A stretch of DNA of 64,000 bases from Eledone cirrhosa (taxonomy: Eukaryota). The stretch lies in the NCBI GenBank assembly GCA_964016885.1, contig OZ024743.1:20832001-20896000 (forward strand), written 5' to 3'. This document shows positions 1 to 64,000 of the stretch, piece by piece (the first letter of the stretch is position 1; each line of letters starts with the position of its first letter). Both the position numbers and the translations under genes were made by a program. The notes beneath the pieces were generated by a model, which was not told the origin of the DNA, searched no databases, and saw nothing but the letters and a program-made list of their open reading frames with translations.

Positions 1-109
1 TTTTTCTTCACTCTGTTTTTTCCTCTAATAACTTCTATCCTCAGAACTAGCAAGCTTTAATACTACTTTCAGCCAAGCAGAGACAATCCAATTATCTTTC
101 CTACCTTAC

Positions 110-200
110 CAATAAACCCTGCAATTGCCCTGTCCTTCTTTCTTGGTACACACCACTTGCAGGTTTCTCCTTGTTCACATATTCAGTATAGAAATCAACT
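110..200. repeat. ~90 bp dispersed direct repeat, second copy at ~1697-1787
   Basis: aataaaccctgca(a)ttgccctgtccttctttcttggtacacaccacttgcaggtttctccttgttcacatattcagtatagaaatcaact is present at both places. Confidence 0.85.
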
Positions 201-315
201 CATGTATGTTCATCCCAAAGATTAACTATTTTTGCATGTTGGCATGGGCTAAATTTTTTATGTGTATGTGCGTGTGTGCATATACATGAGTTTGGATGTG
301 ACCACACATGTAAAC

Positions 316-399
316 TTGCATATCTGAAGAGGTGTCGATTAAGAGTCGGTACCTGATCAAACCCAAGCTGATCGATATTGAAACAGTTGTAATATGCAA
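316..399 (+). ncRNA. Type I hammerhead ribozyme, probably from a Penelope-like pLTR
   Basis: Stem I ttgcatat/atatgcaa; core CTGAAGA (324-330); stem II ggtgtcgatt/gatcgatatt; GAAAC-agtt-GTA; followed by AATAAA. Confidence 0.75.
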
Positions 400-430
400 T
401 AAAGTTTCATAAGCTGCAAATCAGACTTAT

Positions 431-436
431 TCTCTC

Positions 437-522
<86 letters not shown>
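431..522. repeat. (TC)n microsatellite followed by an (ATC)n LINE tail
   Basis: Seen directly. Confidence 0.95.
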
Positions 523-523
<1 letters not shown>

Positions 524-910
524 ACGTTTAACGTCCGTGTTCCACGCTTGCATGGGTTTGGACGGGGGTTTTCCCACTTGAGGCAAGAGTGATTATCTTG
601 CTTGCATAGGACTATCTGGCGGGTTTTCTACAGCTGGATGCCCTTCCTAACACCAACCACATTTACAGTGTGGGGCTGGGAGGTTTTTACCATGTTGCCT
701 ACATGGCCACATTATAGCATGGACTGTCTGGCGGGTTTTCTACAGCTGGATGCCCTTCCTAACACCAACCACATTTACAGTGTGGGTCTGGGAGGTTTTT
801 ACCGTGTTGCCTACACGGCCACATTACAGCGTGGACTGTGTGTTTTTTTGTTGTGACACCTACACGATCTCATTTGTTTCGGCCTGGATGTTGTGGCACC
901 AACATAACTT
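490..910 (-). mobile_element. RTE family A 3'UTR fragment with an internal ~112 bp tandem duplication
   Basis: Near-identical to the 3' end of the RTE at 33617-37305; (GAT)n tail on the element strand. Confidence 0.9.
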
Positions 911-2135
911 TTATATATATATATATATATTTATTTATTTATTGGTGATGATATATATATGTGTGTATATAAGATGACAGCTATTTAAGGAAGTGCAGAG
1001 CAGTCTCAGGGGGGGGGGGGGGCTTGTCAAAGAGGCAGACCCATGAAGACATGGGGTGAAGTAGTGGAAACTAGCAGAGCCTATGACAAAAGACCATGGA
1101 GATTGACAACATGCTGTACTGATAAAAACTTGCCTGCCATAAAATGTGACTCCATCTGATTCATCCATGTGCCGATCTTGCCACTATCATACTTTAGTGG
1201 CTATTTCCACTTCCTCTGTACATCCCCATTCAATTCATAGCTTCCTCTCCATTATCATCCTGTAGTAGCTACACTCACTATTAATTTGCTACACCACCCA
1301 TACGCCTCGATTATCATCATCCCTCTTAAATCCTAGAACCCACACTCTCCCCAGAATCACTCCTACTCCTCTAAAATTCTGACATACCAGTATTAATCCC
1401 TTTATAGTTCGTACTACCATGATATCAGAGGTCACCCCCACCCCACCTGCCTACTAAACACCTTGTCATATTCCCCCATCTCAATGCATTACACCTATTA
1501 CATACTTATCATCCTTCTTGTCAATCACTCTCATAGGGTAGAGAGGGTTCTTCAGTTGGTGCTGGTGCCAGGAAAAATTCCTCAGTACTCCCTGTAAGGT
1601 AGATGGTGATAGAAAGGGCAGTTTGCTGTAGAAACCGTGTCAAATAATGGTTGAGAGGGTTTCTCTAGTGTTGGTAATCTACATGATAAATGCACCAAAT
1701 AAACCCTGCATTGCCCTGTCCTTCTTTCTTGGTACACACCACTTGCAGGTTTCTCCTTGTTCACATATTCAGTATAGAAATCAACTCTATATATTTTTTA
1801 ATGGTATATATAACAACATAGTGATTGTTAGTTAAGAGATTAATTCTGAGTAGTTGAAGTACTGATGCCATGATAAGATACACCAAATACACTCTGAAAA
1901 GTGATTGGTATTAGAAAGATGATCAAGTTATAGGAATCACATTAAATATGAAACAAAAGCTAGACATAGTTTCAATGGTGTCTAGTCTCACAACATGATG
2001 TAAAGCTGATGTAAAATGATAATACATAATAAATTTCAATCACAAGACACTGGTTAACTCCAGGCCTGCCTAAAGTGCCAGATAGTAGGGCTGAACACAA
2101 AATCCTTATGAAGTAGAATCCTTTACCACATAGCT

Positions 2136-2769
2136 TGCAACCAAGCACATACCCTCCATCAGACACCTACCATACTCTGAACGCCTTGCTTCCCTGGGCA
2201 TGGATTCATTGAAGCTCCGACGTCTGGTAATGGACTTGGTGAATACCCACAAAGTTATTAACCATCTCGCCAACAACAACCCTGAGCACCTTTTTGATCT
2301 CCATGTGTCTAACACACGTGGACATGCCTACAAAATCAGAAAACAGCACAGCTCCCATGACTTTCGTAGACATTTTTTCACGCTCAGAGTTGCTGAAGCA
2401 TGGAACAAACTGCCTGCGTCAGTTGTTAGCTGCCGAGACACTGCATCCTTTAAGACACTCATGCTTCCCAAAATACGCCAAAACTACACCTGATGTACCC
2501 CTTCCATACACATGCACACGTGTGTATCATGACTCATGCACTGTTCATTTTACTGATGTTTGTGCATTGCCCTATGTACTGTACATGCACTTTTTGATGA
2601 GTTGTGGTGCACCTGGGCACTGTACACAATATATCATTATTATTATTGTTGTTGTTATTATATCATGACTCATACACTGTCCATTTTCCTGACATTTGTA
2701 CATTATTCTATGTACTATACATGCACCTTTGATGAGTTGTAGTGCACCTGAGCACTGTACACAATAATT

Positions 2770-2793
<24 letters not shown>
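2136..2793 (+). mobile_element. 5'-truncated CR1/L2-like LINE 3' end; last ~130 bp of the 3'UTR duplicated; (ATT)n tail
   Basis: ORF 2200-2493 ...TRGHAYKIRKQHS...FFTLRVAEAWNKLPASVV is the typical CR1-group ORF2 C-terminus; the same family recurs at 9220, 11605 and 43400. Confidence 0.85.
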
Positions 2794-2829
<36 letters not shown>

Positions 2830-2834
<5 letters not shown>

Positions 2835-3472
2835 AGAATAGAAATGGCTGTGTGGTTGCTATTTAAGGTAAGTTAAAATGCAGTGAGAATACAGAGAAAG
2901 CAAGAACAGGGGGAGGGGGGGGGTCCTCATCAGTTGTCTACTGGGGGTCTAGGATATTTCTACGCTTTAAAGACAAGATATCACTACACACCAGGGCGTC
3001 AATAACTGGATAAGTTATTGGGAAACGAAGGAAGGAGGGAAGGAAAGCAAAGGGGAAGAAAAGAGAAACAGTAACAAAACACCGAAAAACACACAAACCG
3101 AGCAATGTGCGAACAACTATAGGTAGGAAATCCAAGACCACTCGATAATAGAACTTAAGTTCGAGATCGAGTAATCGAGAGAAAAGACACACGTCTGATC
3201 ACCGGAGTTGTAAGTGAAAAGAGAACTGCTAAACGGTCAGACGAGTGGGTGAAAGTGAGAGGGAGAAAAGGAGAGGAAGAAAGTGGGGTAAGAGTAGATA
3301 GGGAGAGAGGGAGGGGTGAGAGTAGAAAGTGGCGAAATAGGTAGGTAGAAGGAGAGAGAAGAATGGTCACAGTGAAAAACATGATGAAATATATGGAGAA
3401 TAGAAATGGTTGTGTAGTTGCTATTTAAGGTAACTTAAAATGCAGTGGGAATATGAAGAAAGCAAGAACAGT
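2830..3472 (-). mobile_element. Unclassified element bounded by ~80 bp direct repeats (2830-2912, 3391-3472), abutting (TA)n, with a truncated hammerhead half-core
   Basis: atggagaatagaaatgg...gcaagaacag occurs twice; CTGATGAG on the - strand at ~2925-2932 has no GAAAC partner. Confidence 0.45.
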
Positions 3473-3722
3473 GGGATGGGGATATATATGTGCGTGTGTG
3501 TGAAAAGTAAATGGCAAAACAACACAGAGCTACAATACAGTACAATGTAGATAGATATATATATATAAATATTAATTTAGTGCTTGATATAGCAGGAAAA
3601 GAGTCTTAGCATTTTAGACATTAGTTTTTCATCAGAAAATACAATGAGATATAGAAGAAGTCATGAACAAAAAATCTTTTGCACGTGTTTGTTTAGTCAG
3701 CCATCAGCCACGATACATATGT

Positions 3723-4060
3723 GGAGGCACATGGCTTAGTGGTTAGAGCATTGGCCTTGCAATCGAAAGGTTGTGAGTTCAATTCTCAGACCGGGTGATG
3801 TGTTGTTTCCTTGAGCAAGACACTTTATTTCACATTGCTCCAGTTTACTCAGCTGTAGAAATGAGATGATAGGGACTGGGGTCCCTATCATTCCACTGCA
3901 AAGTGGTCGTGTAGGTGCCATGGGAAAAAAGCACCCATCACTCACTGTAAATGAGATTGGTGTTAGGAAGGGCATCCAGCTGTAGAAATCAAGCTAGAAT
4001 CAGTTCCCGTCCCACCCTTGCAAGCAGAGAAAAGCGGACGTAAAATGATGATGATGATGA
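3723..4060 (+). mobile_element. tRNA-derived SINE with a CORE-like centre and an RTE-derived 3' tail
   Basis: A box TGGCTTAGTGG, B box GAGTTCAATTC, ccttgagcaagacactt; 3' part matches the RTE family B 3'UTR; (GAT)n tail; second copy at 11721. Confidence 0.88.
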
Positions 4061-4069
4061 ATGAAAATT

Positions 4070-4278
4070 CAATATAGAAAAGGCTTCTACAGGGCTAGAA
4101 TTATTTCATTTGTATCAAATCATCAGGAAAGTCTTGATGATTTCATAGGAATGAAACAGTCTCAGTCCTGTTGAAGCCATTTCTATATTAAATTTTTGTT
4201 GTTGTTCTCACTTTACTTGTGTATTGAGAACCTTGCTTACTGTGTGGTTATCCATAATTTCACTCAGAATCTATATAT
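4070..4278 (+). mobile_element. Degenerate fold-back pLTR fragment with inverted hammerhead motifs plus a one-sided tail
   Basis: Inverted arms ~4071-4130 and ~4135-4190; (T)TGATGA..GAAACAG..CTGT; tail tgtattgagaaccttgcttactgt is homologous to the reverse complement of 56965-57035. Confidence 0.6.
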
Positions 4279-5461
4279 ATTGTTTAGCATCCTTTTGAAA
4301 TTTTTCTCTGTTATAACACCCATATTTTCAAATATCTCCCTGTCTGGTTAGTGCAATATAGAAATGTCTAGCTATTATCTTCACTACATACTGAAATGTT
4401 CTCACAACCCTCTTCCAGTGTTATAAAATTTAATAGGTAATAAAAGAATATCACTTGTGTCTGATTATATTAAACAAAAAATAGCTAATAACAATCTAAA
4501 GTAAGAAAAATGATATCACACAAAACTTTACTTGATAGCAAAAATTATATATAAACACTAGAGTGTTTGCTGTCATATAATATATAATGTCGGAAATATA
4601 CTTTTTACCAGCATGGCTAATAACATGTAATTTAATATAGATAAAATAATTATAATTTACCATTTTCAAATTTTATTTCAAAATAATGAAATGAATATTA
4701 ATTTTCAAACTAAAGATATTGAATGAACATTAAATAAAATAAAATAAAAAAATCTCATTTGTATATTTGCAACAAATATGTTATCAATTGTTAAATTATG
4801 TATTATGGAGGCAACATCATCATCTTCAGCAGTGCCATTTTACATCTATTTTCCATGCATGCATTAGTTAGACAGGTTGTTATGCTCTAAATCAGGTCAG
4901 ACAATTGTGTCTTGCTCGTACTTTTCATTTTGGTATCATTTCTACAGCTGGATGTCCTTCTTTACACCAACCACTTCATGGCTCTGCCTCAAACACTTGA
5001 CAGGGTAGATTGGATGCTTTTTACATGGTATTAGCACTATCACTTTACAGTATGGGCCGTGTGCATTTTAGCACTAAGTAGTATTTGTAGTGATCATCAC
5101 TTGGATGGGCGTGATTGTTTGTTTTAGCATGAAATATCAAACTTTGGCATGATATTTGTCAGTGATAGTTTTAAAACTTTCAGCAATATTTCTTCTTTAT
5201 TGTTGTTAAAAAGACAGTTAGAGTGTTATAAATTAGTTAGATATCTGTTTGGGGGTCTCTGCATTCTGAGTCTAAATCCCAACAAGGCCCTCTTTGCCTT
5301 TCATCCTTCCAGCTGTCAAATCCTGGATGTTCCATTGGATCAAAAGAAAGAGAGTCAAGTGGGTATCTGTATCTTTTTGTGACTGCACAAGAACCTAGAA
5401 CTCTTAGCAAAAACATTGTACATACTACCATGTCATACATGTCATGACAAGTGATGGATGT

Positions 5462-6400
5462 AGTAGTTGTTAAAGCTGAAAATGCAACTTCACAGAAATA
5501 CGTTAAAGAAATTAGTAGAAAAGATATCATTGTTAATTCAGATAGTATTTGAAATTCTCATAACATATTCATCCAAGAAGCACTCTGTTTGTTTTCAAAA
5601 GTTTGAAATTCTAATTGCATGACAGCTAAGCAAATTAATCTTGAGTCTTTAAAGAAACATCTTTCACTTGTTCCTTTGCTACAGTGACTGAGATTTGGAC
5701 TCAATCTAATTTAAAATTGTGAAAAGGATTGCATAACTCTTTTCCATACATGTATTGTTATGATCTGTTTAATCTAAATAAAAGTTGAATTATTTTCACA
5801 GAAAAAATAACATCAGTACCTAAGAACGTTTTAAGGTTATCATTTTGTAATACATCATTATATAGGTTTATTTTGTTAATTGGTGCTTTAATTTTAGCTG
5901 ACAATGAAAAAGTAATTGTGTTTGACCCCTGCAGAGACATGTTCCTTTAGCTTGTCAAACATTTCTGACAAGTAGCATAATTTGCACAGTCAATTCTTAT
6001 GAAATTATTCTACAATATTCTAGATCTGATAAAAACTACATTACTTCATTTTTTAAAACCTACTGGATGTCTCAGTCTTTTACCAATTTTTGCATTTCTA
6101 TATGCAGTAAATTTTTGCTGAACCAAGATACCAAACCCTGGCGTAGATTTTCAGATAGATAGCTATTCTCTATTACCACATTTATCTCTGAAGAGTTTTT
6201 TTTTAGCATTAATAGTTTTTGATGAATCATCCAGTGTGTATGCTAGCTAGAGATCCTACTTCTATGATTACTGATGTGGTATTGGCACATACATCAGCAC
6301 AATTATTACATACAAGATTTGTTAAAAAGCAGTCTTTTATGATGAAAACCCTTTTATGTCCAACTAATTGTAAACAAAACAGTATGTCCCTATGTCTAAT
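5462..6400 (-). pseudogene. hAT (Buster/Charlie, ZBED5-like) transposase fossil
   Basis: - strand fragments in the correct order: DILFCLQL, NCADVC, HTHWMIHQKLL (~HCIIHREAL), LLHIE, LCKLCYLSEMFDKL, MSLQGSNTITFSLSAKIKA, EFQILSE...LTYFCEVAFSALT (hAT dimerisation motif); many stops and frameshifts. Confidence 0.78.
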
Positions 6401-7689
6401 AAATATTCTTTATAACTATAGTTCTTAAACTAAAGGGGGAGGTAAAAGGTTATTTGGGATCAGAGAACTTTCCTGGAGAATACTAAAGTTTGTTCACTTT
6501 CATTGCAAGAAAATTTACCTATAAAATTTAAAATGTACCGTGTTCAAGAATAGAACAACAGTTAAATAGACTGTCCTTGTTTAACTTTTAATCAATACTC
6601 ATATTTTACACTGAACGTGCTAGTATCTAATGGTTATCATATATTTGAGAAACCTTTGTTGAATATACAACCTAACATTTAGAAATAATATTTTTCTACA
6701 TTTTATTATCAATACATATTTTTGTAAGTTTAGTGTAACAAACTTTTGGTTTTATAATGATTTATGATATATTTGATTTTATGTGTTTTGGCACACTGAA
6801 ATAATGTGCTCTTAGGGTCAAGAGATAATATAAAAACCTGCCTTAAACAAAACAAATTCATATCTGTGCCTCTTAAAAGTTTGCATAACTACTGTTATTT
6901 TCTTTAACTCATTGAACATTTAAAGCATTAATGTAAATATGTGGTGGTGGTGTGGTATTGTATTTTATTTGTCTTAAATTGATGTGATCATGATGTTGAG
7001 AACTATAGTAGGCCAGCTGATTGCTGATTGAAAAGGATCTTCATTTGCTCTTCATGAAGCTATGATATTGCTTTATTTTCATTGTCTTGTTGGTAGCTAT
7101 TGAATATGTTAGTGCTGTAATTCCTTGAAGTCAAGGTTTTTTTTTACATGTGTTTATGTTATCAGGCTCTTTGATTTGTGAAGTCTGAATAACTTTTTTA
7201 TTGTTTCATTTATTTGTTATGGATGGAAGAATATCAGGTGATGAAGAAATAGGATGGTGCATGTGTCATTTTATGATTCTGTCAGTTTAACATTTATTTA
7301 TTTATTTATTTATTTGTAGTGGGTAACTGATCATTGTCTTTGATGGCATCATCATATATGAGTTGGTCTGTTGATTGTTGCCATTGATCATGCTCTCTAA
7401 TATAATTGCAGAATCTGAGAGGTAATTAATTAGACTAGAACTGTAAGAGGAGATAATTAGACTCAAAGTAAGCTTTTATAACCTTGAAGATAGAATTTAA
7501 TTAGCAGCTCTTCAAAGACCACACTTTATACCCCTCGTTGTTAAACATTGCTAATTTTTACAGTTGAAACTACTATATGATATTTTTATATTTTTATATT
7601 ACAATTATATCTTGGAAACAGAATTCATTATACATGTAATTTTCCATTTAACTCAAGTCCTTGTAATAACTGATTTTCCAACATGGAGT

Positions 7690-8650
7690 TTTTAGAAAAT
7701 TTACTATTGCTTTGAATCAAAATTATTACTTGTTTTAGAAATGCATTTTTCATAAGGGAAAATATTACAAAAATGATATTGCTGTAAACTTAAATTGATA
7801 ACTTTAACAATATTGGATATTTCTTGGAGAACAAAGGAAGGAGAATGCTCTGATAACACAATTCATATTATTCTTTAAAATTAACAGTGGTGAAAATTTT
7901 CTTGCTGAACTAGTCACATTGTTAGATACTTAATGGAATCAGAATAATGTAATCTTTGTTGCTATTCACAAATATTGTTAATAAATTGTGTAGTTAAGTG
8001 TACAGTATTGTTTACAGAAGAATAAAAGATTGAAAAGAGATGAATAGATTAATTAAAAGCAGTGTAAATACCAAAACAGCTCTAATATTCCATCAATCAA
8101 TTTCAGAATATTTTGTTAACTTTTGAATATCACATAAATGAGGTGAAAACTTAGTAGCTATGTAACTAAGATGCCAAAGTTTTATATAAGAAAGCACTAT
8201 GCATTTAGAAAAAGCAGAAGATCAATCATATTTGAAGAACAAGGAGTTGAATATATAAGGTCACTTGATATATCTATCAAAAGTAGTTCATAAACAAGAG
8301 CTTCAGCATTCATATAAAGTATGTCATATATTACCTGCAAACAACACAGTTCAATGATTTAGAAACTTTAAAATTGAAAAACAAAATGGAATATGAATAC
8401 ATTTTATGCAATTATTATTTGAAAATGAAATATCTAAAACTGAAAAACAATAAATTTAAGAGCATATTGAATTTTAAATAAATCTTAGCTTAGATGAAGT
8501 AAAATACCTTAAAAATAAAACTGACATTTATTCAGTTATTAATGGGATGTCTGGTTTTATACCACAGACTCTCCAAAAATAGATTTTATCGTTCAACATC
8601 ATATATGCCAAGAAAGGCTTTAAGAATGTTGTTTATGTAGAGCATTGTAT
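7690..8650 (+). pseudogene. Possible second, highly decayed hAT (GTF2IRD2/EPM2AIP1-like) transposase remnant
   Basis: Scattered motifs FTIALN, KEMNRLIKSSVN, QFQNIL, KALRML in a plausible order; weak. Confidence 0.3.
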
Positions 8651-9219
8651 CCTATTCAGATTGGTTACTTAAGTGCTTTTCTTTGTATTTATATGAGTTA
8701 GTGCATTATTTAGAAAACAAACTAGCCCATTGATTCAAGATGAGGATCCCAGTTAATAACAGTATATGCAACGCAGGATCTGATGCATTAACTCTTGGCA
8801 TATTTACAGATCTTGATGCATCTTAGCATGCTAATTTTAAGTAACAGCTCTGATGTACAATTTCTTTCTGAAGTTCATTGAACTGAAAACTTTCTTAATA
8901 AGATTATGTTGAGAGAAAAGAACAGTTTGAAAAACAGCTATAGCTTAAATGTTAACATTTCACACAGTCTTCAACTATTATTCATTAAGTGAAAATATGT
9001 TTTAAAAATAATTCAAAATGGTATAAAGGATCATTTGAAGATTGGTGTCTTTTGTGTATTTAGTTTTGATATTTGAAATAACTCAAACAAGCAGTAGGAA
9101 GTAGATAAATCACTTTGACATTTGTATTTTCTAATATTAGGATAGATAAATAAATGTATGCCCCACCTATTGATACTGAGCTAATAGATTCATGGTTTTC
9201 TCTGATAAAATTCTATTAT

Positions 9220-10040
9220 AATAATAATGAAATTATTGTGTACAGAGCTCAGGTGCACTACAACTCATCAAAGGTACATGTATAGTACATAGAATAATGT
9301 ACAAATGTCAGGAAAGTGAACAGTGTATGAGTTAAGATATACATGTGTGCGTGTGTATGGAGGGGGAATATTAGGTGTAGTGTTGGCGAATTTCAGGAAG
9401 CATGGAGGTTTTACAGGATGCAGTGTCTCAGCAGCTAACACTGGATGCAGATAGTTTGTACCATGCTTCAGCAACTCTGAGCATGAAAAAATGTTTCTGA
9501 AAGTCATGGGAGCTGTGCTGTTTTCTGACTTTGTAGGCATAGGGTGAAGAATGTTGTCTTAGAACCATGACTACTTCTTTTCGACTGAGAATGAAGGACT
9601 TCAACCAGTTAAAAAGATCATCTCTCACACCAATTGCAGAGAGTTTTGCCATAAGTCTTTTGTGTGGCACAGAATTGAAAGCCTTAGCAAAGTCAAGATA
9701 AACAACATCCACCCATGAACCACAATCAATGATCAGGGTAATGTTTTCAAGTAGAAGTGTTGACATGGTCATACATATATTGCAGAAAAATAATTCCTGT
9801 TATGATTGGTTCTAATCAATGCAAGGAATTTCTGAAAAGTTTGAACAAACGTAGACCATGACACTACCACCACAACGATTAATGTGGTCTTTGTGAAATA
9901 AGTTGTAACCAGCAATGCTGAAAACCCCATCACAAAATAAAGAATGTGCCCATGTTCAGTACATTTGACGTAAGAATCCAAAAGATGTATCTTGTTGCAT
10001 AAACTACGAGCATTTAAGGACAACAATTTGTACATTGATT
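9220..10040 (-). mobile_element. Internally deleted CR1/L2-like LINE
   Basis: APE N-terminus LLSLNARSLCNK (9769-10035); RT VDVVYLDFAKAFNSVPH fused directly to the C-terminal AYKVRKQHSSHDF; 3'UTR with (ATT)n. Confidence 0.82.
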
Positions 10041-10187
10041 TCAGTTTACAATGGTGTGTAGGGGACGGCAGGTTCTGATTTAGTTTTCCACAGTTTTGAC
10101 ATTGCCAACTATTGTGGGTGGAATGTGCTCAGACCAGCTGCTATCTCTTTTCCATGTTTCACCAGCCTTAATAAACTTCCATATCAA

Positions 10188-11075
10188 CATCATCATCATC
10201 GTTTAACGTTCATCTTCCATGCTAGCATGGGCTAGACGGTTTTGTTCCATTGATGCGGGAATGGTCGGGAGATCATGTCTCGCTCACATGGAAGCGTTTT
10301 TTTTACAGCTGGATGCCCTTCCTAACACCAACCACATTTACAGTGTGGACTGGGAGCCTTTTCACCATGTCTCCTACATGGCCACCTTAGAGCGTGGACT
10401 GTTGTGTCATTGACACGTTGGATGGAACGGGAGAGGGAGGATGGGGTAGCGTGTGGTGGTGGGGTGTACATTGAGTTAAGAGGTGCCTACTGACTAGGTT
10501 TGTATGCAATGGTAGTCGGGTCTTCTTTTCAATTGCATGGCACCAAAGGTCTCGATCTAGTGCCATTGTCTAGTGTCATTGTCTTAGAGAGGTGTAGGTG
10601 GGCAAGGTCAGTTTTTGTCACCTCGTCCCAGGTTTTTCTTGGTCTACCCACTCCGCAGCTTCCATCAATTTTCATTGCCCTGCACTTTTTTATACAGCTG
10701 TCGTCCTTCATCCGCATCACCTTCTCCAGAACACGAGATTTGATACCTCTTATACTTAGTCTCCCTCTTAGTTCGTTTATGCTTTGCCTTTCGTGCACAT
10801 TACTGTTACACATCCATCGGAGCATGCAAGCTTCATTCCTTTCTAATCGACACTGGTCTTCAACACACAATGCCCAAGTCTCACTACCATGTAATATCGC
10901 CATTCGTATCCATGCATCATACAATTTGCCTTTCATTTTTAGAGAAAAACCCCTTGTGGCCAACAGCAGTATTAGCTCTCTGAACTTTTTCCATCCCGTT
11001 CTAATTCTGGCTACTACACTTTCATAGCACTCTCCTCCACTGCTGATTTTTCACCCAGGTAACGGAAGGTGTCTA
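10188..11075 (-). mobile_element. 5'-truncated, diverged RTE LINE
   Basis: ORF 10529-10963 is homologous to the RTE C-terminus (LHGSETWAL...GRPRKTW); (GAT)n tail. Confidence 0.9.
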
Positions 11076-11191
11076 CATGTCCTACCAAAATTAATCTCCT
11101 AAAACCATTCTTCAAAATGGAAATAATAAATATTTATGTATGTTTTCTCTTTGAATGTTTTCAAGTTTATCAAAATAGTACAAACTTTGTT

Positions 11192-11310
11192 AAATAATTG
11201 TTTCTACTTTAGGCACAAGGCCAGCAAATTACCCAGTACATTACTGGTACTTTATTTTATCGACCCCGTAAGGATGAAAGGCAAAGTTAACCTCGGCGGG
11301 ATTAACTTTG
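11192..11310 (-). mobile_element. Nin-domain SINE, 3' part
   Basis: Reverse complement of gaggttaactttgcctttcatccttacggggtcgataaaataaagtacc. Confidence 0.8.
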
Positions 11311-11391
11311 TTAAATAATACCTCTAATTGTGAAGCTTTTATTTTATATTGTGTTTTTGTACATAATGGAAAATAATATATTTCATTATAG

Positions 11392-11545
11392 GTCCTGGTT
11401 GTACTGATGAAGCTGAACCAATTGCAGCCATTAGCAAACACTTTAACATGATAATTGTCAGCTATAGTGCTGGTGCTGCTTCTCTAAATAACAAGCAGAA
11501 GTACCCCTATTTTTTCCGAACAGTACCCCACATCAATTATTATAG
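11392..11545 (+). CDS. Internal exon, Venus-flytrap/ANF-receptor ligand-binding domain; Venus Kinase Receptor-like
   Basis: tttcattatag|...|gtaagt; 154 nt, phase 1 to 2; GPGCTDEAEPIAAISKHFNMIIVSYSAGAASLNNKQKYPYFFRTVPHINYY. Confidence 0.88.
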
Positions 11546-11604
11546 GTAAGTAAACTGATCAACTTCAGTAGACTTTTCAGATTGTTTTGCATTCTTCTTA
11601 TCAT

Positions 11605-11720
11605 TATCATGCACTGTTCATTTTCATGACGTTTGTACATTACCCTATGTACTATACATACACTTTTGATGAGTTGTAGTGCACCTGAGTACTTTACACA
11701 ATATTTTCATTATTATTATT
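11605..11720 (+). mobile_element. CR1/L2-like 3'UTR tip with (ATT)n tail
   Basis: Matches 2525-2650. Confidence 0.8.
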
Positions 11721-12070
11721 GGAGGCACATGGCTTAGTGGTTAGAGCATTGGCATTGCAATTGAAAGGTTGTGAGTTCAATTCTCAGACCGGGTGATGTG
11801 TTGTTTCCTTGAGCAAGACACTTTATTTCACATTGCTCCAGTTTACTCAGCTGTAGAAATGAGATGATAGGGATTGGGGTCCCTATCATTCCACTGCAAA
11901 AGTGGTCGTGGAGGTGTCACGGCAAAAAAGCACCCAGCACTCACTGTAAACGAGGTTAATGTTAGGAAGGGCATCCAGATGTAGAAATCAAGCCAGAATC
12001 AGTTCCCGTCCCATCCTTGCAAGCAGGGAAAAGTGGATGTAAAATGAAATGATGATGATGGTGATGATTA
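11721..12070 (+). mobile_element. tRNA-derived SINE with RTE tail, second copy
   Basis: Near-identical to 3723-4060; sits directly on the (ATT)n tail of the CR1 fragment. Confidence 0.88.
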
Positions 12071-13629
12071 TTATAACATGCTGCCTGTTGTTCCCGCAGC
12101 CATAATTAATCTTCAATCATTCAAGTGAATGGATTAAATAATAGTTGCAGCATACCCTGTCAGTATCTCAAATACAGAACCTCTCTCCTAACACAGCTGC
12201 CACAGCTGTAGTTGTTGAAGAATATAAGGGTAGTTATCTGTCATATATCTAAGTAATCCAATCCATGTGCAAATATGAATGAGTGTTATAATTTGTACTC
12301 AAGCTGCAATATTATATATTATCATTTTATTATTTCATTATTTAAAAAAAATTATCATATATATTCATATAAAAGTCAAATTTTTCAGACTATATGTTTT
12401 AGCTTAAATTTATGGGGGTCAACTATTACATGGATAATACTTTGGGGGTCGGGGTGGCTGAAATTGATATTATAATCCAGAATACTGTATCAATAAGTAG
12501 AAACTCAAATGGACTCTAAATGAATAAAAAAGCTCTATATTCCACAAAAACTAGACAGGAACTGAACTTAGCTATGCTGCAAAGTAATGTTCTGACCTGA
12601 CTTTGACATTTTAGAAAATGTTCATGCTGAATTCTTTCATTTTTCTTTTTCTTTCGTCTGTTTTTTTATGCTTAAACCAACATTTTAAACTACTGGTATT
12701 TTTCTGATTTTTCTATTAAAATATTATTGGATATTTGACTTCCATACTGTGTATTCCACAAAAACAAAATACATCTGCAGCTTCATGTCAAATTAAATCC
12801 AACATGAAGGTAGAGTTAAAATTCTGTGATGTTGTGAATTCAGAACAAAACATTAACGTAAAAGGAAATAGATCAGTAATATTTTATTTTTAAAATTTTG
12901 ACAGCATGAAACTGATAATAATATATAGCAAATGCATATCAGTCTAGCTGTGCTGCTATGAAGAGCTGTGTTTATATCTGCAAACCATAGGCAGACTTTT
13001 ATTAGCATTTTAAGTTACTGAAATATATGTAATTACTGTAAGTACCCATTCAGAGATTTGGTAATTATAGTAAACTACTAGTAAACATGTATCAGCATAG
13101 CTTATATAAGAAATGGCAGTATGATATACTGACCAAATAATGATATAATCTTAATAGATTTTGGCATAGCTATATTGCTACCCATACCTGGCAAGTAGAC
13201 AAAGCAGAAATGGAATATTTCCTAAGAAATACACATCAACACTTGATTCAGGAGCAATGGTTTATCTTGATAATGCATGTCAGCTTTAAGTATAACTACC
13301 AGTATTTATAATAGCTATGTGGCCTTATTTATTCGTCATTGTAATGTATATAATTATGATAATACGTTGATTCATAAATCTGATATTAGTGAAGAACTAG
13401 GATGGGCCTTTATAAAAGGTACATAGAAAAATTCAACTTTTTTAGTAAACTGTAGGAAAGGGTTAACTTTTTAATGAAATTGACACTTTTACAGGATTAT
13501 ATACATTAAATAATGAAGGAGGGTAAAGCTGTATTTTATTTTATTGACCCCAGAATTATGAAAAAAAAAGCAAAATTACTCTCAATCATATTTGAACTCA
13601 GAATGTAAAGAGCCATACTAATTACATAA

Positions 13630-13821
13630 TAACTGTTTCTACTTTTGGCACAAGGCCAGCAGTTACCCAGTACATTACTGTAACTTTATTTTATCGACCC
13701 CGTAAAGATGAAAGGCAAAGTTAACCTCGGCGGGATTTGAACTCAGAATGGCAAGGGCCGTAACTCTATACGTCAAAGCATGGCATCCAACCCTCTACCG
13801 ATACTGCCAATCCACCGCCCT
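13630..13821 (-). mobile_element. Full-length Nin-domain SINE
   Basis: A box tggcagtatcgg, B box gagttcaaatccc, Nin-type core; tacataata on both sides as a probable TSD. Confidence 0.85.
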
Positions 13822-16250
13822 TATACATAATACAGCCCTAAATACATAATAAAAATAGTAGATATGATAAGTGTAGTAACAAGAGCATTAACAATGATTA
13901 TTTCTAATATTAATATGTGACTACAGATTGTGGTGGAAGAAATATCATCAAATTAACAAACCTAATATTGTATCTATACTCCATAAGTCAAAATAGCAAA
14001 GTTAATCTCTGCAAAATTTGAACTGAGAACCTCATGTATGTAACTTTATTACATAAAGTATGTAACAAGGCATTTTGTCTCATGCTCTACATCTTTTTCC
14101 ATCACACCAGCTCATTTTCAACATAGTAATATAATGATAATTCTTAACTCAGGCACCATACCACAAATTTAGAGGAAGGGAGGGAAGGAACAATTAATTT
14201 TATCAACTCAGTATTTAACTGGTCCTTATTATATTAACCCCTGAAGTATGAAAGGTTAAGTCACCCACAACAAGATTTCAACATAAAATTATGTAAATAC
14301 TGCAATTTATTGAGTATTTGCACACACAAATATTTACCACTTTTTGAACATGTGTGTGTAAGATGACTATGAATAATGAAGCTACATTAGACAAGATTTA
14401 CAGTTATCATGTACACCATATTGTTTCACTAAGGTTTACTTCTTCGATAATTAGTTGCTCTGAACCAGTGTCTCTACATTAAAACATGTTGCTTATGTGC
14501 TTATGTGATTTTACTTAAATTGACAATTACACAAAACCTGGAAAACCTACACATAGTCACAAGTCCAAATATGCATTTGAGAGTGAAAGAAGAAAATTCA
14601 GGGAGGGCAGTTTAAATTTTCTCAATGCAATCTTAAATATCTTGGACTTTTTAAGCTACTTCTTTGTTTTCAATTTAAAGATTACTGTTCTTCTACCAAC
14701 AATCTTATGTTTCTTGATGATAGATGTTATCTTCACTTTGTTGATGTATTATCATACGTCTGTAATTTTCTTTCCTCCCTTTTTTTTCCTCCATTTTCTC
14801 CCTTTCTATTTCCGATGTATTGAGAGACCCCACTGTTTAATTCATTTTGTTTATTCTTTAAAAAACATCAGTGGTTAACTGATTCTCACGAATTACCAGT
14901 TCTGTTCACAAAGATACTCCATTATCTGTAATTTTTTCTTCTTTCTTCTTTCTCTAGAAACAGATTGTGCATGAAGAGAAGCTATTTCAGTTGCTCTGTC
15001 ATTCTCTATCCAACTCTTTGTTATATTCCCACATTCTAGTTTCTTTTATTTTATTTTTAAAATACCTAATATGCTTAGTATATTTTCATCTTTGCTCTAA
15101 AATTTGTCTTTTCTCCTTCTTGTCTTCAACTTTTGACTTATTCTCACCAGCTACCTGGTATGTTGGCTCTTCTGTTATTTCAAAATGGCTTTATCTTTCT
15201 ATTATGAAGTTTACTCTTCATATTGTTGTACCATACACTAGTTCTTTCTATGGCCCTCTTCACATCAAGAACTATTTGTTTGATAAGAATCAATATACTG
15301 ATCTTTTCAACTATCTTCCTCTATATATCAAAGTATGAAATTGACTTTTTATCAATTCTTTTAATCCTTATGTAGTTCACTCATTGAAGAATATCATATT
15401 ACAGTACACTTTTTTGCTACATTACATTTCATAAAAAAGCAACCAAAATTTCCAGTTTACATTTTTTCAGATTTTTGCAAAACGTTTTTCTCTTTCTGCC
15501 ATATTTTTATATATTTAGCAATATTAGTAAAGCATCACACAAAATGCATTATGGTACTTAGTTATGGCTTTCTAGTTCAAACCATACGAAGCTCAATTTT
15601 ACATGTCATTCTTCTGGTTTCAATAAAATAAAGACCCAGTTAAATACTAGGGTCAATATAATTGACTGTCATCTTCCCCAAAATTGCTGGGCTTGTGCCA
15701 TTATTATTCTCCCAATAGTAATGTATTAGTATGCTGGCCTTGTGATATTTATTTTGGTTCTTTATGTTCTGAATTCAAATCTCTCTGAGGTCAACTTTGC
15801 CTTTCATTTTTTCAGTCTTGATAAAATAAAATACCAAGAGTGTGGTATTTAGTTATGTCCCTTCACATTTTGTCTTCAAATGCCACAACAGTCAATTTTA
15901 TTTTTAATTGTTTGTGAGTCAACGAAATATACATGAATCTAGTATTTAGATTGATTAAATTCATGAGACTATTCCTAACATATTTCAAGCCTTGTGCCAA
16001 AATTAGAAAACATTATTACCATTATTGTTGTTAACTATTTTAGAAAGTCTAAAAGAATGTTCTAATATGTATGCATAGACTTAGGGGCACTCTGATGGCT
16101 CTATAAACCTGTGTTTAATTCCTTGTATGCATAATTGTGAACTTAATAATAGTATGAACTCTTTTTGCCAGAAATAAGTACTTCTAATGGTAATGTTCCA
16201 ATTTATTAACATTTAATAGCACAAACACTAAAAGTGATTGATTGGGTTAA

Positions 16251-16498
16251 CACTTTAAACCTTTTAATATCAATCTGCCTAAAACTTCCCCTGTCTCTAT
16301 CACATAAAGTTGCTCCTTTTAAAATGCTCATATTTAAACAAAAACTGTCTGTCAGTTTTTGTTATCTCAGAATATTTTGTTGGTTAGTTCTAAACACCAG
16401 CTTAATTAAATTTACTGAATTCATCCAATTTTTTTTTCTTTTTTAAAATTAATTTTAAAGCATAGGCAATATGCACCAGAGATATGGTAATGAAAGTG
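16251..16498. mobile_element. Putative piggyBac-type MITE
   Basis: TTAA-CACTTT ... AAAGTG-TTAA; interior resembles 23020-23251. Confidence 0.5.
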
Positions 16499-17649
16499 TT
16501 AAAACAACCTGCTGATACTGATTAACAACATTTAAACAAAAACATAAGATGCTTTACACACAATATGCTGATCAATACCTAGCATTGTTTTATGTCCTCC
16601 TCCAACAACATATCTGATACTGCAAAAATTGTATTAAAAATACTGTTCTCATGTCCTGCTCAGCATGTCTACTGCAGTCACTTTCTTCTGTTATCGTAAT
16701 CAGTATTAATAAGGCTAACATATTTTGGATTTCATAGACTATACTTTAGTTACACTATAATAGATTGTCCAGAAATAATTGTTCCTCCCATCATTCAGTG
16801 TTTAGTAGGAGTTTTTGTTCACTTCTATTGTGGGATATAATTTATTTTATGTTAGAAAAAAATTATCAAATAAGTCCACATGCAATAGAAAGGAATATCA
16901 TCATCATTCTCAACATCATCATGGTCATACATTAATTTTCTTTCCTGGATGTGTCAATAGGGCCCAGGCTTTTATCCAGAGTTACTGCTCACCTTGATGC
17001 ACAGAGGACTACATTTCACTTGTATGTTCCATTTTTTGTCATTGTTTCTGCAACTGGAAACTCTTCCCAACACCAACCACTTAACAGAGAGTACTGTAGA
17101 TTGAGATTCCACCTAGAATAAAATCATTTTCACTATAATTGAAGTGATTATTAATTAAAACATATTTTAAATGTTTATTACAGCAAAATCTATTTTTGTA
17201 ATTTTTATTTTGGGAAAAGTGACCACATATCAATATGAATTATTTTACTGACATAAATTACTTATTTATCAAAGTTGCTTCAAACTTTGTGAGTAAGAAA
17301 CTGGGAACCTATTATTATATTCTTCATGTGAAAAATTATCAGTCTGCCTATATAATTTCTAGTAAAATTCATTTTATTTTGTTTGATTTTTACATTAATG
17401 AAGTCTGTTACATATTGATATTAAAAATATTTAATATTTTTTCATCTTTCTCATTAAAGTAGTAACATTAATTCAACATGTGTTTCACATATGAAAGTTA
17501 TATGAATCATGTTAAATACAAATTGTAAAATCTAAGTTTTTGAAACAATTTCCTCATATAGCTATTGTTGGTTTTTGATAGACTTATACTTATTTTAAAC
17601 CATAAAGTTTAACCAGCACATTTGAATTTGGTTTTTTAAATTTCCCCAG

Positions 17650-17830
17650 ATATGTATATGAAAAATTATTTTTGGCTATGAATTGGCTGCAAATTGGGGC
17701 TATTGCTGAAGTTGGCAAGGAATTTACTGAGTACCACCGTCTTCTAAAAAATCATCTTCATTCTCGAGGCGTGTATATGATTGCACGAAATAAAATGATG
17801 AATAACAGAGATCCTCTTGATTTGTCAAAG
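17650..17830 (+). CDS. Next internal exon of the same VFT-domain (VKR-like) receptor gene
   Basis: tttccccag|...|gtaagt; 181 nt, phase 2 to 0, joins the previous exon in frame: (R)YVYEKLFLAMNWLQIGAIAEVGKEFTEYHRLLKNHLHSRGVYMIARNKMMNNRDPLDLSK. Confidence 0.88.
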
Positions 17831-18660
17831 GTAAGTTTCTTTACTTCATAAACTCATGTTTTGCATTCTTTCAAAGTAACTTTTCTGCTTTGCCTCATTA
17901 TTACTGTTGCTTTATTTTTTGACTTTATGTTATTTAAGGCAATCCCCAATGAAAAATTTAGATTGATTATGTGAATACAGCAACAATAAAAAAAATTACT
18001 ACCAAAAACTAAGAATAAAATATTTTTTAGTTTTATTTAACACAGTATCTTGACTTTCGACTGCCTTTGATAGACAGCAGGGAGAAAAAAAATCAATGAA
18101 ATAATTTATTCTAAACATTTATCATAATGTGTTGGTAAAAAGAAATGAACATTTTGTTCAAAGTTACGACAAAAAAGTAAAGAAAATTTGCAGAAAGAAA
18201 TCTGGAAAGTGCTAGATAGTAAACTTGTATTGGTAAACCAGACAGATTACAATGGAGATTTGTTAATCAGGACTAGAAAAAGGATGATACATCTATATTT
18301 TTTTAATCAATTCTGAAGTTCTTTTTAAAAAGACGTTTCTCTTTCAAGTGTAAATCATTATTCTGATTTGGTGATAAATATTTATAACTACAGCATAGTT
18401 ATAAAGCAGATTTCATATCTAATTTTTTTTTATTGTTATTGATCTGTAAGTTGTAAGTTTTCAATCTGACAAATTGAGATCCATTGAAGAAATCTTAGAA
18501 AAAATAAAGGAAAATTTTGCAGATTGTGTGATGAACCAAATTAAAATATCCTCAAAATGTTTCAAGTTTCTTGAAATAGAATAAAATATGCAGATGATGA
18601 TGATATGTGTATATATAACACAGTATCTTGACTTTCGATTGCCTTTGTGAACACACACAT

Positions 18661-18712
<52 letters not shown>

Positions 18713-19914
18713 TATCAATAGTGAAAATATAGTGGTAATCAGCTCAACTATTTTTTTTTTATATTATCATTTATATAGCTTAGATGAAGGAAATTTATGT
18801 CTAGGTGTCTCTTTTGATGCTAACCATACAACCATAAAGCAAGAATTGCATCAAACTTTTATTAGAAAAGACTAAAACAAATTATATAATATACTATATT
18901 TTCTGAACTTTGAGTCTCATTGTTTTCTTAATGCTGACTTTAACTTTAGATTGATTTCTTTATTGCAGTTACATAAGTTTATTTCTTGATTTGATTACAA
19001 GCATTTCTTGATCAGTTCTTTATCTGATTATGAACCACTGCTTATAAACATTTATTTAAATGACTCACGATATCCAATCTCTTTATATGTTTATTCTTCT
19101 ACAGAAAAAAGTCTTGCAAACAACTTAATATTGCATGCATATGCCAAAACATGAAATATTCAACTACATTTCATTGTTCTTATCTGCTGCATTACTAATT
19201 ATATTAAGGTTTACACCTGTTTCTTCAGGAAATATAGCAAATGTAATTCCCTATTTTCTCTGACTTAAAAAACCTTACAAACAAGATTATAAAAGAATAT
19301 TAATAACATTTTCCTGTTTATTTTTCCAATGTATAAGATTAGGATTATGTTGATAATATTTTTAACGTTTTATCTAATTCGTAGTCGTAGAAATGATATT
19401 GTGTATGGCATTATTATTCTATCTTGCTGAGGCCAGCCTTACTCCCTCCACCATCCTTACGAATATATAGTACCAGCAATGCACTGGTGTAAACCTGACT
19501 CACTTTCCATTCAAATTGTTGGCATTGTGCCAAATGTAGAAATAATTATATTTGTATAAAATATCCAGTAGAAATGAAAACTGCACAATATACATGGTAG
19601 TAAAGAAACAAAAAAAGAGAAAGGAAAATAAGAGAAAGTGTAAGAAAAAAGGAATTAAGCAACAAAATAAAAGGAGAAGGGGAGGGAATGCACCACACGA
19701 ATAAAAGGGCAAAAGTAATCCCATGGAAAATAACCAGTGACGCCCACTACATCAGCCACTCCACCTCATATGACTCCTTCTTCAGGTGGGCTGATGTCGT
19801 TCTGATTTTACTAAGGAAATTAGCAGTGCGGTGACCAAGAACAACTGAGGTCTCAACATTGACCAGTAGAAAAATGAAGGAGTTGATCAAGCCCCATTAT
19901 TTATATTCCTCTCA

Positions 19915-20103
19915 GAGGATTGGCAGTACCAGTAGAGGGTCGGACGCCATGCTTTGACGCATAGAGTTACGGTCCTTGCCATTCTGAGTTCAAATCCCGC
20001 CGAGGTTAACTTTGCCTTTCATCCTTTCGGGGTCGATAAAATAAAGTACCAGTAATACACTGGGTTAATTGCTGGCCTTGTGCCAAAAGTAGAAACAATT
20101 ATT
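19915..20103 (+). mobile_element. Nin-domain SINE with target-site duplication
   Basis: Family consensus; ttatattcctctc flanks both ends. Confidence 0.88.
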
Positions 20104-20884
20104 TATATTCCTCTCCTCTGCACTGCAGTTGGAAGGGTCCTCATTGATGTGGATGGTACCAAATTGAACCACATGCCATATTTGATGTTGTCTCAGTTAT
20201 GTTGCACATCTATATACTAGGGGACAGCAAGGCATTCATTGGTCCAATCAGCCAGAGCTGATTCCATTTTCTGGGACACGTCAGATACTGCCATCTTGCT
20301 GTGGACATTAATGAGAATGCCGCTGGAGGAGATTAAGGAGAGTGGATGTCAGAAGAGGATCGGAGGCTGAGGACACCAAAAAGCAACTGCCAATGTTATT
20401 TAAACTAACATAATTTAGAGATGAAATACCATTGTAAATAAAACATCAGACGACTGGCTCTGATGTTATGTATTCATATCTTGATGCATACATTTAACTG
20501 TCTTTACTCATAACATGCAGATGGTTGATTTGGCAGAGTTGGTAAAGCATTTGATATTTGTTCAGGTCTCTGTGCTCTGGGTTCAAATACTGTTAAGATA
20601 CACTTTGCTTTTCCTCCTTTTGGTATTGTTGAAGAAAGTATCTGCCTCCGTCTGGTGTAGGACTTTCTCTTTCCAGCTGTCACATTCTGGATGTACTACT
20701 GGATCAATGGAAGTTGGGTGAAGAGTGTGTCTGTGTCTGTTCATGACTGAATGTGCACCTAAAACATTTAGTAGTAGACTCATGATATATAATTTTTATA
20801 ATTATTAGTGGTAAGATTTACTTCTTATTTTGTTAATGTTACAGAAACTGATTTAATGAAAGGATTAACACTGCTTTAATGTTC

Positions 20885-21273
20885 GGTGAATTGGCAGTAT
20901 CGGTAGAGGGTTGGACGCCATGCTTTCTAGCATAGTTACGTCCCTTTACAGTCTGAGTTCAAATCCCGCCGAGGTTAACTTTGCCTTTCATCCTTATGGG
21001 GTCGATAAAATAAAGTACCAGTAATGTACTGGGTAATTTGCTGGCCTTGTGCCTAAAGTAGAAACAATTATTTGCTATAGGGCGGTGGATTGGCAGTATC
21101 GCTAGAGAGTCGGACACCATGCTTTGAAGCATAGAGTTACGTCCCTTTATGATCTGAGTTCAAATCCCGCCGAGGTTAACTTTGCCTTTCATCCTTACGG
21201 GGTCGATAAAATAAAGTACCAGTAATGTACTGGGTAATTGCTGGCCTTGTGCCTAAAATAGAAACAATTATTT
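20885..21273 (+). mobile_element. Head-to-tail dimer of Nin-domain SINEs
   Basis: Two ~190 bp units, each ending gaaacaattatttgctata. Confidence 0.88.
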
Positions 21274-23019
21274 GCTATACTGTTTCTGCATTTTTATTGT
21301 TATATCTTTTCTTATGTAACAAATTGATTAAAATTAAGTTGACCTTAAAAAGAATTGTTTCAGTAAATTAAATCAAATATATTTTATTTTATTCATGAGT
21401 AAGAAACAATTGACATTCTATGAAAAACCGAACTCCATCCATGATTTGCTGATATCTTTAACTTCTATCTCTAAATTGACATTTACCATGAATTCTGTGT
21501 GTAGTTTCTATTGTATCGTGACTAACAATAAAAAATGAAAAGATCTAAAAGTAAAATAACCATAAAAAAAGAACAGGCAAATAATTATCAATAGCTTTTT
21601 AAAAAAATATGCATGCATAGCTTGTGTTCTAGATAAACCTAAAATAATGACTTTAAAGAACAAAATCAAAAAAAGTTCAAGTTGCAGAAATCTAATAGTG
21701 AATTCTGATAATTACAATATGAGAAAACTACTATAATCCAAGATTTAAAGAAAATTAAATAACTCTGAGGAAAATTCCAATATTCAGACAAACTGGATGA
21801 AAAATAATTATCTGAAATATAATGTAAGGCATTTCTGTCTCTTGTTCATAAAAATTTAGCTCTTGAAATTATATCTAATATTGCTTTGGGTATTGTAAGG
21901 TAATATTCTTACCTGCTTCTTTAATTTTGTTTAAATAACAAAGTTATATCAGAATTGAAATTTTAATATAATAAAATCGAATTACTGATAGATTATATTA
22001 ACATTTTTTTATAGTTTTTTTTTTTTGTTTGTTTGTTTAAAACAAGAAATTGTTCTTATTTGAATTATTTTTCAAGGCCATTTCTTTTTGCAAGTATAAC
22101 ATAAATGCTTAGGGATTATCAAAGCTTTGATAACACTAATCATATAAGAATAATGAAGAACTAAAATCATATCAATTCTAGATTTCGAGTCTTAAGAATA
22201 TTTTTTTGGAATTGCCAGCTACATGAGATTCTTTAAAGTTCTGGAATATCTAAAACTGAATAAAATGTTGTTCAGTTTATTCAACTACAATAGACAAAAA
22301 GCAATGAAGTGTGGATAACAGGAAAAACCAGAAGTTCACAGAAATACCACGATATGTAAATACAATACCTAAAGTCATCAGTGTTGGAATAATTCAACAG
22401 TTGCCAACATTTAAACATGACCATTCTGTCATGAAACACCTGAGTAGTGGAATTTGTCCAACTATAAAAATTTATTATAAATACTAGTGGTATCTCTGGA
22501 AATTCTTACTATTTATTAAAATAAATACTGGAAATTCTTTGAGAAAAATGACATATATATTTCCACAATAAAATCAATATTAAACCTAGGGATACATCAT
22601 CAGCAGAATTACATTCACTTTTTCATGCTGACATTCCTGACACCAACCATTTTAACCCTTTTAGTTGCTTTTTAAATCAGGCTAGTATATGGTGTACTAA
22701 AAACTGGGGTACACATGAATGCTTTATATTAACATATTGCATTTAACATTCTGAGTTCAAATTTCACTGAGTTCAATTTTGCCTTTCACCATTCCGGGGT
22801 CGATAAAGTAGAATGTCTGTCAAATACTACACACACTCTCAACAATTACTGGCTTTGTTTCTAAAGTAGAAATCATTGCAGTAACATATTGTAGTTCACA
22901 TTTTTTAATTCAAATGTTAGCTAATTTTTCAGTTATTGGTATTTGATAGAACAAATGTACAATGAAAATAAAATTTAATTGATAGTTTATTTTAACTAAT
23001 TTTAACCAGTTTCTATTAA

Positions 23020-23251
23020 CCCTTTTAACATCAAACAACTCTTCTTTTATGATACACAACTGCTCATTATAAAATGTTCATACTTATATTAAAACCTTCC
23101 ATCATAATTTCATTTAATAAATTTTGAAATAATGTTTCAAACATCAGTTTAGTTATGAAAACATTAGTTATCTCATTAAATTCTTCAAAATTTCAAAATT
23201 AATCGATACATATAGGCTGTGTATTTCATTAGAAATACAGTAACAAAAGGG
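23020..23251. mobile_element. piggyBac-type MITE
   Basis: TTAA-CCCTTTT ... AAAAGGG-TTAA, 232 bp, non-coding. Confidence 0.6.
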
Positions 23252-24482
23252 TTAATGCTAAAAATGTTATGCCTTTAGCAAATTAAATTCTCATATTTGA
23301 AGTTTTCTCTTAATGTAGCATATCACATTTGAAACCATTGATGTATTACATAGATTTATGTGTTAATTTTAAATTCTATTCAACAACATTAACACTTCTT
23401 TATGAATAATGGAAAGTATATAAAAACTATGTTTGTAATCATGGTGTAGTGATGACACCAATAACCAACAGAACCACTATAATAACAAACAAGCATCTCT
23501 CTATCTCCATATTTTAGTCTGTCTCTCGCTTTCTGATCCCCTCTCACTCTCTTTCCCCCTCATTCTCTCTCCCCATGCCTCTCTTTCTCCTCCCTTCCCA
23601 CTGTCTCTTCCATTCACTATCTCTCTCCATTTACTATTATCGTTGCCACCACTCATTTAATACTTGGTTTGATAATTAACACTTAATTTCACTTCCTGAC
23701 ACTTGGATTCTTTAGAACAGCTCATTATTCTGTTAGAAGCCAGGCCAATGCCCCCAGTCTGAAGGTAGCAAAATTTCTCAACATACTATTTCCAAACAGA
23801 GGATTCTAGTTGAAAAGGTTTTCCTAGATACACCACCACTCTAATAGTACAGGGGCATGTATATAATTACAAATTCTGAGGTACTCAGAGATTATTGGCA
23901 AGGAAGTACCAGTGAACTTTGATGTTTTATTTTTCTCCACCACCAATCATCTTTCTCACAAACACATCCAATTTGCAAAAGAAAAAAAACTACAACAAAG
24001 ATATCCATTGGATAATTTTATTTGTTTCATCATAAATACCTGTAAATATGTCTGTCAAAGCCACCACCTCAAACCACACATCTTATTCCACTTTGTTATA
24101 AAATTTGTTCATCCTTTACATATAACCCATCATTGCTGTCCAAAGTTTGATTAAAAACTAATATATACACACAAGTAAAGTCAATCTCCTTACTGTTACC
24201 TCTCTCAGAGATCATCATCATCACTGTTTAATGTCCATTTTCCATGCTTGGATTGGTTAGGCAGTTTATCATGTATTGAGGCTAGATTAGTCGGGTGGCC
24301 ATATCTTGCTTCTAAATACTTCCCAAAATGCAGGATATTTATAACTGGAATGCCTTTGTATACAGGTCTGATGTTTGAGGATGAACTGAGTTATACATTC
24401 TCCAAATAGTCCAACCCAATAAGGTGACTGATTCTGATAATATTTTCTATTTCCCCCATTACTTTCAAAAATAGCTCTTTTT

Positions 24483-24690
<208 letters not shown>

Positions 24691-25890
24691 AATATAGAAA
24701 GGAAAAACACAGGAGAGTGTGTTTTCATTTACAGGATTTTAATCACCAGTGTGAATAGAATAAAAGCTAAGAGAGGTGTAGGAGTAACATAATAATTAAA
24801 ATGAAAAACCTACCTCATAACTGAATCGCATATATATATATATAGACACACATATATAGGGCATTCAAAACCTGTTGGTTAGGCATTACAGGACACATGT
24901 ACAAGCTCTGATTATGGAGAACAACTGTCCTTACAAAGAATACCTATAAAACTTGCAGTTTTTCTAAGGCATGCTATTAATACCATATATTAAAGCACAC
25001 ATATATATTTAATATATATTCCAATCTATGGATACACACACCATTCCATTCTGAATAATAGTTAACTCACACATCCAATATCCCAAAACTAATGGAAGCA
25101 GTCTCGCCACTATATTATGTTTGCTTTTTTCATCTCATTGATCAGAAATATAGTTTCTGGAAAAGCATAACTATGAGAACCTGCTCTTCTATACTACACC
25201 AATGTTCTCTTACCCTTGAAATTTTCACAGAAATCAGTTCTACTGTCTTCTCCATCAGCGATATATTTCACCATATCTTATACAGAAATGTTGGTATGTT
25301 GCCTACCTATGATCTTAATTCCCCTCTCTCTTGGATTGATATTTTCCTAACTGACTGTTCTATTACAGTGTGCAAATAGAGTGCTCTTCAATGCACATTT
25401 TATCAACTCTACTGTTCCTTGAATTAAGAATTCTCTCCTATGCTCTCTCCCCTGGCATTAATTCCCTGCTCACTGTTACGTTCTATAAAGATGATACTAA
25501 AATTTGCACCTCTTTAACCTGTCATGCATTCATATACAACCTAAACATCTTATGCTACGCTTGACCTACTTTCATCTTCAGAAGTCTTAAAAAATACTTG
25601 CAATTAAGGAAAGAACAGCCGAGTTTCCTTTCACAACTCTAAAGCACAATCATTTCAAACATCAAGCAAACAATCTTACATTACTCTCAATGCATTCATA
25701 AACTACACACCCATAAATAATCCTAATTATTGTAAATCCTAGGCCACACAGTATTTGATGATTTTACATTGTGACTTATGTATATAACATTGCTAAAAGT
25801 GCTTCTCAAAGCCTCCTCTTCAAAATTATAAATCATTTCACCCCTAATCAGTTGTTGACTCTTTTGGAGAAGATTCACTCACTCAATATA

Positions 25891-26082
25891 AATAATTGTT
25901 TCTACTCTAGGCACAAGGCCAGAAAATACCCAGTGCATTACTGGTACTTTATTTTATCGACCCCATAAGGATGAAAGGCAAAGTCAACCTCGGCGGGATT
26001 TGAACTCAGACCATAAAGGGACGTAACTATGCTGGAAAGCATGGCGTCCGACCCTCTACCTATACTGCCAATCCACCACCCT
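25891..26082 (-). mobile_element. Full-length Nin-domain SINE with TSD
   Basis: ctcaatataaataa on both flanks. Confidence 0.88.
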
Positions 26083-26942
26083 CAATATAAATAATAACCA
26101 ACAAACATGCAGTTTAAATTCTAACACAGTACCACCTCCGCCCCAACATACCTAATGCAACTACCATTCTTCCTCTCATCATCCCTACTGAATCTTACCC
26201 ATTAAAACTGCACTAAACACTTTCGCCAATGAAAGGGCCTCTATACTGCTCAACCTGTAGTATTACTAGAAAAATGTCTCTAAAACCATGCTCTGCAGTT
26301 ATAAACATATGAAGGACACATTGGATAATGTAGTCTGGCAAAATGATTGGATAGTTTGGCTGGAATGCTTATATCATAGCTCTCCCTACACAGAGCCGGC
26401 CAGGAACTAAACAGCAACCTGAATTCATCTTTTCCTTACTGTATCTCACCTGCAAACTCACCACCAAACACTTTGAGAAAGCATTCTTTCCATTCAGAAC
26501 TGTAGACCTCTAGAATTTTATTTCAGTTGTTAACTGCAAGCTTCAAACTAACTGAACCTCAAACTGATGATACTAATCTGTAAGGAACTGCAACTCATTT
26601 TTCTTATTTTTTTTTTACTACATAATGATTTCTGATTTAGCCACAGGGCCAGCAATTTATAGGAAGGAGAAAGTCGACTATATAAACTCCAGTTTTTGAC
26701 TGGTACTATTTTTTATGGAACCTGGAAGGGTGAAAAGCAAAGTTTGCCACAGCAGGATTTTAAATCAAAATGTAAAAAGCTGGAACAAATGTCACAATGC
26801 ATTCTGCCATTCCACCATCCTTTTCTTGCTTAATAATACATATATTTACATATACATATATGTATGTTTTATACTAAAATTTTCAGACTTGCTAGGGTAA
26901 TATTGGGTTTGGGGTTGAAGGTGTATTGCTAATATTGCTATT

Positions 26943-27220
26943 TCTACTGTTAACTATTCAAGTACAGCTGTGGCAAGGTTACTGTTCCTTCTTTTAACTA
27001 TTCAAGTACAGCTGTAGTGATGTTGCTCTTCCTTCTTTTAACTATTCAAGTACAGCTGTAGTGATGTTGCTCTTCCTACTGTTATCTATTCAAGTACAGC
27101 TGTAGTGATGTTGCTCTTCCTACTGTTATCTATTCAAGTACAGCTGTAGTGATGTTGCTCTTCCTACTGTTATCTATTCAAATACAACTGTGGCAAGGTT
27201 ATTCTCCCTTCTGCTAACCA
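26943..27220. repeat. Minisatellite, ~44 bp unit, about 6 copies
   Basis: Unit ~ctactgttatctattcaagtacagctgtagtgatgttgctcttc. Confidence 0.9.
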
Positions 27221-28224
27221 TTCTTTATTTGTTAAACGTTATTTATTTTTGTTTTTGTCAGTCAAGAGTGTGAAAAATATATAGCATATACAAGGGCAAA
27301 ACACAATAGCTATAGTAAGGAATCTATGAGCTAGTTGTGAGTAGTCAAGCCTCTTAACATCACTGTAATTATGCTGAATACGTATGTGTGTGAGTAATAG
27401 AATGCACCTGTTTCATTTGATGTATGTTCTCACTTTGAACCATTTCAAATGTGTCACTTCTTATAAATTTTGCCTCACAGTGTTCTGTAATATTTGTACT
27501 AAATCTGTAACCTGCATAAAGTAAAAATCTACAAAAGAAAGAGTAGGTTTCTTCTTCAGGTCCTGAGGAAAGTCTATCCTTAAAGAGCTGTTAACTTTCT
27601 TGATAATGAGAAAATGCTGAAGACCGAAGTATTAGTTACATATTAGGGGGTTGTACTTAGAATATAAAGATACATATCAAACTACATTCCACAAAATTCC
27701 ATCTAGTTGATAGACACTAAATTTCACCTGCAATTTATTATGCCTTATGTATTATGCCTTTTTTTTTCTAAGATTTCTCACCTGCTTAAGCTTCTCTGAA
27801 CTTACTAATTATATACAATACCAACCTAAGAACATTTCCAATTCCTCTCCCTCGACCCTGTAATAAATTCTATATACCTTATTTTATCTCTTAACTCTGT
27901 CCCAAGAGAACTCAGCATGAATAGCAAGTCCATTATTATTGATTTCTTCCTGTATAAACAACAGGCAAACTGTGTTGGAAAGCAGTAAAATCAATAACAT
28001 TTATCTCAGTGTATTGCTGGTAGCTATTATAGTAACCACAGAGAGATGAAACTCATACTCAAACCCAGTGGATTTGGTAATTCTCCATCATTCAAAATTA
28101 ATGAATATATTTCAATAATCTATCTTTGCAAACTATTAAAGTGAATAAAACCTGTGTTGCCTATTCAATGATACAATGTTTTTTTTTATTTAAAACTTTT
28201 CTCATGTGTGTGTTTGTGTAAATA

Positions 28225-31200
28225 TCATCATCATCATCATCATCATCACCGTTTTACGTCCGTTCTTCCACGCTAGCATGGGTTAGACGGGTTGTCCTGT
28301 TGTGTGTAGTGTCTGGTCGGCTGACCATGCCTTGCTCATACAGGAACTGATCTGGCTTGATTTCTACAGCTGGATGCCCTTCCTAACACCAACCTCATTT
28401 ACAGTGAGTGCTGGGTGCTTTTTCGTGGCGCCTACACGTCCGCTTTACAGTGTGGGCTGGGTGCTTTTTTGCCGTGGCACCTCCACGACCACCTTGCGGT
28501 GGGGTGTGTGGGGGCATATTGTTTATATGCTTCAGCATGTACCCATGGGAGGTCGGGTACTCTGTATTACTGCGTGACGCCAGAAGTCACGGTCGTGTGT
28601 CATTGTCTTTGAGAGGTGTAATTGGGTAAGGTCGGCTTTTATCACCTCATCCCAGGTCATCTTGGGTCTCCCCACTCCGCGGTTTCCATCAACTTCTAGT
28701 GCTCTGCACCTTTTTATGCAGCTGTCATCCTTCATACGCATCACATGTCCATACCAGCACAACCGCCTCTCCTGCACACAGCATTTGATTCCTCTTATGC
28801 TCAGTCTCTCTCTCAATTCATTTATGCTTTGTCGTTCACGTATATTACTGTTACACATCCATCGGAGCATGCAGGCTTCGTTTCTCTCTAATCTACGTAA
28901 GTCTTCCACCTTCAGCGCCCAGGTCTTACTACCATGCAACATCGCTGTTCGGATACACGCATCATACAGTCTGCCTTTCATTCTGAGGGAGAAGCCTTTT
29001 GCAGCTAGCAGTGGTAGTAGTTCCCTAAACTTCTTCCATCCCGTTCTTACCCTAGTTATTGTACTTTCTGAGCACCCACCTCCGTTGCTAATTCGGTCAC
29101 CTAGGTAGCAGAAGCTGTCTACTGTTTCTACAGGGCCCTCCCAGAGATTGGTGGTACTTGTTTCCTGTGGCTGTTTGCTTGCTGTTTCAGCACAGCTGCT
29201 GCATGTGAATCCTACATTCTTAATTAAGCTTCCTGAGATCCCGCTACATCTCTTGTGTACCCATTGTTTGCATTTGGGGCAGAGAATGGAGTTCCTACCT
29301 ACACCTTTCCTACATACTGAGCAAGGCCATTTCCCTGAGGGATCTGGGTTCTGTTTTCTCGTCTACTTACAAGGACCTTAGTCTTTGTCATGTTGACTTT
29401 GAGACCCTTTCTCTCTAGTCCCTGCTTCCAGGTTTGGAATTTATTCTCTAGTTCTATCATAGATTCAGCTATGAGTGCGAGGTCATCAGCATACAGGAGT
29501 TCCCATGGGCATCCGGTCTTAAATTCCTCCGTTATTGCCTGCAGGACTATGATGAACAGGAGAGGGCTAAGAACAGAGCCCTGGTGGACCCCAACCTGTA
29601 CGCTAAATTCCTCGCTATACTCATTGCTAATCCTAACTTTGCTGACTGCTCCCCTATACATGGCTTGTACCGCTTTCACAAACCATTCATCTACTCCTAG
29701 TTTTCTAAGAGCCCACCAGATTACAGCACGTGGAACTCTGTCAAAGGCTTTCTCAAGGTCGACAAATGCCAAGTAGAGTGGCTTACTTTTAGCTAGGTAC
29801 TTTTCCTGTAATTGCCTCACAAGGAAGAGGGCATCAGTGGTGCCTCTTCCTGGTACAAACCCAAATTGCTTCTCGTCTATATTCACCCGGTCCCTAATCA
29901 GCTGTGCTATAACTCTTTCTGTTACTTTCATGACCTGGTCCATCAACTTTATACCTCTAGTTTCCTCTATCTAGTGCGTCGCCTTTGCCTTTGTAGCAGT
30001 TGACAATGATGCTACTGCACCAATCTTTTGGTATGGCCCCTTCTAGTATTACCTGGTTAACGATACGTGTGGTTATAGTGTGACCTACAGACCCAGATGC
30101 CTTCAGCATCTCGGCAGCTATACCCGATGGACCGGTTGCCTTCCCCATCTTCATATCTCTGATTGCCTTACTTACTACGCTGCCGCTGACTTGTACTGCT
30201 GGTCCCTCTATAGGGTCTACTTGGGGTAGGGTCTCTTCTTCCCATGCATTCTCCTCATTTAGTAATCTATCATAATGACTCTTCCATGCATCTTTCTTCT
30301 CAGCACTTGTGAGGGCAAGCTCACCTTTATCATTCCGGATACACTTCTCTCCAATGACATCACAACTATCTCTGACACACTGCCTCGCAATCTTGAATAC
30401 CTCCTGTTTCTGGTCCTCACGTTGTAAAACATGCTTGAATTTTCTATCCTCTGCTTCCCTCCTAGCTAAGTATACTTGTCGCCTAGCTTCCCTCTTGGTC
30501 TCTATGTAATGTACCCTGCTCCACCCGTTCTTCCATTCTTTCCATGCCTGTCTCTTGGCCTTGACTGCTTCATCTACCTTATTGTTCCACCACCATGTCA
30601 CTCTCCTCCTGCTTGAGGTCTTACTCCAGCCACAGACCTCGTCCATCGCCTCTAGTAAATTATTTTTTAGGAACTCCCAGTTCTCTTCTACATTAAATGT
30701 CTCTATCTGTTCTTCTTTACTGTCGTAGGCATTGAGTAAAATATCTTTAAATCTGTTACTGGTTGAGGGGACTTTCAGCTTCCAGATCTTTCTTCTCCAG
30801 GTTGGCCTCTGTTTCAGGGCTCGTCTAGTTCTGACCGTGAGGTCGCTGACAACTAAGCTATGTTGGGATGTACATTCCTCACTAGGGAAGGCTTTTGTGT
30901 TTACGACCGTCCATCTGTCACGTCCTCTGATGAGGATAAAATCTAACTGACTAGAGTGCTCCCCTGATCTATAGGTGATCAGGTGGTTGTCGGGTTTTTT
31001 AAAGTTTGTGTTACATATTGACATGTCATTGGCGTCGCAGAATTCTAGAAGTCTGAATCCTTCCTCATTCCTTGTGCCAACTCCATGGCCTCCATGTACT
31101 CTATTGAAGCCGTCGCAGTGTTTACCTATGTGTCCGTTAAAATCTCCTGCGATGATTAGGAAGTCCTTGTCGTCTGTTAGAGCAGTAGTGTGTATTAGGG

Positions 31201-31527
31201 ACTCGTAAAACCTATCCTTAAGTTCGTCTGGCAGCCCCGATTGGGGTGCGTAAGCTGATATTATTGTGGTAATTGTCTTATTCAGGACTAGTCTGAGTTT
31301 AATGATTCTTGCATTTACCCTGTACACTGAGATTACTTTATCTACCCACTTGTCAGCTAATAGTATACCTACACCACCCACCCCATCGTCATTTCCCACC
31401 CAGAAAAATTTGTAGCACTGACTTTTTCCTACAAGGACTCTAGCAGACACTCCTCTCCATCTAGTCTCTTGCACACAGCATACATCAACTTCCTTTCGCT
31501 CTAGCATTTCTACGATTTCTCCTGCTC
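28225..31527 (-). mobile_element. RTE LINE family B, slightly 5'-truncated and frameshifted (APE + RT)
   Basis: ORFs 29957-31507 (CVQETRW, AGDFNGH), 29299-29946 (LEKAFD, QGSVLSP, YADD) and 28532-28981; (GAT)n tail. Confidence 0.95.
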
Positions 31528-31678
31528 ATATGTATGTACATATGCATACACACACATACATACATACATATGCATATATTAACATAAGTATATAAAAGCA
31601 CAAGCATATATATTTTATTCTTAATCAAGAGAAAAGTTCTAAAAAATATTGCTTCATTAAATCAACAATCTATATATA

Positions 31679-32087
31679 TATAGGAAAAAGTATGACCTCG
31701 ACGGCAGAGCTCAAGCCATTTCGACGGCTATTTCTGGACTCGGAAATAGCCGTCGAAACGGCTTGAGCTCTGCCGTTGGGGTTATATTTTTTCCTATTTC
31801 CCACTCTATTACCCTAAGTATTGAGTACTTTGGTGCGTTATGGTCCATCTGGTTCCTTAACACAATTCCTTTGTTATATATATATATATGTATATATATA
31901 TAACAAAGGAGTTGTGGTAAGGAACCAGATGGACCATAACGCACCAGAGTACTCAATACTTAGGGTAGTAGAGTGGGTAATAGGAAAAAGTATGACCCCA
32001 ACGGCAGAGCTCAAGCCATTTCGACAGCTGTTTCTGGACTGAAATAGCCGTCGAAACGGCTTGAGCTCTGCCGTCAGGATCATATTT

Positions 32088-32093
<6 letters not shown>
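31679..32093. mobile_element. Two fold-back pLTR fragments tail-to-tail in (TA)n (nested palindrome)
   Basis: Hairpins ~31679-31795 and ~31980-32093; mutually inverted tails around TA repeats; homologous to 46730-46872. Confidence 0.8.
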
Positions 32094-32138
<45 letters not shown>

Positions 32139-32509
32139 CATATGTATGTATATATATCATTAAAAGCACATGTGGGACATATAAAGGAAACAGAAAGCAT
32201 GGAGGGACAAGCAGATGGACAATTCCCTTTCATCAGCTGTCTTTTGGGAATCATTATAGTTTCAGATGCTGCCAAACAGGATTTTTCACCACCAGCACAT
32301 CAATATTGGCTAAAGAAAGATATCTTTTCAGAATGAAAACAACAGTGGAGGTTGGACAAAAAAACAAGGCAATATATCTACATACCAATATGGGACAGGA
32401 ATATTTAATGCAACACACAAATGTGGGTAGGTAACCATAATAGGAATAAAGAAATAATTACATGTTAATTTGAGCAATTGCCCTAAAACTAATTTTAATA
32501 CATACTATA

Positions 32510-32730
32510 CGTGTAGGCGCCACGAAAAAGCACCCAGCACTCACTGTAAATGAGGTTGGTGTTAGGAAGGGCATCCAGCTGTAGAAATCAAGCCAAATCA
32601 GTTCCTGTATGAGCAAGGCATGGTCAGCCGACCAGACACTGCCCACAACAGGACAACCCGTCTAACCCATGCTAGCGTGGAAGAACGGACGTAAAACGGT
32701 GATGATGATGATGATGATGATGATGATGAC
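32510..32730 (+). mobile_element. RTE family B 3' tip
   Basis: Reverse complement of 28225-28440; (GAT)n tail. Confidence 0.9.
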
Positions 32731-33273
32731 TATTGGGTGAAATGAATTGACCAAGTCAGTGGTCAAATTACAAAAGAATGTGACAGAGGCTTGATGGGAT
32801 AGGAAATATCTTTAACAATCAACTCATTTTCATTTATTGTTTTCTCAATTCAAATAGTGAAAAAGATAGTTACCCAGTATATTTCAACATGATATTGCAG
32901 GACAAATACCCTCTTTTCAATTGTGCATTGTGCATTTCCAATCTATCATTTATCTGAGTTTTTTTTTTATTTTCTGGTTGATAATAATGGTCACATTGAT
33001 TCTTAAATTGCCTTCATTCATTTCCACCCCCTATATGGTTGACCTCGATGCCTTGGCTGCACCGATAGACATTCTTTACATGTGACCTTGTAAACCACAT
33101 ATGCTCATATGCACACTTCTGCGCTGTTGGTGGGACAATTAGGAAGTGTTTACATATTGTTGTATGTAGATCAGTGTCTGTGGAGCAGATGGGGGTCTCG
33201 AGTGCACCAGCTGTATATTCAGGCCCTTATTATGGAAGGCTTGTCTGATGGCAGCTGTCATCTTCTCTTTGAA

Positions 33274-33304
<31 letters not shown>

Positions 33305-33309
33305 AAGGT

Positions 33310-33385
33310 ATATGACTAAGTGGTTCGAATATTGGGCTTGCAATTGAGAAGGTGTGAATTTGATTCCTGGATGTGCTGATGTGTT
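33310..33385 (+). mobile_element. Degenerate tRNA-SINE head
   Basis: Resembles 3723-3800 (A and B boxes). Confidence 0.5.
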
Positions 33386-33407
33386 ACATATATATATATA
33401 TATATAT

Positions 33408-33615
33408 AATGAAGGAGTTGTGGTAAGGAACCAGATGGACCATAACGCACCAGAGTACTTAATACTTAGGGTATTAGAGTGGGTAATAGGAAAATATGGG
33501 AAAATGTATGACCCCAATGGCAGAGCTCAAGCCATTTCGACAGCTATTTCAGTCCAGAAATAGCCGTCAAAACGGCTTGAGCTCTGCCATTGACGTCATA
33601 CATTTTCCCATATAT
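33408..33615 (-). mobile_element. Fold-back pLTR fragment of the 31679/45312 family
   Basis: Tail gaaggagttgtggtaaggaaccag..., then hairpin caatggcagagctcaagcc...ggcttgagctctgccattg; flanked by TA. Confidence 0.8.
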
Positions 33616-33616
33616 A

Positions 33617-36600
33617 TCATCATCATCATCATCATCATCATCAACGTTTAACGTCCATGTTCCACGCTTGCATGGGTTTGGACGGGGGTAGTCCCACTTG
33701 AGGCAAGAGTGATTGTCTTGCTCGCATAGGACTGTCTGGCAGGTTTTCTACAGTTGGATGCCCTTCCTAACACCAACCACATTTACAGTGTGGGTCTGGG
33801 AGGTTTTTACCGTGTTGCCTACACGGCCACATTACAGCGTGGACTGTGTGTTTTTTTGTCGTGACACCTACACGATCTCATTTGTTTCGGCCTGGCTGGC
33901 GCGGCACCAACATAACTTTACATAGAACGGGGTGGTGGTGGTGGGACGGGGTGTATTTTGTTAGAGATGCCTACTGGCTGGAGTAGGTTTTACTATATAT
34001 TTAGGTAAGGCGGGTCTTCTCTGTTACTGAGTACCGCCAAAGGTCTCGGTCCAGTGACATTGTCTTGGAGAGGTGTAAGTGTGTGAGGTCGGAGTTTATC
34101 AGCTCGTCCCAGGTTTTTCTAGGTCTGCCTATTCCGTGGCTACCGTCTATCTTTATTGTCCTGCACTTTGTTATACAGCTATCGACTTTCATGCGCATCA
34201 CGTGTCCATACCAACGTAGCCTTCTCTCGAGTAAACAACATCTGATCCCTCTTATCTCTAATTTTTTCCTTAGTTCGTTTATGCTTTGCCGTTCACGTAT
34301 ATTACTGTCACACATCCAGCGGAGCATGCAAGCTTCGTTCCTCTCTAGTCTGCGTATATCCTCTGCACACAATGCCCAGGTCTCACTGCCATGCAACATT
34401 GCTGTTCGTATGCAGGCATCGTACAACCTGCCTTTCATTTTTAGTTGAGAACCCTTTAGCAGCTAATAGTGGTATAAGCTCTCTGAACTTTTTCCAACCA
34501 GTTCTGACTCTAGCTACTGTACTTTCAGAGCACCCTCCCCCACTGCTGATTTTATCGCCCAGGTAACGGAAGCTGTCCACTATTTCTATAGAACCCTCTG
34601 CGCAATTGAAAGAGCTAGTATTTTGTGTGCACTTGCTGCTACTTATTGCACCAGAGCACCGGCCACATGTAAAATCTATGTTCTTAGTTAGCTTACCTGT
34701 GATCCCACTACATCTTTTATGCACCCATACTTTGCATTTAGGACATAAAATGGAGTTTCTACCTACGCCTTTCCTACACACCGAGCACGACCATTTCCCA
34801 GAAGGGACCGCCGCCTTGTTTTCTTTCCTACAAACTAGAACTTTAGTCTTAGCCCGGTTAATTTTAAGTCCTTTTGACTCTAGGCCGTGCTTCCATATTT
34901 GGAATTTCTTCTCTAGCTCGGCCATTGATTCCGCTATGAGTGTCAGGTCGTCTGCGTATAGGAGTTCCCATGGGCAGCCGGTCTTGAACTCCTCTGTTAT
35001 AGCCTGAAGGGCAATAATAAATAGTAGGGGGCTGAGAACAGAGCCCTGATGGACGCCAACTTTTACGCTAAACTCTTCACTATATTCGTTGTTAATTCTA
35101 ACCTTGCTGACTGTTTCTTTATTCATGGCTTGTATAGCCCTCACAAGCCATTCGTCAACGCCTAGTTTTCTAAGAGCCCACCAGATAATGGAGCGGGGGA
35201 CTCTGTCGAAGGCTTTCTCCAAGTCGACAAAAGCTAAGTAGAGGGGTTTACCTTTAGCTAGGTACTTCTCCTGTAGTTGTCGTACTATGAAAAGAGCGTC
35301 TGTGGTACTTTTGCCTGACACAAACCCGAACTGCATTTCAACTAGGTCAATTCTCTCTCTGATTAGTTGCGCTATTACTTTTTCCGTGACCTTCATGACC
35401 TGGTCGATTAATTTAATGCCTCTATAGTTACTCCTATCTAGGGCGTCTCCTTTACCCTTATAACAGTTAACGATGATGCTGCTATGCCAGTCCTTCGGAA
35501 CAACCCCATTCTGTACGACTTGGTTAACTATGCGGGTGACCATGGTGTGTTCCACCGTGCCAGATGCCTTCAGCATCTCAGCAACTATTTCCGAAGGCCC
35601 AGCCGCCTTACCCGTCTTCATATCCTTGATTGCCTTACTTATTATACTCCCCTCGACTAACACTGCTGGTCCCTCTATTGGGTCGATATGGGGGAGACTG
35701 TCTTTCTCCCATTTATTCTCCTCATTTAGTAGCCTTTCATAGTGACACTTCCAAGCTACCTTCTTATCAGCGTCGGTGATGGCAAGTGTGCCATCATCGT
35801 TTAGTACACACTTCTCCCCGACAATATCACGGTTTTCCTTGACGCATTGCCTAGCAATCCTGAACACCTCACGTTTTTGGTCCTCGCATTGTAGAACATG
35901 CTTGAACTTTCTTTCCTCAGCTTCCCTTCTTGCTAAGTACACTTGTCTCCTAGCTTCCCTCCTGGCCACTTGATAGTCTTCTCTACTTCCCCCATCCCGC
36001 CATACTTTCCAAGCCTGCTTTTTGGCCTTAATTGACCCCTCCACTTTACTGTTCCACCACCATGTTACTCTCCTCCTGCCTACAGGCCTGCTCCAGCCAC
36101 AGACTTCGTCTGTCGCCATCAGCAGGTTTGCTTTCAGAAATTCCCACTGTCCCTCTATATTGTCCGACTGTAAATGTTCTTCCTTACTGTCGAAAGCATC
36201 AAGTAATATGCTTTGAAATTTATTTCTGGCTGTGGGGTCCTTTAGCTTCCATATTTTTCTCCTGAGGATAGTCCTCTTTTGCTGTCGAGTATGTCTCGTC
36301 CTGACTATGAGGTCGCTAATTATCAGTCTATGTTGGGAGGTGCATTCTTCATGGGGGAGGGATTTAGTGTTTACGACAGACACTCTGTCACGTCTTCTGG
36401 TAAGGATATAATCTACCTGGCTTGTGTGTTCCCCGGATCTATAGGTGATCAGGTGATTGTCACGTTTTTTGAAGTTAGTGTTACAGATAGTTAGGTTATT
36501 TGCATCACAGAATTCCAGGATTCTGGAGCCTTCCTCATTTCTAGTACCAAACCCATAGCCTCCATGGATTTCGTCGTAGCCGTCACAATGTTGTCCAACG

Positions 36601-37305
36601 TGACCATTTAGGTCGCCTGCAATAATTATATAGTCACTGTCGGATATTTGGGAGGTAGTTAGCATCAGTGTCTCATAGAATCTGTCTTTTATAGTGCCGG
36701 GCAGTCCGGATTGGGGTGCGTACGCAGATATTACTGTCACCGTAGTTCTATTGAGGACAAGTCGTATTTTAATTATTCTGTCGTTCACTCTATTTACGTC
36801 TATTATCTTATCTGCCCACTTTTCTGCTACCATGATTCCTACTCCACCCAGCCCATCGTCGTTTCCCACCCAGAAAAGCTTATAACATCGTTTTTTACCC
36901 TCAATGAATCTAGCAGACCCACCCCTCCACCTGGTCTCTTGAATACAACATACATCGACCTCCTTACGTTCAAGCATTTCTACAACCTCGTTAGCGCGAC
37001 CCTTTAGGGTGCCTACATTTATGGTACCAACTCTGAAGTTTTGGATTGCGTTTGGAGGGTGGGGGCGGTGGGGGGCGGGGGGAGATGGGGTTATGTTAGC
37101 CATCCGCGGACGAAACAAAGAGGAGTGCTTGCATTCTCGTCCACGAGGTGAATTTGACTTTAACTTTGGCATTTTCGCTGAGCGTCCAGATTTTTCTCTC
37201 CCTTCCACTCTCCAGGATTCCGCAGTCCATCCATCCATCCATCATATATCGAAGGCAACCGGGCAAGCGAAAGTATAGGCCTCTGGCTTATGATTGGTCC
37301 GCGTA
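33617..37305 (-). mobile_element. Near-full-length RTE LINE family A
   Basis: Single APE-RT ORF, 3'UTR and (GAT)n tail; 5' boundary approximate. Confidence 0.95.
34001..37238 (-). pseudogene. RTE APE-endonuclease/reverse transcriptase polyprotein with one frameshift near 34440
   Basis: 951 aa ORF (GTINVGT, CIQETRW, GDLN, LEKAFD, QGSVLSP, YADD, C4HC3 finger) plus the 145 aa C-terminal ORF 34001-34438. Confidence 0.93.
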
Positions 37306-37996
37306 TTATATTTGAAAAAAAGGAAAAGAATTACTTCACTTGTAGTGTTAAAAATTTTTTGATTTCATGTTATATAATATTATAATATTATGAGTTGGTA
37401 GATCCAGTAAGTTCTTTGTTAACTTCGGTGGGAAGAATTTTAGAGATTCCTGGTTAACTTGGATTGGAGAACTTTCTCGCATTCGTCTGTCTGTGGCGAT
37501 TGTCAAACTGAGATCAGGTTGTGTTGAAATGTGTGACTATATATAAGAGAGAGAGTTGGATGTGTCTGAGGTGTGGCGTGTGGTGTTAATGAGTGTTGAT
37601 GATGATGAAGGTCCGGAGGAATTAAAGTATACTTACATATATATATACACTCAGAAAATGGGGAGGTTGTAAGATAAGGGTGTTTGAGAAGGTGGTGGTA
37701 AACATACTCTCCTGCTGATTTTATTTCATTAGCTGACCTTTGAGTATATAATGGCATAGCTGAATCAACTCTTCCAAATCAATAAAGAATATCTTCTACA
37801 AATTTCTATATCAAAGATGAATTTAGGTGCTTGTCTGGGTTTTAATGAGGTGTAAGATACATGTCTTTTGATAAGAATGGGATGACAGGAAAAAAGAAAA
37901 GAAGGATAGTTTGGGAACATTTGTCAAAGATGTGTTGTTGATATTGGTCTGGGAGAGGAAGTGTGGAGGGACATGCTGGCTCACATATTCACTTCC

Positions 37997-38803
37997 CTAT
38001 ATGTAAATATATCTACAGTCCATATATACTACATACAAACACATATATACATACATACATATATATATATACACACACATACGTACACATACACACACAT
38101 ATATACATATATACACACATATATATATACATACACATAAACATACCCATATATATACACACACACACACACATACATACATACACACACACACACATAT
38201 ATATACACACACACATTTTATATATATTTTATACACATATACACATACCATATATATATATATATATATACACCATACACATATACATATTATACAAACA
38301 CATATATATATATTTATATATATATACACACACATACACACATATATGTATATATATATACATACATATACACATATATATATATATCTTATACACATGT
38401 ACACATACACACTAAACATACATATATATTATACATATCTTGTACATACAGATATACACATATATATATCTCACATACACACAAATATATATTTTCTACA
38501 TACATACATATATATACATATATATATGCACACATATATATACATACATATATATATATATCCCATACATACGTATACATATATTTCAAACACATACATA
38601 TATATACACACCACATATATACACATATATTTTTTCTACATACATATATATCCTATACACACCCCATATATATATTTTTTACACATATACCATACATACA
38701 TATATATCCTATAGATATACCACACATATATCATATACATCCTATATATACACTATACATATCCTACATACATATTATATATATCTCCCACATATATACA
38801 CAC

Positions 38804-38843
<40 letters not shown>

Positions 38844-39010
38844 CCCATACACACACATATATTTTATGCATACATACACACACATATATACACACACATA
38901 TATACATACACACACACCACACCTACATATACACATATATATATTCTACACATTTTATATACACATACATACACATACATATTTTCCATATATACACATT
39001 TTATACCTCC
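37997..39010. repeat. Degenerate (TA/CA)n low-complexity tract
   Basis: Seen directly. Confidence 0.95.
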
Positions 39011-39013
39011 TCA

Positions 39014-42000
39014 CATCATCATCATCATCACCGTTTTACGTCCGTTCTTCCACGCTAGCATGGGTTAGACGGGTTGTCCTGTTGTGGGCAGTGTCTGGTC
39101 GGCTGACCATGCCTTGCTCATACAGGAACTGATCTGGCTTGATTTCTACAGCTGGATGCCCTTCCTAACACCAACCTCATTTACAGTGAGTGCTGGGTGC
39201 TTTTTCGTGGCGCCTACACGTCCACTTTACAGTGTGGGCTGGGTGCTTTTTTGCCGTGGCACCTCCACGACCACCTTGCGGTGGGGGGGGGGGCATATTG
39301 TTTATATGCTTCAGCATGTACCCATGGGAGGTCGGGTACCCTGTATAACTGCATGACGCCAGAAGTCACGGTCGTGTGTCATTGACTTTGAGAGGTGTAG
39401 TTGGGTAAGGTCGGCTTTTATCACCTCATCCCTAGTCATCTTGGGTCTCCCCACTCCGCGGTTTCCATCAACTTCTAGTGCTCTGCACCTTTTTATGCAG
39501 CTGTCATCCTTCATACGCATCACATGTCCATACCAGCGTAACCGCCTCTCCTGCACGCAGCATTTGATTCCTCTTATGCTCAGTCTCTCTCTCAATTCCT
39601 TTATGCTTTGTCGTTCACGTATATTACTGTTACACATCCATCGGAGCATGCAGACTTCGTTTCTCTCTAATCTACGTAAGTCTTCCACCTTCAGCGCCCA
39701 GGTCTCACTACCATGCAACATCGCTGTTCGGATACACGCATCATACAGTCTGCCTTTCATTCTGAGGGAGAAGCCTTTTGCAGCTAGCAGTGGTAGTAGT
39801 TCCCTAAACTTCTTCCATCCCGTTCTTACCCTAGTTATTGTACTTTCTGAGCACCCACCTCCGTTGCTAATTCGGTCACCTAGGTAGCAGAAGCTGTCTA
39901 CTGTTTCTACAGGGCCCTCCCAGAGATTGGTGGTACTTGTTTCCTGTGGCTGTTTGCTTGCTGTTTCAGCACAGCTGCTGCATGTGAATCCTACATTCTT
40001 AATTAAGCTTCCTGAGATCCCGCTACATCTCTTGTGTACCCATTGTTTGCATTTGGGGCAGAGAATGGAGTTCCTACCTACACCTTTCCTACATACTGAG
40101 CAAGGCCATTTCCCTGAGGGGATCTGGGTTCTGTTTTCTCGTCTACTTATAAGGACCTTAGTCTTTGTCATGTTGACTTTGAGGCCCTTTCTCTCTAGTC
40201 CCTGCTTCCAGGTTTGGAATTTATTCTCTAGTTCTACCATAGATTCAGCTATGAGTGCGAGGTCATCAGCATACAGGAGTTCCCATGGGCATCCGGTCTT
40301 AAACTCCTCCGTTATTGCCTGCAGGACTATGATGAACAGGAGAGGGCTAAGAACAGAGCCCTGGTGGACCCCAACCTGTACGCTAAATTCCTCGCTATAC
40401 TCATTGCCAATCCTAACTTTGCTGACTGCTCCCCTATACATGGCTTGTACCGCTTTCACAAGCCATTCATCTACTCCTAGTTTTCTAAGAGCCCACCAGA
40501 TTACTGCACGTGGAACTCTGTCAAAGGCTTTCTCAAGGTCGACAAATGCCAAGTAGAGTGGCTTACTTTTAGCTAGGTACTTTTCCTGTAATTGCCTCAC
40601 AAGGAAGAGGGCATCAGTGGTGCCTTTCCCTGGTACAAACCCAAATTGCATCTCGTCTATATTCACCCGGTCCCTAATCAGCTGTGCTATAACTCTTTCT
40701 GTTACTTTCATGACCTGGTCCATCAACTTATACCTCTATAGTTTCCTCTATCTAGTGCATCGCCTTTACCTTTGTAGCAGTTGACAATGATGCTACTGCA
40801 CCAATCTTTTGGTATGGCCCCCTCTAGTATTACCTGGTTAACGATACGTGTGGTTATAGTGTGACCTACAGACCCAGATGCCTTCAGCATCTCGGCAGCT
40901 ATACCCGATGGACCGGTTGCCTTCCCTATCTTCATATCTCTGATTGCCTTACTTACTACGCTGCCGCTGACTTGTACTGCTGGTCCCTCTATAGGGTCTA
41001 CGTGGGGTAGGGTCTCTTCTTCCCATGCATTCTCCTCATTTAGTAATCTATCATAATGACTCTTCCATGCATCTTTCTTCTCAGCACTTGTGAGGGCAAG
41101 CTCACCTTTATCATTCCGGATACACTTCTCTCCAATGACATCACAACTATCTCTGACACACTGCCTCGCAATCTTGAATACCTCCTGTTTCTGGTCCTCA
41201 CGTTGTAAAACATGCTTGAATTTTCTATCCTCTGCTTCCCTCCTAGCTAAGTATACTTGTCGCCTAGCTTCCCTCTTGGTCTCTATGTAATGTACCCTGC
41301 TCCCCCCGTTCTTCCATTCTTTCCATGCCTGTCTCTTGGCCTTGACTGCTTCATCTACCTTATTGTTCCACCACCAAGTCACTCTCCTCCTGCTTGAGGT
41401 CTTACTCCAGCCACAAACCTCATCCGTCGCCTCTAGTAAGTTATTTTTTAGGAACTCCCAGTTCTCCTCTACGTTAAATGTCTCTATCTGTTCTTCTTTA
41501 CTGTTGTAGGCGTTGAGTAAAATATCTTTAAATCTGCTACTGGTTGAGGGGACTTTCAGCTTCCAGATTTTTCTTCTCCAGGTTGGCCTCTGTTTCAGGG
41601 CTCGTCTAGTTCTGACCGTGAGGTCGCTGACAACTAAGCTATGTTGGGATGTACATTCCTCACTAGGGAAGGCTTTTGTGTTTACGACCGTCCATCTGTC
41701 ACGTCCTCTGATGAGGATAAAATCTAACTGACTAGAGTGCTCCCCTGATCTATAGGTGATCAGGTGGTTGTCGGGTTTTTTAAAGTTTGTGTTACATATC
41801 GACATGTCATTGGCGTCGCAGAATTCTAGAAGTCTGAATCCTTCCTCATTCCTTGTGCCAACTCCATGGCCTCCATGTACTCTATTGAAGCCGTCGCAGT
41901 GTTTACCTACGTGTCCGTTAAAATCTCCTGCAATGATTAGGAAGTCCTTGTCGTCTGTTAGAGCAGTAGTGTGTATTAGGGACTCGTAAAACCTATCCTT

Positions 42001-42630
42001 AAGTTCGTCTGGCAGCCCCGATTGGGGTGCGTAAGCTGATATTATTGTGGTAATTGTCTTATTCAGGACTAGTCTGAGTTTAATGATTCTTGCATTTACC
42101 CTGTACACTGAGATTACTTTATCTACCCACTTGTCAGCTAATAGTATACCTACACCACCCATCCCATCGTCATTTCCCACCCAGAAAAATTTGTAGCACT
42201 GGCTTTTTCCTACAAGGACTCTAGCAGACCCTCCTCTCCATCTAGTCTCTTGCACACAGCATACATCAACTTCCTTTCGCTCTAGCATTTCTACGATTTC
42301 TCCTGCTCTTCCTTTCATTGAGCCTACATTGATGGTACCAACTCGGAGTTTTGGGCATTTGTCGACACTCGTAGGGGAGGGTCTCTGGGTTGGCGCTTCA
42401 CGTGGGTGCTTGGTAGCTCGCAGATTCATATTTTATCTATTGATTCAGAGTTGCTCGTGTATTCCCAGCTCATCCATCCATAACGGTGGGAAAATTGAGG
42501 GCTAGAAGAACAGTGGTGGTGGGGTAATGGCAGGGTGTGTTGGGATGCGCCAGAGGAGGAGAGAGTTAGTTAGGCAGGTAGTAGCAGCAGCAGTGGAAAT
42601 GGCATGCTAGGTTTGATTGGTCGAATAGAC
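39014..42630 (-). mobile_element. Near-full-length RTE LINE family B
   Basis: ORFs 40723-42429 and 39311-40726; (GAT)n tail; very similar to the 28225 copy. Confidence 0.95.
39311..42429 (-). pseudogene. RTE APE-RT polyprotein broken by a single 1-bp deletion at ~40728
   Basis: catcaacttatacc here versus catcaactttatacc in the 29941 copy. Confidence 0.92.
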
Positions 42631-42675
42631 TATGGTGGTGTGTGGGGGTGGGGGGGGGGGGAGGGAAATTGTGAG

Positions 42676-43278
42676 GTAGGAACTGAGGGTCGCATGGTAA
42701 ATATCCAAGTTAATACTACATCAGTAAAATTAACAATAATAATGTCATGAAAAACTACTAAGAGAAACCCTCGAAAATTTATCGCTAATACAGCAGGGAA
42801 AATTTAACGCTAATACAGCAGGGAACATCATAATATTAACGACAATATGTAGGCTAAAATACCTTCGTAGATTAGATGGATGGCTGGAAAAATTGGAATC
42901 AGCTCTAGTGATACATTTTAGCAGAGAAGAATGGGAAAGTGTCTTATCTCTTCAATATTTTCAGATTGAATGAATTAGGTTAAAGACAGGGTAGTAAGCC
43001 TTAAAGAAGTGCATAGAGAGGGGGGGGGGGGTAGGAACTGAGGGTCGCATGGTAAATAACTGAGAGAGATACAATAGGATTAGAATACCGCATGGTAAAT
43101 ATCCAAGTTAATAAGTTAATACTACATCAGTAAAATTAACAATAATAACGTCATGAAAAACTACTAAGAGAAACCCTCGAAAATTTATCGCTAATACAGC
43201 AGGGAAAATTTAACGCTAATACAGCAGGGAACATCATAATATTAACGACAATATGTAGGCTAAAATACCTTCGTAGAT
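42676..43278. repeat. ~195 bp direct repeats (42676-42870, 43032-43278) with an internal cgctaatacagcagggaa duplication
   Basis: Seen directly. Confidence 0.85.
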
Positions 43279-43358
43279 ATATATATATTTTTTTACATAT
43301 ACATATATATATAAACTACATATATATACATATAAATACATTATACACATATCCACAC

Positions 43359-43389
<31 letters not shown>

Positions 43390-43399
43390 CACATATGTG

Positions 43400-43913
43400 C
43401 ATACCCTCCATCAGACACCTACCATACTCTGAACGCCTTGCTTCCCTGGGCATGGATTCATTGAAGCTCCGTCCGATGTCTGGCAATGGACTTGATAAAC
43501 ACCCACAAAGTTATTAACCATCTCGCCAACAACAACCCTGAGCACCTTTTTGATCTCCATGTGTCTAACACACGTGGACATCCCTACAAATTCAGAAAAC
43601 AGCACAGCTCCCATGACTTTCGGAAACATTTTTTCACGCTTAGAGTTGCTGAAGCATGGAATAAACTGCCTGCGTCAGTTGTTAGCTGCCAAGACACTGC
43701 ATCCTTTAAAACCCTCATGCTTCCCGAAATTCACCAAAACTACACCTGAGATACCCCTTCCATACACATGCACACATGTGTATACCATGACTCATGCACT
43801 GTTCATTTTCCTGATGTTTGTACATTACCCTATGTTCTATACATATACTTTTGATGAGTTGTAGTGCACCTGAGCACTGTACACAATATTTTCATTATTA
43901 TTATTATTATTAT
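43400..43913 (+). mobile_element. 5'-truncated CR1/L2-like LINE 3' end
   Basis: ORF 43486-43749 is nearly identical to 2200-2493; (ATT)n tail. Confidence 0.88.
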
Positions 43914-44029
43914 ATCTGTACACCTACAGGCACATATATAAAAATAACACATCTATACACACATCCACTCAAGTGTTTAAGTTCATATATACATTGGTGT
44001 GGGGAAGGGTAAATTAATGAAATTGTACC

Positions 44030-44470
44030 TCTCCAAGACAATGTCACTGGACCGAGATCTTTGGTGCTACACAGTAATACAGAAGACCCGCCTTGCCTAA
44101 GTACAAAGCGAAACCTACAGTCAGTAGGCACCTCTAACAAAAACACACCCCGTCCCACTACCCCCACCTCATCAACACCACCCCTTTCGATGTAAAGTTA
44201 TGTTGGTACCACAACATCCAGTCCGAAACAAATGAGGTTGTGTAGGTGTCTTAACAAAAAAACACACAGTCCACGCTGTAATGTGGCCGTGTAGGTAACA
44301 CGTTAAAACCTCCCAGTCCACACTGTAGACGTGGTTGGAGTTAGGAAGGGCATCCAGCCGTAGAAGACCCGCCAGACAGTCCTATACGAGCAGGACAACC
44401 AATATTGCCTCAAGTGGGAAAACTCCCGTCCAAACCCATGCAAGCGTGAAAGATGAACGTTAAATGATGA

Positions 44471-44473
<3 letters not shown>
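44030..44473 (+). mobile_element. RTE family A 3' fragment, diverged
   Basis: Reverse complement of 33617-34075; ends in gatgatgat running into (TA)n. Confidence 0.85.
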
Positions 44474-44513
<40 letters not shown>

Positions 44514-44890
44514 GTATATATATATATATAATGTATATATATATATAATGTATATAGATATATAATGTATATATATAATGTATATATATATATAATGTAT
44601 ATATATATATATATAATGTATATATATATATATAATATATATATAATGTATATATATATATATATATATATAATGTATATATATATATATATATATAATG
44701 TATATATATATATATATATAATGTATATATATATATTATATATATATATATATATATAATGTATATATATATATATATATATAATGTATATATATATATA
44801 TATATATAATGTATATATATATATATAATGTATATATATATATAATATATATATATATATATAATATATATATATATGTATATATAATAT
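44474..44890. repeat. (TA)n tract punctuated by AATG
   Basis: Seen directly. Confidence 0.95.
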
Positions 44891-45122
44891 ATATTTATTA
44901 AAATAACAGATTGAAGTTTAAGCAAAGAATCGCTGCTTTCACTCTTAAAGGGTTCTTCTGGAAGTTTCAGAAGATCCCGTTAAGGGTGAAAGCAGCGATT
45001 CTTTGCTTAAACTTTAATCTGTTATTTTAATAAATATTTGCTCTATGGTTCTTATATATTTGATATATATTTATCCTTATCGAGCCCTCTTTGGATTTTA
45101 GTCTTTAAATTTATTATAGTTA
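44889..45122 (+). mobile_element. Fold-back pLTR fragment with a one-sided tail
   Basis: Inverted arms ~44889-44961 and ~44967-45037; tail to ~45122; partial third copy at 45255-45300. Confidence 0.75.
44962..45014 (+). ncRNA. Variant type I hammerhead (core CAGAAGA, CUU triplet)
   Basis: Stem I aagttt/aaactt; stem II ccc/ggg; GAAA; stem III AGCA/TGCT. Confidence 0.55.
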
Positions 45123-45138
45123 ATATATATAATATATA

Positions 45139-45178
<40 letters not shown>

Positions 45179-45311
45179 TATATAATATATTATAATATAT
45201 ATATATATAATATACAATATATATATATATATATAGTAATAATAATAAATTTGAAGATTCTTTGCTTAAACTTTAATCTGTTATTTTAATAAATATATAT
45301 ATATATATATA

Positions 45312-46869
45312 TAGGAACAAGTAAGACCCCGACGGCTGAGCTCAAGCCGTTTCGACGGCTAATTCTGGACTGAATGAAAATTTATTCTGGTATTTGAATA
45401 GCCGAGCTTATCAAGGTATAATTCCATATATGGTCAAAGAGACAATCACCAGGATTGGTCACATCACAAGTTAGTAGTAAATCGGTGATGGCAAATGGTG
45501 GGGGAAGGGGTAGCTAAACCTGCCGGTAGGAGAAAAAGGGTGAGGGGGTGGAGTAGACCCATTCATGCGTTGGTAGTGCCGGCTACAGCTGGGCGTGAGG
45601 TCAAATGGATACTGGGGAGGGGGAGGAATTCGAAACAGTAAGTAGAACAATGTAGGGTAAAACTATAAACAGTACTGAGAGAGAAAAAAAAAAAATAGCA
45701 AAGTCTGGTTACTAAGACTTAAGTCTCTCGCTATTGCTAGGCTAAAGAAATACATAAATAAATAAATAAACAAATACGTGAATAAAAGAATAGATAAATA
45801 AATTTAAAAATATATATAATGAAGAATAAAATACTAAGAGACTGCCACGAAATAATAAAGGTTTCTACCCCAATCACAGGGCCAGCAACCACCCAGTGCA
45901 AGTAAACTAGTACGAGAATATAATTTAGGGTCCCGCAAAAAAATACTAGTGCTAACTCTAAGGGTACCGCCACGAAACGAAAAGTCTTATACACGCTACA
46001 TGAAAGATCGTACGAAGTAAAAGTAAAGAACGGAAAATTAATACAGAAACACCACCACCCCCCCCCCCCAAACAAAAAGGAAAAAGAAGAAAGAAATACT
46101 GGATAAACGAGAAATTAAAGCAAAGATGCCACTAAGAAATATAGAAGGTACGGAAAAAAGGGACAGCAGTCGGAGAAGGTGGCAAGTATCCGAAGTCTAA
46201 CACCTCTGCTATAAAAAGCGGAGTCAGCCAGATCTATCATAGAATAGGGGAAGGGGGTGGGGGTGTTGAAGGTACAAGGGACCGAGGGGCTACCTCGGGT
46301 GGGCGAGAAAAAGACGACGACAAAGAAAAGGAACTGGGGTAGAAGGACTAGGGAGGGATGGGGGGAAGAAGGAAATATAGAGGAAGCGATAAAAGAATGT
46401 AAAAGAAGATCTTACGTCTCAGTACTGTTTATAGTTTTACGCTTCATTGTTCTACTTACCGTTTCGAATTCCTCCCCCTCCCCCTCCCCAGTATCCATTT
46501 GACCTCACGCCCAGCTGTAGCTGGCACTACCAACGCATGAATGGGTCTACTCCACCCCCTCTCCCTTTTTCTCCTACCGGCAGGTTTAGCTACCCCTTCC
46601 CCCACCAATTTGCCATCACCGATTTACTACTAACTTGTGATGTGACCAATCCTGGTGATTGTCTCTTTGACCATATATGGAATTACCCCTTGATAAGCTC
46701 GGCTATTCAAATACCAGAATAAATTTTCATTCAGTCCAGAATTAGCCGTCGAAACGGCTTGAGCTCAGCCGTCGGGGTCTTACTTGTTCCTATTACCCAC
46801 TCTACTACCCTAAGTATTGAGTACTTTGGTGCGTTATGGTCCACCTGGTTCCTTACCACATTTCCTTTG

Positions 46870-46872
<3 letters not shown>
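45312..46872. mobile_element. Penelope-like inverted-pLTR insertion in (TA)n
   Basis: ~370 bp inverted arms 45312-45680 and 46417-46793; ~80 bp tail on the right arm only; hammerhead inside the arms. Confidence 0.75.
46685..46778 (+). ncRNA. Type I hammerhead with U3-A8 covariation
   Basis: Stem I acccc/ggggt; core TTGATAA; stem II cggcta/tagccg; GAAAC; stem III ACGGCT/AGCCGT; GTC triplet at 46771-46773. Confidence 0.72.
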
Positions 46873-46920
<48 letters not shown>

Positions 46921-47016
46921 ATATAATATATATATGATATATATAATATATAAATAATATATATATATAATATATATATATAAATATATATATATATAAT
47001 ATATATATAATATATA

Positions 47017-48070
47017 TCATCATCATCATCATCATCATAGGTTTAGCGTCCGTGTTCCACGCTTGCATGGGTTTGGACGGGGGTTTTCCCACTTGAGGCA
47101 AGAGTGGTTGTCTTGCTCGCCTAGGACTGTCTGGCGGGTTTTCTACAGTTGGATGCCCTTCCTAACACCAACCACATTTACAGTGTGGGGCTGGGAGGTT
47201 TTTACCGTGTTGCCTACATGGCCACATTACAGCGTGGACTGTCTGGCGGGTTTTCTACAGCTGGATGCCCTTCCTAACACCAACCACATTTACAGTGTGG
47301 GGCTGGGAGGTTTTTACCGTGTTGCCTACACGGCCACATTTACAGCGTGGACTGTGTGTTTTTTGTCGTGACACCTACACGATCTCATTTGTTTCGGCCT
47401 GGATGTTGTGGGACCAACATAACTTTACATTGAAAGGGGCGGTGTGGGTGGGGTGGTGGGACGGGGGTGTGTTTTGATAGAGATGCCTACTGACTGTAGT
47501 AGGTTTTTACTTTGTATTTAGGTAAGGCGGGTCTTCTCTATTACTGAGTACCGCCAAAGGTCTCGGTCCAGTGACATTGTCTTGGAGAGGTGTAAGCGTG
47601 TGAGGTCGGAATTTATCAGCTCGTCCCAGGTTTTTCTGGGTCTGCCTACTCCGTGGCTACCGTCTATCTTTATTGCCCTGCACTTTGTTATACAGCTGTC
47701 GTCTTTCATGCGCATCACGTGACCGTACCAACGTAGCCTTCTCTCGAGTAAACAACATCTGATCCCTCTTATTTCTAATTTTTTCCTTAGTTCGTTTATG
47801 CTTTGCCGTTCACGTATATTACTATTGCACATCCAGCGGAGCATGCAAGCTTCGTTCCTCTCTAGTCTGCGTATATCCTCTGCACACAATGCCCAGGTCT
47901 CACTGCCATGCAGCATTGCTGTTCGTATGCAGGCATCGTATAACCTGCCTTTCATTTTTAGGGAGAACCCTCTAGCGGCTAATAGTGGTATAAGCTCTCT
48001 AAACTTTTTCCATCCAGTTCTGACTCTAGTTACTGTACTTTCAGAGCACCCTCCCCCACTGCTGATTTTG
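47017..48070 (-). mobile_element. 5'-truncated RTE family A
   Basis: ORF 47518-47955; duplicated 3'UTR unit; both ends in (TA)n. Confidence 0.93.
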
Positions 48071-48072
48071 TC

Positions 48073-48074
<2 letters not shown>

Positions 48075-48111
<37 letters not shown>

Positions 48112-48138
48112 GTCATATTATATATATATATATAATAT

Positions 48139-48183
<45 letters not shown>

Positions 48184-48215
48184 ATATTATATATATATAT
48201 ATATATATAATATAT

Positions 48216-48260
<45 letters not shown>

Positions 48261-48545
48261 ATATTATATATATATATATTATATATATTATATATATATA
48301 TATAATATATATATATATTATATATATATATATATTATATATATATATATATTATATATTAATATATATATATATATTATATATATATATATATATTATA
48401 TATATATATATATTATATATAATATATATATATATTATATTTATATATATATATATTATATATATATATATATTATATATATATATATATTATATATATA
48501 TATATATTATATATCAAATCAACCTTCTCAAATATATATATATTA
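48075..48545. repeat. (TA)n tract
   Basis: Seen directly. Confidence 0.95.
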
Positions 48546-48624
48546 TATACCAAATCAACCTTCTCAAATGCAAGTAGATGTTACGGTATGTCGAATCTAT
48601 TTATCTATAAAACTGTTTATATTG

Positions 48625-48690
48625 TATTTTGTCTGAGGAAGGCATAGCATATTGTTAATATGATATCCCTGAAATATATATAATGAAATA
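48625..48690 (+). ncRNA. Type I hammerhead (GAAAU/AUA variant)
   Basis: Stem I tattttgt/atgaaata; CTGAGGA; long stem II aggcatagcatatt/aatatgatatccct; GAAAT-atat-ATA. Confidence 0.65.
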
Positions 48691-48819
48691 AATAAGGTTT
48701 TATAAATATAGTTTCCATTTATTTAATATTGTAAATATACTCCAAATATTTGTCGAGTGCTTTTATATCAGTTATAAATATTTACTAGTTGTAACCCAAC
48801 AATTTAAATATAACTTTCC

Positions 48820-48882
48820 ATATATATATATTATATATATATTATATATAATATATATATATATTATATATATATATATATA

Positions 48883-48973
<91 letters not shown>

Positions 48974-49174
48974 ATTTTATATATTATATATATATATTTT
49001 ATATATTATATATATATATATATTATATATATATATATTATATATATATATATATATTATATATATATATATATTATATATATATATATATTATATATAT
49101 ATATATATTATATATATATTATATATATATATATATTATATATATATATATATTATATATATATATATTATATA

Positions 49175-49217
<43 letters not shown>

Positions 49218-49275
49218 TATATATATATATTATATATTATATATATATATTATATATATATATATATATTATATA
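48820..49275. repeat. (TA)n tract
   Basis: Seen directly. Confidence 0.95.
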
Positions 49276-49279
49276 ATGT

Positions 49280-50720
49280 ATAAAAATCAATACAATATAA
49301 TTACCTCATTACCAGAGGTTTCCCGAATGAGGCGAATACGAAATAAACGACTTCATTCGTTCGTCAGACGAGGCAATATAAAACATGGGCAAATACTTAG
49401 AAAAACACATCAAGAAAATCAAAAAAGATATAGATAAATGAAATAGAAATTGAAATATATAAAAATCTATCAAGAAATATAGTAGGTGTGTGTATATGTA
49501 TGTATATACGCTCACAGATGTGCATATATGTATATGTGTACATATACATGTATAGTGAGAAAGTGTGCGTAATTCTAAAATAGGGCAAATGTATCTATAT
49601 GTCTGTATTATACAAACAGAAATGGTTACATCGTAAATATATGAATATGAAGGCGCGCGCATAAAACGCCTGGACACTCGTACGCTTAGGTGCGGAAAGA
49701 AAGGAGGTAAGGGAGTGTAATAATTAAAAGAAAAGGGTCAGTCTCGATATATTTATAAAAATATAATAACGACAAATTAGAAAGAAAAAATTAAAGAAAA
49801 CAAAAAAAGGGGGGTATATACATACACAGACACGCGTGTCTCACAAAAGAAATGTAAAAATAATTATGCTTATATAAACACGCGCACTTACACTTCCATA
49901 CGTTCGATACGTACATACACACACACACATACCTATACTCACGCATATAAACCTGTTTACATGCCCACATATGAAACTGAGTAAGTAAAAAAAGGGAAGG
50001 GGGGAGAAGAAAAAAGGAACAAAACATAAAACCGAGATGTCAAAAACACGGATATAAAGACACGTACACATACGCATAATATATACATACACACACACAC
50101 AAACACCTGTACACACACACACATACACACACACACACACACATATACATACACACACATACACGCACGCGCGCGCACATACGTAGTCACTCATGTACAT
50201 ATATAAAAAGTATACACACATTAAGGCGTTCAGCCATATTGAAATGTGGATAAATAAGTACAAATATAAAATTGTAAGATAGGCTGCGCAAAAATAAAAT
50301 AAAAATGAAAATGTCTGGATTGAAAAACACAAAAGACAAGTGTAATCAGTTAGTGGAGGAAAAAGGGAAGTAAAAGAAGGGGAAGTAAAAAATAGAAAAT
50401 AGGAAGTGGATCGGAGAATAAGGGGGGGGGGGAATGTGAAGTAAAAATAAATAAAAGTGAAAATAAATGAAATTATTGACAAGGATAAAGATGAAAATAA
50501 GTCAGAAAGGGTAATTAAAAAGAGAATAATAAGAGTTTATGGAGGATAAGTATCTGAAAGTGTGTTAAGTTTATATGAGCTGGAAAGCAGGTGTGATTTC
50601 ATGTGTGGGCAACTGGTGAAAATTTCCGTCTTTGTGTTCAGGCAGGTCTTTGGTGATTTAAGATTTTGCAATATCCAAAATTTTTCATTTATGCAGAGCG
50701 TAATTGTGAGGTAGGGAGAG
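49280..50720 (-). mobile_element. 3' end of a Penelope-like element: ORF C-terminus, long 3'UTR/pLTR and hammerhead
   Basis: LCINEKFWIL...CLNTKTEIFTSCPHMKSHLL (stop at 50537) resembles the LCxxEK...LNxxxE...CxH C-terminus of GIY-YIG PLE proteins; ends in (TA)n. Confidence 0.68.
49301..49376 (-). ncRNA. Canonical type I hammerhead
   Basis: - strand: ttgcctcgt CTGACGA acgaatga...tcattcgg GAAACC tct GGTA atgaggtaa. Confidence 0.8.
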
Positions 50721-50749
50721 AGGGTCGCCGTCAAGATGGGTGACTGGAA

Positions 50750-51127
50750 CGAAGCCAAATCAACTCTAGTGATTCATGGGTGAAGAGGGAACGGGAGGTA
50801 ATGGGTGGCTTAGAGATAGATAGAGAGAGGGTAGCCATCATAGAGAGAGAGGGTCGCCGCATGGCAAAAATAGCCGATAGAATACATCAACAATAATATT
50901 AATAATAATAATAGCGTCATGGCCTGAAGCCTTCAAGATGGAAAGATAGACAGAGACGAGGAAAAATAGACAGAGTCAGCATGGTTGTAGAATAACAAAG
51001 TGGCTGTGAGGTAGGTAGCTTAAATACCTTCGTAAAATTTGTATGGATGGATGACTGGAACGAAGCCAAATCAACTCTGGTGATTCATGGGCGAAGAGGG
51101 AACGGGAGGTAATGGGTGGCTTAGAGA
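50750..51127. repeat. ~78 bp direct repeats (50750-50828, 51052-51127)
   Basis: tgactggaacgaagccaaatcaactct(a/g)gtgattcatggg...ggcttagagata occurs twice. Confidence 0.85.
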
Positions 51128-51160
51128 TATATATTATATATATTTATATTATATATATAT

Positions 51161-51191
<31 letters not shown>

Positions 51192-51217
51192 TATATATAT
51201 ATATATTATATATATAT

Positions 51218-54200
51218 ATCATCATCATCATCTTCATCATCCTTTAACGTCCATGTTCCACGCTTGCATGGGTTTGGACGGGAGTTTTCCCACTGTCTGG
51301 CGGGTTTTCTACAGTTGGATGCCCTTCCTAACACCAACCACATTTACAGTGTGGTGCTGGGACGTTTTTACCGTGTTGCCTACACGGCCACATTACAGCG
51401 TGGACTGTCTGGCGGGTTTTCTACAGCTGGATGCCCTTCCTAACACCAACCACATTTACAGTGTGGGACTGGGAGGTTTTTACCGTGTTGCCTACACGGT
51501 CATATTACAGCGTGGACTGTGTGTTTTTTTGTCGTGACACCTACACGATCTCATTTGTTTCGGCCTGGATTTTGTGGCACCAACATAACTTTACATTGAA
51601 AGGGGTGGTGTGGATGGGGGGGGGGGGGTATTTTGTTAGAGATGCCTACTGACTGTAGTAGGTTTTACTTTGTATTTAGGTAAGGCGGGTCTTCTCTATT
51701 ACTGAGTACTGCCAAAGGTCTCAGTCCAGTGACATTGTCTTGGAGAGGTGTAAGTGTGTGAGGTCGGAATTTATCAGCTCGTCCCAGGTTTTTCTGGGTC
51801 TGCCTACTCCGTGGCTACCGTCTATCTTTATTGCCCTACACTTTGCTATACAGCTGTCGTCTTTCATACGCATCACGTGACCATACCAACGTAGCCTTCT
51901 CTCGAGTAAACAACATCTGATCCCTCTTATTTCTAATTTTTTCCTTAGTTCGTTTATGCTTTGCCGTTCGCGTATATTACTATTACACATCCAGCGGAGC
52001 ATGCAAGCTTCATTCCTCTCTAGTCTGCGTATATCCTCTGCACACAATGCCCAGGTCTCACTGCCATGCAACATTGCTGTTCGTATGCAGGCATCATACA
52101 ACCTGCCTTTCATTTTTAGGGAGAACCCTTTAGCGGCTAATAGTGGTATAAGCTCTCTGAACTTTTTCCATCCAGTTCTGACTCTAGCTACTGTACTTTC
52201 AGAGCACCCTCCCCCAATGCTGATTTTTTCACCCAGGTAACGGAAGCTGTCCACTATTTCTATAGAACCCTCTGCGCAGTTGAAAGAGCTAGTATTTTGT
52301 GGGCACTTGCTGCTACTTATTGCACCAGAGCACCGGCCACATGTAAAATCTGTGTTCTTAGTTAGCTTACCTGTGATCCCACATCTTTTATGCACCCATA
52401 CTTTGCATTTGGGACATAAAATGGAGTTTCTACCTACGCCTTTCCTACACACTGAGCATGGCCATTTCCCGGAAGGGACCGGCGCCTTATTTTCTTTCCT
52501 ACAAACAAAAACTTTAGTCTTAGCCAGGTTAATTTTAAGGCCTTTTGATTCTAGGTCGTGCTTCCATGTTTGGAATTTCTTCTCTAGCTTGGCCATTGAT
52601 TCAGCTATGAGCGTTAGGTCATCTGCGTATAGGAGTTCCCATGGGCAGCCGGTCTTGAACTCCTCTGTTATAACCTGAAGAGCAATAATAAGTAGTAGGG
52701 GGCTAAGAACAGAGCCCTGATGGACACCAACTTTTACGCTAAACTCTTCACTATATTCGTTATTAATTCTAACCTTGCACACTGTTTCTTTATACATGGC
52801 TTGTATAGCTCTCACAAGCCATTCGTCAACACCTTGTTTTCTAAGAGCCCACCAGATGATGGAACGGGGGACTCTGTCGAAGGCTTTCTCCAAGTCAACA
52901 AAAGCTAAGTATAGGGGTTTACTTTTAGCTAGGTACTTCTCCTGTAGTTGTCGTACAATGAATAAGCGTCTGTGGTACTTTTGCCTGACACAAACCTGAA
53001 CTGCATTTCATCTAGATCGATTCTCTCTCTGATTAGTTGCACTATTACTTTTTCCGTGACTTTCATGACCTGCTCGATTAATTTAATGTCTCTATAGTTA
53101 CTCCTATCTAGGGCGTCTCCTTTACCCTTGTAACAGTTAATGATGATGCTGCTACGCCAGTCCTTCGGAACAACCCCATTCTGTATGACTTGGTTTACTA
53201 TCCGGGTGACCATGGTGTGTCCCACCGTTCCAGAGGCCTTCAGTATCTCAGCAACTATTTCCGAAGGCCCAGCAGCCTTACCCGTCTTCATATCTTTGAT
53301 TGCCTTACTTATTATACTACCTTCAACTAACACTGCTGGTCCCTCTATTGGATCGATCTGGGGGAGACTATCCTTCTCCCATTTATTCTCCTCATTTAGT
53401 AGCCTCTCGTAGTGACACTTCCAAGCGACCTTCTTATCAGCGTCAGTGATGGCGAGTACGCCATCATCATTTAGTACACACTTCTCCCCAACAATATCAC
53501 GGTTTTCCTTGACACATTGCCTAGCAATCCTGAACACCTCACGTTTTTGGTCCTCGCGTTGTAGAACATGCTTGAACTTTCTTTCCTCTGCTTCCCTTCT
53601 TGCGAAGTACACTTGTCTCCTAGCTTCCCTCCTGGCCACTTGATAGTCTTCTCTACTTCCCCCATCCCGCCATACTTTCCAAGCCTGCTTTTTGGCTATG
53701 AGGTCGCTAATTATCAGTCTATGTTGGGAGGTGCATTCTTCATGGGGGAGGGATTTAGTGTTTACAACAGTCACTCTGTCACGTCTTCTGGTAAGGATAT
53801 AATCTACCTGGCTGGTATGTTCCCCTGATCTGTAGGTGATCAAGTGATTGTCTCGTTTTTTGAAGTTAGTGTTACAGATTGTTAGGTTATTTGCATCACA
53901 GAATTCCAGGATTCTGGAGCCTTCCTCATTTCTAGTACCAAACCCATAGCCTCCATGGATTTCTTCATAGCCGTCACAATGTTGTCCAACGTGACCATTT
54001 AGGTCGCCAGCAATAATTATATAGTCACTGTCGGTTATTTGGGAGGTAGTGAGCATCAGTGTCTCATAGAAAGTGTTTTTTATAGCGCCAGGCAGTCCGG
54101 ATTGGGGCGCGTACGCAGATATTATCGTCACAGTAGTTCTATTTAGAACAAGTCTTGTTTTAATTATTCTGTCGTTCACTCTATTTACGTCTATTATCTT

Positions 54201-54417
54201 ATCCACCCATTTTTCTGCTAACATGATTCCTAACCCACTCAGCCCATTGTCATTTCCCACCCAGAAAAGCTTATAGCATCGTTTTTTACCCACAATGAAT
54301 CTAGCAGACCCGCCCCTCCACCTGGTCTCTTGGATGCAGCAGACATCAACCTCCTTATGTTCAAGCATTTCTACAACCTCGTTTGAGCGGCCTTTTAAGG
54401 TCACTACATTCATGGTA
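51218..54417 (-). mobile_element. RTE family A, 5'-truncated, with an in-frame internal deletion and frameshifts
   Basis: ORFs 52929-54413 and 51721-52893; ISDLI joined to AKKQAW at ~53697. Confidence 0.95.
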
Positions 54418-54629
54418 CATATATATATATATATATTATATATTATATATATATTATATATATATATATTATATATATTATATATATATATATTATATAT
54501 ATATTATATATATGTTATATATATATATATATTATATATATATATATATTATATATATATTATATATATTATATATATATATATATTATATATATATTAT
54601 ATATATATATATATTATATATATTATATA

Positions 54630-54697
<68 letters not shown>

Positions 54698-54778
54698 TTA
54701 TATATTATATATATATATTATATATATATTATATATATTATATATATATTATGTATATTATATATATATATATATATT
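54418..54778. repeat. (TA)n tract
   Basis: Seen directly. Confidence 0.95.
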
Positions 54779-54780
54779 AT

Positions 54781-55864
54781 CATCATCATCATCATCATCA
54801 CCGTTTTACGTCCGTTCTTCCACGCTAGCATGGGTTAGACGGGTTGTCCTGTTGTGGGCAGTGTCTGGTCGGCTGACCATGCCTTGCTCATACAGGAACT
54901 GATCTGGCTTGATTTCTACAGCTGGATGCCCTTCCTAACACCAACCTCATTTACAGTGAGTGCTGGGTGCTTTTTCGTGGCGCCTACACGTCCACTTTAC
55001 AGTGTGGGCTGGGTGCTTTTTTGCCGTGGCACCTCCACGACCACCTTGCGGTGGGGGGGGGGGGGGGCATATTGTTTATATGCTTCAGCATGTACCCATG
55101 GGAGGTCGGGTACCCTGTATTACTGCGTGACGCCAGAAGTCACGGTCGTGTGTCATTGACTTTGAGAGGTGTAGTTGGGTAAGGTCGGCTTTTATCACCT
55201 CATCCCAAGTCATCTTGGGTCTCCCCACTCCGCGGTTTCCATCAACTTCTAGTGCTCTGCACCTTTTTATGCAGCTGTCATCCTTCATACGCATCACATG
55301 TCCATACCAGCGTAACCGCCTCTCCTGCACGCAGCATTTGATTCCTCTTATGCTCAGTCTCTCTCTCAATTCCTTTATGCTTTGTCGTTCACGTATATTA
55401 CTGTTACACATCCATCGGAGCATGCAGGCTGCGTTTCTCTCTAATCTACGTAAGTCTTCCACCTTCAGCGCCCAGGTCTCACTACCATGCAACATCGCTG
55501 TTCGGATACACGCATCATACAGTCTGCCTTTCATTCTGAGGGAGAAGCCTTTTGCAGCTAGCAGTGGTAGTAGTTCCCTAAACTTCTTCCATCCCGTTCT
55601 TACCCTAGTTATTGTACTTTCTGAGCACCCACCTCCGTTGCTAATTCGGTCACCTAGGTAGCAGAAGCTGTCTACTGTTTCTACAGGGCCCTCCCAGAGA
55701 TTGGTGGTACTTGTTTCCTGTGGCTGTTTGCTTGCTGTTTCAGCACAGCTGCTGCATGTGAATCCTACATTCTTAATTAAGCTTCCTGAGATCCCGCTAC
55801 ATCTCTTGTGTACCCATTGTTTGCATTTGGGGCAGAGAATGGAGTTCCTACCTACACCTTTCCT
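54781..55864 (-). mobile_element. 5'-truncated RTE family B
   Basis: ORF 55085-55534; both ends in (TA)n. Confidence 0.93.
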
Positions 55865-55985
55865 ATTATATATATATTATATATATTATATATATTATAT
55901 ATGTATTATATATATTATATATATATTATATATATTATATATATATTATATATATTATATATATATTATATATATATATATATTA

Positions 55986-56342
55986 TGTGTCCATGTAGGA
56001 GCTCCCAAAGGAGTACTGAGTGCAATGTCAACTCTGGATGTCGGTGAGCATGTCCAGCTAACCTCAGTCTCCTCTGTGTCACTTTTGAGCTGACTTTTGG
56101 GATGCTCCCATACAGCTCTGAGTTTTTCATCCTCGGTGTATACTGATTAATGTTCAGAGCCCCTACATGGACACACTAGAAGAGGAAGACCAAGGTTAAC
56201 GTATGTTGATGCCCTAAGGACAGACACTGGTCTGTTGGAGATGCAGGACATGGCAGCGATAATGAGGGACAGAGACCGCTGGAGAGAACTCATCCATGGA
56301 TCTCGGGAATTTTACCCGCCTTTGATAGATAGATAGATAGAT
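55986..56342 (+). mobile_element. Third RTE-like LINE family, 5'-inverted 3' fragment with a (GATA)n tail
   Basis: + strand EPLHGHTRRGRPRLTYVDAL...MRDRDRWRELI; - strand NSELYGSIPKVSSKVTQRRLRLAGHAHRH...LLWELLHGH. Confidence 0.8.
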
Positions 56343-56426
56343 ATATATTATATATATGTATATATAATATATATACTATATATATATATTATATATATTA
56401 TATATATTATATATATTATATACATA

Positions 56427-56473
<47 letters not shown>

Positions 56474-56729
56474 TATATAAATATATATATATATATATTA
56501 TATATATTATATAAATATATATATATATATATTATATATATTATATAAATATATATATGTATATATTATATATATATATATTATATAAATATATATATAT
56601 TATATATATATATATATATATATTATATATGTATATATATATTATATATATATATATATTATATATATATATTATATAAATATATATTATATATATATTT
56701 ATATATATATTATATATATATATATTTAT

Positions 56730-56760
<31 letters not shown>

Positions 56761-56960
56761 ATTATATATATATATATATATTATATATATATATATTATA
56801 TATATATATTATATATATATATATTATATATATATATATTATATATATATATTATATAAATATATATTATATAAATATATATTATATATATATATATCTT
56901 ATATATATATATTATATATATATATTATATATATATATATGTATTATATATCTTATATAT
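56343..56960. repeat. (TA)n tract
   Basis: Seen directly. Confidence 0.95.
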
Positions 56961-56961
56961 A

Positions 56962-57133
56962 CATTATTCCGGGTTGAGTCGGAGGTAACGACAGTAAGTA
57001 AGGTACTCAATACATTGCAGAGTATAAAAGTTTTAATATAAGATGAGATTCTTTAGAAATCATCAGGAATCTCTGATTCCTGATGATTTCTGAAGAATGA
57101 AACAGTTCTAGTCCTGTAGAATCTCATCTATAT
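56962..57133 (-). mobile_element. Fold-back pLTR fragment, same family as 4070-4278
   Basis: Inverted arms around 57071-57074; tail on the left; flanked by TA. Confidence 0.7.
57075..57123 (+). ncRNA. Canonical minimal type I hammerhead
   Basis: gattc CTGATGA tttc-tgaa-gaat GAAACAG ttctagtc CTGTA gaatc. Confidence 0.78.
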
Positions 57134-57219
57134 ATATTATATATATATATATTATATATATATATAATATATATAATATATATATATATAATATATATAT
57201 ATGTATAATATATATATAT

Positions 57220-57364
<145 letters not shown>

Positions 57365-57374
57365 AGATATGTAT

Positions 57375-57405
<31 letters not shown>

Positions 57406-57435
57406 GTTTATATATATATATATATATATATGAAA

Positions 57436-60278
57436 TATATGAAATATAAGAATCAAAGAACTGTTCAAAACATTATTGTGCTTACAGCTGTTTCCTCCAA
57501 ACCGAGGTTTGGATTCTTCGGAGCAATTTATTAATGCATGGACAGTTATATGACCTCCTTTTCAGCCGAGAGACATACCAATACATATTCAAACATTGAT
57601 ACATATTCAAACATTGTGGGTCAACATTCATTACAAAATTTAGAGTGGCAGTACACACTTCGAGATTACATTTATATTAATAGGTACAATCAAAAATCAA
57701 AGATATAGGTTAAAGTACAACATGAAGATAAGTGGTTATATAGTGCAAATGTTATATGTGTGGCACGCATGTGCGTCTTGTTTATATAGTGTGGCAGAGA
57801 GATATGTGTGGTAGAGGCACTTAGGTAGGTAAATAAGAGTGTTAGGTTGGTAGATCTGGTGGCAAAGTCTTTATATGATTGATGTAGTCTGTGTGTGGAG
57901 AAATATTATAAACATTAAAGATAGTGCAAGCATTAAAAGTGTTATAAGTATTGGAGATGCACAACGCAGGGATGTCACGTAATTCATGTACTTCGGCATT
58001 TTCATGGTCAAGGGAGTGTATATTTCGATTATATGCCTTTCACATAATCCACGACAATCCAGTTAGAGATCGTAGTCTGGTGTTCCTTAGTTCGATACAG
58101 GAGGTTGTTACGTTTCGAGAGACGCCATTGAATACCGGAAGTGTGTGTGTGGCTAAGGGGAGTTAATGCATGCGGGGAGGTAACTCTGGGGTTTCTATAT
58201 CTAGCCATTAAAATGTGTCCCAATATGGACCCTAAATTCTATGGTGAGGTGCACCTTCCAAGAGAGACTTTTAAAGCATAAAGTGTACTAACTATAGAGT
58301 AGTTTAACTAAATTATGCTGAAGGAGATCATATTATTATTAAGGTGGATTAACCCATCTTAAGGTGCTACAAATGGAAATTATAGATGATGAGCGAGGAT
58401 TCTAAATTAATGATCTCTGTGGTTGTAGTCTGCTCATATGACCAGGCGCGGTGATTGCAGGATTGCTTCAGGACCCAATGATCTCTGGTAAGATCTGGGT
58501 CATCGCTTGCTACATTGGATGTCGAAAGATAATCGTCCCCAGGCAGGCCAAAGGTCAATCCCCAGTCCTCGCGACCCCTCTCTGACCGTCAGATCATCCA
58601 TATACGTACAACCCGCACGGCAGTTGCATTGCATTCACTCACTGCGCTCAGCAGCCCGGTCCTACTGGTCAACAGCGCTACTCGATTAAATCATTTTACA
58701 TCTGTCTAAGGAAGGTGTTTCCTCTGCCCAACACCATCCAACCGATCGATTCATGCTCAAATTACCCTTAGAGCGGTGTAGTGCCGTCCAGGCGGGTGGA
58801 TGTTGTCACACCTGCCGTAGAGGTATAAATGGGTATTTTCCCTGCGAAGGGTTCCAATGGAACCCTTCGCAGGGAAAATACCCATTTATACCTCTACGGC
58901 AGGTGTGACAACATCCACCCGCCTGGACGGCACTACACCGCTCTAAGGGTAATTTGAGCATGAATCGATCGGTTGGATGGTGTTGGGCAGAGGAAACACC
59001 TTCCTTAGACAGATGTAAAATGATTTAATCGAGTAGCGCTGTTGACCAGTAGGACCGGGCTGCTGAGCGCAGTGAGTGAATGCAATGCAACTGCCGTGCG
59101 GGTTGTACGTATATGGATGATCTGACGGTCAGAGAGGGGTCGCGAGGACTGGGGATTGACCTTTGGCCTGCCTGGGGACGATTATCTTTCGACATCCAAT
59201 GTAGCAAGCGATGACCCAGATCTTACCAGAGATCATTGGGTCCTGAAGCAATCCTGCAATCACCGCGCCTGGTCATATGAGCAGACTACAACCACAGAGA
59301 TCATTAATTTAGAATCCTCGCTCATCATCTATAATTTCCATTTGTAGCACCTTAAGATGGGTTAATCCACCTTAATAATAATATGATCTCCTTCAGCATA
59401 ATTTAGTTAAACTACTCTATAGTTAGTACACTTTATGCTTTAAAAGTCTCTCTTGGAAGGTGCACCTCACCATAGAATTTAGGGTCCATATTGGGACACA
59501 TTTTAATGGCTAGATATAGAAACCCCAGAGTTACCTCCCCGCATGCATTAACTCCCCTTAGCCACACACACACTTCCGGTATTCAATGGCGTCTCTCGAA
59601 ACGTAACAACCTCCTGTATCGAACTAAGGAACACCAGACTACGATCTCTAACTGGATTGTCGTGGATTATGTGAAAGGCATATAATCGAAATATACACTC
59701 CCTTGACCATGAAAATGCCGAAGTACATGAATTACGTGACATCCCTGCGTTGTGCATCTCCAATACTTATAACACTTTTAATGCTTGCACTATCTTTAAT
59801 GTTTATAATATTTCTCCACACACAGACTACATCAATCATATAAAGACTTTGCCACCAGATCTACCAACCTAACACTCTTATTTACCTACCTAAGTGCCTC
59901 TACCACACATATCTCTCTGCCACACTATATAAACAAGACGCACATGCGTGCCACACATATAACATTTGCACTATATAACCACTTATCTTCATGTTGTACT
60001 TTAACCTATATCTTTGATTTTTGATTGTACCTATTAATATAAATGTAATCTCGAAGTGTGTACTGCCACTCTAAATTTTGTAATGAATGTTGACCCACAA
60101 TGTTTGAATATGTATCAATGTTTGAATATGTATTGGTATGTCTCTCGGCTGAAAAGGAGGTCATATAACTGTCCATGCATTAATAAATTGCTCCGAAGAA
60201 TCCAAACCTCGGTTTGGAGGAAACAGCTGTAAGCACAATAATGTTTTGAACAGTTCTTTGATTCTTATATTTCATATA
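57436..60278. repeat. Long palindrome: two 1421 bp arms with a 1 nt spacer at 58857
   Basis: Centre ggttcca-a-tggaacc; four ORF pairs give identical translations at mirrored coordinates (sum 117714); the ends match as reverse complements. Confidence 0.97.
60189..60235 (+). ncRNA. Minimal type I hammerhead, U4C variant; mirror copy at 57479-57525 on -
   Basis: tgct CCGAAGA a-tccaaacc-tc-ggtttgga-g GAAAC agct GTA agca. Confidence 0.62.
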
Positions 60279-60492
60279 ACTGCTCTGTAAATCATCTGAT
60301 GTTTTTACATTGAGCTACTTAACTTACTGGTAATAAGGTAGTAATACATTACTGCCTACCACTATTTAGGGTGTGTGTAAAATACTTACAACTGCTTAAG
60401 GTTTTGTGTTTACATAACCATAAATAGTATAACTAATACTATATATATATATATATATTATATATATATAAGATATGTATTATATATATATT

Positions 60493-60528
<36 letters not shown>

Positions 60529-60660
60529 ATACATATATTATATATATATTATATATATATATTATATATATATATACATATATTATATATATATTATATA
60601 TATATATTAAATATATATATATTATATATATATATATATTATATATATATATATATATTC

Positions 60661-61212
60661 ATCATCATCATCATCATCATCATCATTGTTTAACGTCGGT
60701 GTTCCACGCTTGCATGGGTTTGGACGGGGGTTTTCCCACTTGAGGCAAGAGTGATTGTCTGGCGGGTTTTCTACAGCTGGATGCCCTTCCACACACCAAT
60801 CACATTTACAGTGTGGGGCTGGGAGGTTTTTACCGTGTTGCCTACATATATTATATATATATATATATTATATATCTATATATATATATATTATATATAT
60901 ATATATTATATCATCATCATCAACGTTTAACGTCCGTGTTCCACGCTTGCATGGGTTTGGACGGGGGTATTCCCACTTGAGGCAAGAGTGATTGTCTTGC
61001 TCGCATAGGACTGTCTGGCAGGTTTTCTACAGTTGGATGCCCTTCCTAACACCAACCACATTTACAGTGTGGGTCTGGGAGGTTTTTACCGTGTTGCCTA
61101 CACGGCCACATTACAGCGTGGACTGTGTTTTTTTGTCGTGACACCTACACGATCTCATTTGTTTTGGCCTGGATGGCGTGGGACCAACATAACTTTACAT
61201 AGAAGGGGGTGG
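60661..61212 (-). mobile_element. Two RTE family A 3'UTR fragments (60661-60847, 60910-61212) separated by (TA)n
   Basis: Match 33617-33935; each has a (GAT)n tail. Confidence 0.9.
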
Positions 61213-61255
61213 TATATATATATGTATATTATATATACATATGTATATATATATA

Positions 61256-61668
61256 TCATTCACACACGGTAGTGTGTGAATAATATTCTTACGGTCAACT
61301 TTTGCCCAACGACACCCAATTCTAGGACTTGTCACTAATTCAGTTCTCAACCAAATTCGATCAGGGTTTTTGCACTAGAATGGACTCATCCCAATCTACA
61401 TTTTGGTTTAAGGTATTGAAGTTTGGGTCAGTAGAAAATGAGTTACGCCAAAATATGTGTGGTCAAAGAGTGGAGGATAAGGCCCCTCATTGACTTTGAC
61501 TCATCATAATTTTTTAAATTCCGAATATAATTTCATGCTACCTTTCTCGTTAGATAGAACTCGATAAGCTGAAACAAAATTTGAAAAGATTGGTGATATA
61601 GAAATCGAGTTGTATGACTTTAAGTGACGAAATCAGATGAAGTGTAACGCTAAGGGACATAACTCTAG
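61256..61668 (+). mobile_element. Possible non-autonomous Helitron
   Basis: A|TC start, 5' hairpin attcacacac-ggta-gtgtgtgaat, CTAG|T end; the 3' subterminal hairpin is poor. Confidence 0.35.
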
Positions 61669-61697
61669 TATAAATCTATCGTAGCTGTACTAAGTAG

Positions 61698-63769
61698 TTT
61701 CCCTTATTTATAGTTATTTACAAAAGGCTTGATGAAATTTTTGGAGATCCCCAAAAATTGGCATATCCTTTTGGAAAAATGAATCTTCTTTTGTTTGGTG
61801 ATTTGATGCAATTGCCACCTGTAAATGAAAAACCAGTATTTTCTAGAATTTCATCATATGATGCCAAAAGAACAGAAAATGGCATTAGTGGGCATTCATT
61901 GTGGAAATACTTTCAATATGATGAGCTAACCATTAATATGAGATAAAAAGAAGACAAAGACAACTATGTTGATGTTTTGGGAACAATTAGGATTGGTTCC
62001 CCATCAGACTCTGATATTAGCATTCTTCAAAAAAGATGCCTATTTCCTGATAGAAAAGCACCTGTTGAAGAAATTGCTAAAAAATTGATTGAATTGTATT
62101 CTATTCCTGAATTAAAATTTGTATGCATTTTACCTTTGAATGAAGCTGTTGATGAGTTGAATAATGAAATGATTAAAATATGCAACATAAATGCAGTGAA
62201 ACTTGCTGCAAAAGATTCTGGTATGAGACAAGTAAATGGAAGAAAAAAGAAAAATGTTGAAAAAGGCAAAGACAAGAAAACTTCTGATACTGCTGGACTA
62301 GAAACTTTGCTAAATGTTGGAATTGGAGCAAGAGTAATGTTGTAACGAAACATTGATGTAGATCAAGGCTTATGCAATGGTGTTATTGGAACAGTTATTA
62401 AATTAATTGGGAACGGAAGCAATGTTGACAAAGTTTTGGTGTCTTTTGATACCAAAAAGGACAAACCCATTTCCATTGGAAGAGTTCAAGCAGACTATGA
62501 AATTTCTCCTGGTGTTTTTGTCACCAGAACACAATTTCCATTGTCTCTTGCTTACTCTATAACAATTCACAAATCACAAGGAATTTCTGTGGATGGAATA
62601 ATTGCTGATTTAGGAAATCAGATATTTTCTGATGGTCAAGAGCCAGAAAATTTTGCAATGTGTATCTATGTGACTTTGATCCAAGATCATTGATCATGGT
62701 TGACAAATCTGCATGGGAAGAGTACAACAAACTACGGGATAGTACTGGAAGAGCAGATTTGCCTCCATTGCCACCTTGCAGGAAAAAGCATCCTTGCATG
62801 GCAAATGCTTCTAGCATCCCCAAGAAAAGAACTAAAAGACTTAATTTGGAAGAAAATTCAAACCAACCTGCCAAAAAGAAGAAAAGAAATGAAAACAGCC
62901 AAACTTTAATCACTAAACATCAATTGATCAACCAAAGAAATGCTTGTTTTGCAAATTCAGTTGTGCAATCACTGAATCAATTGCCTGAATTTGTAGAGTA
63001 TTTGCATAATTTTAACAACATGAATGGAGTACATCAAGAATTAAGCAATATCATTTTTAATAATCTTAATAATGTCTCTAACTTAAGAAGAATAATTGGA
63101 GGAAGAATTTATGATGGAAATCAGCAATGTGCTCATGAATTTTGGAAAGAACTCTCTCTACATTTGGACTTGGTATTTAGAGAAAAACTTCAATTTATTC
63201 AAACTGATCATACTAGATGCATCCGATTGCATCAAACAAATTGCCAAGCTCTAAATAACAATGTTTGCAATTGTAATTCAAGACCTGGATGTGGTATAGA
63301 ATCTGAACTTCCATTTCAAATAAAAGAGGATTTGATATTAAATCCTATTAATGGCACACAACAATTTAAATCTCTACTTTCACCAACAAATACTTTGACT
63401 AAATACTGTGATACTTGTTCTGAAAATACTGAGCATCAAATAACTTCAAGAATTGAATTTACTAACGATTTCAAATATCTTGTCATCTCAAGTAGTAGAT
63501 TTTTGATTAATAATGAAGGAGAACAAAGAATTAATTGTGATATTATGAACTTTAGCTAAAAAAAGCAGCAAATATATGGCACAAATTTCACATTAAAAAC
63601 TGCTATTCTTCATGAAGGAGTATCATCTACGGCAGGCCATTATACTTGTCTGGTAAAAAGTGGTGCTGAAAATTGGGATGAAATTAGTGACAACATTACC
63701 AAAAAAAGGCACAAAAAAGTTCCTCCTAAGTTACCTAATGTGGTTGTATTGTTTATGGAAAAAATTTAG
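61698..63769 (+). pseudogene. Helitron/Helentron-like PIF1 helicase C-terminal half fused to a USP (peptidase C19) domain
   Basis: PFGKMNLLLFGDLMQLPPV, LTINMR*, ARVML*RNID..GLCNG, RTQFPLSLAYSITIHKSQG; then LINQRNACFANSVVQSL, QQCAHEF, HEGVSSTAGHYTC, WDEISD; stops at 61944, 62343 and 63557; frameshift/deletion near 62650. Confidence 0.82.
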
Positions 63770-64000
63770 ATTTTGGATTTTGGACTATTGATCTTGGACT
63801 ACCAACTTATAATTAGGACTACTGTTAATTCTGGACTACTTCATTTTGTTTTGGACTCTAATGCTGATTCTGGACTACTTAATTTTATTTTTGACTACTT
63901 GCTGCTTATTTTGGACTAAATGCTGATTTTCGACTACATAATTTTATTTTGGACTAAATGCTAATTCTGGACTACTTAATTTTATTTTGGACTAACTGCT
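63770..64000. repeat. Degenerate minisatellite built on (t)tggacta
   Basis: More than 10 recurrences of tggacta/tgacta directly after the stop codon; runs off the window. Confidence 0.85.

Follow-up and report, generated by a model that had tools for sequence, protein, structure and literature searches.

A perfect palindrome with 1.4-kb arms in the Eledone cirrhosa genome: a probable single, very recent insertion of a Penelope-like retroelement of Hydra type

A palindrome with kilobase arms, one unpaired base at its centre, a hammerhead-like motif near each outer end and no reading frame raises the question of what kind of element it is and how it was made. We addressed this question at positions 57436-60442 of a 64,000-nucleotide stretch of contig OZ024743.1 (hereafter the window; Table 1). 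The first-pass annotation had described an apparently perfect palindrome with a 1-nt loop, and an exact reverse-complement test confirmed it, with 0 mismatches between the 1421-bp arms. The tail was found on the right arm only, as had been noted, and is followed directly by (TA)n. The absence of an intact open reading frame also held, as no frame of 150 codons or more lies inside the arms. The hammerhead, placed by that annotation about 45 nt from each arm end, corresponds to a hammerhead-like motif with its predicted cut 47 nt from the arm end and a mirror copy in the other arm.

Table 1. Features of the palindrome and its flanks, in window positions
Feature	Position	Strand	Remarks
Left (TA)n target tract	57126..57426	.	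contains a 12-mer at 57364
9-nt stutter of the left arm's first bases	57427..57435	+	just outside the short end
Left arm	57436..58856	-	inverted 5'-truncated family 3' UTR, unit 4035 down to 2615
Mirror of hammerhead-like motif	57476..57526	-	basis: arm identity
Centre base, single unpaired A	58857..58857	.	between the two arms
Right arm	58858..60278	+	direct copy, unit 2615-4035, non-coding
Variant in both arms	58921 (mirror 58793)	+	no other exact 24-mer match in the assembly
Second variant in both arms	59152 (mirror 58562)	+	otherwise present only in an old copy of 95.7% identity
Hammerhead-like motif, type I	60188..60238	+	read from the sequence
Tail, 164 bp	60279..60442	+	unit 4036-4199, ends at the family's fixed long end
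Right (TA)n target tract	60443..60660	.	same 12-mer at 60470, direct, not mirrored

The palindrome and its parent family

With TA runs masked, no second match to the arms was found elsewhere in the 64-kb window. In the 3.0-Gb assembly, all 40 scored places (of 1948 candidates) matched the right arm plus tail at 99-100%. From 20 fetched loci we defined a 4199-bp unit. This unit is also found arranged in head-to-tail tandems, and in sibling copies an 832-codon frame is open at unit positions 4-2499. The Penelope-like origin suggested earlier was supported, the arms being the 3' UTR of a 4.2-kb Penelope-like family, and the outer end of the left arm is the fixed short end of that family. The window insertion holds unit 2615-4199 in direct and 4035-2615 in inverted orientation, so it consists of 3' UTR only; this accounts for the missing frame, and no separate non-autonomous element is needed. 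The closest copy, L021, still has its frame open and shows 2 differences in 1585 bases, in agreement with the very recent formation proposed in the first-pass annotation. These results indicate that a single, very recent insertion of a Penelope-like retroelement of Hydra type gave the palindrome, which consists of two 3' UTR copies, each truncated at its 5' end and placed head to head. The locus itself is dead, having no coding part, while the family is young, with about 1100 insertions, among which partial tandems, inverted 5'-truncated copies and a one-sided tail recur.

At 58857 an intact element would have G (antisense) or C (sense), so the centre A is likely untemplated. The stutter beside the left arm is likely slipped re-priming at the short end. 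The 12-mer of the left TA tract recurs once in the right tract and possibly marks a long target duplication, although a target-site duplication cannot be fixed inside (TA)n.

The family protein has 800 relatives at E<=0.001, some of them from molluscs; a Pfam search with it returned no reverse transcriptase (RT) or GIY-YIG match. RT and endonuclease motifs were recognised as YRDD at 367, VIY at 710 and YVG at 725. Additionally, the protein carries RWR at 51 (K changed to R relative to RWK), DKT at 136 (in place of DKG), the CxCX5C linker CNCRANRTC at 691, CNLC as CxxC at 789 and CQH as CxH at 817. CCHH is absent, with one cysteine only inside the GIY-YIG core as read by eye, and (TA)n is the insertion target at all fetched ends. 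RWK, DKT, the CxCX5C linker, CxxC plus CxH and (TA)n are the marks given for the Hydra clade, which includes an octopus member (PMC8557442). From these motifs and from Hydra-1_Ajap in the supplement of that paper, the family is assigned to the Hydra clade at the level of sequence motifs. An assignment to Nematis was dropped on the clade definitions and supplement available from the same source.

As described in PMC8557442, the Hydra clade has the same single frame with a C-terminal endonuclease, RW(K/R), DKT, CxCX5C, CxxC, CxH and (TA)n. Its members also carry a hammerhead with a palindromic helix III near the 3' end, which the hammerhead-like motif of the present family resembles in layout. 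The present unit is larger, at 4199 bp with a 1.7-kb 3' UTR, compared with 2507 bp for Hydra-1_Obim and less than 3 kb for most described families, the latter being a general tendency of the clade and not a strict criterion. The core of the hammerhead-like motif also differs, with C at position 4 and a sequence unlike that given there for Hydra-1_oBim.

The 3' UTR (L027:5574-7272, unit 2500-4199) is far longer than implied for other Hydra families, and its first part is richer in G+C (47-51%). It is possibly captured DNA. Single arms longer than the 4199-bp unit were seen at L049, L059, L137, L247, L249 and L250, and at L049 private variants are common to units on both arms of one insertion; both observations are compatible with a transcript of several units, or with rolling-circle copying of a circle that the ribozyme would have made. 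At least half of the sampled family words were present in 7 runs from four organisms (among runs X1-X8), and family contigs from five organisms are mostly 95-100% alike. Judged by these sequences, the family would be common to close species, or transferred. Besides this family, the genome contains at least four Penelope-like families that bear GIY-YIG and have long open frames (L142-L183; up to 1096 codons among those listed).

The first-pass annotation had also reported weak GIY-YIG-like traces in the arms. Both peptides are present in the translation, but the arm scored no better than shuffled DNA against three Penelope protein profiles built from unnamed relatives of the family protein, with 48, 80 and 69 of 200 shuffles scoring at least as high. 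A Pfam search of the three forward frames of the arm gave 0 families, and tblastn of 376 proteins returned only copies of the arm and chance-level matches. A decayed GIY-YIG remnant in the arms was therefore not supported. A relic of a second Penelope frame in the 3' UTR was rejected, since the motif-like peptides seen by eye were supported by neither Pfam, tblastn nor the profiles. A heavily frameshifted relic from a clade outside those covered could escape detection.

Outer ends, inner ends and the predicted ribozyme cut

We counted the outer ends of the family genome-wide with exact patterns. Short ends, at which unit 4035 adjoins TA, numbered 1121, and long ends, at which unit 4199 does so, numbered 1048; a further 1208 sites were read-through. 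The two fixed ends stand 164 nt apart in the unit. Among the first 100 short and first 100 long sites listed on contig C1, 46 facing short-long pairs and 0 long-long pairs were found; 2 apparent short-short pairs in the same sample were long-ended insertions with a mutated read-through site. A second arm of at least 22 bp was absent from 10 of 20 fetched unpaired long ends and from 11 of 17 fetched unpaired short ends. The first bases were stuttered at 21 of 85 listed short ends (counted by eye), and long ends also stutter at some loci (L025, L091). Stutters of this type, present at both outer ends, are typical of re-priming, and we read both outer ends as priming sites.

Inner ends were sampled from 100 loci fetched on C1, comprising 63 paired insertions, 17 of 37 unpaired short ends and 20 of 50 unpaired long ends. 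A head-to-head junction was present in 78 of them, and after the complex locus L087 was dropped, 77 insertions were analysed. The results showed that inner ends vary from insertion to insertion, and yet in 16 of the 77 insertions the two ends were no more than 15 nt apart, compared with 1.39 expected (20000 permutations, maximum 7). Identical inner ends were found in 7 of the 77 (0.18 expected from permutations). The shared arms were shorter than 500 bp in 14 of the 16 matched-end insertions. About a fifth of inverted insertions are thus near-perfect palindromes, and the window palindrome is a long case of a common product. The earlier remark that it shares the design of the small fold-backs was supported. 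Unit 2615, the inner end in the window, was considered as a preferred stop and rejected, with no enrichment among the 77 systematic junctions.

When 22 more loci chosen for length were added to the C1 sample, 25 other insertions had shared arms longer than 1 kb, and the centre was matched in two of them (L094 and L100). Both lack 0.7-0.9 kb of one arm beside the centre, through either later one-sided deletion or incomplete fold-back at insertion. The window palindrome is the only intact one among these 26 insertions, and further searches for other kilobase perfect palindromes of the family found none.

Several inner junctions carry additional sequence. Short snap-back inserts occur at L043, L074, L094 and L100, and the matched junctions of L093, L097 and L078 sit on native hairpins. 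Short templated inserts, direct or inverted, were seen at L046, L061, L069, L074, L103, L133 and L249; they resemble what we take to be marks of polymerase-theta end-joining.

The hammerhead-like motif has a type I layout with a 7-bp helix II and a palindromic helix III, a layout described for Penelope-like elements (PMC4209133). Its core reads CCGAAGA instead of CUGANGA, and C at position 4 was present in 132 of 137 sampled motif copies; C at this position is reported to lower hammerhead activity without abolishing it (PMC3088659). An Rfam search gave no hammerhead match to the motif, and local folds there were not beyond chance (z -1.2 to -1.7, + strand). A second structured RNA near the centre was also sought and rejected, with Rfam at E<=5 over the whole unit returning 2 chance-level matches.

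The predicted cut lies between 60231 and 60232, that is, unit 3988/3989. We searched for arms ending exactly at this cut and followed by three non-native bases. The search gave 13 matches; one was a 7-nt internal deletion, leaving 12 arm ends at 10 loci, compared with 1 match (counted uninspected) at a single control position 9 nt upstream. At 3 of the 10 loci the cut is where both arms end, to within 1 nt, and the arms are separated by AT, ATATAT or ATG. These miniature palindromes are free of hairpins, and the A/T at their centres is untemplated. They show how two copies that stop at one RNA 5' end would give a palindrome that has no spacer and a few untemplated A/T bases in the middle, which is also the structure of the centre in the window. 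The pile-up of genomic ends at the predicted cut is suggestive of cleavage by the hammerhead-like motif.

Formation of the palindrome and alternative explanations

We propose, with moderate confidence, that a (TA)n target was cut and that each of its strands primed reverse transcription on the same RNA, both copies running to one 5' end. The proposal draws on the pairing of unlike fixed outer ends and the stutters there, on the excess of coinciding inner ends and on the pile-up of inner ends at the predicted ribozyme cut. In this process, the GIY-YIG domain would cut both strands of the (TA)n target, one target 3' end would prime at unit 4199 and the other at 4035, and both cDNAs would stop at a broken RNA 5' end at unit 2615. 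An untemplated A would then be added to one cDNA, and either a template jump or end-joining by the host would connect the two cDNA ends before fill-in. In work with a purified Poseidon protein, both strands of the target were cut and extended, with synthesis beginning at two internal positions of the RNA that delimit the tail (PMC11167929). The R2 RT has been shown to add untemplated bases and to jump between templates (PMC8857657). The RNA end shared at 2615 is an assumption, since 2615 is not a recurrent end in the systematic sample, and one RNA copied twice is indistinguishable from two RNAs with the same end. Having no spacer, the locus is predicted to be unstable, with eventual loss of part of one arm.

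A broader version of this proposal is held more tentatively and falls somewhat short of an even chance. It would combine asymmetric double priming with strand-assigned start sites, a germline cut by the hammerhead, despite its non-standard core, that sets the template 5' end, and routine, short-lived perfect palindromes of kilobase size that are eroded one-sidedly. If true, asymmetric double priming would replace the antisense self-priming model for inverted ends, and the cut-site ends would be the first genomic footprint of ribozyme cleavage in the Penelope life cycle.

Snap-back synthesis, in which a cDNA folds back at the centre and is copied outward until it meets a short cDNA from the other target end, is the main alternative and the less likely origin; the inner part of one arm would then be a copy of the other arm. 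In its favour, a native 2-4-bp micro-hairpin (TTCC-AGA-GGGA, antisense strand) lies exactly at the centre, and matched junctions on native hairpins and short fold-back inserts occur at other loci, as described above. Within the assembly, the 58921 variant is exclusive to the two arms, and both shared variants lie less than 300 nt from the centre. Self-priming has also been proposed for junction palindromes (PMC3846280) and for L1-linked inverted duplications (bioRxiv 10.1101/2024.12.14.628481). However, the 3-nt loop is AAT (or ATT) instead of the native AGA, so that two extra changes are required, and the cut-site palindromes are hairpin-free with untemplated A/T. The two variants common to both arms imply a single-molecule or single-source origin, and no source copy with both was present in the assembly, but they do not separate the models, because unmatched insertions share private variants as often as matched ones (40 in 43957 bp and 3 in 4511 bp, respectively).

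The same two variants, rare or absent elsewhere, could speak for an older inverted insertion whose arms owe their perfection, whether retained or acquired later, to gene conversion or cruciform repair. We regard this as very improbable, and the ongoing homogenisation raised in the first-pass annotation was not borne out. Arm-to-arm differences amounted to 12 in 4511 bp (0.27%) in matched-end insertions and 120 in 43957 bp (0.27%) in other insertions, 23 of the latter being end noise in L106. Four unmatched insertions (L029, L033, L080 and L091) had 0 arm differences over 905-1693 bp. With both classes at 0.27% and these four insertions free of differences, youth is enough to explain arm identity. 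The window copy is also among the youngest, at 2 differences from L021, and L094 and L100, which are older, long and matched at the centre, are instead missing 0.7-0.9 kb of one arm.

The possibility that the palindrome is a separately mobile, non-autonomous derivative, moving as a 3-kb palindromic fold-back unit, is hardly credible. The locus does have both terminal signals and no coding part, but its centre junction occurs only once in the assembly, inner ends change from insertion to insertion, and the arms are the 3' UTR of an autonomous 4.2-kb family. A comparison with retrozymes likewise found a head-to-head arrangement around a single-copy centre, not tandem hammerhead monomers.

A sequencing or assembly artefact, whether a fold-back read, a lost spacer or polishing that equalised the arms, is improbable. 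In its favour, about 0.6% of genomic reads from nanopore sequencing are fold-backs (PMC12870357), the palindrome is the sole intact one among the 26 long-armed insertions, and it has no independent read support (8 of 24 runs compared, all from other samples). None of these 8 runs, compared with one unit or with the right arm, showed a strand switch at the centre. In the 4 runs compared with the right arm, common alleles were found where covered and no private alleles; private alleles are expected to be absent there, because the insertion is young and the runs come from other individuals. Against an artefact, the mirror ends at the two biological ends of the family and does not run into the flanks, where the 12-mer stands in direct and not mirrored orientation. 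Moreover, non-majority alleles, which majority polishing would erase, are kept in the arms. Opposite-strand family joints occur in raw short reads (4 with 2 starts; 2 in a second set), and the short end is present in a contig from another run, stopping at 60278 and passing into (TA)n.

Relation to known systems and window neighbours

The inverted copy, one-sided tail and junction palindromes have already been published for Penelope-like elements (PMC8557442, PMC3846280). The inverted 5'-truncated pseudo-LTR insertions in these two sources, as far as their available text goes, likewise have a head-to-head inverted copy with a one-sided tail, partial tandems, junction palindromes and microsatellite targets. 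They differ in that their tails measure 30-40 bp, compared with 164 bp here, and in that their junction palindromes span 18-38 bp, whereas here whole 1.4-kb arms are paired with one base between. The window copy also lacks the coding part, unlike those insertions. The inverted ends were explained by antisense self-priming in PMC3846280, and their origin was called open in PMC8557442.

Poseidon PAc of Anolis shows, in vitro, the same extension of both strands, two internal starts that define the tail and an AT-rich target (PMC11167929). In PAc the two strands did not differ in start site, whereas here every resolved insertion combines a short with a long end. No RNA read of PAc was found to stop at the ribozyme cut (PMC11167929), whereas cDNA ends of the present family pile up at the predicted cut. 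L1 twin priming resembles the proposed double priming in that both target ends prime and the cDNAs are joined head to head (bioRxiv 10.1101/2024.12.14.628481). In L1, however, the internal site used by the second primer varies, and each cDNA represents its own part of the RNA. In the present family that site would be constant and close to the 3' end, which makes the two cDNAs overlap and produces long inverted repeats.

In the open-access literature searched, we found no account of Penelope-like elements that describes twin priming, start sites assigned to strands or ends at the ribozyme cut. Nor did these papers, bioRxiv 10.64898/2026.07.22.740005 among them, report that unlike ends pair strictly, that inner ends match more often than expected or that ends accumulate at the cut. 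The window locus is a dead insertion of an ordinary kind, though a large, perfect and fresh one, and its value is as a lead to the family. With about a thousand young insertions, open-frame copies, two exact starts and a pile-up at the cut, the question of inverted ends becomes testable by census and in vitro. The family predicts a steady supply of spacer-less palindromes; long ones are fragile in model organisms (PMC7999016). A read-through transcript of the window locus, if made, would form a 1.4-kb duplex, which would also lock up the hammerhead.

Other features lie near the palindrome in the window. A small fold-back that belongs to a different family (57040-57128) lies next to the left TA tract and contains a CUGAUGA...GAAA hammerhead-like core and an imperfect palindrome at 57048-57098. 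On the right, a 308-codon open frame (62633-63559, + strand) has a weak match to ubiquitin C-terminal hydrolase (PF00443, E 0.00036, below the curated cut-off) and is either a host exon or mobile cargo. Two young LINE families occupy the - strand at 28232-31527, 33729-37044, 39014-42354 and 51402-55865, with endonuclease, RT and a PHD-like finger. Identity reaches 98% within a family and is 75% between the two, and a related frame in L030 matched RVT_1, Exo_endo_phos and PHD.
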